The notes beneath the pieces were generated by a model. The model saw nothing but the letters and a program-made list of their open reading frames with translations. It had not been told where the DNA came from and made no database searches. DNA of 64,000 nt from NCBI GenBank assembly GCA_026023565.1, contig JAPETS010000020.1:62001-126000 (forward strand). Direction: 5' to 3'. The position numbers and the translations under genes were made by a program. Source of the DNA: Cirrosporium novae-zelandiae. Lineage: Eukaryota. The first letter of the stretch is position 1; the number at the start of each line of letters is the position of its first letter. Shown here piece by piece: positions 1 through 64,000 of the stretch.

Positions 1-807
1 ATGCTTTTGGGCTTTTATGTCTTGTCAAAAATCCACTCAGTCCACCCACAGTCCACTCAGATGTCGATTCAGACTATTTTGTCTCCGCCTACAGGTAGTA
101 TCCAGTCTTTTCAGTTGCCTCCATCAAACCTTTTGGACCAAACAGAAGTTACAGGCCATCAGCAGAAATCCGCCGCCCGCAATCATTTTCTCGCTAAAAG
201 GGCTCTTCTTCCTGTCGGGATGAGCCACGTTCCTAGGCTCCCCCGAAACAAACTCCTTGAACTTCCCTGACTATTTCTCACACTACTCACTGCCTGCGTT
301 CTCTCAATACCGTCTTTCTGTCAGGTCTAATCCTGCTTCCTCTAACCCTCGAGCCTCTCCAATCTTTCCATTTTACATCTCTCTTTTCCATCCCCCAAAA
401 TATTTCCCTCATCCACCAATATCCGCAACCACAGACACCCCTATCCTCTACTTTCTATCTCCCTTCTATCCTCGATCAAAAGTTATATTCCAACCTTAGA
501 AGGACCATCGGACTTATTCTGTGCTTTGCAAAATACTGTACAGCTATTTGGCTTCCACAGCCTTCTGGATTTGCTCTTTTACTCTGAGCTTTTTCTCACA
601 TCCACAGCATTGTCCTTGCCATTCATCTCGGATACCCCTTGTTGCAAAACCCCTTTTTTTCAGCGGCCATCTAATATCCTAAAAATCCCGGTGTTGTGCT
701 TTGAGTCAAATATCACTCGACATTTCTCCCGTGGACATTACAGTACACATTACCCAAAAAAAGAGCAAAAGGAATCTAGATCACTCTAGTATTTTAGGCA
801 TTCAAAG

Positions 808-2018
808 ATGGCTAGTCGTCCTCCTAAGTACAATGATCGCAGAGAGGAGCCTCCCCGTCCAAGGGAACGACAGAATGAATATTATCTACCCATAGAAGGA
901 ATAAGTCGCGAAGTCATCCAAGCTGACATATGTCGGTATCTTGGAAATGATGCGCTTGTTCGAGTTGGAGATTATAATGTTGGTGATGCCTGGATCCGCC
1001 GTTAACCGATAAAGCTGATGGTTCAAAAAGGGACGAAGAGGTTATATAATACGAGCTTATCGCAATTTAACAACGGTATGATTCAGCAACTTTTGCTGGT
1101 CAAAGAAACACTGCTGATGAAAAATACCAACGATAGGAAATGATTGCGGATCTGAAAGCTGATTCTGCTCGCTGGGAAAAAGAACGCTACGTGAACGAGC
1201 AGCAAGGCTACGCTTCAGGTAGCCCTGTGCCAGTTCGAGATCCAGATATGGATCGTAGTCCTGACGTTGTCACAGTGCCTTATGGTAATTCTCAAACGCA
1301 TTCCGATCGACAAACTGCAGGTCCTTCAAATTCGCCAATGCCACAGGCGCCCATGCCTACGAGGGACATGCGGGACCCACGGGACATATCTATGAGAGAT
1401 GTACCGATGAGGGATCCCCGCGATATCCGAGATCAGAGTCTTCCGTCTTATGCCCAAGGATACCAGCCACATAATCCAGCTAGTATGGATGCCGCTTATG
1501 GAGCAGTACCACCTAATTATCCCGGAGCACAGGGTCAATTTCCCGTTAGTCAAGGATACCCACCACAGCAAAGCCAGTATGGATATTCTCAACCGCCAGC
1601 AGGGTATGGTCAGGTAGCACCATCCCGTGGTCCCACAGATAGTCCAACACAACAAGAGTCGATGCAGATGTATACCACATCTACCATGGCTCCTAGACAG
1701 GAAGGGTACATGAACCCTCAAACTCATGCAGGTTTACAACCTCGCTACACACCAAATATGGATAGCAATTCACCGCAACAGGCATTTACAGAAACACCAG
1801 ATCAGCAGATGTATTTTGCCACTAGTGCATCATCAGGTGTACAATCATATCCAGTTATGGCGCCTGCCTATGGTGCATCACCCTCATCATTTGATCCAAG
1901 AGGAGAACCAAGGTACGTTGAAAATGGTGGCTTTGCCGCTGAACCCCCAAACCGCGTCCGCCATTCGGAGTCCAGAGAAGGCCCTCCCAGGAGAGATGAT
2001 CCCAGAAGGAGACGTTAG
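808..2018 (+). CDS. rfeG: RfeG-like fungal transcription factor (~365 aa, 3 exons)
   Basis: Exons 808-978, 1031-1075 and 1137-2018 are joined by GT-AG introns. They give QNEYYLPIEGISREVIQADICRYLGNDALVR..GYIIRAYRNLTTEMIADLKADSARWE, recognised from memory as the Aspergillus RfeG-type domain, followed by a P/Q/Y-rich tail. Confidence 0.8.
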
Positions 2019-4438
2019 TTTTGGTCATGTCATTGGCAGTCCAGACAACTGTCACCTTAATCTCTTCTGTTGATTTCTTTTCAAATTTTGTCAAATTTGC
2101 TGTCAATATTCCGCTGGGTATCCTTTACCTCCTGGAAGACCTGCGCCCGGAATGGGCCACGTGCAAGTTACCTGTTCGAAATCATAGCTTCTACCTGCCG
2201 GAGATTCTTTTCTTAGTGTTCTCTTATTTTTTACATGCCGGCTTGTTATCACCTTGGTCCCTTGAATGGAGTTGTTGCCAAAAAAAAAAAGTTCGGTCCT
2301 TGTGAATTGGCCGTGATGGTTATCTTTCTGGCGTTGCCTCAGCTTTCGAAAACATTGCCTGGATACAACAGCACCCAAAACTTTGGGGTTTGTTTCAGTC
2401 TTGCTCTGCGAACTTTAGCTTCACCTTGGCTGGACCAGTTACTTTTAATCCATGGACCGCTTATAAAACCGACTATCTTACCCTATACTTTATATTGTCA
2501 CCTGGACGTTGATAATTCCGGCTTGTCTTTTCAATCACTCTTGCGACAGCATTTGTTGAATACCTTTGGATATCGAATTTACATTTTAAGATCCATGGGA
2601 CTTTGTTTACTGGAGTACGGCGCTTGAAAACTGTTCTGCGAAATGCAGAAACCGATGAATATGAACCAGTTATCCTGTTCCTCTGGAGCTATTCTACTTG
2701 AACTGGAGTTTAATTCGATTGCATGGCAATCTTAGGCACCATGTTTGGTGCTTGATTTAATTTTCCGCGTGGCAACTATCCTTTATTATGGTTCCGGTGG
2801 TCCCTCCTTGTAAGGCATATCCCTATCCGTTGATCCTGTTATTATCCGAAATTCATGTGCGACTTCTCTGCGGCCAACTCCCTGGACGATTCACATCGGT
2901 TTGGTCACCATCGCCGGCTGGCCAACCCAGCCTTGGCCTAGTAAAGGACATCATGCTAACATACCCCGTAGTCATCCTCGCATGCCATTTACACCACCTT
3001 ATTCGAGGACTTCACCACCACTGAGAGCATCGCCGCCTCTGGCCACTGGATATTATTGAAGGATGGATGGATTGCTGATGAGCAACGTACAAACTTATGA
3101 CGATTATGAAAACGATCTCTCCCTCTCTCATGGCATTGGACAATTGGGTAATTGACTGAACGTTAAACGAAGTAACTCTGGATATTGAAGCTCTTTTTCA
3201 CGCATGAGATTTAAAGCCATGTTCATGATCATACACGTCTTTGAACGCTTCTCTTTTTCGGGAGATATCTCAACTTGGGATTTTTATATTGGTTTTAAGG
3301 AATGCATCGCATTACACCGGAGAGAGGGAGATGACTTTGAAGCAAATTTGGACGTGTTATTTTTTTTTATCTTTTTGGGCTTGGGGTTGGATAAAGGGGA
3401 TTTGGAGCAATCAGAGACTGATGGGCCACTTGTATATACGCTTCGAGTTTGTAGCTGATTGATGAAATCCTGCCTGCTTGCTCTATCTGATTTAAAAACA
3501 CATTATCATCAGTTTCTCCGCTCCATTAGATCTACTTGTGAATTGTTGCTTCGTATAGATACTTGTTTATTGTTCTTGCAATTGCTCACTATTAGTTGGG
3601 ATTAGAAAAAGGTTGTAACGTCGCTGAGACCTACGAGGATTATGTACAGTGCAATACTAGAAGAAGACCAATAGATAGAAGGAATTAATTAATTAGTTAT
3701 TGCTATTAAAAGGAAAGCAGAATAATAGAGGGGAGGTAGCCAGTCGCCTCCCTTCGTCTCGTCCCATCTATCTATGTATCTCCAAGAGTGTAAAAGCATG
3801 AATAGCACATATTTCTCACCCCGAGAGAGGCTTTTTTCTTCTTTGTTCTTTCTGGTAATCATTATACATCTACATATTTATCCCCGATAACGAACGACAA
3901 CGAAAAGAACATGGTTAAGCAACCACCTAGTCATGGAACCCTTCGGGAGGTGAGTTAAGGGAATAATATAGATATCTGGTTTTGTGGAGTTTAATGATAG
4001 GAAGAATGCACGGTGTGTTCGGTTTTATATATGGGATTTTTTTTCTGTAGAGTATGTAGTATTTAATAAAGATCCTCTGATGGTGTAATATCCTTGATCA
4101 TGGATAGTCGAGGGGAGATTCTACTCGTTGTTTTATAGGCTATATAAAAGCTAGAGGAAGAAATTTCAGGAATGGTTGAGTAAGATGGAACAAGGTGGCG
4201 GAAGCAGTCCGATGACGCTGATCCTCGGTAGTAATTCTTTACCTTCACATGCGAAGGGTCTTGGCTTTATTTAGTCTACCCCAGATTTATCTCCAGATTC
4301 CCAACTTCAGTGAGGGATAGACCAAATGAACCACACCATAACCGTAACCATCAACCAGATAGTTCTTTCCAATCCCCTCTCTCTCACAATACACAATGTT
4401 TTCATGACCTAATTGACATCTATCCTAAATCCCGCGTT

Positions 4439-6690
4439 ATGGCCGTCAACTCCAAGCTACTACTACCACTACTCCCCCCGGAACGGTCCATAAAGCAACT
4501 AGCATCGGACCTCGCAAACCTCTATCTCAAAAACCGCACCCGGATCTCTCGCGCCGTCTACATCACCCTCTTTGTCGCTCTCGTCAACCGCATTCATAAT
4601 GCCATTGCTGAGCAAAAAGCCGCTTCCGAGCGCGCTCGCGAGCTCCGTAAGCATTCCGGCACTACCTCCGCCCCTCTTGACCCCTCCTCTACTGCAAAGA
4701 AAAAAGTCGAGTTGAATAGAGAGTTCTTTAAGAATCTGTTGAGGCTGTTGCGGATTGCGATTCCGGGATGGAGGAGCAAGGAGTTGAGATTGTTAATCAG
4801 CCATAGTATATTTTTGGTTGTGAGGACGTTGATCAGTTTGTATGTGGCAGAGCTGGATGGAAGGTTGGTGAGTAGTTTGGTGAGGGGGAAGGGGAGGGAC
4901 TTTTTGTTGGGGATTGTTTGGTGGATGGCTGTTGCGATCCCGGCAACCTTTACGAATTCAATGGTACGTTCTGCTTCTTTTTGAGATCATGAAGAGAAAA
5001 AGGGCTTTTGACTAATTTCTTGTAGCTTTCCTATCACCAGTGTAAATTGTCGTTATCCTACCGGACGCGCCTCACGAATTACGTACATCAAAAATACCTT
5101 TCCAAGATGACCTTTTACACTCTATCAACCTTGGATGATCGCATAAAGAATCCAGATCAGCTCATCACCGTCGACATAGCGCGCTTCTCCAACAGTCTTG
5201 CGGAGCTTTACTCAAACCTGGCCAAGCCTGTCTTAGATATGGTTGTCTACAACTGGTCTCTGTCTAAGAGTGTTGGCGGAGAAGGTTTGTTCATGATGAG
5301 CCTTCTAGTCCAACTCTCAGCAAATGTCATGAGAGCACTTACTCCGCCATTTGGGAAATATGTAGCAGACGAGGCAAAATTAGAAGGGGAATTTAGATTT
5401 CAGCATACCAGGTTGATTGACTACAGTGAGGAAGTTGCATTATATCACGGTTACGATGTGGAGAAAGATACACTTGACAAGGGTTATTTTACATTGATTA
5501 AGCACGTTAATCGCATCTTAAGGCGAAGGTTTTATCATGGGGTCATGGAAGATTTTGTCATCAAATACTTCTGGGGCGCATTAGGTCTCATACTTTGCTC
5601 AGTTCCTGTCTTCTTCAAGGTTCCAGGTCAGGCTGTGAAGAGTACTGGAGAGAGGACAGAAAGCTTCGTCACAAACCGACGGATGCTTTTGTCATCGTCC
5701 GATGCATTTGGCCGTTTGATGTTTTCCTACAAGGAAATTACCGAACTGGCGGGTTATACCTCTCGTGTAGCATCCCTGTTGGACGTTATGGACGATGTGA
5801 CTGCAGGCCGGTTTGAAAAGAAGCTTGTGTCATCAGCAGGGACGGAAGAAAACGCTGCTGTTCTGCGTGGACGTGGAGAGGTTACTGAAGGAGAGGATAT
5901 TAATTTTGTAGACGTGCCAATCGTCTCACCGAATGGCGATGTGCTGGTTCGCAAGCTAAGCTTTAACGTTACACCGGGGGATCATTTACTGATTGTGGGA
6001 CCCAATGGATGTGGGAAATCTTCTCTATTCAGGATTCTTGGTGGATTGTGGCCCGTCTATGGGGGCAGCGTCAGGAAACCTCCATTTTCTGATATATTTT
6101 ATATCCCCCAGAGGCCATATCTCTCCCGTGGCACGCTTCGTCAACAAGTTATTTATCCTGATGGGTTGCGAGAGATGTGGGACAAGGGAGTTACCGATGC
6201 CGACTTGCACCGAATTTTATCGATTGTGGAGATTGATTCGGTTATTGAGCGAGAAGGAGGATGGGATGCTGAGAAAGAATGGCGGGACGTTCTCTCTGGA
6301 GGTCTTCAACAGCGCATTGCCATGGCTCGGTTATTCTACCATGCTCCTAAATATGCCATCCTGGACGAGTGTACGAGCAGTGTGACCCTCGAGATAGAAA
6401 AGACAATGTATGAAACGGCGAAAGGATTAGGTATTACCTTGATGACGGTTAGTCACCGACGAAGTTTATGGAAGTATCACAAGAAGATCCTCCAGTTTGA
6501 TGGGCAAGGACATTATATCTTCACGAATCTTGATGCGGAGAGACGGCTTCAGCTCGAAGAGTAAGCTGCACTTCCGTTTCATGGTAGGGACTATGTATGC
6601 TAACAGATCAATAGTGAAAAGGAACAGTTAGAGCTAAACCTTCGTGCGGTGCCAGAAATTCAGCGGAGAATAGCTGAGTTGACAGCATGA
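4439..6690 (+). CDS. pxa2: Peroxisomal long-chain fatty acid ABC half-transporter (ABCD family, Pxa2-like), ~711 aa
   Basis: Exons 4439-4963, 5026-6560 and 6615-6690. EAA-like motif ([23 protein letters not shown]), Walker A GPNGCGKS, signature LSGGLQQ, Walker B ILDECTS. N-terminal [14 protein letters not shown] resembles the yeast Pxa2 N-terminus. Confidence 0.93.
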
Positions 6691-7096
6691 GGGAATATTT
6701 ATTATTTGGATTCCGGCGTTGGCTGGTTGGTTGGTTGCTAGAGACTCATTGATGGAGGGGCGGATCCAGAGCGACATTGGGCAGCGATTATGGTTAAATG
6801 GGCCAAACAGTATACATATATGTAGTCATGAACTTGAGGGTAATGCGATTTCATGTAAAACTAGTGAACAAATGAAGATATAGATATTGTTACACAGAGT
6901 GTTTGTTCTGGTCGGGAGCTTTAAACGCGCCAAGAAAAGCGCTCAGAACATCAACAGTTTGCTTCTTTGGTCAACCACGTCAACCAACCGAGGAGCAAAA
7001 CAGCACCCCTTGAGCTTTCGAAACTCATCTTCGAAACTCATCTTCGACACACACGCCCATGCCTCTCCTTCAGGATCATTATAAATTCCCAGGATC

Positions 7097-10000
7097 ATGA
7101 CCGATATCTCTGCATTTGCAGTCGGCCAGACTGTTGAAATTCAAGATGGCCGCATAGCAACAGTCCGATTTGTTGGTGCCACCCATTTCGCGCCCGGCTC
7201 GTGGGTAGGCATTGAGCTTGAAGATGCTAGTGGGAAAAACGATGGTGCTGTCCAGGGTCAACGTTATTTTGACTGTGAACCTGGATTTGGCATGTTCATC
7301 AAGCCTGATAAAGCTGAGATCATAGCTCAACCCCCGAGACCAAATCCGACCAGAGCAGACAGTGGTAGGACAAATAATGGAGCCATTCAAAAAGGAAGGC
7401 CTGCCAGTGCCATCGTAACTGGACTACGCAGGCAGAGTGTGCTAGATGCATCGTCGAGAAGACAGAGCATCAATGCCCGGAGTCCTACCCCCAGCGGAAA
7501 GGGGAGGCCCAGGTCACTGGTGGTATGAATATGACAATCAAATCAAGATATCTATATGGCTAATTGAGATTTCAGTCTCCTTCTAAATCGCCAACTAAGC
7601 AATTAAGGTCTACAGGAGGAAATACAGGACCACGGCCATTCACCTCCTCCACCGCTCCAAGAGTCACAACCGGCGCAAGGAATCGAACAAGTGTAGGGCC
7701 TCGGCTGTCAATATCATCAACTCCCGCCCCAGGGGTCCGTCCCATGCGCCCGGGACTTGGAGGTAGGGCAGGAACAAATGGGCACATGTCGCACCCTTCA
7801 CATTCTCAGGCAACAAGTTCCCGCAGATTATCCATACGACCAGGCGGAACGCGCAGCATATCACATGCGAGTAGCAGTCAGGCAAGCGAGATAGATGGAC
7901 CTACGTCAAAACAAGAAGAAACATTGTTACACAGAGCATTAACTACTCAAAGTCCAGATGGGTCGCCAACTAATGAGAGTCCTGGGATGTCGCGGTCCTC
8001 AACACCCCAGCATCCTCACCATCCTTCCAAGCCAGGTTCGCGCATGCCATCTCATGTTACAGCAAAGCCTCCTGCCGTTACAGCCAAAGAAGTCGACGAT
8101 CTTAAGATGAAACTAAGGATCATTGAGAAAAAACGCATGGATGATCGGGATAAAATCAAGGCAATGGAGAAGGCCAAAGAAGAGAGGGACCGGTTTGAAA
8201 ACATAATTCAGAAGCTTCAGGCAAAATATGCACCACAGCAGCAAGAGATAACAGAGCTTCGGAAACAAATAAAAGAAGCAGAGGCCCAGATCGAAGCATT
8301 AGAGAACGATCAGCAAGAACATGAAACAGAACTGGAGATGGCTACCCTTGATAGGGAGATGGCTGAAGAAACGGCAGATGCGATCAAGACCGAGCTGGAT
8401 GCATTCAAGCAAAAAGCCGAAGAACTAGAGTTGGAAGTTGAGATTTTGAGAGAAGAGAATGAAGAGCTGAATCACGAGATGACTCCAGAGGAGAAAACAA
8501 GCCAAAGTTGGTTGCAGATGGAACGAAATAATGAACGTCTAAAGGAAGCTTTACTGCGGCTAAGAGACTTGACTCAACAACAGGAATCAAACTTAAGGGA
8601 CCAAATCAAAGACCTTGAAGATGATGTGCAAGAACTTGCCGGAGTCAAGCAACAGTATGAGATGTCCCAGGAAAAGATAGCGCAGCTAGAATCCAACACC
8701 GAAGATCTACGACAACAGCTTGATACAGCCCTAGGAGCTGAGGAAATGATTGAAGAACTAACAGAGACAAACTTGCGCTATCAAGAGGAGATTGATAATC
8801 TTAAGATTGCGGTGGAAGACCTTGAGAGTCTTAAAGAACTAAATGACGAGCTAGAAATAAATCATGTTGAAACAGAGAAGCAGCTACAGGAAGAGATTGA
8901 CTACAAAGACAATGTGTTCAATGAGCAGCTACGGAGAGCAATCCAGCAGGATGATGCCATCGAAGAACTTGAATACACATTATCTCGCTTCCGTGAACTG
9001 GTCTCAAACCTCCAGACTGACCTTGAAGACATGAGGGCGTCCCAACAAATTACAGAGACTGAGGCGTCTGAACTGAGCAGCAAGTCTCGTGCTGTTATGG
9101 ACTTGAACCTCAAACTTCAAGCTTCTGCTTCCAAGGCGCAGGTCAAGACCATTGATATGGAACTTGGGCGAATGGAAGCACAGGAATCCTCCGATCACCT
9201 CGCGATTGTTCAGCTCTTCCTACCGGAAGCTTATGATTCTGAAAAGGATTCTGTGCAAGCATATCTCCGGTTCAAACGCATCGCTCTAAAGTCAAAACTT
9301 ATACATGGTCTGGTACACGAACGGATCGCCGATAATAAACCGCAGATGAACGATGGCCTGTTTGCAGCTTACGACGTGCTTGATAAGTTGACCTGGATAT
9401 TAACCATGTGCAACCGTTTTGTCAACTATGCCAGTGGATGTTCTACGGAGGAGTTTGCGAAACTTGCAGGCGCTTTCTATGATCTTGATCCTGTCGAGCG
9501 AGCCTTGAATGTGTGGATAGAGGGTCTGAAGAAGGATGAAATGAAGGAGCGGGAGTGTGCGGATGAGCTTCAACGAACAATGTCTGTCATTTCCGACCTT
9601 GCCGAGAAGTCTATTACACAGAACATAGAGACCCAGGCCGATGATGTTCACGCACAATCTGTAATGATGCAAGCTTACCTCGACAACTCCGCCGCTGTTC
9701 TGGTCCAAATCAAGAATACTGTACAAAACAAGATTCCGTTCAACGAAGAAGACGAGGAAGCACTGCACTTTGCTCAGAATACTGAACAGGTCGTATCGCT
9801 TTGTCGGAGCGCCAAAGTTATTGCCTCCAAGGCTGCTCGCACTCTCGAAGAACTCAAAAGCCGCCACCTCTCTTTCAAGGAAGATAAATCGTCCTACTTC
9901 CAAGACCTCGGAGAGGCAACCCAGGAACTCTCCCGTTTCATGCGCACCATGGGCGATTCCATCTTCACCCTCTTCAACTTGGAAAGCATCGAGGGCGAGT

Positions 10001-11145
10001 CACAAACTGCCCCCACCTACTCCTCCGTTGTCTCCATTATCTCTTCTCAAAAGTCAATACTCTTCCACTCCTCCGAAGAACCCAGCTTTCCCCTCCTCGC
10101 AACGAAACTCCGTAATCTCACGACCGGCCTCTCGGATCTCGCAAACCTTGCCGCAGATCTTACCCAAACTGTCGAATTTGACCGCCATCAGGCCCCCTGG
10201 GTTGTTCGCGCAAAGGAAATTGAAGCCTCTAAAGTCGTTGCACCCGACATTGACGAGGAACTCCGTCGTCTCAAAGAAGATGCACACGAGAAAGCTCGCA
10301 CGGTCGCATTGCGTGATAAAGCCCTCGAGGAATCAACCATCCGCATCGAGCTCCTCGAAAGCAGAATGCGCGACGCGAACACCAAGAACGAGAAAATCCA
10401 CGAACTCGAGCGCAAGCTCGCCGAAGGCGTCAAGAGAGAAAAGAACCTTGGGGATGTGCTCGATACTCAAGCCAAGGAACTTCAAACCCTGGAGGCAGAT
10501 CGCGAGAAGTGGAAGAAAGCCGCGAGCGAGAAAACTGGCCCGCTCCTTGGCGCTATCGGCGGCGACGCCGCAAGCGCGGCTGCCCGAGAAGGCGCGCAGG
10601 CGGCCATGGTCGCCACGGCCAAAGAAATACAAGACTTACGCTCGGAGATCGAGAGCCTGCAAGCGGCTGTGCGCTTCCTCCGCGAAGATAACCGCCGTGC
10701 GAGATTGCCCGATCAGGGCCGTGGTCAAGATATTTCATGGCTTTCTGAACCTCTACAGCGACAAAAGCCGAAGCACGAACAGCAACGTGCGCTACTAGAA
10801 CTCGAAGCCAAGGACGCGATGAGCGCATTATTAAATCTTGTTACCGCCGAAGACAAAGGAGACGAGACGAAGGTTGCCAAGGGATTAGTCGATCTAAAGA
10901 GATTCGTCAGAGACAAGGAAGACAGAGGGAAATGGAGACCCAGGAACCAAATGATGGGTACGGTTGTAGCGAAGCAAAGGGAAGAATGGGTTGGGTGGGT
11001 CGACTGGGGAAGAGGTGTTGTCGGCAAGGGGAGGGAAATGGGTATCCTTAAAAGGGGGAGTAGGTTCCAACAGCCTGTGGGCAAGACAACGTTGGAGATT
11101 GGGGAACCGGTTATTGTTGATGGGGATGAGGAGGTGAGAGCTTGA
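7097..11145 (+). CDS. nudM: Dynactin p150(Glued) subunit, ~1331 aa
   Basis: CAP-Gly domain (VRFVGATHFAPGSWVGIELEDASGKNDGAVQGQRYF), basic S/P-rich region, long coiled coil with EMATLDREMAEE. One intron at 7523-7575. Confidence 0.95.
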
Positions 11146-11436
11146 GTCGGAGTTTTCTCTCCTCTCTTCTCTCGCACTCCCTCCCTCTCTCTCTCTCTAT
11201 CCGAGCGAGAGCAAGAGAGATAGGGAAACCCTTAACTCCCTTGTGGCATTATTATCGCCATTACATTACATTACATTATTCATGTCATGTTTGTCCTGCC
11301 TCCCTTACGTGCGTGTGTGGCTCCAGTTCCTTCATATTCCCCCTCCGTCCCCCAACCATTTTCTTTTCTCCGTTTGTCTTATATATATACACTTGGTGGG
11401 CTTTGGATATGGGGATATGGGTGATGAAGGAAAAAG

Positions 11437-11468
<32 letters not shown>

Positions 11469-12284
11469 GAGATGAGGGAGGGAGGAAAGGAGGGGGAGAG
11501 GGGCGTTTTTTGATGTTTGTATGTATGTGTGTATGTATAAGAGAGGAGTGTAAAGAGAGAAGAGAGGAGAAGTGAGAGAAGCGAAGAAGCATAATATATA
11601 TTATACCCCCTACCTACGCTACCTCCACTACACTACTATTAAAATCATTACACTATTATACCATGAATATTTGGTTTTTATTTGTAATCGCTAAAACTAA
11701 AAAAAAAAGGGACTCTAGTAGGGGGTTTATATATAATATATACCATTGCCTGGAATTTAAGCAAGCAAGCAAGCAAACTAAATTCTTAAAACTCTTTAGT
11801 CTAATTCCTATAATACACCAAAAAGGACAGGACATACCCTACCCTACCCTACCCTACGAGGTGTGGCGGGTAGCTTGATATCCATCTATCCATCTATATA
11901 TAATCCGAGTCATTGTCATGTCTAAAATAATCATTTTGATGAGTTGGTTTTTTTTTGATGAGGATTGGAATGGGTGTGGGTGGAGGTGAGGTAGGTAGAT
12001 AAGGTGCTTGGATAGTAGATTGATTTGATTGATTGATCGTACTACTTTCCAGGGGATGAAATCCATAAACGTTTTTTTCTTCTATAAGTAGACTAACTAT
12101 CTACTCCCTCCCCTTTCTTTTCTTTTCCTTTTGAAAAATACCGAGATTTGTGTATGTCTGTATGCACGTAAGTGATGTGATATGATGTTTTGAAATCATG
12201 CCATCGAAAACCCTTCCCTTTTTTCTAAAAACCAAATCCACGAAAAAAAATCTTCTCTCTCCACCCCCTCCCCCTTTAACCACC

Positions 12285-15200
12285 CTAAGCCAACCCCCCC
12301 CTCCCACCAACATTCTTCAACGCCTCCCTCTGCGCTTCATCGAACCTAATCTCCGGCAACGGCTCCCTAACCCTCCTGGTAGGCGGTGGAATAAATCCAA
12401 TCTTGACCAGATACGCCAAATAAACCCCTACGGTCTGGCCTGAAACGCCACCGTAAAGCCGCAGTGAACCAGACCACTCTGAATCGGCCTTGAGAGCTGC
12501 AAATGCGTTCGAGTCGTCGAGTTCAGGTGCTTTGCTGCTGGAAGGTAGGTCCTCGGTGACGAAATCGCGGAGGGTTGCGAGGGCTTGGTGTTCGTTACTG
12601 TTGTTGTTGGGGGAGGAAGTGGCGGGTGGTGTGTCAATATGTTTGCGGAGTGCGGTTTTCCAGGGGACGTAGTCTGTTTTCTTTACTTCGTACCCGAATT
12701 CCTCGAGGAAGCCGAGGAATTCGTTGAAGCGGAGGCGGGGGTGGCTTGTTATTTGGGCGACACCCAAGGGGGTCGCCGGCGGGTGGAAGGAGGCTGCGAC
12801 GACAATTTTGGCGACGTGGTCTACCGGGACCATGTTTACGGTGTTGTTTATGTCTGGGCGGGATTGGAGTTGGATGCAGCCTTTCACCATGCGGATGAGG
12901 AAGTCGTCGGTGTTGGTTACTAGGTGTGGTTAGGTTATGTAAGTATGATTTTATTTTAGAGTAGGCGAAGTGAATGTTTTGGGGGAAAGGGGGTCTAATA
13001 ACATACCTCCTGTTTTCGAATCTCCTGTCACATATCCAGGACGGATAATTGCACCCTTGAGTCCTCTTTCGCCTGCTCGCCGGAGAAGGTATTCACCCAC
13101 CCATTTGCTCTGTCCGTATCCTGTGGTTAGACCATGGGCGCTTCCCTCAAGACTGTCTGATTCTGGTATACCGGAACCTCCAGCATGAAGTATTTCATCG
13201 GATAGACGGACAAAGTGGTCTGAGTCCAACACACTTGTAGAACTGACGAATCCAAATTGCTTCGGTTTGCCCATAGCAGCAAACTTTAGGAGCTCCATGG
13301 TAGAAGCCACGTTGACGGCTTGGAGAGTCTTGTATCTGTGAAGCCAATGTACCTGAGCTCCATTATGGATGATCACATCGACTTTTTCGGCTAGAGCTGA
13401 CCACTCTTGTTCCGAGAGCCCCAATCGTGGTTCGTTAAGGTTGCCCGAAACCGTTTCAATTTGGCTTTCCCATTCCGGATTCCATACACCATAGGCTTGG
13501 CATGAAGAACGCAAGCGTGAAATTCCAGGTTCGCCTTTAGTCCTGACGTGTGCTATGATGTGTAGGGATGGATTTGAACGTGACAGGAGTTCACGTAGAA
13601 GATACGTACCAAGGAAACCTGTTACACCGGTCAAGAAAACTGTCAAACTCTTTGAAAAGTCCAATTTTTCTACAGATGGGAAAGACTGTGGGAGTGATTC
13701 GGTAAGTCTTTTAGCGTCCTCGGCATAATCATCTTCTTCTACGACCCCGTTCGTCTGAGAGTTCTCCCTATCTGCACCACCATCGAACCCTTCAGCGTCC
13801 TCTTGAAGGAGCTCTATCTCGTGCGAAAAGCCCTTGAGAGTAGGATTTCGGAATATCGTGCTAAGGTTCAGTTCCAGTCCACCCCAATTCTGTCGACATG
13901 CAGAGAGCATTTGTTGGGCCAGGAGTGAATGGCCTCCAAGATCGAAGAACGAATCTTCTTTGCGAATTCCGTTAAGAGTATGGACCTTTGGTAGAATATT
14001 CCTCCAAATCGCAGCCAATTCCCTCTCGGTATCCGTCAATGCAGACTTTGTTGTAGACAGCCTACGAGGAGCTGCGGCGGCGAGTTCAGCAGTATCTGGG
14101 AAGGGGAGCGCCGGCTTATTAGGTTTGCCGTTGGGGTTCAACGGCATTTTTCTGAGTGGGATGATGACTGATGGGACAGAGTACGCGGGCAACTTCGTCC
14201 GTAAATAGTCTCTGAGTTCAGTCCGCAAAGGTTGAAATCTAGTCAGCATTCCAACCAACCCTTCCATATCCCCCTTGTCCACAAGATTCCTCTCTTCTAG
14301 CCACTTGGCCCAATTTTTCATTTCAGGCACGATGTAGGATATTAGAGTTTGTTCTTCATCCTTGTCGCGGCGAACCAATGTTATTTCCTCTCTCACCATC
14401 GGATGCCGTGATAAATGAGTGCTAATCTCACCTAGCTCCACACGGAACCCTCTAATCTTTACTTGGTCATCTGCACGACCTGAGCATTCAACTGATCCGT
14501 CTCCCAAGTATCGCCCTAAATCACCGGTACGGTACATACGATCTCGAGGACCTTTATAGAATTCTCTCCAAGGCTCCTTGGTTCCTTGCTCTTCGAGCTT
14601 CTTTTGGTCTTGATCAATCCATTTCTTAGAGTCCACAAACCAGTTGGGAACAAATTTCTTAGTTGTGAGATCAGGTAATCCTAAATAGCCTTCTGCAAGA
14701 CCGCCAGCTCTGACGTACAACTCTCCCACTTCTCCGACTCCACATATCTTTTGAGGGTCTGTCCGATTTACAACCAGGACCTGGACATCGTACATTCCAT
14801 GGCCGGCTGGAATAATATCCTTCATACTATCCAAGAAGTCGGGACTTTCAGCGTGACTTGGAAGCCTATAATAGCTGACAGCCCGCTGTGTCTCAGTTGA
14901 ACCAAACATGTTGATGATTGTAACGTTGTCCGCAAGCCGTTGAAGGAGTCGACAATCCCTTTTCATCAAAACATCACCAACGAAGAAAGCATTTTTCAAA
15001 GAAGGAAATTTCGCGGTAGCACCACCCACCAAAATTTGACCCATGGCCGGTGTAAGATGTGTCACTGTCGCTTTGTAGGTTTGCATCCATTCTGCCAATT
15101 TCTCGTTCGCAATATCATCCTTGGAGGGCACCAGGAGTTGAGCTCCAAGGAAAAGTGGTGTAAAGATGTCTCGTTGGATAGGATCATGCGCGATACCACT

Positions 15201-16816
15201 AAGCATTGTAAACCGATCGTTTTCGCTTAAGCCGAATGTCTGCGACATCCAAGGGAAATAGTACGCAAGGCTGAAATGCCTTCCTCGTACCCCTTTAGGA
15301 ATTCCCTCAGAACCTGAGGTGAAAGACAATGTGGGGCTAGAGTCAGGACCAACTATGACACCAGGAGGTTCCGACTTAAGTGATACTAAATCTGCAAGGA
15401 CATCTTTTCCATTAACAGATCCACCTACTACACTTCCGTCCGCTAGAATTTCTAGCCCTGGCACCTCGGTTTTCAAATTTAGTGTGTCGTCAATGAACTT
15501 GCGGACCTTTTCATTCAGCTCCCCTACTTCTCGGGTTGCCTTTGCGATATTAATCAAAGCTCTAGGACGGCTGACTTGGAGGTAAATGTTTTGTCTTTAA
15601 AAAAATTAGCAGATTTCTCTAAACAACAGAAATAATCATTACCGGTCAGCTGGATAAGCTGGATCTAAGACGGTAAAAGTTGCACCAGCCTTGAGTACTC
15701 CCATGACCGCTACTACTAGATCCACACCTCGATAGGCATAGACCATCACCACCTCGTCCCTCTCAATCCCAGCCTTGAGTAAGTGATGGGCGAGCACATT
15801 ACTTGCTTCATTGATATGCCTATACGTAAACTCTCTTCGAGGACTAGAAGGTGAGGCTGTCTCGATGACGCATAGTCGATCTGGGTGACGGAGCGCGTTT
15901 TGGCTAAAAATATCCTGAATCGACCCTTTAAAATCTGACCAGTGAAGGTCTGTTGTTGGGTCTGGAAGAACGGCTCTTTGCTCCTTTGTTATTATGTCTA
16001 AAGAACCAATTGGCTCGTTAGGGTTTGCAGCTGCACTCTCTAACAACTGGAAAATCTGTGACACAATTGTCGATATTCGCTCACTCGAAAACAGACGTGA
16101 GTTATAGTAACATCGAAGCACTGTGCTTTGGGTCGTAGAGCCTGGTGTATTCCCATCTGGTTTGGTTGAGGAAGGTCTTGCGAAGTATACAAGGAGGTCG
16201 GTCGTTCCAGAAGTGGTCGATAATAATTCTTGGTCTGGCTTTGGTTTATTAGATGGGAAAAAGCCGAACCGATATAGTATCGGAAGCCTTTGGGACCCGG
16301 ACCCTTCACGTAAATAATTTAGTAATTCGGATAGAGGTACAGCATCTCCCGCTAGCTCTTTAAATCCCTATAATATCAATCAGCGCATTCTGTTTTGAGA
16401 CCCCGCTTTTTTATATCGTCACTAACTGTGGCGGTCTTTGCTAGTAAAGCGCCGAATAATTCTTTCCCTTCCACGGCCGTTCGGAGAACGAATTCAGCAC
16501 CAGTTTCTTCACCAGTCCCAATTGCCAGGTCTTCATCACCTGTCAATCTCCTTATGAGAGCAACGTAAGCAGTAAGTAGTATTGTGAAGTCATCATAGGC
16601 ATGGGCGCTCTTTATAGTTTTGAGGGCATCAAGAGTAGTTGAAGGTAATGGAAATTCTCGGGCAGCTTCAATTGGTCTCCGAGTAGGCTCTGCATCGGTC
16701 TGTGAGGGTTCGGGATAGTCGCGAGTCAAGTGTGAGACCGTGAGGTTCTGTAATCGATCCTTCCATCGCCCCAGCGCAGACTGGGAGTGGCCCTCAGAGG
16801 GCAGGACGCCATTCAT
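12285..16816 (-). CDS. lys2: L-aminoadipate-semialdehyde dehydrogenase (alpha-aminoadipate reductase), NRPS-like A-T-R, ~1445 aa
   Basis: Exons 16816-16427, 16367-15643, 15594-13007 and 12919-12285 splice in frame. A-domain motifs FTSGSEGIPKGV, SGIAHDPIQRD and YRTGDLGR; PPant site FFDLGGHS; reductase motifs TGVTGFLG and GYGQSKW. Confidence 0.97.
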
Positions 16817-16955
16817 GATGTATGTATTCTAGTCAGCCAAATAAGCAATACCAATCGTTGAATATTATTCATGTAAATTTTAGGATGTTAGAATTTTATG
16901 TTGCAGTGTAATCTGTAGTTATTATACAGAAAAGAAGTTGGAACGCAGTGCTGGA

Positions 16956-16987
16956 AGAGTCATTTCAGATCAGCATTCTGTGAATCA
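16956..16987 (-). promoter_or_regulatory. Candidate Gcn4/CpcA (cross-pathway control) sites upstream of lys2
   Basis: TGACTCT (minus, 16962-16956) and TGATTCA (minus, 16987-16981) are each one mismatch from TGA(C/G)TCA and lie 140-170 bp upstream of an amino-acid biosynthesis gene. Confidence 0.3.
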
Positions 16988-17926
16988 TTCAAGGTCAACC
17001 CCGCCAAAAAAAAATTAAGGTATCGTGGGTACTCTGACTGCATTATCTTAACTCCGTCATCGGAGCTGTTCTTTGCTTTGCTTTTGCCTGTGCCTGAGGC
17101 CTCAGTATATTTGAACAAATTCTTCATTTCAAGACCAACTTTCAATATCTGAATTCTTTCATTCCCTTGGTCTTGTGAAAAGCAATGGGAACTTCTTTTC
17201 TCTTGCCATTGTCATTAGTTCATGTAGGGTGTAAGCCCTCAGGGGCATCGGCGTGATCAAAGACGGCAAAGCAAACCCCCTATGACTAGATGTTATATGC
17301 GAGAAGATGATAATTATAATTGCAATAGATTCACAAGCTAATTGTCACAGAGAAGAATTCTAGCAATAGTTTCATTGCTGCTGGTAATTATATGTAATAA
17401 CTCTTGTAGCTTGTCGGACTCAAGAGTAGACACATGGGGTACGTAATCAATACGCTAACCCAATTGGGGATTGCCAGAAATCCCATGCATTGCACTCTAC
17501 CTGAGCTATTGACCGTCTAGAACTATTCTACTAATTATTCAACACGGCATTTATGAACATTCTGTTCATACGAAGAAACGATCGGGATATATTCAATTAC
17601 GCTCTTTTGATCCCTTCGTTCTGCCCTTTTTGATTGTTTGCTAACTCGACGCTTGACGGTACTCCCCTTACAGCGCTACCCCGAACTCGAGAAACAACTG
17701 TACAATTGCTCTTGTCAACACCTTCAGCGACAGTTTCATAACTTTTCAATGATACCCTGGAATAACCATTAGGAAATATAAAGACCTTGAAGGTCCTACA
17801 ACTGGTGTGGTTCTAAGTTCGTGTTCAATTTGCTTGGAGACCTCCCAGCGACTATCCTAATTTGGCAGATGCCCTTCTCCGCAATCAACTAAATATAATC
17901 CGGATACGAGAACATCGTGGCCCCAA

Positions 17927-19768
17927 ATGTTTCCACGTCGATTCACCATTTTATTCGCCTTCATTTTCTTCTTTCTCATTTCGTTGCTGTTACTATCTGG
18001 CGATAGTCAACAAGCTGAGCCCTCGAATTCTGGCGGTCATGCATCAAGCTACAAGTCCTCGATACCGAAGCTGAGCGTTCCCAGCATATTAAATCCTTTC
18101 CGACCATCAGCACACCAACCACCTGTTCAAGCGAATAGCACAAGTGGGGAGGCAAAATGGTACAGTGATTGGAAGTGGTTGAATCCCTTTTCCTCGTCCA
18201 TTACTCTCGACGAGAATCGGGCAGTCCTACCACCTTTCAGAACAAGACCTCCTATCTATACTTTCTACGACACGACAGTTGACAAGGATGACGCACAAAA
18301 AACGGCCGAGAAGAAGCTTCTTTTGATATGGCGACGGGCGTGGTGGGCTCAAGGATTTCGTCCGGTGATCCTGAGTAGAGCCGAGGCGATGAATAACCCA
18401 CTCTACGAAAGCTTGCAGAGCAAATCATTGGACCCCGTGCTCGAATCGGAAATAATCAGATGGTTGGCGTGGGGACACATGGGCACTGGGATTTTGTCCA
18501 ACTGGCTTGCGCTCCCAATGGGCCCGCACGACGATGATCTACTTTCTTATCTTCGGCGCGGCGAGTATCCGCATCTTACTCGTTACGAGAATCTTGGGAG
18601 TGGGTTTTTCTGTGGTAGCAAGCAGGCAATCAACGATGCACTCAAGAAACTGCTTTCCGACAAACCTCCAACCAATGTCAAATCAATTGTCGAAGCTTTA
18701 GGAACATCCGCCTTCGCTGTCGATCCACAACCTAAAGCCATTGCATTCTACGACTCCAATGTCATCACCGCCAAGTATTCTAAGGTCGCTGAGAAGCTTG
18801 TGGCCTCGACAGCCTCGGGCCTTGAATCCCTCTCCCTCCTCATTAACGCCCATCTTCACAACATCTTCAAATCGAATTTCGGCAAAGGTATCGCGGTGCT
18901 AAAGCCTGTTCCACAATACACGACAGCTCTCGTTTCCCCAGCTCTCCGCATCGCCACCCTCCTTTCTCAATGCCCCGAAAGCCCCATGCCGGCAACATGC
19001 CCTCCTAATGCACCCAAATGCCATCCTTGCGTCGCCACGCAACCAATGTTAATCACCCAGCCCCAATATTTCCGAAACACTTCAAGTCTCTATACCGTTG
19101 GCACGGTCCCTCACCCTTACACATTCGCCACTCTAACGGCTAGACGCGGTGATATCGACACAAAATATGTCCGACGCTCCACGGATCGGGACCCTTGGGT
19201 TACGGTCATAACCAAAGAGCTCCTAGGCACAGGCGTATCAGGCGCTCCTCGTGTGGTTCGCCTCAAAGAAGCCATAGCCTCTGAATTCGGATCATCGCGC
19301 TCGCTATGGCTTGTTGCAGAGTATGATTCCAAGAGCCGTTACCTATGGCCATCTTCAGGCTCGGGCACCGTTACCCTAAGTTCCGAAGTCTTTACAGAAT
19401 TGGATTGGCATTTCGGATTCATGATTCCAAGAAATGAAGAAGATCGCGGCAAAAGCGATACACCTGTCCCAGGCCCCGAGCGTCTTCCTCCACCACCCAA
19501 GCCAGAAGGCCCCGTCCCATCACCCCAAGAACTTGCTGTTGAGAAAGAGCTCCTAGGGAAAGCTCGGGATGTGTTGATGAGTAAAGAACAACGCCGAGTT
19601 GGAATCTTGAAGGTAGTAGAAGCATGGAATTTGGCAGACACGGAGGCATGGCGGTTCGCAAGAGCGTGGGAAGCCCGATCAAGAGTGGAGAGATTGAAAT
19701 GGGAGGAAGACGAGAAGAGCTTTTTAGGAGGGGGCGGAAGTGGAGGTTGGGGAATGTGGCATGACTGA
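17927..19768 (+). CDS. Uncharacterised type II membrane / secretory pathway protein, 613 aa
   Basis: Intronless ORF with a short basic N-terminus, one hydrophobic helix (FTILFAFIFFFLISLLLL), an S/P-rich stem, a Trp-rich globular region and a CPx8CPPx4CxPC cluster. Confidence 0.85.
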   Translation: MFPRRFTILFAFIFFFLISLLLLSGDSQQAEPSNSGGHASSYKSSIPKLSVPSILNPFRPSAHQPPVQANSTSGEAKWYSDWKWLNPFSSSITLDENRAVLPPFRTRPPIYTFYDTTVDKDDAQKTAEKKLLLIWRRAWWAQGFRPVILSRAEAMNNPLYESLQSKSLDPVLESEIIRWLAWGHMGTGILSNWLALPMGPHDDDLLSYLRRGEYPHLTRYENLGSGFFCGSKQAINDALKKLLSDKPPTNVKSIVEALGTSAFAVDPQPKAIAFYDSNVITAKYSKVAEKLVASTASGLESLSLLINAHLHNIFKSNFGKGIAVLKPVPQYTTALVSPALRIATLLSQCPESPMPATCPPNAPKCHPCVATQPMLITQPQYFRNTSSLYTVGTVPHPYTFATLTARRGDIDTKYVRRSTDRDPWVTVITKELLGTGVSGAPRVVRLKEAIASEFGSSRSLWLVAEYDSKSRYLWPSSGSGTVTLSSEVFTELDWHFGFMIPRNEEDRGKSDTPVPGPERLPPPPKPEGPVPSPQELAVEKELLGKARDVLMSKEQRRVGILKVVEAWNLADTEAWRFARAWEARSRVERLKWEEDEKSFLGGGGSGGWGMWHD

Positions 19769-20366
19769 TGGATCGATGGAGTGGATGGATCGACTGGGGG
19801 GGAGGGATAAGGGGGAATTTTTGATATCCAACCGGTTCGAACCACCACCTATGTGTATACAGTAACTGTTTTTTGTTTATCTTATCACTATGCTAGTAGG
19901 TGCTTTTTATTCAACTTGATTGCATGGGATCGGAGGGGCGGCAGCCGGGGCATTAAAGGGTTACTGTAACAACTATGTCTTTTTTTCTTTTTTTCTTTCT
20001 CTTACTGGATCAACGGACGGACGGATAGAAACAAAGGCTGGAAGAGGGAAGAGGAAGAGGAAGTGTCAGAAGTGTCAGATTGAAAAAAGGAAAAGAAAAG
20101 TCAGGTGGAGCTTTCTTTTTTCTGCTTCTAGTTAATTATCTTAGAAAATAGGTAGGTAATAAGATAGATAGTTGAAAGACTTCACGCCCCCCGACTAACG
20201 GATTGATTGATTGACTGACTGGCCGATTTATCGAACGACTGAACGTGGATTAAACTTATATACATACAGAACTGTTTCTGTAGATAGGTAGAAAATCAGA
20301 GTTGAATTGATAATTACAATATTGATTAGCCATTCTCATTCCTTATCCCCTCTTCTTATCCTCTTT

Positions 20367-20431
20367 TCTTCTTCTTCGTCTTCTTCTTCTTCTTCTTCTT
20401 CTTCTTCTTCTTCTTCTTCTTCTTCTTCTTC
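20367..20431. repeat. (CTT)n microsatellite
   Basis: About 21 near-perfect CTT units read directly. Confidence 0.95.
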
Positions 20432-20642
20432 TCCTATCACAGCCAAATACCTAATTGATGGATACCTAGGTACCTAGATAATTTCTCTCTACTCTAAGTC
20501 CATCATTCAACTTCAGCTCAGCGCTTATCATTTCTAAGCCAGATACACTTCTAGGAGGCACGCTGCAAAATAAACATCCTGAAGGCACCTGCGTAGCCGG
20601 CTACCTCTCACGGCTCTCAATATCAGCATCTTTCCAGGCCAG

Positions 20643-22513
20643 ATGGCCAACACTATTAGGAGTGCCCTTACCGGCTTTCGAACTTCTCCGCTCTGGAAAT
20701 CGTTGACGGGGCTGATTAAGGCTTTATGTACAAAGCCTGCTACGAGTTGTTTGCAATATCAGGAGGAACCCGATCTATACGGACCAGGAGGGTTTTATCG
20801 TGTCAGTCTAGGCGATGAGTTCGACAATCGGAGATATACCGTCTTAAGAAAGATAGGATACGGACAATATTCCACAGTTTGGCTCGCACGTGACTCAAAG
20901 TAAGCCTATATTCCCCGAATGGATAACTGCTTGCTGACTGTTTGCACCTACAGTGCAAGCATATGTTGCCCTCAAAATACTTAGATCAGACTGCTATGAT
21001 GGCAACCGCGATATGTTTGAAATCGAAATGCTCGAAGCCATCTCACGTATATCTGAATCTTCTACCCATCCCGGCCGAAAGTCTGTCGTGCAGCTTCTCG
21101 ATCATTTTCATCATATCAGGCCCAATGGAAATCATATCTGTCTAGTATTTAATGCCCTTGGACACCATCTTGGTTTCCAAGCGGCGAAATTCAAGCAAAG
21201 CAGAATATCTGTCAGGGTCATGAAAGAGGTTGCAAAGCAGCTACTCTTAGGTCTGGATTTTCTGCATCGAGAGTGCGGTATTATACATACAGGTACCATC
21301 TAAGTTTTTTTCACTTTGTTTGAACTATGTAAAGAAAATGCGTTATTTTGGGAGAATTACTGGTTAGGAAAAAAGCCCAACAATATTTGCTCAAGTCATT
21401 GATGTTACTAATAAATTGAAAATTATTTTTATAGATCTGAAACCTTCAAACATACTACTCAAGCTAGAGAATGTGGAGGAAGTAATCACGAAATATCTTT
21501 CGAAAACGTCTCCACGACTGTTGCCGGAACCAGACAAAAAGCTGGATACTCCAAATACTCATACAACAGGAAGCCCTGCCGTCGTACCTCTGCGCGAAAT
21601 CATCACAACGCCATTAATTACAAAAATAGAGAAAATACACATCAGAATAATAGATTTTGGAGTGTGTATGTCCCCTGCATTACTTTCGAATAATGGCAGT
21701 GAACAGTTTTAGATGGCTAATTTCATGCCCCCCGCTCCGCAGCATCATGGGTAGACCGACATCTGAGCGATCGCATTCAGTCACCGTTCCTCAGGGCCCC
21801 GGAAGTTACATTGGGTGCCCCTTGGAGTACAGGTGTGGATATATGGAGTTTGGGATGTCTTGTACGCCGCTATAAGACCTCTAGCTACAGCTACATGATT
21901 TAGTCATTTTGCCCTCACCCTTCCGGCTGTTCCAAATCCAACGTCTTATACCAATAAACTACCTACAAACGCTACTAACATAAATTGTGGTTCAGATGAT
22001 CGAGCTCGTCAAAGGTCATTATGCATTCCCGGGTAATGCTGCTAAAAATGGTGCATGGACCGCGGATGATGATCGCCTGGCCCAGTTGATGGAAGTATTC
22101 GGACCTTTCCCGAAGAGCTTACTCGCTAAAGGGACGATAACAAAGAAGTTTTTTGATAAAGAAGGTACATAATATAACAAAATAACCCTTTGTCCCAGAT
22201 CAGTTCCCCTACCTTGGAAATTGACCGCATTTAATTTTTTCTCGAATATCACCCCTGGCTTCGGAAGCTTCAGCATAATAGATTTTGATACGTTCTAATT
22301 ATAGACAATAAGAAATCTTCTACATATCCCGCAACTCAATCCTGCGAGCCTTGAGAGCCTTATGGACGGTGACGACGAAGTTCTTCGAAGACCAGAGGAC
22401 ATGCCACAGACCGAAGTCCCAGTGTTGACTTCTTGAAAAGCATGCTAGTCCTTGATCCAGAAAAGAGGAAATCAGCCGCTGAGATGTTGGAGCATAAATG
22501 GTTGACGATGTAG
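20643..22513 (+). pseudogene. SRPK-like (CMGC) Ser/Thr kinase, disrupted
   Basis: Motifs KIGYGQYSTVWLA, YVALKI, HTDLKPSN, IIDFG, LRAPEV and DIWSLGC are present. The exon 1/2 phases do not match, the last acceptor appears mutated (caataa-gaaat), and a frameshift near 22421 separates EVPV from VDFLKSMLVLDPEKRKSAAEMLEHKW. Confidence 0.8.
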
Positions 22514-23284
22514 ATTAGAGATAGATAGCAAACGATGAAGGAGCTTGGATTCATATAAAAAAAGGCAGTCTTGGGACTTTTGCGGACAAAGGAGCAGAGC
22601 AGAGAGAATCGGGTAGCTAACCTCCCTCTCTATCTAGTATTGGTTTGTCAACAGGGCCCTCTCTCAACTTGTGATACAAGTCCTAATGCAGGGACATAAT
22701 AATAATAACAAGAGAGAGGTCAGGCGTTGTTAGAATATGCGGAGAGATAAAAAAATGGAAAAAAAGCGATTCAGCTAAAAAAAAAAAAAATTAGTTATTT
22801 CAACAAACATATTCCCCTTTCTTAATCCTATAGAAATGGTTTGATTCTTGCCCTGCACTCATCTCAGCTAATTACATCCAGCGTTGACCGATTAAAGCTA
22901 GCCATATAGTCACAGCAAGACTCTCTGCCATGAATTTACAAGAGAAAGAACCAAAGTCTCTCGCCTCCCCATTATCCTAACCAAGCTCTTAGAGCTTAAC
23001 TTGCCGAAGCGGTTCTAACTCTCAATAATTAGCGGGTAGATCACGTATAGTCTAGTTGCTTTCGGGAAGGCCCTTGTTGTTATTATTGAATGTAAAGTGG
23101 ATTACTATCAAAGCAAAAAAAAAAAGCTTTCCCCTCCTTACCTACCTACCGAACCAGCAGAAGCAGAAGAAAAAAAAAAAAAAACCAAAATTCATTAAAT
23201 ATGGGATGACAATTGGTTTATTATTAATTGCGGGATTCTGGTAGGAAATGGAAAAAAAAAAAAAAAGTGCGTGATGATAATTGA

Positions 23285-23317
<33 letters not shown>

Positions 23318-23437
23318 TCTCCTTAAATTATATTTTTTTTCTTTTTTCAATTATCAAGTTTTGGGAAGTGAGTCAACAATATCAAAAAACCTTGTTGGAT
23401 TTGTTTTTAAGAAAATAATTCTTCTTCGTCAGGGAGG

Positions 23438-23442
<5 letters not shown>

Positions 23443-23474
<32 letters not shown>

Positions 23475-23487
23475 CTCTCTCTCTCTC
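23443..23487. repeat. (AG)n-(CT)n palindromic microsatellite
   Basis: An AG run turns into a CT run across GATC, giving a perfect 32-bp palindrome at 23456-23487. Confidence 0.9.
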
Positions 23488-24774
23488 ATAGTGATTTTGT
23501 ATGTATGCTTCTTGGTAGATAAGATCTCTCTCTATCAACTGAATATTAAAAGGATATTTAGGTAGGTATTTGGAGCATTTAGATATATTTTTTTTTAAAT
23601 CCTTCCGTTGATCCTGTTCTGTTCCGTTCTCTTCTACTTTGGTATATGTTCCATATGTTCTATGTACAGTACTCAGTATGTATGTATATATTATACGTTG
23701 TCTTAATAATAGCAGGGCTCTTCATCGTCATTTATCATGATCATCCTTCATAATCATCCTTTCTTATTAGAATTAGACTATATAACCACAAGTAAATTAT
23801 TTACCCCTCCTCAAGCCTTATCATCCTCATTATTATTATCTCTCAGCCTTAGCCTTATTAGCAGCAGTAATAGTAGGAGTAATAAGTAGCAAGCTCGGCA
23901 TACCGAACAATCCATCCATCAATCCATCCGTCAATGAAAAAAAAAAGCCCCGATCATCATCGCCGTCGTTATTCCATCCTTTCCTATTTTTTTCTCCACA
24001 ATCCATAATACGATTCCTAACTGACTCCTGATTCCCCCGTAGTCCTAATAACAGGATACCCAGGTAATTAGGTGAGGGATGAAAGGAAGGGCTTTACCTT
24101 GCTCCTGTTCTTGCGCTAGCCAGCGTACCTACATAGATGCCCCTATTATCACCATTCCCATCACCATCGCACCTGACATCTCCAGCCACCAGGTCCCCAT
24201 TGAAGAAAGTACCTACATTACATTAGCCGCTACCTCCCAAACTCCAAGTACAGTAAGATGGTGGTCCTGCATCATCGTCATCATCATGCAATCATTTTTG
24301 CGTAAACTATCCCGGATGGGGGAAGAACAAGAGCGGAAAAGCGCGAGCTGGGGTAGTAGTACGACGCACCCCACCCCCCCGTGCGTCCCACATGTGTGGA
24401 GATGTACAGGTGATATGCAAACAGCCGTATACCCCACAGCAGGTACTTTACAAAGGTGCAGAGGTAGGTGGCGCTAAAGTAGGAACCGAACGAACGAGGA
24501 GGAAAAAGAAAAAAATGGAACATAGAAGTGGAACCGAGAGGAGATTTTTATGCAGATGACGGGGGGGGGGGGGGGGGGGGGGTTGTTTGGATCAGCCTTG
24601 AGGATGTACTGTATGCGGTGTAAATATGTAATATATGTAATGTAATGTATGCATGTATCATCATATATGATGTAGATGAGTGCGAAAAAGCGAAAGTGAA
24701 AGCGAGGGCAAACAATCAATGCGTGGGGGATAATGTAGCACAAGTTAGATTTGACTGGTTAGATTTGACTGGTT

Positions 24775-24785
24775 TGATTGATTGG

Positions 24786-24834
<49 letters not shown>
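24775..24834. repeat. (GATT)n microsatellite
   Basis: Tandem TGAT units, preceded by a GTTAGATTTGACTG duplication. Confidence 0.9.
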
Positions 24835-27800
24835 CGCTTGAACTGATTGAGCCAAGATTATTTCTTTTCGTAAAAAAGGTGAGGTTGGTTAAAAATGAGG
24901 TAGGTACCTGGGTAGTTAGATTGGGTGGTGAGTTCGGAAATTTTTTTATAACGCCTTGAATGCCCTAATAATGATGATGACGATAATGATGGTAATAATC
25001 ATAATAGCATGATCAGATCATGTAAGTAGTTAACCACCTACAAGTAGTGAGCAAACACAGCAGAAAAAAAATACGATTGCCCCAACCCCCTCAAAATCCC
25101 CATTCCGGCTGAAACATCCGAGGCTAGGTTCTAACAATTACAATTACGTTTCTCCAAGTTTGAATATAACCAATTATATACCTCTGCACCTCTGCGTGCG
25201 TAACATGCATGAATCTTGTAAACTGGGGTAGCCTAGCCCTTATGCTGGTTCTAGTTACAGAGGGAAGAAAAGAAACGGAAGAAAGAAAAAGGCATCAAAT
25301 CGGATCCTCGCTTTAGAAGTCGGGTTGGATTGAATTTGGAGCCTTTTGCTTTTTGCTTGGGGATTTGAGGTTGTTTTTTTTCTCTATTATACTGTACTTG
25401 TCGATCGAGGGATCAATCTTCTTTTTCCCCATCGGCTGTGTGTGTGTTGTGCTGCTTGCCTTGCCTTGCTTGTGCAGGCAGGCTAAGTAAATGACTTGGA
25501 TTGGATAGCTAGGATGTTTATTATGTGTTGTAGGTCCTGGACCAAGGAGGGGGAGATGAGGTGGGAAGGGGGTGCAGGATGAATATAGGTATATGGATTG
25601 GTTATTAAATGCCGGGTTATCCCCTGACAGAAAAGAAAGTAAATATCTATCACACAGCATAAGATGGTGGTTTCTTAGTGAGGCGGTCCTGTCATGCGAA
25701 GCATATAGCTTAGTTGGTTTTGCTTAGTTGGGTAATTAGTAGTTAGCTTATGGATTTAGCTACTGTAGCTGGCTGGTGAGAGGTAAGTTAATTAGCCCTT
25801 GTTATTTTTGAATGTCGTTGGCGTCGTTAACATGATTTTCAGATTTTCCTTAGCATCATCAGTCAAAGAAAGGCAGCCATAGAAAAAAAAGAAGAGACAA
25901 GACTCAATACTTACTTATTGGGGCCACCATTCAACTGCCGTAAAACTAATTAACTTGAAGAATACAGGATGGGTCCCTCCATTTTCCTTCTGAACTAACC
26001 TGATAGTGAAGTCCATTAATTAGAAATGATACTAAAATTTTCTGTCTAGTTTAGCGTCCACCACCAAAACAACGACAACACATCGCATCATCCATCACAT
26101 TATCTTATCAAACCAAAAATAAGAAGAAAGGAATTGGCCAGATATATAAAGTTAGTCCGAAGTAGAGCCTTAGGTTGGATTTTAACCTGCCCAAGAGAGT
26201 TGAGATGAAGAGGGAGAGAAAGGAAAGGAAAGGAAAGGCAACTAAAGGCTTTTGTTAGTTTACCGTACCTCGGTAATATTGTTGTTATTCATATTATTAT
26301 TCATATTATTATTCATATTATTCATATTATTATTATGGTTTCATAAATCATAAATGAGTCCTTGTTTTTTTCTGATTTCTTCGTCTTCTACTTTCTTTTC
26401 TTTCTTTCCATTAAGACTGGGTGACTACTAAGTGACTGACTTGAATCACTCGAAATGTGCAACCCTTCCTTTCCCCGATCCGGTCCTATCCATAGTAGAC
26501 AAAGCCGATAGGTAAGTAAGGGGACTTAAGAGGTAATTATCATTGATTCATTTTTAATTATTTTCTTCTTCTTTCAAAAAAGGACCTATTAACTAATCCG
26601 ACTTACCGACTACTAACACTGGCTAACCTAATCTAAAAACAATAAAGTGAAAACAAACAAAATGAAAAAAAAATATAGACGAAAAAGAAAAAAAGGGAAA
26701 AAAAAATAAAATAACACTTGACACATTTCCGGAACATTTTGGAAACTTTGATCACGTTACAAGTCTTTAGTGCTTCTCTGCAACTGTTACTAACACTATG
26801 CGACCATCCTATCTATAGGTCTTACAGGTTTAATGCTAGTACAGCATACGTCAAGGTACCTTGGATGGAGGAAACCTGACGTTGAGACCTGCTCGGTGAT
26901 GCTGTCATCCGTCACCACTATGAGAGAAATCTCTCGCAGGAATATTCCGACAGGAACATGCAGGGATTGATTTGCTTATTTGAAAATGGCTAGCTAGTAC
27001 TAACCTTATCTGCCATCTATTGGCCGAGACATGTACAACATTGGCCCCCAAAGTAATTGGTAGACCCGCGAGGGCCTGTAGTAGAGACTTGTCTGAGGAC
27101 GTGCAGTGGCATATGGCTCTTGGGTCAAAGGTAGCAAGAGCTTGGCGGTGAATGACATTCTTATATCCTAATATTGGATTCTACTTGCGCCACACGAAGG
27201 ACGGATGACGCCAGGCAGGAGCTGACCGCTGCCCTGGAGACGACTATACTTCCTGTACCTGCCTATAGGTCAGGCATTTGGTTGGGATTGTTAGATGTAA
27301 ATGATTGGGGAAGGAACCGCAGATGCTGAGGGGAAGTGAAAAAGATGTTGTAAGATCTTCTTGGTAACTTCTATCAATTGGTTGATAGTAGTGGGATGAG
27401 TCACCGATAAGGATGGGGAAGAGACGCGGGTGTATAAGTAGACAGCTCTCTCCCTTCAATCCGTCAACATCTAGATCCATAACTTTCCGAAAGCTCCAAC
27501 TTGAACTCATTACCATATCTCCGATTATCGGCCGAGCCAGTTACTTGTATCGCTCGCCAAGTCCATAGCCCCCTCCCATCCGACAATCCAACCAGTACAC
27601 TATAAACCCACCTTTATACTCTCCACTATCAATATGGGTTGGACTTGCTCAAGCTGCAGACACGTCAACGACGGCATTTGGAATGCCTTTTCTCGCTGCA
27701 CCAAATGTGGAAAAAAGAGATGTTCGCAACAACCATCTCTTGTCACCGAAAGGAAAGAAGACATTGGAAATGAAGTCAAGCAAGAAGGAAACAGCATAGA

Positions 27801-28301
27801 TTGAAATTATGGGGGCCTTGATGAAATTATAGGGCTTTGGTGATGTAAAGCCACCTTTTCCAAGGATAGAGACCAACAAAATGGAAATGCTAATTGCGTC
27901 AACTTAGGAGTCGGAAACGCAGGAACCAGGGAATATTGAGCGCATCAAGGGAGAGTTATATCCATGAATGAATGGTTGGCGAACAACTTGCAAGTGACTT
28001 GAATTATGATTTTTATTTCTGTTTCAATTATGGGTTCAGCATTCGGAGGGGGGAGTGTTGGGAGATGGCAGGAATGGATTTGAACTTAATCGATTCAAGC
28101 ACACAGAGATGTATACTTAGTTTTGTATGAGTGAAATGGAACCGCTTTTTTTATTCAATCATGTTGGTCTCTTTTCGGTATTTCACGAACAGATGCACTT
28201 AGGTCTCACATTATATCCGCCGTTTCAGATGCAGTCATCTGAGAACATCTCCAGAGTGCTCCATGTCCCTCCGGTGTACCTCCGGTGTACCCTTCACATC
28301 T

Positions 28302-29057
28302 TCATTCCCGATACTGAGTTCTTCCTCTTGATTCCATTGTTATCTCCCCGTCACTTCTTTTGCCCGGGGGATCTTTGGATGCCCTATTGTTTTCCTTATC
28401 AGATGCTCTTATCTTCCTCAACCACGTTAGCTCTCGATGTCTCACTTCAACATCCCACCGCGCTCTATTGATCTTTCTCCTAAGCTCCTCTGCAAATGCC
28501 ACACTTCGAAACCAGCCAAACTTGCAGGATACGCCTATGATTAAGTCTGCGTAACTATCCTTATCCCTATATTTTCCCTCCTCCATTCGGCTTTGCACAT
28601 CCCTCAGCACTTCCTCGAACCTGTCCCGTGTCTTCTTGTGGGAAAAGAGCTCCCGTTGAAATGCAGAGCTGCGGCCAGAACGAGGGCCCCCCTCATCACC
28701 GTCGCTAAGCGCATATCCCATATCTCGTTCAAAATGTCTTATAGAGTCATCATCTTTGGAAGCCTCACGAAACTTGGACATGACCATCTCAAAGTCTTCG
28801 CACGCGTCGGGCGGTGTTGGTAAGTCATGGACATCGAAATCAAGATCAGGATAGGGGATTAGAGGGATCCAGTAAGAAGAGTACGATATGATGAGTAGCT
28901 TGCGTACTGGGTTGGAAGGTTCGGACGACGTCAAAGCCAAGGGAGAGAGATCAAGATCAATATCTTCCCCTGCCCGACCATTTGATGATTGCCATTTCAA
29001 CTTGATAAGTCGAGATCGGGCAAAGATGAATCGACCTAGAGGAGATAAGGTACCCAT
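28302..29057 (-). CDS. Stand-alone RapZ (YhbJ/YvcJ) C-terminal-domain protein
   Basis: LLIISYS..PDLDFDVHDLPTP..RSG..LIIGVSCKFGWFRSVAFAEEL..VEVRHREL follows, in order, the bacterial RapZ CTD motifs ESFG..[44 protein letters not shown]. No P-loop N-terminal domain is present. Start codon uncertain. Confidence 0.75.
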   Translation of the reverse strand: MGTLSPLGRFIFARSRLIKLKWQSSNGRAGEDIDLDLSPLALTSSEPSNPVRKLLIISYSSYWIPLIPYPDLDFDVHDLPTPPDACEDFEMVMSKFREASKDDDSIRHFERDMGYALSDGDEGGPRSGRSSAFQRELFSHKKTRDRFEEVLRDVQSRMEEGKYRDKDSYADLIIGVSCKFGWFRSVAFAEELRRKINRARWDVEVRHRELTWLRKIRASDKENNRASKDPPGKRSDGEITMESRGRTQYRE

Positions 29058-30226
29058 TGCAAACAAAGAACTTGGATGGAGAATTAGGGAGAGTTAGAGG
29101 GAATAACAACAGATATCACTTTCAGTAGAAACATATCATCATCCAGACGGGGTGGTACATTGGAATGCACTGTACCACCTCGTGCAACCATTGGAATGCA
29201 TCACAATGCAAGAATTGCAACTGTATTTTAGCGGTGATAGGAAGGAGATTGATAATAGAAAGAAAGATGGTACAGTAACTTGACCTACAAGAATCCTCCT
29301 TTGTCCTTGGGAGAAGGAGAATGAGCCTTCAGTGATTAAAGACTTTCTAAGTACTTTCGTAAATGCTTGTTTGAAGCAGCTTGACTCACTTTAGGGACTT
29401 TTTACTGTTATCAATCAATCCGAATTTGCGTGCTTTCACCTACAGCTCTCAGCGTATCTTTTATCCCAGTAATTTAGATAAATATGGCCTACTGCTTCCC
29501 TTAAATCGTTAAATCCCGTGCATAGTGTATGTAATATACAAGTACTCAGTACACTATTGTATTTTACTAGTTACTTATAATCTGCTTCAGTCTAGAAGTA
29601 GGCTATTACCATTCAAACCCATCTAGATCGAGGATTGAAATCGTTATTCCTATGGCGATTGTTTCTGAGAGTTTGTGATTCTGTGTCTGGTTCTGTACCA
29701 GTAAGAAAAGGAAGTTTAAGATGTATGCAAGTGTATCAGAGGAAAGGCTCTATTTTTGTTATTTGCTTTAGATGTTTCTAAGAGCTCTCTAGCTATGACT
29801 TGGGCAGAAAAGAACGAGAAAATAGGAAAAGCAGTCACGCTCCTGACTATATCACTAGCACAATATCCCAATTTTTCAAGTGAAGCTCGGCGTCACGTCA
29901 AGTCTCTGCATCAACAATGGTATCCCATCCCGACCACGATGTAGCCTCAGTTTTTCGACCCAATATCATAACCCCTAGAAGTTTTGGTTTTGGGACATTG
30001 GTGCGAGTCATAATGCTTTAGCAGATCAACAAAAACCACCGAACCAACTACCACACAGCTCACAAGCCAAGCGGCCTAAGGAAGGGTGCATCTGGTAGCG
30101 AAATTAGCATCTTTAAACATATCATTCTATTTCTAGTATTGTTTAACTCACTTGTCTTGCATGTCTTTCACTTTCGGCTGTACTATGAAAATCCAAATTA
30201 CAGACAACAGGGCAACACCCGTGACG

Positions 30227-30780
30227 TTAGTCATTCATCATCAATTTGTTACCCTGTATGGTCGGTTCATCTGCAAAAAACTCTTTGCATTTACCACAGT
30301 ACATATGTTTAGCATCTTTTATTCGATAAAATGCGAGTTTTTCCTTGGTTTCAACGCTCGCGTTGCAGTTTCCAAGCATGCAGACGTAGCTCGCTAGGGG
30401 GTGTTGTATCTGGATATTCGATATTTCTGCATCTGCAGATAAACATGGCTGGTCGAAGGACAAAGCTGCCTCCAAGTTACCTTGAGGTGCATCCGTACGC
30501 TAAAATATGTTAGAAAATGAGATATTAGCACTACAGGACACACCCACCTCGTCAAGTTCTTTAGTGGCAAACTTAAAGCCATAGTCACTCTTCAGTTCAT
30601 CGCCGTCTTCCTTGCCGAGCTCCGATGATAACACGTTGATATACTGCCACGAAAGATCGTTAAGTGAGATTCCATGACTGACATTTTCCTTGGTGCGAGT
30701 CTTCGATAATATCTCGCTCTCCTTATGGTCGTCTGGAATATATAAAGAATGTCCTATGTCGGAAGATGAGTTTCATCGTG
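30227..30780 (-). pseudogene. Degenerate remnant of a C2H2-type zinc-finger gene
   Basis: YVCMLGNCNASVETKEKLAFYRIKDAKHMYCGKCKEFFADE has finger-like spacing but has lost His ligands. Upstream fragments are broken by stops. Boundaries approximate. Confidence 0.35.
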
Positions 30781-31612
30781 TTATGGAGTGAAGAGTCAAG
30801 GCAGGGGAGATAAAATATGTTAACTAAATAGAGCCCCGGTCAACGGATATAAGAAAAAAAGAGTGTTCGGAGGAAGCATAAGGCGAATTTTATGAGGTAG
30901 TGACGGTCACTATTAGGGCACAGAAATTGCTTTATTGGATTAACCATCAGCCGACGCAACTTATGAGATGCTGTTATCGTATGGTGTGGCTGATGTTTCT
31001 TAAGAGATCACCGAGGAGGATCCAGAATGTTCTTTCAGTCTTCAAGTGTGCTGTCATACTGTTCAGAGTGCCCAAGATACCTACCCCCGTCCCTGTTGTG
31101 GTGGTTTATCTCATCTGATTGCCTAGGTAGCTAGGACATTCATTACAACTGATATATAGTTATACCTAATCCATGATTATACCGGGCTCATGGTTCTATT
31201 CATATTATAACTAAACGGTTTTTCATATAGTAGGAATGGCAGCCTCCTGATCCATCTTTAAATGAGAAAGGTTCTAGTGGAATGGCAAAAGGGCAATAGT
31301 ACATGATTTGATGCTAAAATATGAAGTGACGTGCTCGTGAGAAACATGATGGATTGAATTTTTGTTTCTGTTTAATATGCAAGCGTCATAGATATATTTA
31401 ATCAAAGCCTGTAGACGTCCACATTTCTGTTTGTCTTCCCTGGTTCCGCCTTCATTCGCTTTTTGATATCTCCCGCATAATGCCAAACACTGGACTACAG
31501 AACTCCCTGTAAAACAAACTTGAATCCAAGTACTAGAAAAACGGAATCCAAAATATAAATCGCTCCAAAACGCCATCCATGCCAAGGCCCACGCCTTTCG
31601 ACTTCAACCACC

Positions 31613-32376
31613 TTATCCCTGCAAACAAATGCTAACAAACTCTTCCCGATCAATGGCCCCATCGCCATCCATATCAAACTCCTCAATCATGGCTGCTAGT
31701 TCCTCTTCCTGCAGTCCTTCCCCCAACTCCCTTGCTACCCGTCTGAGGTCTTCTAGATCAATCTTCCCCTTCCCGCCTTCATCGAACAATTCAAACGCCC
31801 TTAGAATTTCCTCCCTAGGGTCCCGATTGAGAATACGAGTAGCTAATAAGTTCTGAAAGATAGGTAGTGGCAAAAGAAGCTGAGTGGGATGCGTGTTTGC
31901 GACAGCAGGGAGGGCGGCTTTACCCGCGGAAGAGGAAGCAGGGTTGGATGAGATAGAAGATGATGGGACACCATGAGTTTGGAGGATGTTGATTAGTTCG
32001 GGTTTGGGGAGGTCAAAGCCGAGGGCTTTCATGGCGACTTTGAGCTCGTGGTAGTCGATGTGCTTATCTTTATCGAGGTCGAAAAGAGCAAACTATTATG
32101 TATATAATTAACCTACACTCTTCTCAATCGCGATGGATTACGTACAGCCTCATTAACCTCCTCCTTCTGCTCATCGCTCAACATGTTGAACTGGTTCTGC
32201 CCCTCTCTCTCTAGTCTTTCTCTTTCCGCTTGTCGCTCTCGCTCCAAGCGCTGGGCCTCTCGCAAAGCCGCGCTGGCGCTGGCAGAAGCTGCGAACTGGT
32301 TTGGATTCGTTCCTGTGCGGTATCCGAGAGCATTCCGGGTAGGAAAGGTGGGGTGCGAGGGGTTTTGAGATGCCAT
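31613..32376 (-). CDS. cdc31: Centrin (Cdc31), EF-hand spindle pole body protein, ~236 aa
   Basis: Exons 32376-32146 and 32092-31613 give [38 protein letters not shown] ... DPREEILRAFELFD ... MIEEFDMDGDGAIDREEF. Confidence 0.95.
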
Positions 32377-32531
32377 ATTCGAACCTCAGTGTCGATGGGT
32401 TGAGACAGAGGAGGAACGGTAAAGATGGTTATGGTCCAGAATAGATGGGGTCAAATGAAGTGATTCTGTTACGGGATTGAACTGCTGGGTTATCTTTTGG
32501 GGAGCGAAATACAAGGTAGGGGCTGCATTCG

Positions 32532-32587
32532 GCGCGTCTTGAAATGTAAAGGCCATCGAGTTGTAAGACACGCGATTTAAGTCGCGT
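32532..32587. promoter_or_regulatory. MCB-like CGCG elements upstream of cdc31
   Basis: GCGCGT at 32532, and an inverted pair ACGCGA-N6-TCGCGT at 32570-32587, 155-210 bp upstream of the centrin ATG. Confidence 0.45.
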
Positions 32588-32851
32588 TTTGGGATTAGCT
32601 TGAGTTGGTGCAAGGCTGCAAGCGGATATGCTAGAGCCCAGCGCCGACGATCCGGAGGTTATATCCATGACGTCTCGACGCTGAACCAACATCTACAGAA
32701 TGTCTTAGATATCATTGATCAAGTTAGACTTGAATATAGTTATGATGAATATTTCAACAATTGAACATTCAAAGAAAGACAGTAAGATGAATAATAGCCC
32801 ATTTTCTAACAATTTGATATCCTTTCTTATAGTAAGATAATTGTTGATACA

Positions 32852-33960
32852 ATGCCTCTACTCTCCACCCTCCTCCGCCTAACTAATTTCCGCTCCCCCT
32901 TGCTTCGTACTCTGGTTCCTACCTTATGTCTCTCCTATGGCTTTCAAGCTGCCGTGGCCATTCCCTCCATAGCCTTACAATCTGAGCGTTTCTATGATCT
33001 CTCAGGCTTGTTGACATATCTTTCCTGCACGGCTCTTTCTCTATATTTGCTAGCTATACGTGCATGGGCTGCTGCTGCTGCTGTAGGGACGGTAAAACCT
33101 GCCTAGCCAAGTATTCTTAATGCGTTGTTAGGAAAGGGGACGGCGGGAGTGGGGTTGAACTGGAGACAGGTAGTGCTGAGTGGAGCTGTTGCCATTTGGA
33201 CAACGCGATGTACCCTTTCTATGCCGTTGCCCTTCATGTACTCGTGCTGATCTCCCTAAAAGTTGGAACCTATCTCTTCAAACGAATCCTGTCCACGGGG
33301 GAAGATTCCCGTTTTAAAGAGATTCGCCTCTCACCCCTAAAGTGCTTCATTGCATTTATGGCCTAAGCGACTTGGGAATCCCTCTGTCTTTTTCCTGTCA
33401 TAGCCATCAACAGCATCCCCGCAGCACTCCTTAATACACTCCCTATCCTCTCTACTGATGCTCTCGGCCTCATGCTATACGCTGATGGCCTAGCCTTTGA
33501 GATTATCGCGGACCGCCAGAAATCTTGTTGGATGCAAGAGAAAAAGGAGAAAAAGCATGACCAGTGGATTATGGGGGAAAAGTAGGCATCCAAATTAATT
33601 TGGAGAAAGCACGCTGTGGACCGGAATCGCAACAGTGGCGGGAGAAGCATTCTTGAGGTCGGTAGGGCAGGTGGGGCTGGGATTGAGTGAGTGGGGAATT
33701 TAGGGTCGGGTCGTGGGGATAGGAATGGCGGCGGTGAGTCCTGCGTTTGTGAGCATTCTGTTGCTAAAGGTAAGGTTCTGTCCTTGTTGCAGCTACTATT
33801 CAATTCAATCTCGACAATTAGATACACTTGGTCTAGGGTTAACATTCAACAGGTCTCTGGTATTCCTATGAGTGAAACCAAGTATGATAAACGATATGGT
33901 GATAATCCTGAGTATCGCAAGTGGAAAGAGAACACGCCCATGTTTTTCCCGAAGTTGTAA
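32852..33960 (+). pseudogene. DUF1295 / steroid 5-alpha-reductase-like membrane protein pseudogene
   Basis: Family motifs SERFYDLSG, GEDSRF, FEIIADRQKS, GLWGKSRHPNxFGE and VSGIPMSE..YDKRYG..EY..WKENTP are present. In-frame stops at 33104 (TAG), 33364 (TAA) and 33596 (TAA), plus a frameshifting deletion near 33560. Confidence 0.9.
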
Positions 33961-34230
33961 GAATCACCCAAAAGCGGACTCTTCAAAGAAACGCCATGGT
34001 TCAGATTTGGTGCAAGTCCAGTCCAAATGCGGCGCAAATACGTTTTCAAGAGATGGATCATGAAGGGAGCCTCAGACAAAACCTGAATTGCATGGAAAAT
34101 GTCCGTCTAATATTTTGTGGATTTTTAAAGTCAATCTCGTTCGCTCTACTGGTTAGTGACTGTGATAAGCTAGAGGGGATATTATCGTGAAAGGCATAAA
34201 AGTTGTTCGGGAGAGATTGGAGGCCTTCAT

Positions 34231-34243
34231 CCGAAAGTGACCG
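34231..34243 (+). promoter_or_regulatory. CCG-N7-CCG AcuK/AcuM-type element upstream of the FBPase gene
   Basis: CCGAAAGTGACCG is an exact match to the motif described for A. nidulans gluconeogenic promoters. A CreA-type GCGGGG lies at 34451-34456. Confidence 0.55.
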
Positions 34244-35124
34244 AACCGGACCAGCGGATTACCCGATTACCCGACTTAACCCTACCACGCCTACTCCTCC
34301 ACTCCCTGCCGAGGGGTTTCCTTCCGTAAAGCTTCTTCAACGTGTGTTGATAGTCGATAGGTCAGATAGAATAACCATCCTGTACTCTCACATGAAAGTT
34401 CAAGACTTATTTGGCCCTACCCCTCCCCCTCGTTTTTCATGGATGATTTGGCGGGGCAGCAATGTTTATCATCCCAGCCTCTGAAGCCACCGCAATTGCC
34501 AATTGTTGGGATAATAGTTTAGTAGAGAGCTGCCAGCCGTGAAGAGAGAAATAATATAGGACATGTCTGGTTTTTATGGGAAACTAATGGTCGCACCACA
34601 GGGTTCTTATGTTCTGGCCCATCATAGTACGCAAGATGGTCCCATAGCCCGTTCACATCCGCAATATCCTGATAACCTATTATTATGTGTTGGTAAGACC
34701 CCTCAAATAAATATGGTCCAGATTCCTCCAGGAAAATCTTATCCTTACCTCTCTGTACTCCCTTCGTTCCAATTTCCCGTATCATCTCCCGGCTTTTTAT
34801 CATCTCCGCTCATATCACCGCTCAGATCTATTGATTTGGGATTAGCAGACGATAATCGATTCTTGTGATACTGTATTGTATTGTATTGTCTGGACCGAGG
34901 TCAATCATTTCCTTAGAAAGAGCCCCAAAAGAAGCACAAAAACCAGACAAACTAAGTCATTCACACGCAAACGTCATTGTTTGGTTCCGAACTCACGTGA
35001 AAACCAAAATTACCCCTCTGAATCTTATAAACACCGTTTTCTCTCCACTATCGGCACCATGATGTCTCTTCGAGAATCTCTCAGCTCCCATCCTAAATTT
35101 GTTCCTCTCTCCCCTCCACCCTTT

Positions 35125-36283
35125 ATGGCTTCCGCTGTCAATGGTGAAAACAGTGGTGGTGCCGTTGGCCAAGAGAAGATTAACACCGACATCATTACCT
35201 TGACCCGTTTTCTGACTGAAGAGCAATCAAAACACAAAGAAGCCACTGGTGATTTTACACTTTTGTGCCATGCTCTCCAGTTCTCCTTCAAATCCATTGC
35301 ATACTACATCCGACGAGCTACTCTGATTAACCTGACTGGATTGGCTGGCTCCTCCAACACTACCGGAGACGACCAGAAGAAACTCGACGTAATTGGCAAT
35401 GATCTCTTCGTTGCGGCCATGCGATCCTCTGGAAAGGTCCGAATGCTAGTTTCTGAAGAAGAGGAGAAGACTATCTACTTTGACGAGTATCCAGATGCCC
35501 GTTATGCGGTAGTGTGTGACCCTATTGATGGCTCCTCCAATCTCGATGCTGGTGTCTCGGTTGGTACTATCTTCGGCATCTTCAGGATCAAGGAGGGCTC
35601 TGCGGGCAAGGAGGAAGACATTCTACAACCTGGTACTGAACTTGTTGCTTCTGGCTTCACCATGTACGGAGCTTCGGCCCAACTCGTCATCACCATGCGC
35701 GACAGCACTGTTAATGGTTTCACTCTCGACAACTCACTTGGTGAATTCATCCTTACACATCCCAACATGCGTATGCCAAAGTCACGGGCAATCTACTCGG
35801 TCAACGAGGGAAACAGTCTTTACTGGGAGGAGCCGGTGAAGGAGTACATTAATAGCCTAAAAGAACCATCCAAAGTTGGTGCAAAACCATATTCATCACG
35901 ATATATCGGTAGTATGGTTGCAGATGCCTATCGTACACTTCTCTATGGTGGCATCTTTGCCTATCCTGCAGATAAGAAGAGTCCAAAGGGAAAGCTACGG
36001 ATTTTATACGAGTGTGCACCTATGGCCATGGTTTTCGAGAATGGTAAGCCATTGATTCCCTTTTTTGAATATTCAGACCCAACCCACTGGATATCCCTTT
36101 GTATCGAAAGTGAAGATTGCTAATTGGGTTTCAATAGCCGGTGGACAAGCCATCAACAGCAAAATGCAACGTATGCTCGAGGTCAAGCCGGAGTCGATCC
36201 ATGATCGGTCAGGGATTTTCCTGGGAAGTTGGAACGAGGTCCAAAAAGTAATCGATGTGCATAAGGCTTATGCTAAGTCATGA
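35125..36283 (+). CDS. fbp1: Fructose-1,6-bisphosphatase class I, ~354 aa
   Basis: Motifs GDDQKKLDVIGN, VSEE, CDPIDGSSN, RYIGSMVAD and GKLRILYECAPMA. Intron at 36044-36137. In-frame upstream ATGs at 35059/35062 are alternative starts. Confidence 0.97.
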
Positions 36284-36758
36284 GTATATATTTGGGATTT
36301 CGGTTCAGGGAAATTGTCATGTGTGTGGCCTAGGCCTAGGCGTTTTCTGTTCTGTTCATAACTAGCATTTTCAGGTGTGAGATACGAATCTATAGGCATG
36401 ATTGAAATGTCAAAATTGAGAATTGAATATCAAAACAACTTTAGCAGAATTATGAATGATTACTGTGGTACTTGTGTTAACAGATAGTAAATAATATTTC
36501 AATGCAAGAACTTTAAGAGACATGTTGTGATTGCGGTGGTAATTTTCATGAACAAAGGGCGGGTGGAGAAAATTTGATTGGCCCACATGACTAAGCGAAA
36601 ACTCGGTTAGCTCGAATAATTTTTCTACTTCAAGTTTCTTCGAACCCCAAATTCTTCAACTTCCATAATTCATTCACTATCACCTTCGGTTCTCTGTCAA
36701 TCTGTCCAGAGCAACGCATCTCTTGGTATGTACACCACTCTCACAACCCATTTCCCCT

Positions 36759-36850
36759 TGCATCTGATGAAAAACCGTCATACCGCTAAGCTAGAGTCTT
36801 TGACCCTTCGGGGAGTGAAACTCAAATTGCACACGTCAGTCTGAATTGCA
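36759..36850 (+). ncRNA. snR78: Box C/D snoRNA, snR78/snR72 double guide (25S Um2421 and Am876, yeast numbering)
   Basis: C box TGATGA 36765-36770. Guide AGCTAGAGTC before D' TTGA is antisense to 25S GACUCUAGUU. Guide CACGTCAG before D box CTGA (36841-36844) is antisense to 25S CUGACGUG. TGCA terminal stem. Confidence 0.8.
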
Positions 36851-37010
36851 GCTGTACACAATGCTTCATTGCCATTACTTTGTTGCATTTCGTGATTGCT
36901 AACCTCAATCATAGTTTCTATTACCATGGCGGAAGCATAAGCCAAGATGCCTCCCTTGACCTTCGTTTGAAGTAAGATTGACTCTTTTCCACTTATTATA
37001 TATTGCACCT

Positions 37011-37103
37011 AAGCAATGATGATTATTCGTATTATATACGCTGGAAATTACCGACTGAGATCTTCGGATCATCGACGATAACTATTAGGCTATTACTGAG
37101 CTT
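37011..37103 (+). ncRNA. snR77: Box C/D snoRNA snR77 (18S Um578)
   Basis: C box ATGATGA at 37016. Guide GCTGGAAATTACCG is antisense to 18S CGGUAAUUCCAGC with one bulge. D' CTGA at 37055 gives a U by the +5 rule. D CTGA at 37096, AAGC/GCTT stem. Confidence 0.9.
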
Positions 37104-37254
37104 ATCTATCTATATTGACTTGACACATTGAATTTGTGGATCATTAGCTAACTGTTTCGAAGACGATGTTAAGGAAGCTTTTGATTATATGAAACCCCTT
37201 CATAGGTACGACTCTTCTATTCTTCGAAGAACACTTTTCATGTCGTTTGGTACT

Positions 37255-37358
37255 AAAAGATGAATGGCACTGGGCTCCGACAGCTCGGCAAAGATCGAGT
37301 CTGGTTATGACGGATATGCCCTATCATGGCAGGCCTAGAAAACCTCGCCTACTGATCC
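37255..37358 (+). ncRNA. snR76: Box C/D snoRNA snR76 (25S Cm2197)
   Basis: Variant C box AAGATGA at 37257. Guide GGCACTGGGC is antisense to 25S GCCCAGUGCU. D' CCGA at 37277 gives a C by the +5 rule. D CTGA at 37352. Confidence 0.82.
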
Positions 37359-37545
37359 TACACCATACTTCCTTTAGACTTCTCTGGAGCCGTACATTAC
37401 TCTGTCTAATATGTTGACTCCAATAGGTTTCCAAGATGACTAGCAATCTCAGAGAGACCAGCTACTAGTCTTCAACTCCTTAGTTGATAAAGTGATCCCC
37501 TGTAGTTGAAAAGGTAGAAATTGCCCTCTTTCATACCTCGTTCCT

Positions 37546-37632
37546 CATATGATGACTACCTAGATGACGAGTCTTATTCGGGTTTCCGATGCAGACAACA
37601 TATTTTTAATACCATTCATGCAAAACTGAAAC
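37546..37632 (+). ncRNA. snR75: Box C/D snoRNA snR75 (25S Gm2288)
   Basis: C box ATGATGA at 37549. Guide TAGATGACGAG is antisense to 25S CUCGUCAUCUA. A second antisense element CCATTCATGC lies before the D box CTGA at 37626. Confidence 0.9.
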
Positions 37633-37960
37633 TTGAGAAAATTCAATGAATACTTATATTTTTGTTAATTTTGGGCCTACGCTAACTCTTCTACCTTCAA
37701 GCCTTAGCCATGAATTTATTTTCTCTGCCCTCCAAGATCTCATTCAACTAGAGTCTATTCACCATAGGCGTCGATGTTTGGTTCTTAGCCACTTGGCATA
37801 GACGAGAATCTCGTTCTTCAGTCAAACCGTGGTTCCTTGGTCTTGGCCTTTGAATAAATTTGCTGGTTTTGTCTGTACCTCCTTGCTTATCGAGCGAATA
37901 TTTGGGCCCTGAACTATGCTTGTAAGTATATTCTCTGTCTGTCTTCGAATGTTTTCTTTT

Positions 37961-38045
37961 TGGATGATGATTTCAACAAAAAACGACAAGCATATGTCCA
38001 AGCCAGTCTTTGACTGTCGAAGACGATACCTTTTTGTCCTGACTT
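37961..38045 (+). ncRNA. snR74: Box C/D snoRNA snR74 (18S Am28)
   Basis: C box ATGATGA at 37964. The 12-nt guide GACAAGCATATG is antisense to 18S CAUAUGCUUGUC, and +5 from the degenerate D' gives A28. D CTGA at 38039. Confidence 0.9.
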
Positions 38046-38433
38046 GATTTGCCATACCTTGGATTTCTTTACCATAGCTTTGACAAGTTATGCTAATTCT
38101 AGCAGGGCCCGAGGATACATACAGATTAATAATCGTTGCGAGCTATTTCGCCGTTCAAGCATCATTTACGCTCTTGATGACTTGGCAATCGATCCTTCAT
38201 CCTTCGATTATTCATCTTAAGGTTCCCGGAAGTTTATTCTCCCCTGCTTTATCATGAAGCGGGACATGGCGGAGAAGGTTCAAGGGTCCAGCCATGGTAC
38301 CTACAGCTCAACCAAATCATACTCAAAGCATGCATTATATCATGTTCTCGAAGGCGGGCAGGATTTGCATATGCTCAGTTATTGCGTAAGTGCCATCATA
38401 CATCCATCACGTTCATCTCCCACCACGAAAGTT

Positions 38434-38525
38434 TCAATGATGATTTTCTTATTTTATCTCACGACGGTCAACATAGCTTCTTAGCATTGATGAGATTCGC
38501 CCTTGACCGGGCGTCGATCTGACAT
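38434..38525 (+). ncRNA. snR73: Box C/D snoRNA snR73 (25S Cm2959)
   Basis: C box ATGATGA at 38437. The 13-nt guide TCTCACGACGGTC is antisense to 25S GACCGUCGUGAGA. C' TGATGA at 38488, D CTGA at 38519. Confidence 0.9.
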
Positions 38526-39735
38526 ATTCAGTTTTACAATATGACTCTACCCTTAAGCTTAACGTCTTAGTCCAGTCACTAACAATTTATGCTTCAAGTA
38601 GGACCTTGTTTTCCGAAAAGGTATTGGCGCGGAAGAGTCCACTTTGACATCGTGTCACGACTCATTTGATTTATCTTTCAACGCGAGAGGTGTCGATGAT
38701 GCTTGTGTATCCTTGGATGTACTTGGTACTTCTAGTGTCGTCAACGTATGATACCATGTTTGCTTTGCCCTTGTGAGTAGAAATAGCTCTTGCAAAGTCC
38801 TTTCGGTTCCAAGTCCGAGATGTTTGGAGGGTTATAGAGCCTGGTAGTGAAAACAAGGTTCGGCGAATAGTTTGGCGAGGGGATGGAAGCATTGAATGTG
38901 GATCTTATGTTATGGCGGTCAGTTAGTCATTAGGCTACGTCGTATATGGTGAAATTGAATCAAATATAGGAATCACCAATTGTAAATTAGCCGATGGTAT
39001 TTCTGGAAGCTTTGGGTTCGGTGGACTTCATGTAAAGTAGTGGGTGTTGACCTATGTTGTAGTATTTTATTTTTTGCAATGTGAGCAGAGTCAGAAAGCG
39101 GGATAGTGTTGAATAAGAATTGAAATGGTGGGGATTAATAATAGGAATCATAGGAGGAGCTAAATATGCCAAGCTCATGCCAAGCTCCAGCGGCGCTTAC
39201 ATGAAGTGATGAAAGCTTGGATGCATGAAAAGGACTGATGTGATTCGACGACGATCTTTTTATGTTGCCATTAATAGAATAACCCTATGTGAGCCTAAGG
39301 CCAGCATTGGGGTGATAGCGCTGCCACTAGAAGTAGCAACACCAAATACAGCAAGTCTTGACAAGCACAGGGCTGCAAGCACAACAGTTTTTACTGTTTT
39401 GCTACTGTCGCTCGTACAAACCAAACTCCTACCCCTCCATCCCTCTAACCAAGCCTGCAGCCTCCAGAGCCAACCCAATGACAAAACTTTGTTGGCCTGC
39501 ACTAGAAGCCATGCCCCAGTCTCTGGCGCGTCAACTTTCATTCGCTCGAGAGCCAAGATTCCTGGTCGCACATGCAGACTTCCTGACTTCTTATGAAGTT
39601 TGGGATATCTCTTTTCAACTTTCTCGATGTTTCCGTGTTTCAGGGCTTCTTTACTGCGGCCACACGGCGCCAACCCCCCCAATTGAACTTGACGAGGAGC
39701 GATAGCCTCCTTGCAGATAACATATCTAATATGAG

Positions 39736-42700
39736 ATGAGCCCTCAATACTCCTCTGCTCCTCTGCGAGCACCAAACGACCACCACCCTCAACACCGTCG
39801 TCGCCATCTTCAGCCTTTGGCCGTGAGGACAACTTCCCTCGGTGGGCCGCAGTATCAGGGCCTTGGAATTGGTTTGAACGATCAAACTCCCAATTCTACC
39901 TCTTCACTGAGCAGTCCCTTTTCCCAAAATACTAATTCCTCTTACACTGCCTCACCGGGAGGATTTTCGAGAGGAACGTCCCCCATGGCTGCCCGGTCAT
40001 CACTCTCCTTCAGCTCCCTCAGCACTCCATATAATCCTCAGGAATGGGGACCTGTTGGAGTGGGTGGACCTAATCCTGGAGCGGGGCCTGCCCCCTCTAC
40101 CAGACATTCCACGCAGTCAATGAGGTCAATCTCTGCTACTGTTGATAATTCTAGAGCAGAAGGTATATCATCTTTAGTTTATACTATTTATGCCCGAAAA
40201 AACATCTGTCTGAGTCATTGAATAATAATTAATATTCTCTGTATCGTTCTAGAAGGACTTAGTTCCCCTCCGCCTCCATATTCTCCCCGAAGGTCACTTC
40301 CGAGTCAGCCATCTACTGCGCCAAGCAGTACCATGATCTCACCTTCGGATGTCATCTCACCTACGACTAATCCATCACAATATCAAACGCCCGTTACATC
40401 CGCATCCATCGTTTCCTCTCCAGAAAATGTAACATCCCACAGGTTCCGGCCACTTCGTCCAAGACCGCAGTCCCTCATACTTCCCTCTCATGACGTTCCA
40501 CCGGGGCGTGCTTCTCCCCTTCCGCCGCCCCCGCCACCCCAAAACAATAACTCTCGTGCTTCTTCAAGGAATACGGGTGATAGGAGACAGAGTGCATTCA
40601 ATATCCAAAATCTTGCTTCAAGATTACGGGACCAATCACAACCTCCTGCTATTAAGCAGCTTCAACAGAGTACCGTTGAAGCACTAGCTTCAGCCCCAAG
40701 AGATCAACTTTCTATACCCATGGATCGTCCACCAGCTTCTAGAAGAGCGGCTTCCACCGGAGATATTAACACTCTCCAAGGATATCCCGCTGTCCGTGAT
40801 ATTAGCAGTCGCTCTCCAAGCGGCCGGGCATGGGAACCCGGGATGCCACTTCCTCCCCCACCCCCTGGACCTCCGCCTAATGCAAGAACTCAAAGTGCAA
40901 GATCAACTACTGAAGATGACTCTACAAAGCAATTCCCTCTAGCGCACCCTATTCCCAAATCTCGCCGTTCTAATATCCTAGGAGGAACACGACTTGAGAC
41001 GGTGCCACCTACTCCTGCCGATTGGGTTGATGAGGATCTTGGCCCATCCAATAGATGGCTTGGACAACGATCAACACCAGTACCAGTAAACGTGCAGAGT
41101 ATACCACGTACTAGGAGCCCACTAGCTCAATCCACCATAACAAACGAAGATGGTTCAATGGAGCGCACAAGGTCGGATTCAAGCGCATCTGGCCTATATC
41201 GCAGTTCAGCAATCAGGGACCCTAATGCCAAAGGAATTCGCGAACGAAGAACCGAGAGCCGTCATGGAAAAGAAAGGGCGGTTGAGCCGCAGGAGAGCCT
41301 AATGGAAGGCATTAATTCATTCCTTCGCGGGGAGGATATACGGCCAGCAGACTTAGATCTATCTTATGCAGATCCTAAAATATCTCATCGAAGAGCTTCG
41401 ACGAGATCAAATATGAAAAGCAACGAATTACTAGAACAGGGATTGTCTAGCAGTTCAACCAGGAGATCAGGTGGAAACACCTCAAATGATGGTTCTTCAA
41501 AGTCAACCCCCAGACCAGAATCCTCATCTCGAAGCGGCACTCGAAGGACACCGGTTCCAACCCCACCCTTCTCCCCAGAACACGAGTCTTTTCGACTTTC
41601 CAAATTTCCTATAGGTCCTTCTCCGACCCTACCACCAAAGGCTCTTCCAACACCACCTATCCAACATGGCGGAGAGTATGGTCCTCCTACTTTGGCTAAA
41701 ATTGACACTGGAACGAGAGAAAGGCCAATATCTCACATATTGCATACCCCGATCTCAGAAACCTCCATACAAGCGCCGCTTATACCATCAAGACCACAAT
41801 CTTCACGATCGGCTCATACCCAGGAATCTCCGAGTCAGCAGACGGAGAACGATGCATTTTGTCGTGAGGCTATCGACCGCTACCGAAACTTCCTCAAGAA
41901 GGAGACTTCTGAAAATGACGATCGTCAACGTCTGCAAGTCTTTGTTGATTTTATTATTGCAGAGTCAAGAATTCGCCGGGAGCGGTATGGTAGAGTTTTT
42001 GAAGATACCAGCTTTGATGTTCATGAGCTGCTTGGTGATCTATTCGAGTTGAGAAAGAAAAGAAGACCTTCATCCAATGAGTATAAAGACTTTTCATCCA
42101 AAAACCCATGGTCCCAAGATCTTGCAGATGACAAGGACCAAATGCTTTCAGCGACAGTTTCGTCAGACACTTCCCAAGGCCAGGATCCTAATACAGAGCC
42201 TTCCTCACCAGCCCATAGCCAGTCCATACCTCATTCTCGACCAGAATCAGGTTTCTGGACTGGCTATATGCCGTCACTATCCCCTATTGCAAGTTTAAGT
42301 ATTAGCACAGGGCGGGATGAAATGGACTCCAGAGGACGTCCTCCTAGTCGATGGTGGGAAAGCAGTCATCCAGGATCTACGAGCGATGGTAATGGGAGAA
42401 GAGTGGAAAGAACAAAAAAGGAAACCAAATATATGAGCTTATGTCAAGAAATTCGCGAAGGATGGGCAGGCGAAGAACAAGGACAGATGTCTCTGACTAG
42501 AGACCAAGGAGGAACAAATTCTAGCTTTTATTCCACTTATGGGCCGGACGAATATCCACCTGAAAAGGGTGGTGTTCCAGAGGCCCCTTCTTTTCCTGCA
42601 GGCTTCGTCGACTCTCCACCACCATTCACTCCTGAGACGCTTCCTCCACCTCCAGAAATCCCGAAACTAGACGTATCTCGGCTTGTAACGCTTCCTCCAC

Positions 42701-43965
42701 CATACCCACGTCACTATCCTGCCGTCAATAACAACCACCCTGACCTCGTTTCGATCAGGGGCGTTGTCCGAACGGTTACGAATTTCGACGAGGCCAATGA
42801 CATAAAAAATCAATATCACGCCGCCATGGCATCTCGCCAAGAAGAGCGCCATCGTGAATCTTCCTCCCGCCGTAACACCTTTCGAACCTCTATCCACCAA
42901 AGAGTAGCTTCAGGTGATATAAGTTTCTCAGACGCCGCCCAGGCTGAGTCGATCCTCCTTGATGATGAACAAGCTCTCGAGCGCAAACTCGCGCAATCCG
43001 ATTTTGACGCATATCAATCCACTGTTATAACACCACTCTACAATATCTTCACAGAGCGTATCGAAACCATCACCTCCTCTTTCAACATGCTTTGCAACCG
43101 CCTCTCCATAGACGCCCAGCAGCCCTCCTCAGACCTCACACAGGAAGAAGGGGACGAGCAGCCGGAACTACTAGAAAAACTCACCCTCCTCAAATGGCTC
43201 TTCGAAGCCAGAGAACAGCTACATCGCGAGAGCTACGACCTACTTTCAGAGCGAAACAGCAAATACCAAGACCTCGTCACCCTCCCCTACCGACAAACGC
43301 AAAACCAAGAAAAACTACGCGATGCCCAAGCCTTCTTCGCGTCAGACGACATGACGCGAAAACGCAAATTCCACCAAGATGCTCTGACACGCTTCACCTC
43401 CTTCGCTACCACAATTGAAGAAAACGTAACCCGGGGTGTCGAAGTCCACCTCTCTGCCTTCTGGGACATTGCACCCCCACTCTCAGAACTCCTCTCAAAA
43501 ATCCCTGACGACGGCACCAACAACAGCCTCACCAACTTCAAAATCCTCGTCCCCCCAAAAGAACTCGGAGAAAATCCAAGCTACGCCCAGTGGCCTCTAC
43601 GGTACCTCTACGAGGTGGTCGAACACGCCGGAAAAAGCACATACCAGTACGTCGAATCGCAAATAAACCTTCTCTGCCTCCTCCACGAGGTACAATCAGG
43701 ACTCGTGAAATCCAGATGCGAGTTGCTGAGGCTAAATAATGACGGGCAAGCGGGGGGCAGCACGGTGGGTGTGGATGTGGAAGGTGTGAGGAAACGGGAA
43801 GAGGAAAAATTGACCAGGGAGTTGAAGGAGAAGGTTGTTGTGGCGGAGGATCTGTGGAGGGATGGGCTGGGGGAGATTGTGGAGAGGGTCAAGGGGAGGG
43901 TTAGGGCGTGGTTGGTTGAGAGGGGAGCGTGGGTGGGGGATGAGGAGGGGGTTGGGAGTCTTTGA
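39736..43965 (+). CDS. Uncharacterised ~1379-aa protein: disordered S/P/R-rich N-terminal two thirds, helical/coiled-coil C-terminal domain
   Basis: Exons 39736-40162 and 40253-43965 splice in frame. Poly-Pro tracts, two PPxY motifs, and an ordered C-terminus (EEGDEQPELLEKLTLLKWLFEAREQLH). Confidence 0.85.
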
Positions 43966-44456
43966 TTTATTGATTCATTCGTTAGGATGGGGTGGGATTG
44001 TATGTGGGTGCATGAATTGAGTTGAGAATGCTTGGAGATGAAATCAAGACTTTTTTTAGCCTTTTTGGCCTTTTTTTGGGGTTGGAGTGATATGATATGG
44101 ATGACATGGATGAATTAATCGAATCATGTTGGATGTTGGATATCTATATTTCCTTCCTTTCTAATTTCCTCACTTTCTATTTTCTTTCTTCAAGAAATTT
44201 GATACCCGAACCTGGATCCCGATGCCCTCTTCTATACTCACGCATGCATGCTTGGATGTACGCACGATATGATATGATATTTATAAGATGTGATGTGAAT
44301 GTGATGTGGTATAATGCTCTAGATATGGAAATACCTATTTACCTAGACTACCTACTATAAGTACCCTTTTTCTTTCGTACCTGTACCTAATTTAGGGAGG
44401 GTAGGGTAGGGTAGGGTAGAGGTAGAGGTATTGGACATCGACCGATATACAAACTA

Positions 44457-44976
44457 CTGTGTGGGTGTTGCAACATGAAAAGGAACCACCACCTCGTTTA
44501 ACATACCGAAGACCATCCATAAAAACCACCAATTTCCCCAAAATTCAGAAATAATTTTTTTTTTATTTTTCCCGACAAGAATAGATTGAGCGAGCCTGAT
44601 CGTCAGATAAGTTCATTAAACCAAATTTATTAATTAACAAATGTAAGGGTTTCTGTTACGGATGCCAAGCAACATCCACGTGACATCATGTGACCTATGG
44701 TCACATGACCCACTGTACCAGTTATACACCTAGATTGAGCCTCCCTGAGCCCCATATCCTAGGCGTCGTAACAATTTCTCTAGTATTTTAAGCCCCCAGA
44801 ACAATGCTTGTAGATAACTTATGCAAAATTAATGACAAATTTCTTATAGATATTGGATAAATATAGTATCATCAAAAATTTAAAAAATATTTTAATTGAT
44901 TTTTGGAGAATTGACTGTTCGTATGGTCTTTGGTGTGTTAAACGAGGTGGTCCCTCTGATGTTGCAACACCCACAG
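44457..44976. mobile_element. Non-autonomous Tc1/mariner-type element (MITE), ~520 bp
   Basis: Imperfect terminal inverted repeats of at least 55 bp (CTGTG(TG)GGTGTTGCAACAT..ACCACCTCGTTTAACA..AAGACCAT), flanked on both sides by TA (44455-44456, 44977-44978). No transposase ORF. Confidence 0.88.
44654..44773. mobile_element. Short solo LTR nested in the MITE
   Basis: TGTTACG...CGTAACA termini, 5-bp flanks GTTTC/ATTTC (target duplication with one transition), internal CACGTGAC and GTCACATGAC motifs. Confidence 0.75.
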
Positions 44977-45318
44977 TATGCTTTTTATAAATATATGAAA
45001 TTGTGTACGTGTGTGATCTTCTATACATCTCATTTATTTTCTTCTTTCACGCATTTCTTTCTATAATTCAATCCAACATGTTAAGGAAAATAAAAAAAGC
45101 CCAAATTCACGAACAATACCCAATGCGCAGCAAAGGCGAGTGTATCCACACACGCCCAAGAAGAACAAAAGGAATTAAAAATAAAAATAAAAATGGCAAA
45201 AGGAAAAAATAAAATGAAAGTTGGGGTTTGTATGTATTATGTATGATTAGCCTTGTCCTTTCTTTCATTCTTTTACTTTGCTTATTCAGATCAAAGCACT
45301 CCTGACAGCACCACAGCT

Positions 45319-48300
45319 TCACTCGGGAGCCTTGGCACTCTTAGTCTTTTTACTTCTCAATTTCATAAGCACAAAAACCAACGCATAACTCGACACGCAA
45401 AATATGGCCGTAATTCCAATATCCCTCCACCCGGAGGACTTTTTAGTAATATTCAACGTCTTCAAATAGTCAGACCCTTTGCTGTATTTGCAGAATTCGC
45501 ATTGAGAGGGGGCGGTGACAGAGGGGTCGACGATGTAGCCGCTGCTTGTGGAGAGAAATGCGGTGAGGTATTCGCCGCAGGTTTGGTTAATGGGGGGTAC
45601 GAAGCGGGCGAGTTCCGAGGTCGTGCATTTTACGGTTTTGTCCCACACGGGGCCAGTGAGGAGGCCGCCCATTAAGTACTACATGTGAGTGTTAGTTAGG
45701 GGAGGGTTATATTGAGGGAGACTACTAACATTGAAAGGGTTGATCCAGTATACCCAATGACGCCAGAAGGATATTATTGCAGAATAGGGGACGAGGACAC
45801 CGCAGAAGGATATCAAAATGGACATCAACAAGGGGGTAGTGAGGGAAGCGAAATATTCGTTAGGAGCGTAGGCTGAGATGAATTGACCGATGCCCGTGTA
45901 CAGGAACTCGAAGAGAACCATTTGGAGGAAGAGGGGTCCTGCGATGGAAGAATCATTGGGGAATCCCACGGTGTAGTACCAGCAGACAAAGTAGAGCACA
46001 GCGCAGATGATCAGGTACGGCACCTCAGCCACGGTAAGCCCGAACACAAATGCCTTCCAGGAATACATTTTGGATTTCTTTTCGCGGGCTTCGAAGATGT
46101 CCCGCCGGTGAAGGAAGAGGGGCTGGAGCTGGTTGATTACGCCGGGGGAGACGAATATGAAGGTGAAGACCGTAAAGAGGACGTTTTTTAGATCTGCGAC
46201 ACTGCTGCCAAGTTTCCAGAAAGAAAACCCGTTTAGGAGCGCCCCAGCAATATGAATTGTGAATTTGTTGAAGATATAATCGTTGTTGCGGAAGAGGGCC
46301 GCCGATGTTCGCTTTAGGACCAACTTGCATTGATACCATAGGGGCATTGAGTACTCATGTCCATCTTCACCTACTGTTGGGGGACGAGAGAGACAGTCTT
46401 GTTTCAGATGTTCTAGTTCCTGGCAGACCTGAGTATATTCTGGAGATGAGAGCCAGATCTTATTCCAGTCTTTCCCTTGACTCGCATTTCCTGAAACAAC
46501 GTCGATCATATGTTCAGCTGGGTTCACATCAGGAGGGCAAGAAGCACCGTAGCGTGCGAAGTAGGATTTGAGTATAGACGATTTGTCTCCTGTTTCACCG
46601 AAATATACAGTCTTTCCGCCTCGAGCGAGAAGTAGGAGATTATCGAATTGTTCAAAAAGGGACTGGGAAGGTTGATGGATAGTGCATAGAACACTTTGTC
46701 CAGCTTCGGCTAGCTTGCGCATGAAACGGAGTGTGTTGAAGGCGCTCTGACCATCGAGGCCAGAAGTTGGCTCGTCCAAAAAGATGACAATTTCAGGCTT
46801 TGCGGCTAATTCCACTCCAATCGTAACTCGCTTCCTTTGCTCAACAGTTAAGCCGGCTCCAGGAACTCCAATTATAGCATTCTCAATATCTCCCATCTCA
46901 AGAAGATCCAGGATGATATTGACATAAGCGATCTTCTCCGCTTCTGGGACAGTCCGGGGCTGGCGGAGAAGGGCAGAAAATTCTAGAGCTTCTCGGACGG
47001 TAGCAGTATTTTCGTGAATATCAAGTTGCTCACAGTATCCCGCAGATCGTTGAAAACTAATTGTTGGTGGCCGACCGTCAATGAGAATTTCCCCAGTAAT
47101 CTCTCCTTCATCTTTACGCTGAGCTAAGACGTCAAGCAAAGTTGTTTTTCCGGCGCCGGAACTGCCCATCAATGCTGGATTTAAGATCAGTAATTACTCT
47201 AAGCTCTCATTTCGGTATAGCAGCAAGCTACTTACCAGTAAGTTGACCTGGTTTCACCCAGCCTTTCACATCATCTAGCAATTGTTTCTTGCCTCCTGGG
47301 ACATTCACCGTGTAATTCAGCTGATCCCACATGAAAATGGCTTCATTGCGAATCAATTGCGGTTGACCGACTGCTTGCTTTTGGTTGTCTTTTTTGATTA
47401 GAGCTTTCAATTTCCGGACAAACCATGGCGCAGGTCGTCGATAAACCAACGAGGCACCGGCATGTAGGTCCCTCTGCCTTTCCATGCCAATCATCGTCAA
47501 TACCACGAAGAAAATCCAGAACCCAATTATGATACCGAAGTTCCGCCATAGGTGGGAGTACTGATATTTATAACTGAGTTTCAGATAGGCGTCACCATCT
47601 ACTATCAATGTACCATCAATAGCACCAGGTACGCCACAACCTTTATTCTGATCACCAGGGTATGAGGGGCCTTGTGGAATTAAGGAGTCTCCAGCACATG
47701 TAAAATTCGTGTTATGGAACTCATTTACCATCAACGCTTCGTAACCATAGTCTTTTCAGACACATGTTAGCATCAGCCATAAAGATCAGAAATCGGGAAA
47801 AAACAACACATACGCATTGGGTTGAGCCAGTATAACCAACTTAACCAGGGGTGCATGGACGGCTTTGGAATTATGAAGCCAGTGTACATAACCAGTATAG
47901 ATAGCCCAGTACCCGCGAGTTCTGAGGCCTTGTCAAAGGTAGAAACACCCGCTGCAACCATGCGGAAAAAGGCATTCATGCATAGAGACCCCACGAATAT
48001 AATGACTGTCGATATTCCGTTGTAAGCATACGTCTTGCGACTTCTGATAAGAGAAGGATGATTGTTAACTCACGGTAGAAAATGAAAAAGTTTCCGGCGT
48101 TAACTTTGAATCCACACATAAAGTAAAGGACCAAGCTGAAATGAGACAGCTGGAAGAGCATCAATGGGACATCTGACAAGACCTGGGAAATTGCGAGAGC
48201 GGCTGGCCGATAAAATGCGAACTGTTTATGTTTAATCATGATCGGACGGCTAGAGAAGCTCTCTGTAACTTCAGCCATACCTAATAGAGCGTTAAAAAGG

Positions 48301-50193
48301 AATGCCATAAAGAGAGCTCCGCCTCGTGTGAAAAGCCCGGTAGTGTTTTGTGGTAGATCATAGAACAGCGAACCAGCTATGAGGGCTTGAGCAAGAGTCG
48401 AGCCTTGTTTAATTATCATGGATGACTTATCACCCCACATTAGCTGGTATTGGCGAATGGTGCAAGTTTTGATCTGTTTCCATAGACTAGTAGTGTATGG
48501 TTCCTTTGGAGGGACATGCTTCGCCTTTTCCTTTTGCGCCGCCTCCTTGAAGTTTTCAAGCATTTCTTTTTCGTTTGCTGAATCCCCCCCCATATCCTGG
48601 AGTTCATCCATTGCTTCTTTGTAATACTTACTTTCCTTGTATCTCTGTTCAAACTCTTCGACAGTATCAGGCACAACACAACCGGGTTGGATCTTTCGTT
48701 CGGATTTGACCGTCACTCCAGTTAGGAAGTCGGCAACGTTGCTACCAGGAACACAGATGAAACCCATGTCTTCGAAATAGCCACGGGCATCTGCCTGGGG
48801 CCCAAAATAAATGCAACGGCCGCTATCCACAATAAGGACTTTGTCGAACAGATCGTAGATCTTATTGCCGGCCTGATAAAGCGTCACGATGTTTGTACAT
48901 TTCATGATATCTGTCATAATTCGAAGGCATTTCGTATACTACAAAATCAATTAGAGTCACGGACATTTCCATGAGGAGAAATGAGAAGAGGAACAGTCAC
49001 GTACGTCCAAAGCAGTTGAAGCATCAAGACCCCGGGTGGAATTATCCCAGCACATGGTAGTTGCTCTTGTTACCATAATCTCCGCTATTGAAACACGTTT
49101 GCGTTCTCCGCCACTGACGCCGCGGATGTATTCGTTTCCGACCTTGGTACTTACGGTATGGGAGATACCAAACTATTGATAATGTAAGTTAGATAAATCA
49201 TAAGGAGATGTGAGTTTCAATACCATCTTAAGGTATAGCTCTTTGAAGCTGGCATTGAATTGAGCACTAGTTACACCCGGAAAACGTAGGTGAGGTGTCT
49301 TTAACGAAAGGGCGAAGTCCATGGTTTGGCCAACTGTCAAGGTTGGAAAGTGAAGTTCCTCTACAGATTCGACAATTTTAGCAAGTCATCCACCAATAGT
49401 TATATGATATTATCACTACTTGGGTAGAGATGCTCATACCTTCGGTGTTCATGACAATTTGACCGCGGTATCGGGATGCTTCCTTCGCAGACATTCCTCC
49501 GTATGTAACATCTCCGGTAACTGATGCAAACGAATGACGATGATTTGCGAGGACTTTCAAAAGACTTGTGCAACCACTTCCAGGACGACCGAGAACCAAA
49601 CACATCTATCACAACTGTTAGCTGCTTCAACGTCTGCATATCTCGGGCACCCAAACACGCCAGAATTAAAATGTCTATCATACCTCTCCAGCCGCAACAT
49701 GTCCAGATATATGGTCAAGAATGGTCTTCTTGGGCTGGGGCATTCTGGCCTGTCTTATGACACCAGGTATGTCCATGGTACTCAAGATTGTGTTGCCAAA
49801 AACTACATCAGAGGCGATACCTGTGACGGTGACATCTAGAAACTTGACCCCTAAAGATTTGTCGGGATGTCGATGCTTCTTTCGATCAGTTGTGTAGCCG
49901 TTCAGTGTATCGGCCAGCCAGTTGTATCCGTCATCATCCTGCTTATCGTTGACAGGTATTGTATCTGATGAGTGGGAATATCGATTAGCCTCGACATCGT
50001 AAGAATTTTGCCGACGAGACTTTGTTGAATGTTGGGTTAGAACTCGGTTGAGTTCCCTGAGTTCCCCAGCGACATTATGTTCATAGACCGCTCGTGGTTC
50101 CCCCCAACTTGTTTCATCAGGATGGTCACTATCTCCGCTTGCCGTCTTCTCTGAGGTATCGTCTGAAGTGTCACTTAATTGATCTTTAGACAT
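45319..50193 (-). CDS. Full-size PDR/ABCG multidrug transporter (Snq2/AtrB-like), multi-exon
   Basis: NBD1 Walker A GRPGSGCT and [16 protein letters not shown]2 [27 protein letters not shown] and LDEPTSGLD; two TMDs with the PDR motifs NEFH..F.C and HLWRNFGII. Not every splice junction was checked. Confidence 0.95.
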
Positions 50194-50574
50194 AGTGTAG
50201 TTTGTAAAATATAAAAGGATGTAAAGAGAGAAAAGAGGATTATTGACTTAATTCTAAAGTAAAGAGATGAGGGAAATGTAAGATTATAAAAGAAGAACAG
50301 AGTAAACCGAGATGATCGGAAAAGGGAAAGAGAAAGACATTTCATCATATTTATAAAACTGGAACAACGACGAGTTATGGAATTCGGAATTGAAGCCATA
50401 TCCGAATTCATCGGCTGCTTGCCTGAATTTGTTCATACTATTAACAGGTTGTGAGTTAAGGTTGCACCCATGGGCGTATAGCCAAACAATCCTGCAGACA
50501 GGAGTTAATGGTAGAAGTGGATTCAACAGATCTCTGGTGATCTACTCTAGTGACGATAAGCAATGGTAAGTGGT

Positions 50575-50592
50575 CGGTGTTGATCTGTTCCG
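50575..50592. promoter_or_regulatory. CGG-N12-CCG (AtrR response element-like) site upstream of the ABC transporter
   Basis: CGG TGTTGATCTGTT CCG, about 380 bp upstream of the transporter ATG. Further CGG inverted repeats lie at 50380-50409 and 50912-50951. Confidence 0.45.
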
Positions 50593-51866
50593 ATATCTCA
50601 GGGTCGGAAGCCAACAAAGAGGAGTTGATAATTAGTTGGTAATTTAACTAGCATAAAGCGAATAATCATTACTAGAAAATTATATGTATATTATTCTGCA
50701 TGTTCTAAGAATTCTAGGGATCCTAACAATTTCAGATTTCCAAAATAGGTATGAATATTAGAAGAATTGATGGGGGGGGAGGATAGAATCTCAGACGATG
50801 ACTTGGATGTGTGAGGTGTTGAGCAGATCCGTAAAGAACGGAAGTGAGCAAAGGTACGAACCGTAGGGCCACACGGACCACTAGGGCTGAACGGATAGCT
50901 CTTTATTTTCTCCGACTTCCGCTGACTTTTTTCTGACTCATCGGAAGTCGGTAAATTGCTACCGCCGACCATCGTGACCATCTTGGCACACGCTTGGCTG
51001 TGCTTGGCCTTGTTTATCACGTGATATCGGAATTTCTAATGATTTGGGACTAGACAGACTTGGCAACGGCTAACCGGAGCTCCGGACCTGATGGGAGAAG
51101 AAGGAAATGAAAAGTCTAGCCAGGCAGTCAAATTACAAGGAATTCAAGATGATTATTTGATTTTACAGCCCATCTTTCTTAACTAATCTTGGTCTTGGCC
51201 CAACTTTATAGCAAACAATATTCGTCAACATCCACCGCCTAGAATTGCACAGCCCTCAAGGCCATAAGAACATAAGGACATATCCCACCGGCCAGTAAAG
51301 GAGTACCAAGGTCCAGATTCTTTAACGCCCCATCTACCATATACCAAAACCAGTAAAATCATTCTCAGTTACTTTAAACTCTGATCCTTCTTTTAACTCA
51401 ATATCGTAATTGCTTTCAACTGCCCTCCGATGTTCCTAGACTCTTGAACATTTTTCGAACCTCTCAGAATTAATTATTCCAAATTGCCCAGAATTATGGA
51501 TGGTTACCTAATGCCCGAACAGACATGATCATTCTTAAGCATAATAACTTCTTTAACTAGTGATTCGAGAATGAACTCCCTTCCTTAGAAAGGTGTTTCG
51601 TATATTCAGCCACACACCAAATGACATATGTTTAATGTCATCTTTTGACCTTTGCTTTTTGTCATTTACTTCCTTGGTCCTGTTGGCCCTTGTAGTATCT
51701 CCAAGTTCAAAAGCATTCGCTCCCGTCTTCGTGTCCTGATGCCGTTGAGAAATCCGAATACCGCTCTCCACAACGCCCACTCTAATACAATACCTCTAAA
51801 CTTGCTGGTCTAGCTCTAGACGCACAGGATCATTATCCTATGTGGCCCCATATCTCCGTTACCGAC

Positions 51867-54561
51867 ATGTCGGCAAATGCTGGTCTAACATCCAGTGACG
51901 TCGAGGCTGGCAAAAGAACACCTAGGTATGTGGTCTCATCCTTATCTAACAATATTTTGTCCATGGTATTTCTCTGACAAATGAAATAGGGCATGCGACA
52001 ATTGTCGTAAGAAAAAAGTTGGTTCCCTTGAGCTTGAGCTGACCACAGCTTCTTTCGGCATTAGTTCCCCTCTTCTATACCCCAGGTTATCTGTTCCTCG
52101 TGCTGATGGTTATTTATTCTACCTTCCAAATAGATCAAGTGCGATGCTGTCAAACCTCGATGTGATGGATGTAAACATTCCAATATTCCTTGTACATATA
52201 TACGACCCCACCGATCAAGGACCAAGAAACATGCCAAGGCACCTACAGCGTAAGTCAAATTACCGCCCTCCATCTGCTGCTGCAAGACATTGGAAGAACC
52301 ATGTCAACGATCACTTTGGCTAAATAATACCTTGGCCGCTAGGATGCACAGTCAGGGATCGGCCTCCCACTTGGAACGGAGAATGGAACAATTAGAAAAG
52401 CTTCTTGAGAAGGTTTCAAAAGATATCGGTATGCTTATCTCTTTCCTCTTAGTATATACGATACATACAAGCCACTACCATCGACCAACCTATGTAAGGG
52501 AAAGGATTCATTCACAGAAGCTAATGGTGACTTGAATTACCCTTGCTGAATATGTCATGTCTGAATGGCCCTTATTCCGAATTACCTAATCGCATTCAAG
52601 TATACACTTTCTTACTGTTTATTTAGAAGTCTCATCGGCAGTCCTACCAAATGTGATTATACCAAGGCCACTCCAATTCTCGGAGACGCAGGGATTAATT
52701 AGCCTCCCACATTGCAAACGATATTTTGAAAGTGCCATAATCGGGGATATTTCAAGCCGTATAGGCTTTCCTTTCTTTACTTCTGAAGGACAACAATGGA
52801 TACAGCTGCGAAGTGGCGTAGCAATTGACTTCCAGAGGCTCTCCGTCCACTTGCCAGAATTCCAGGAGGGGGACCAATGGAAGCCCATATGGCCCCATCG
52901 AATTGATATAGCATACCTTTCACAAGATTATCTCGACCTACCACCGAGGGAGATTACAGAAGCTTATTTTGCGGCTTACAAGCCAGCAATCCAGCGCATG
53001 TTTTTCCCAGTCGTCGACCTTACCACCTCGTTTACCAAAACCATCGACGCTGTCTATAGCTCTGAAACTGGATCGATACCTGTCGCGGAGACCGCATGTG
53101 TTCTAGGTTTCATGGCATGCGCAGCCAAATTTCAGGAGCACGATTTGTCCTTACCGAGTGTCAACGCTGAGAAGTGTTCATCAAGTGCGCTAAGGTTGAT
53201 ACCCGAAATCTTGGAACGAAAGGTAACACCGGAGGGTGTAGAAGCTTTGCTCCTTCTTGTAAGCTCTTCAACCGCCTTCTGTTCAGATTTGTCGAGATTA
53301 AACCCTATCCTCTTATTATTATATGTTATATTATCAAGCTTTTCTAATGGACTGGATTGTCAAACCTTAGGCCCTCCATCAAGCAGCAGTAGGCGGCTTG
53401 CAATCAGCTGATGTGCTGATTACCACGGCAGCACGAATGGTCTTCATGCTAGGGGGCCATCTATCTGCTTCTCGCACATTAAATACACCTTTTGTTTCCG
53501 CAGGACCAGCTGGATCAGTGACTCCGACGAGTCCTCGCCTTCGAGGGCTATTCTGGATTTGCTATACTATCGACAAAGATTTATGCTTACGGATGGGTCG
53601 GCTTCCCTCAATCAATGATGAGGAATGTGACCTAGAATTACCGTCGGCATATTTCGATTCTGTTATGCCAGAACACATCATGAATTCACCTCAAGAAGCA
53701 GCGGAATGGGTGCCATTCTTTTCAAACGACCTCTGCCTTGCTAAAATCAAGTCCAAGGCATTTCGTGGACTGTACTCGACACAGGCTCTGCGAAAGTCTG
53801 ACGCTGAATTGGTCAGAACTATTCGAGAGCTCGATGAAGAGCTATATGAATGGAGAGTATCATTCCAGGACCGTTATAAAGTTGTCAAATTTCCTGTTCT
53901 CGGTGTTCCTAGCAACGACGTGTTGAATATGCATATAGTACTACTTCGACTTGAGTATTATCATTGCCTAGCAATGATACATCGAGCTAGCACCCGTTGT
54001 CAGACTGGGGATAGTCGTGCCACAGGAGTCAGTTCCAGTCTAGAGTTGTGCATAGAAGCAAGTCGGTCGACTATTTTATATCTCGACAGTGTGCATGAAT
54101 ATTTGGGTACCGAAAAATGCTGGTATGTATTATACAGCAATTATTTCGATCCAGTGTGCGTGAATCGACAGCCTTGAACGATTATATGAATATGAGCTAA
54201 TTATGGATGAACAATTTGCAGGTATCTACTATTCTATCCCATATCGTCCCTGCTTAGTATTTTTTTCCACGTGCTCCAAAACCCATCGGATCCACGAGCA
54301 GTAGAAGATGTTAAGTTACTAAGTGGGTGCCCACCAAAAATCGATTCAATACCGAAAGAATCATTGCCAGAGAGCGACATAATCAAATTGCAAATGCTTA
54401 AGGAGTTCACGGCGGAACTTACAAAGATAGCAGAATCCGTGGTAAATAAAGCTGCAGTGCGACGATTGGAGGGTCCAAGTACAGCATTTCAACCCACTAT
54501 TCTAGTGAATAATTACCAGCAGTTAACTAATATTACTTTGGGAGATCCCCGGTCGATATAA
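51867..54561 (+). CDS. Zn(II)2Cys6 transcription factor with fungal-specific TF domain, AtrR-like
   Basis: Spliced cluster RACDNCRKKK/IKCDAVKPRCDGCKHSNIPC. Middle region FWICYTIDKDLCLRMGRLPSINDEECDLELP and KSDAELVRTIRELDEELYEWR. The first four junctions were checked and are in frame. Confidence 0.9.
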
Positions 54562-55268
54562 TTTGATTGTTATTTGGGTGGATATGGAATACAGAGGGGG
54601 CTTGGAGGGGGCGCTTGAAGGAGGTGAAGGCTGGCGTAAGGATTTTAGAGTTGGTAACTGGATGAATTAACTATGGTCATGGATATATGATGTATATGAA
54701 CGGAATCCTGGGATAGACTTGTACATGATATGGAAATAATTAGAAAGGGGCAAAGAGGTGGTTGTTGATTGGTTAAGAACAGCGAAATTAAATGCAGTCA
54801 GAGGAGTAAAAGCTAACCCTATTTTACTATGGAACGTGCCTCTTCCGCCCGTGTTCCCCACAGAGACAGAAGTGGATCGGCAGTTCGACATGACGATACT
54901 GTTGACCTCCAAGATAAGTGTCTTATGTTTATCAAATTATTGACAAGATTAAATACACCTTTCGAGTCTTCTCTATCATGTGGCTCGCTTGTGGTACCAC
55001 CCTGCCACACCTTTCAACGGTTTTGAGAAACTTCGGTAGCCAACGAGCTTGTCTCACCAACTCCAAACCCTGTTGCATCTGCTATCAATATCCTGGTTGT
55101 TCCTGCATCATCTATGATATTAAAGATCTAGGGTAGCATTTGAATGTTGCCGAAAGGGATGTGATCATCCGAGGACCGCCGTTGTGAGATTGTATCTATA
55201 GTACTTATGTTTGTGATGTCTCGAGGATCATTCCTCGCTATTTGTCCTTCGTTCTATTAACATTCACT

Positions 55269-58001
55269 ATGTTAAACTCCCTATATTTTTCTTTCATATT
55301 ACTATATTTTGGGGGGGCATCTCTCGCTCTGAATAGCACTGGCACTAATACCAGTTCATCTAGTGTCTTGCAATATGTAGATCCATTGATAGGGACTACC
55401 AATGGAGGTAATTTATTCGCTGGATACTTGAATTATTTATAGTCGACTAATATTTCAAGTAGGAAATGTCTTTGCTGGAGCTTCGCTCCCATACGGTATA
55501 TAATATGATAACTACTTGATTTTAAGGCTGACGATATCTCGTAGGTATGGCTAAGGCTGTGGCCGATGTTGACGGAGACGAAAACCAAGGCGGCTTTGCT
55601 TCAGATGGTAGTAACATCACAGGGTTTTCCCAGATGCATGATTCTGGGACAGGTGGAAGTGCATCTCTGGGAAATTTTGCTTTGTTTCCATATACTAACT
55701 GTCCTGGGGATGAGATTGACCGATGTGTCTTCCCTAAGCAAGCAAGAAAGACTCAATTCTTTAACGATACACTACAAGCAAGCCCCGGATATTTTGCGGT
55801 TACACTGGATAGCTTGGTTAATACCGCAATGACTGTTTCCCACCATACTACTTTGTATCGATTCACGTTCCCAACAGCATCCGATGATGGAAGCGCTCTC
55901 AGTCCTCTCATTTTGATGGATTTGACTGATCTCTCTGATTCACGTCAGGACAATGGAACCATATCAGTTGACCCGGATTCTGCTAGGATAATCGGAAACG
56001 CAACATTCAAGCCTAGCTTTGGAAGTGGAACATATCAATTGCACTTCTGTGCTGATTTCAAAGGTGCCGCAGTCCGAGATACGGGAATTTGGGTCAATAG
56101 TCGAGCAAGTACCGAACAAAAAAGCCTGAAGATATCCCGAGGTATCAACTCTGGTCCACTTCCAGGGGGTGCTTTTGCTAGGTTTGAATCCCCTTCGACT
56201 TTAGACAATTCGATTCTCGCCAGGGTGGGCGTCAGCTTTATTAGTGCTTCCCAGGCTTGTCAGAGTGCGGAGACTGAGATTCCCTCCTTTGACTTCAACT
56301 CGACTTACAGTGCTGCCGTCAATAAATGGGAAGAAAAGCTAAGCCAGGTATCGGTTCAGCCAGGTGATGGAGTCAGCGAAGACCTCCTCATAACTTTTTA
56401 CTCTGGAATATATAGAACCATGATGAATCCCCAAAATTATACCGGAGAAAATCCGCTTTGGGAAAGTAGTGAACCTTATTATGATTCTTTTTACTGGTAA
56501 GCCTCTTTTATCAATTTTGAAAGACTCCCACTTACCTCTCAAGTCTCTGGGATTCTTTTCGGACTCAAATACCGCTACTCACCATCGTGGATCCGGTGTC
56601 AGTGACCTCGATGATTCGATCACTGATTGATACCTACGTACATGAGGGATGGCTTCCTGACTGCCGCATGAGCCTCTGTAAAGGATACACCCAAGGTGGC
56701 TCCAATGCAGATGTAGTCCTCGTGGATGGATATCTGAAAGGCCTTACTACAGGGATTGACTGGGAGACTGGATACGAAGCCGTTATTCAAGATGCCGAAG
56801 TCGAGCCATACGACTGGTCCAACGAGGGAAGAGGTGGACTAACCAGCTGGAAAACCCTTGGATACATCCCTGTAGAAGATTACGACTATGTCGGGTTCGG
56901 AACAATGACAAGGAGCATATCTCGCACCCTCGAATACAGCTACAACGATTTTGTCATATCCTCTCTGGCACAGGAACTCGGTGGCCGGGGTGAGGATGTC
57001 TCCAAGTACCAACAACGATCCGGAAACTGGAAGAATCTCTTCAAAGCAAACCAGACCTCCTACGTTAACGGAGTAGACACCGGCTACGTTGGATTCCCGC
57101 AGCCCAAATACCTGAACCAAACATTCGGAGCCCAGGACCCAGCCAAATGTTCCAACTTCGACAGCGTTTCGATCTGCTCTCTCCAAAACACCGGCGCGGA
57201 GACCTTTGAATCAAGTATCTGGGAATACCAATTGTTTGTTCTCTCGCATCTACAGTATCCTCCCCATTCCATTCCACTCCAACTAAAACCTCATCTAGTT
57301 TCGTCCCCCACGACATGTCCAACCTAATCAAAACCCTCAACGGCCCCACCTCCTTCACCAACCGCCTCGACTACCTCCACGAATCCGGCATCACCTACAT
57401 CGGCAACGAACCCTCCTTCCTCACCGTATTCCAATACCACTACGCCGGCCGACCCGGCCGCTCCGCCCACCGCTCCCACTACTACATCCCCTCTTGGTTC
57501 AACTCCACCACCGGCGGTCTACCCGGAAACGACGACAGTGGCACCATGGGCGCTTTCGTCGCCTTCTCGATGATCGGCCTGTTCCCCGTCTCCGGCCAAA
57601 ACGTATACCTGATAACCCCGCCTTACTTTGAAAGCGTGAGTATTACAAATACATTCACCAACAAAACAGCAACCATCCGAAATGTCAATTTCGATTCATC
57701 GTACCAAGCTATCTATATCCAAAGCGCAAAGCTCGATAATGTCACATATACCAAAAATTGGATCGATCATAGCTTCTTCACCGAGGGGAAAACGCTCGAG
57801 CTTACTTTGGGGTTGAATGAGAGTTCTTGGGGGACGGAGGATGCGGATTTGCCTCCGAGTTTGTCGACGTCTACCAATTCCACATCTTCGTCATCATCTC
57901 GGAGGAAATTTTTGAAGAGAGGAATGGGGTTTTCGCATGATATCGGAAAGATGAAGATCCCAAGAGGAGGAGAGGAGGGGGCAGCTGCGTTTTATGGTTG
58001 A
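55269..58001 (+). CDS. Secreted GH92 alpha-1,2-mannosidase
   Basis: Signal peptide, YVDPLIGT.NGGNVFAGASLPYGMAK, GFSQMHDSGTGG, TQGGSNAD, SISRTLEYSYND, YIGNEPSF and GLPGNDDSGTM; several GT-AG introns. Confidence 0.95.
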
Positions 58002-58625
58002 GAGAGTTATACTAATGTATGTATATTGGGGGGTGAGGGCTGTTCTAGGTTTCAAGTAGTACTGTAGTTTTAGTTTCAGTTATAAATCCAAATTTATTTA
58101 TTTAAAGGAACTTGCGAAAAAGCGAAAGTGAAGCATTAATGAATGGAGCGAGTGCCGAGTGGGTAAGTAGGGCACTGTAAAACGGTTAGTTAGCCTTAGA
58201 GCATTTTAATTCTCTATTACCCTATTACCCCTTCTATCTTTGGTTTGGTAAGCTGTTAATAAGGTCTTGTTGGATTGTTGAGGTAGATAGTATTGGGTAT
58301 GGGTAGTAAGGATGGATGAATAAATAAAGCCAACTCTCCTCTGAGTACCGAACGACATTTACTTTCCCCTTCATGAGGATATGTTCAAACACTATTATTA
58401 TGCGACTGACTAACTGACTGACTGATTGACTATCTACCTATAAACTGCAAACTCCTTAACTTTTCTTCTTCTCTTTTTTTATTTTTATCTTTTTACTAAT
58501 TTCATCCCCATCCTCATTCTTTTTTCCCCTTCTTCCTTCCGATTTACAAAGAAAAACTAAAAACTAAAAATAACTCCCAACCCCCCCCTTCAAAAAACCC
58601 CCACCAAAAAAAAAAAAAAAAAAAA

Positions 58626-58730
58626 AGGTCTATCGCGGAATCGAACCGCGGTCTCGGGAAAATCTCCTCTACTCCCCTTTTTCTTGGGGGAAGTCAAAAT
58701 CCCACGTGCTAACCTCTACACTAAAAGACC
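58626..58730 (-). tRNA. tRNA-Gln(UUG) with 33-nt intron
   Basis: Minus-strand cloverleaf GGTCTTT-TA-GTGT..GCAC-G-TGGGA-TT-TTG-A-[intron 58693-58661]-T-TCCCG-AGAC-CGCGG-TTCGATT-CCGCG-ATAGACC-T, 72 nt mature, followed by a long poly-T Pol III terminator. Confidence 0.93.
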
Positions 58731-59529
58731 GGTTTGATTTTTTGTTTTTTTGGGGGGTTTAATTGGTGTTGGGGGGATTTGGGGTGGGTGGGTTATATGT
58801 ATTAGATGATCGGAGGAGTCCGGGGTGTGGGGGGGGCAGGTGGGCAAGGGAAGTTTGTGTTGCTAGATGGGAATCGTGGGTACTGCAGGAATATTTTCTT
58901 TCTTTCTTCTTTTTGGTTTAGTCTAATGAGGGGAAGAATTTTTATTTGGATTGATTAGTCGCATGGTTTACTATGTTGCTGTACCAAAGTATTATTGTGT
59001 GTGTTACCTGTGCCTATTTACAGAAGGAGAGAGGTCTTTAGTACCTAAGTAGTTTCCTCACAGGATAATTAATTACTATGCTCGGTACCCTACCAAGCCT
59101 ACATCCAAAAAAACCCCCCCCCCCCCCCAACAAACACAACACAATAATAAATAAATTAATAACCTACTATCAAATCAACATATATATACATCCTCCATTA
59201 TATAATTATATTTTTTTTAAAAAAATCGTAGAAGTAAGAAAAGTATCTGGGGGACTCGGAATCAAAATTTGTGACTGAGTCTGTCTTTTTTTGGGGGAGG
59301 GGAGTTGTAACTGTAATTATATTTTTGTTTGCTATATCTAGAAAGAATGCTTCTGCTTTTGTTTTGCTTTTGAAGAAAGAAACTCGTTTTTTCTCATGTC
59401 ATGCTAGCTAAATAAATAAATTAAAAAATAATATAAAGAAAAAGAAAAAAAATATGTAGGTTGGGATAATTATATACTAGATTAAAACAATATATGTATG
59501 GAGAAGTAGATTATAGCCTCCTGGATTGA

Positions 59530-61029
59530 TCAACCCAAACTCCAGAGAGCCTTCCACATACTCGTCGTTAGAAAAACTGTTATCCAAACTCCAAGAACGG
59601 TGACGCCGATAGCAACGAAAAGAACTTTTAGGTTCCTCTTCTCATATTGCGCCATATACCTCGATGGCTCCTCTGGTACCCCTTTGTAGGTGCTTGTGTC
59701 AAACTGTGGCACATATTTGAATTCGAAAAAGGACGGTTGTCCCCCAAGCCCGTTTTCGTGTTGCACTATGATATTCCAGAAGATTCTTCTCACGGTAGCG
59801 ATTTTTCGACGATCCAAAAAGGAAAATGTACGGTGGGTGTAGCATAGCACACAGAAGAAAATGCATTGGCCTGCTACCAAGGCCCAGTAGTAAGAGGAAG
59901 CGTGACCTAGGCTAAGTTCATCGCAGAGCTCGTTTCCATTCAGCCAGCGTGCATTGGCTACGAGAAAGCCGCGGGAACTATATGTGGGAGGTTGGTTTTC
60001 AAGGGCTGTGAGAATGTTGGAGGCGAGGATACGGGAAGTGGACGTGGGAGAGATCTCATGGACAAGCAGGGATTCCATGATTGCGCGGGCTTTCTCTGGA
60101 GAGGAGAAATAGCTCGTGGGAGTGCCGGTATAGTGAGCCACAAGACGCCATAGTGCAATGTAGTCTTCAATTTCCTGTTGGCGGAGAAAAATACCTTGTC
60201 GTGGAAATGAGAGCCAGACAAGAGTTGCAGAAAAGGTTCCAATAGTGGCAATAGAGTCGAGGTCATTAATAGGAATACCATAATCTTTCACAGAATAGTA
60301 AGACGGCCGCTGAGATGCAAGCTTCATGATGCGTTGGCGTACAGCGGCATGCAATAGTCTCACCCTCACTGAGCTTGCCATGCCAGCGCCCCCAGGCTGT
60401 ATTGATCCCAACGACTTCGTACATTCGAGAATATACTGCGTTGTCTCATACAAGCGGCGGCGAGCTGCTTTCACGGAAAAACCACCTGTACGGGAGAGGG
60501 TTTCAACGACGCGATTTGCCCCCATCCCTCCTAAAAGAGATTGGTAAGCTAGTCCTGTAAGGGCAGGTCCACCATAACGGTAAAATACTTCTTGACCCCG
60601 ATCGATTTGCTGCCAATCGACCCAATAGGGAATGGTGTGGACTTCATACCATAGTTCAGAGAGGACGGAATCAGTAGCATGGTATGTCTGGAGGAGGACA
60701 TAAAGGTCATGTTGGAGAGGTAGCTTGCCTCCTGAGGAGGGTGGTATAGATGTTGGTGAGTTGGAGGATGAATAAAAGGTTGAGTTCTCAGACTCGGCGT
60801 CAGTAAGTGTTTTGTCTTTTGAAGAATAATCTCTTGAAGAGGATGCTGCAATAACATTCAACCTCTCCAGAGCCTTTTCTCCTAACTCATCATACGAAAA
60901 CTTCAGCGGGTGCATTTGTTGGGGCGAGAGGTGGTGCTCTGTGAGTTTGAAGGTATGGCCCCATGCTGTCCTTGTGGTTTTCTCTCCTTGGCTCCGTATG
61001 AGGGAAAAGGGCAAACATGGCCTTGCCAT
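59530..61029 (-). CDS. ER-bound oxygenase of the MpaB / Lcp (rubber oxygenase)-like DUF2236 family
   Basis: Motifs PYWVDWQQIDRGQEVF, TLSRTGGF, RRLYETTQ, SVRVRLLHAAVR, GIPINDLD and YIALWRLVAHYTG, plus a C-terminal TM helix. First ATG at 61029. Confidence 0.85.
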   Translation of the reverse strand: MARPCLPFSLIRSQGEKTTRTAWGHTFKLTEHHLSPQQMHPLKFSYDELGEKALERLNVIAASSSRDYSSKDKTLTDAESENSTFYSSSNSPTSIPPSSGGKLPLQHDLYVLLQTYHATDSVLSELWYEVHTIPYWVDWQQIDRGQEVFYRYGGPALTGLAYQSLLGGMGANRVVETLSRTGGFSVKAARRRLYETTQYILECTKSLGSIQPGGAGMASSVRVRLLHAAVRQRIMKLASQRPSYYSVKDYGIPINDLDSIATIGTFSATLVWLSFPRQGIFLRQQEIEDYIALWRLVAHYTGTPTSYFSSPEKARAIMESLLVHEISPTSTSRILASNILTALENQPPTYSSRGFLVANARWLNGNELCDELSLGHASSYYWALVAGQCIFFCVLCYTHRTFSFLDRRKIATVRRIFWNIIVQHENGLGGQPSFFEFKYVPQFDTSTYKGVPEEPSRYMAQYEKRNLKVLFVAIGVTVLGVWITVFLTTSMWKALWSLG

Positions 61030-61411
61030 CCCCAGGTTCGAAGTCGTTCCTCCACACGCTTCTGAAAAAGCAGATACGCTGCCGCGGTCATTGCTTATGA
61101 GTAGGAGAAATTGATTGGAGGATTTGAGATCGAAAGTGAAGGGATGGGGATGGATCAATGATGGTGTGTTGAAAGTATCTTGGTATTTACTTTAGTAGTT
61201 TTGGGGGAGTTACTTTAGTAGGCGTTTCGGAATTTCCTGGATGACAAACAGGGTCCGATGGGATGTGGGTCTGATGTCATTGATGATGATTCTAAAAAAC
61301 CCGGGAACAACGTTGAACTTCCGTGCCGACAAGGGGTCGCCAAGGAGCTAAAGGAAACTAAAGAAAGCTTGGACTAGCAGATGACTCAAATGCAAGGCCC
61401 AATGAAAGGCT

Positions 61412-61594
61412 TGTGCCGAATACAAAGTCACATGTATGCCTCAGGCGTCAACTACACGTGGCTAAGTCACATGACTCGAGATTCTATAGATAGCTGATCT
61501 CGTATCTTAGATCCCAGAGGTTAGTCGACATATCTACACTAGTTATACCCTTAGATTTGAGCCTATTCAAAACCATATCTTAGGCGTTATATTA
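61412..61594. mobile_element. Degenerate LTR related to the 44654-44773 solo LTR
   Basis: Shares GTCACATGAC, AGTTATAC(A)CC(T)TAGATT(T)GAGCC and CCATATCYTAGGCGT with that element. The terminus is eroded by C>T/G>A changes. Left boundary uncertain. Confidence 0.55.
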
Positions 61595-62994
61595 ATGTAT
61601 TAATAGCATGAGCTATCTCGCTATTAATTATAAGGGGAATAGCTAAAGAACATATTAAAAGTAAAGTTGATTCAATTCCTCTCCTTCGTAGCTACACTAA
61701 TCGTTCCCCCAAGAGTGTTCGCAGACAACGCCAACTAATGTTCAGGGGTCTATGACATCCTAAAATAGACTGGGATAGATCAATGTAACTAGAACCATAA
61801 GATCCTTCACCTAGTCCCGGTTAACACCCATCTCTATGCTTGACAAGGAACACCGAACCGGCCTGGTAGTCTCTTGTTTTCGTGTAAGTCGGGGATAAAG
61901 GTAGCGTGGTCCAAGGTTGCTGCATTGCGGGATTGTTTGGTGAGGATGGTACTGGTAGCCTTGTGAGGTGTAGTACTGTAAAGTAGAGGAAATATAAAAT
62001 ATGGAGCGCTTTGGTGGGGGCTGGTGTAGAGAGTGTATTCGATAAAGACTGTTGGATTCTAGAAATCGGTTTCGAGCGGTTTTGAGGGCGGGCATTGGGA
62101 AATGATGTACGCTGAGCGAGTGGCCTTAGTTGGGTTTCGAGTGAAAGTCCTTGGAGACATGAGTAAGATGACTTGTAGCTCTTATAATTGATATATACTG
62201 ACCTTCTTCGATTGCATATAGACCGTCTCAGCGACAATCTCTATCAAACAATGTTTCCAGGTTGGTTGTCGTTACGGCGTACAGGCTTTTGCGAGTGCAA
62301 CATCTGCCCAAAGCCTGCGATTCCCGCAGCGATGATAGCACAGAAGGCAACGATTAGAATGGTGACGGTGGTCGACATTTGAATAGAAAAGATTCTAGAA
62401 ACGAGCTTAGAAATAAAAGAGAGTGTGTTTTGTATAAGGTCAATGGGAAAAAAGAAAGAAAGAAAAGAGGCCTAGAATCTATATATATATTCATGTCGAA
62501 GAGGGGTATACAACTCCAAGTGCTATAACATTTCTGTCAGAATCAATGAAATAGATGCCGCCAAGAAATACTAATATTCAACGCTTATATTGTAGACCTT
62601 CATGGGTTTATCGCAATGGTACTCCATAGGATCTCGATAGGATCCGAGATTTTCTAAACTAGGAAATACTTATGAGAAAGGTCGAAATTTGAAGCTAAGG
62701 ACATTGCTAAGAGAAGAAATATATTTTCGCCTTGGTGAAAACATCCATGTTGGTGATCACGCTAAAACTCGGCTTCTAATACATGTGATTGGTTAGCATG
62801 AATTTATAGCTACCCCTATTTTGGGTACTGACCCGTCAATAACTGCACGATGAATTTAAACATAGACACTGTACTCTTTTTATATCGTACTCGGGTTCGC
62901 ATTCAATTCTTATCCGACAATATAACAACCATCAACATTGTACCTCAGGTTTTATTAGTTTAGTAGTGTGCTATCAACTTGATAGTATCAAGAG

Positions 62995-64000
62995 ATGTCC
63001 ACAACACGTCGACATCCCAAGAGTCGAACAGGGTGCTTTCAATGCAAGCAACGGAAGGTGAAGGTATGGAAATAGCATTTCTTCGTGTCGATTTATTTCA
63101 ATCATAAAGCTTCCGTGTGGCGTTTGGGAGCGTACCAGTATTGAATCTCCCTATTGTGAACCTGTACATCTGAGCCGTCTTCATCGGGTTTATGTCCCGC
63201 AGTTTCACCCTATCTCATTTATCCTTATGCACCCCTTCCTTGTACTGTACAATGGATCTCGTATTGTCGTTGGTATTGCAGCTTTAGCGCAGATGTGTTA
63301 CCAAGATAGAACAAATTCTCTTGCTAACAGAACCGCACTTAAAGTGTGATGAACACAAGCCGTCTTGCGCTAATTGCGTCCGACACAAATCTTCCTGCTC
63401 TTACCTCCAACACATTCCCTTAACCCCGAGGCGAAGACATGGCAATCGCCGGATACTACCGACGCCCTCAAATGCCCCCAAAAGCATTCAGTTATCTCAG
63501 AACCTTCGGCAAACTCCCACCAGAGGATTTGATTCCCTCCCATTTCAGTTCACCACCCTCGACCTCGAATTATTCCACTTCTACATCAGCAAAACTAGCA
63601 ATGAGCTTCTGGGCTACCACCTAACAGGAACACACATCTGGCAAACAGGAGTTGTGACATTGTCGCTAAAACATATATTCCTTCTCCATGAACTCTTCTC
63701 TCTCGCAGCTCTCCACCTTGCGTTTGTCAATGCTTCCAACCCCGTACTCAACCAGAAATATCGTAACGCTGCAATATTTTACTATACCAAGTCTATAGCC
63801 CAATTGCGGTACGAAATCGAAAATATCACCCGCGAGAACTACGAAGCTTGCTGTTTCTGCTCGGTTCTCCTCGGTCTTCATGCCTGGATGATCCAGGATG
63901 GACGGGGCGCCAATTTGTTCTTTTGTACAGAGGAAAAGAGTGATCGAGGACTGGGAGCTAGAATTCCTTGGTATAAGCTTCATCGGGGTGCTAATGAGGT
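62995..64000 (+). CDS. Zn(II)2Cys6 transcription factor (Upc2-like clade), truncated by the window end
   Basis: MSTTRRHPKSRTGCFQCKQRKVK, intron 63064-63344, then CDEHKPSCANCVRHKSSCSY and DLELFHFY..IWQ..FLLHELFSLAALHLA. The frame stays open to 64000. Confidence 0.9.

What the first reader, a model, noticed from the sequence alone, without database searches (positions are those of the whole stretch)
28302..29057. Fungal stand-alone RapZ C-terminal domain with a CX5RS loop
Seen: an intronless ORF matching the bacterial RapZ CTD motifs in order, lacking the P-loop N-domain and carrying a ~40-aa acidic insert after LPTPP. Established: in E. coli this domain binds the sRNAs GlmZ/GlmY and senses glucosamine-6-phosphate to control GlmS via RNase E, and fungi have no such circuit. 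Seen: the GCTGGKHRS loop reads SCKFGWFRS, keeping C-X5-R-S spacing like the phosphate-binding loop of cysteine phosphatases while losing K and H. Inference: an uncharacterised eukaryotic phosphosugar sensor, phosphatase or RNA-binding protein, possibly linked to hexosamine/chitin metabolism and possibly of bacterial origin. Similar unstudied proteins probably occur in other filamentous fungi.
Basis: partly seen in the sequence, partly recalled or inferred. Interest (0 to 1): 0.75.

Follow-up and report, generated by a model that had tools for sequence, protein, structure and literature searches.

The report
Divergent fungal stand-alone RapZ C-domain protein
A gene of an ascomycete fungus encodes only the phosphate-binding half of the bacterial regulator RapZ; it is an unusually altered member of a protein family that databases already list in fungi but nobody has studied.

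Summary

The loop is C-K-F-G-W-F-R-S. Extra acidic sequence of 34-36 residues after PTPP has no counterpart in the 96 aligned relatives.

It is not a new kind. Stand-alone RapZ_C proteins are already named in Coniochaeta, Alternaria, Mycena and other fungi. This scan has met them before in Naegleria, bacteria and phages. The likeness of the RapZ loop to the cysteine-phosphatase loop is in print (PMC7199280).

What is particular is the divergence. Cys, Gly, Arg and Ser of the loop are kept, but three near-universal residues (Arg, Asn, His) are replaced. The end branch is three times the family median. The host, by an identical neighbouring protein, is Cirrosporium novae-zelandiae, an isolated lineage, which explains the lack of close orthologues.

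Function is untested. The most likely role is a phosphate-ligand binder with altered specificity. A hexosamine link has no support.

The parts
28302..29057 (-). Whole coding sequence, 251 codons plus the stop at 28302-28304; one exon.
   Evidence: The annotated frame has the best codon score of the six frames. A gene with exactly this product is on record on a 599,686-bp contig.
28905..29057 (-). N-terminal region, residues 1-51. No counterpart in relatives and low model confidence. The first 30 residues hold 6 Lys/Arg and no Asp/Glu.
   Evidence: pLDDT 44-60; composition; variable N-termini in relatives.
28809..28904 (-). Domain part 1, residues 52-83: strand 52-60 (LLIISYSSY), strand 72-75 (LDFD), then H77 and P-T-P-P (80-83).
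   Evidence: DSSP of the model; structural alignment to 5O5S from residue 51; column counts.
28683..28808 (-). Acidic extra segment, residues 84-125, net charge -8, modelled as two helices (83-99 and 103-117). In alignment A2, residues 94-97 (SKFR) take the place of the family's K-x-x-R.
   Evidence: pLDDT 62-78. Codon score is highest in the annotated frame. None of the 9 in-frame GT..AG intervals here combines a 3-of-4 donor match with a YAG acceptor, and none has a branch motif.
28422..28682 (-). Domain part 2, residues 126-212: helices 131-137 and 141-160, strand 172-178, loop, helix 184-195, strand 201-207.
   Evidence: Pfam match to residues 126-210; pLDDT 84-98.
28503..28526 (-). Anion-binding loop C178-K-F-G181-W-F-R184-S185, at the junction of strand 172-178 and helix 184-195.
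   Evidence: C, G and S are invariant in 96 of 96 other rows and R is in 95 of 96. Position 183 is His in 92 of 96 rows (here Phe). Position 182 is R, K or H in 84 of 96 rows (here Trp).
28431..28439 (-). H207-R208-E209, the family's H-R-D motif at the end of the last strand.
   Evidence: H in 94 of 96 rows, R in 94 of 96, D in 91 of 96 and E in 5 of 96.
28305..28421 (-). C-terminal tail, residues 213-251, Lys/Arg-rich, net charge +4. Relatives have similar basic tails.
   Evidence: tails of relatives.

Best explanation
Shown:
- This is an intact protein-coding gene of an ascomycete. A neighbouring protein is identical to one named for Cirrosporium novae-zelandiae.
- It encodes a stand-alone copy of the RapZ C-terminal domain: a four-stranded sheet with flanking helices.
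- It belongs to the eukaryotic, mostly fungal, family that databases call 'RapZ C-terminal domain-containing protein'. It is one of that family's most divergent members.

Inferred mechanism:
- As in E. coli RapZ, the loop between the third strand and the following helix (Cys178-x2-Gly181-x2-Arg184-Ser185) forms a cradle. Backbone amides plus the Arg hold one phosphate or sulphate-like group of a ligand.
- With no kinase-like N-domain, and with no GlmY/GlmZ/RNase E circuit in fungi, the protein cannot be an RNase adaptor of the E. coli type.
- It is more likely a small sensor or binder, possibly an enzyme, for a phosphorylated metabolite or a phosphorylated RNA end.
- In this copy the two loop side chains that are basic or His in nearly all relatives are Trp and Phe. 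The family's Arg77 and Asn81 are His and Thr. An acidic two-helix segment follows PTPP.
- The anion cradle is therefore probably kept, but what sits next to the phosphate must differ. That favours a ligand with a hydrophobic or aromatic part over a polyanionic RNA helix.
For: Identity:
- PF22740 above cut-off.
- A profile of the family hits 5O5S at E 1.4e-22. That profile includes 15 bacterial rows. The fungal-only profile A1 still reaches bacterial RapZ at about 1e-16 to 1e-12.
- All 12 Foldseek PDB hits at E 0.001 or below are E. coli RapZ.

Family:
- 61 non-self relatives at E <= 0.001 among 1.84 billion representatives, 103-343 aa long. All 30 whose sequences I read are stand-alone; one is a tandem of two domains.
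- 13 rows carry fungal species names.
- Several Ascomycota clusters of 61-125 members exist in the Atlas.

Real gene:
- The chance of the open frame is 3.5e-7, and the annotated frame has the best codon score.
- The domain core is modelled at pLDDT 84-98.
- A branch of 1.58 changes per site without a stop or frameshift is not what a dead gene shows (inference).

Loop as phosphate site:
- Malonate or sulphate is bound by the homologous E. coli loop (PMC5737377, passages).
- R253A, G249W, H190A, C247A and C247S abolish E. coli RapZ function (PMC9841335, passages).
- C, G and S are invariant and R is in 95 of 96 rows in my alignment.
Against: - No expression data and no close orthologue are available, so selection on this copy is not measured.
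- Three positions conserved in 87-92 of 96 rows are changed (R77H, N81T, H183F), and the mostly basic position 182 is Trp. This could equally mean loss of ligand binding.
- In E. coli a bulky residue at the position of Phe180 (G249W) is inactivating. However, this position is non-Gly in most fungal relatives.
- The nature of the ligand is pure inference.
- Only 13 stand-alone relatives carry species names. The rest come from unnamed assemblies.
Confidence: 0.55

Rival explanations
1. Active cysteine-dependent phosphatase. Cys178 attacks a phosphate ester held by the C-x5-R-S loop, as in tyrosine and dual-specificity phosphatases. The substrate would be a phosphosugar, a nucleotide or an RNA 5' end.
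For: - The signature C-x2-G-x2-R-S sits at a strand-to-helix junction.
- C, G and S are invariant in 96 of 96 rows and R is in 95 of 96.
- After the two RapZ rows, 28 of 48 rows of the wide fold search are PTP/DUSP-type phosphatases. For a canonical fungal member the count is 20 of 48.
- The range ends place the model's Cys on residue 363 of Ci-VSP, 302 of zebrafish VSP and 95 of VHZ. That these are the catalytic cysteines is recalled. C363S and C95S appear in paper listings.
- PMC7199280 (passage) notes the loop homology and proposes hydrolysis of GlcN6P.
- PMC9841335 (passages) reports that C247S is inactive and describes density of a 'chemically transformed product'.
- A RapZ homologue, HpaP, is titled as having phosphatase activity. 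I saw this only in a reference list.
Against: - No phosphatase family appears in the Pfam scan at E <= 10.
- No general-acid residue was identified.
- This copy has lost the near-universal His183.
- No enzymatic activity of any RapZ C-domain is shown in the passages I read.
Confidence: 0.15
2. RNA-binding protein that works like the E. coli domain. A dimer would lay its two loops and its basic tail along the backbone of a structured RNA.
For: - The E. coli domain binds GlmY and GlmZ on its own, with the pocket on the RNA backbone (PMC7073468 and PMC9841335, passages).
- The tail after H-R-E is Lys/Arg-rich, with net charge +4, as in relatives.
Against: - The equivalents of the E. coli RNA-contact residues R184 and K251 are His77 and Trp182. 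H252 is Phe183.
- A segment of charge -8 is inserted next to the PNP motif.
- No N-domain is present to build the tetramer that matches the RNA repeats.
Confidence: 0.12
3. A gene under relaxed constraint or on its way to loss. The ORF would be a drifting paralogue whose ligand site no longer works, while a canonical copy elsewhere in the genome does the family's job.
For: - The end branch is 1.58 against a median of 0.49, the second longest of 95 rows.
- The residues at 77, 182 and 183 are found in none of the 96 other rows.
- The best relative is only 40% identical.
- The flanks are gene-poor.
Against: - The frame is intact.
- The invariant C, G, S, the Arg, H-R-[DE], E190 and W201 are all kept.
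- The core is modelled confidently.
- The lack of close relatives is expected for this isolated lineage. Even the highly conserved FBPase next door has its nearest other match at 86%.
- No whole genome is held, so a second copy could not be sought. There is none in the window: 1 of 1288 ORFs matches, and that is the gene itself.
Confidence: 0.12
4. The acidic segment is partly an unspliced in-frame intron, so the mature protein would lack most of the insert.
For: An in-frame GT..AG interval of 99 nt (codons 85-117, GTGCGA...TTAG) exists. The segment has no counterpart in any relative.
Against: - Of the 9 in-frame candidates in the segment, none combines a donor matching at least 3 of 4 consensus positions with a YAG acceptor, and none has a CTRAY branch motif.
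- The segment has the best codon score of all parts of the gene in the annotated frame: 0.30 against -0.48 and -1.29.
- It is modelled as two helices at pLDDT 62-78.
Confidence: 0.05

Closest known systems
C-terminal domain of E. coli RapZ (YhbJ); PDB 5O5S, 5O5O/5O5Q, 8B0I/8B0J; Pfam PF22740
   Different: - No kinase-like N-domain, so no RapZ-type tetramer.
- The host has no GlmY/GlmZ/RNase E circuit (established knowledge).
- Of the pocket residues, H190, T248, G249 and H252 are Pro, Lys, Phe and Phe here.
- RNA contacts R184 and K251 are His and Trp.
- There are 34-36 extra acidic residues after P-T-P-P.
- Sequence identity to 5O5S is about 20% (19% by Foldseek, 22% by VIA-align).
Eukaryotic stand-alone 'RapZ C-terminal domain-containing proteins', for example Coniochaeta ligniaria CONLIGDRAFT_203175, Alternaria, Aaosphaeria, Mycena floridula. 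UniRef and NCBI names only; none is characterised in the papers I could search.
   Different: - This copy replaces Arg77, Asn81 and His183, each present in 87-92 of 96 rows.
- It has Trp where 84 of 96 rows have R, K or H.
- Its extra segment sits after P-N-P-P. Many relatives instead carry an acidic insert before the third strand.
- It is at most 40% identical to any relative.
Cysteine-dependent phosphatases of the PTP/DUSP fold (PRL, VHZ/DUSP23, voltage-sensing phosphatases, PIR1, baculovirus RNA 5'-phosphatase)
   Same: C-x2-G-x2-R-[ST] loop between a strand and a helix. These are the most frequent structural neighbours after RapZ (28 of 48 and 20 of 48 rows). The loop homology of RapZ has been noted in print (PMC7199280).
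   Different: - There is no sequence-profile match.
- No general-acid loop was identified.
- The RapZ literature relates the domain to phosphofructokinase instead (PMC5737377, PMC9841335).
- Catalysis is not shown.
Bacterial and viral stand-alone or fused RapZ_C proteins: Chloroflexota stand-alone forms, APH-kinase+RapZ_C in Bacteroidota, NUDIX+RapZ_C in Bacillota. Earlier notes of this scan describe phage and bacterial stand-alone copies.
   Same: The domain occurs as a separate module, away from the RapZ N-domain.
   Different: These are prokaryotic or viral, and their relation to the fungal clade was not tested here. The partner domains (kinase, NUDIX) are absent from this gene and from the tested ORFs around it.

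Membership tests
RapZ C-terminal domain (Pfam PF22740) | Profile match above the curated cut-off | tested here: met
   39.1 bits against a cut-off of 27, E 1e-9. The match covers profile positions 39-120 of 121, because the insert splits the domain.
RapZ C-terminal domain (Pfam PF22740) | Fold of the solved domain (5O5S) | tested here: met
   [not shown]
RapZ C-terminal domain (Pfam PF22740) | Loop core Cys-x2-Gly-x2-Arg-Ser | tested here: met
   C178, G181, R184 and S185 are present. C, G and S are in 96 of 96 other rows and R is in 95 of 96.
RapZ C-terminal domain (Pfam PF22740) | His before the loop Arg (E. coli H252), Arg of F-D-x-R (E. coli R184), Asn of P-N-P | tested here: not met
   Phe183 (His in 92 of 96 rows), His77 (Arg in 90 of 96) and Thr81 (Asn in 87 of 96).
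RapZ proper (RNase adaptor; NCBIfam NF003828 equivalog) | N-terminal P-loop NTPase domain (PF03668) fused to the C-domain | tested here: not met
   No PF03668 hit in the protein or in the three upstream minus-strand ORFs tested. NCBIfam score is 25.8 against a cut-off of 244, over the C-terminal part only.
RapZ proper (RNase adaptor; NCBIfam NF003828 equivalog) | Ligand pocket H190, T248, G249, H252, R253 (PMC5737377) | tested here: not met
   The equivalents are P83, K179, F180, F183 and R184, so 1 of 5 is kept. The mapping uses the bacterial rows of alignment A2 and the profile-to-5O5S alignment.
RapZ proper (RNase adaptor; NCBIfam NF003828 equivalog) | Binds GlmY/GlmZ, recruits RNase E, forms a tetramer | not testable with these tools
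   That these partners are absent from fungi is established knowledge, not tested here.
Cysteine phosphatases of the PTP/DUSP superfamily | C-x5-R-[ST] signature between a strand and a helix | tested here: met
   C178-KFGWF-R184-S185, with strand 172-178 and helix 184-195.
Cysteine phosphatases of the PTP/DUSP superfamily | Sequence-profile membership (Pfam phosphatase families) | tested here: not met
   The Pfam scan at E <= 10 lists only PF22740 and one chance hit.
Cysteine phosphatases of the PTP/DUSP superfamily | Shared fold | tested here: inconclusive
   [not shown]
Cysteine phosphatases of the PTP/DUSP superfamily | General-acid residue and phosphatase activity | not testable with these tools
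   Model coordinates are not readable here, and no assay is possible.
Phosphofructokinase sugar-phosphate-binding domain (the relation proposed in the RapZ papers) | Shared fold | tested here: inconclusive
   [not shown]

The most novel reading that the evidence does not exclude
The whole RapZ C-domain superfamily, including this eukaryotic branch, would be a distant and so far unclassified offshoot of the cysteine-phosphatase fold, and catalytically active. The fungal stand-alone proteins would then be a new class of eukaryotic Cys-dependent phosphatases, or pseudophosphatases, acting on phosphosugars or phosphorylated RNA ends. This Trp/Phe-lined copy would be a specificity variant.
Probability: 0.15. 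Interest if true: 0.75.

Novelty: new variant of a known kind. Interest (0 to 1): 0.4.

Why it matters
RapZ is one of the best-understood bacterial links between a metabolite and RNA decay. What its C-domain does chemically is still open. One paper reports that a Cys-to-Ser change kills function and sees a transformed ligand in the pocket.

A eukaryotic family that keeps only this domain, with exactly the Cys, Gly, Arg and Ser of the loop invariant, shows that the domain has a job independent of GlmZ and RNase E. It also offers a simpler system to find that job. The copy described here marks which positions can change (His, the basic loop residue, Arg77) and which cannot.

In itself it is one more uncharacterised member of a family already listed in databases, in a little-studied fungus.

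Tried and rejected
- **RNA runs:** none was listed for 27900-29400, so there is nothing on expression.
- **Homodimer job** (residues 46-230, two copies): no verdict.
- **Whole genome:** none is held, so a canonical paralogue elsewhere could not be sought.
- **Word-index protein search** with the single sequence found only the protein itself.
- **Single-sequence PDB search** found no RapZ. The profile search did.
- **Papers:** I found nothing on fungal or eukaryotic RapZ-domain proteins.
  - 'RapZ'+'fungi': 8 papers, none on the subject by title or abstract.
  - 'RapZ C-terminal domain-containing protein': 0 papers.
  - 'UPF0042'+'fungal': 0 papers.
  - PF22740/IPR053931/PapZ_C/RapZ_C: 4 papers matched and 3 were listed; none of those 3 is relevant.
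  - 'YvcJ'+'phosphatase'+'pNPP': 0 papers.
- **Net charge of the domain** does not set this copy apart: -4 here against a median of -3 in 81 stand-alone rows.
- **Mitochondrial presequence:** the first 30 residues are basic without acidic residues, but the helical hydrophobic moment is low, 0.33 or less. I do not claim targeting.
- **Insert as an intron:** rejected as unlikely.
- **Neighbouring genes:** no functional clue.
- **Fold-search families:** any family absent from the fold-search lists is not thereby excluded.

Full report
**1. What is in the sequence**

Window 28302-29057 (minus strand) is an ATG-to-stop ORF of 251 codons. Stop-to-stop it spans 263 codons. It is by far the longest open frame between 24 and 34 kb, where the next longest is 160 codons. 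At the window's base composition, 263 open codons have a chance of 3.5e-7.

Against a small reference of 488 codons from two neighbouring genes, the annotated frame scores best of the six: -0.03 against -0.10 to -0.58. A gene with exactly this product, carrying a precomputed PF22740 label, is on record on a contig of 599,686 bp.

**2. What it is**

- Pfam gives PF22740 (RapZ C-terminal domain) at E 1e-9, 39.1 bits against a cut-off of 27, for residues 126-210.
- The NCBIfam equivalog for whole RapZ is far below its cut-off (25.8 against 244) and matches only its C-terminal part.
- The protein has no N-terminal P-loop domain. The three tested upstream ORFs on the same strand have no Pfam hit.
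- An AlphaFold2 model built on a 97-row alignment has mean pLDDT 77.2, pTM 0.70, and 84-98 in the domain core.
- All 12 Foldseek hits at E 0.001 or below in the PDB are E. coli RapZ.

**3. The family**

A full HMMER scan of 1.84 billion representatives found 62 proteins at E <= 0.001, the query among them. The best other hit is E 8.9e-11 at 40% identity. Lengths are 103-343 aa.

Of the 30 sequences I read, all are the domain alone with variable ends. One (P0012) is a tandem of two domains.

A profile of 52 of them found 265 proteins at E <= 1e-5, of which 120 were listed.
- The stand-alone rows come first. Thirteen carry species names, all fungal: Mycena floridula (2), Coniochaeta (6 rows from 4 species or strains), Aaosphaeria arxii, Polyplosphaeria fusca, Rhypophila decipiens, Hypoxylon sp., Alternaria rosae and A. 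panax. Several have the UniRef name 'RapZ C-terminal domain-containing protein'.
- Bacterial full-length RapZ follows, from about E 1e-16.

The protein Atlas lists several clusters of that name with 61-125 members, mostly Ascomycota. It also lists bacterial forms: stand-alone in Chloroflexota, fused to an APH-type kinase in Bacteroidota, and fused to NUDIX in Bacillota.

Earlier notes of this scan describe the same stand-alone domain in Naegleria (with an acidic insertion, and said also to occur in fungi), in bacteria and in phages. These are unchecked notes. The fungal occurrence is confirmed here.

I found no paper on the eukaryotic family.

**4. The host**

The fructose-1,6-bisphosphatase exon at 35059-36045 is 100% identical to an NCBI protein named for Cirrosporium novae-zelandiae, on a contig of the same length as the one holding the query. 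That species belongs to the Xylobotryomycetes.

The next-best FBPase is only 86% identical, so no close relative of this fungus is in the collection. That explains why no close orthologue of the query exists in the databases. It also means that selection on this gene cannot be measured now.

**5. How this copy differs**

In the 97-row alignment (80 complete and 2 partial stand-alone rows, including the query, plus 15 bacterial rows), three columns are invariant: C178, G181 and S185. Counts over the 96 other rows:

| Position | This copy | Other 96 rows |
|---|---|---|
| 184 | R | R 95 |
| 183 | Phe | H 92 |
| 182 | Trp | R, K or H 84 |
| 77 | His | R 90 |
| 81 | Thr | N 87 |
| 207 | H | H 94 |
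| 208 | R | R 94 |
| 209 | Glu | D 91, E 5 |

Query residues 85-92 and 100-123 have no residue in any other row. Alignment A1 shows the same material as one 36-column block (half the rows were displayed). Residues 84-125 carry net charge -8 and are modelled as two helices at pLDDT 62-78.

Mapped on E. coli numbering through the bacterial rows and the profile alignment to 5O5S:
- Pocket residues H190, T248, G249, H252 and R253 (PMC5737377, passages) become P83, K179, F180, F183 and R184.
- RNA-contact residues R184 and K251 (PMC9841335, passages) become H77 and W182.

In a quick maximum-likelihood tree (95 rows, 2 partial rows left out, 179 columns), the stand-alone rows and the 15 bacterial rows are split at SH-aLRT 100. 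The query is unplaced inside the stand-alone clade. Its end branch is 1.58 against a median of 0.49, the second longest in the tree. The tree is unrooted in effect and its bacterial sampling is thin, so it says nothing firm about origin.

**6. Is the insert an intron?**

Nine in-frame GT..AG intervals lie within codons 82-130. None combines a donor matching 3 of 4 consensus positions with a YAG acceptor, and none has a branch motif. The segment has the best codon score of the gene in the annotated frame. I keep this rival at 0.05.

**7. The Cys-x5-Arg loop**

This is in print. [quoted passage not shown] Islam et al. (PMC9841335, passages) found C247A and C247S inactive, suggested a catalytic role for the thiol, and mention density of a 'chemically transformed product' of GlcN6P.

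- (a) The residues invariant or nearly invariant across fungal and bacterial rows are exactly the signature residues C, G, R and S.
- (b) After RapZ itself, the most frequent structural neighbours are PTP/DUSP-type phosphatases.
- (c) Where the alignments end on the helix after the loop, the offsets put the model's Cys on Ci-VSP 363, zebrafish VSP 302 (in both models) and VHZ 95.
  - That these are the catalytic cysteines is recalled.
  - C363S and C95S appear in the listings.

**8. Reading**

Shown: an intact gene; a RapZ C-domain by profile and fold; a stand-alone form; a member of a catalogued but unstudied eukaryotic family; strong divergence.

Inferred: the loop still cradles a phosphate-like group, because C, G, R, S and the strand-loop-helix geometry are kept. 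The surroundings of that group have changed so much that neither GlcN6P sensing nor RNA-helix binding of the E. coli kind can be assumed. The changes are Trp and Phe in the loop, loss of Arg77, Asn81 and His183, and an acidic two-helix addition.

I put 0.55 on 'functional phosphate-ligand binder with altered specificity'. The rivals are active Cys phosphatase (0.15), RapZ-like RNA binder (0.12), drifting or non-functional copy (0.12) and the insert being an intron (0.05). No evidence links the gene to hexosamine or chitin metabolism. The neighbours (an EF-hand centrin-like gene, FBPase, a kinase fragment, and a small zinc-finger-like ORF) give no clue.

**9. Verdict**

This is a variant of a known kind. 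The family is already in the databases, was met before in this scan, and its phosphatase-loop likeness is published. Interest is moderate. The value lies in the family as a simpler system for finding out what the RapZ C-domain does, and in this copy as a natural mutant of the loop.

Noticed in passing
window 27634-27804 (+), within the stop-to-stop ORF 27505-27804: A 56-codon ORF with a C-x2-C ... C-x2-C zinc-finger-like motif (MGWTCSSCRH...CTKCGKKRC). It is convergent with the RapZ-like gene and lies about 500 bp beyond its stop. It has a weak, below-cut-off match to Pfam DUF6671 (E 6.6e-4, 20 bits against 23.8).
   Followed up: partly
window 35059-36045 (+), within the ORF 34846-36123: Fructose-1,6-bisphosphatase exon (PF00316 and PF18913). 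It is 100% identical to an NCBI protein named for Cirrosporium novae-zelandiae. The nearest other FBPase is 86% identical, so the host lineage is poorly sampled.
   Followed up: yes
window 31616-32092 (-): EF-hand protein exon (centrin or calmodulin-like; EF-hand_7 at E 3.8e-20). It is the nearest recognisable gene upstream of the RapZ-like gene.
   Followed up: partly
window 24000-28300 and 29100-31250: Both flanks of the gene lack ORFs with Pfam matches among those tested, and have no open frame longer than 136 codons. The gene sits in a gene-poor stretch.
   Followed up: partly
protein P0012 (343 aa; relative): A tandem of two RapZ_C domains. The first keeps the Cys of the loop (K-C-A-N-G-R-R-R-S). 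The second has Asp in its place (Y-K-D-D-N-G-R-H-Q-S), a natural loss of the otherwise invariant Cys in a duplicated copy.
   Followed up: no
Atlas clusters: In bacteria the RapZ C-domain is also fused to an APH-type kinase (Bacteroidota) and to a NUDIX hydrolase (Bacillota). It also stands alone in Chloroflexota. These partners act on phosphorylated small molecules or nucleotide ends.
   Followed up: no
window 28968-29057 (-), residues 1-30: The N-terminus has 6 Lys/Arg and no Asp/Glu, and a low-confidence helix at residues 6-22. Relatives mostly start right at the domain. The hydrophobic moment is low (0.33 or less), so organelle targeting is not claimed.
   Followed up: partly
window 20938-21300 (+): Protein-kinase domain fragment (PF00069, E 2.2e-6, below cut-off for this exon alone). 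It is probably one exon of a multi-exon kinase gene.
   Followed up: no
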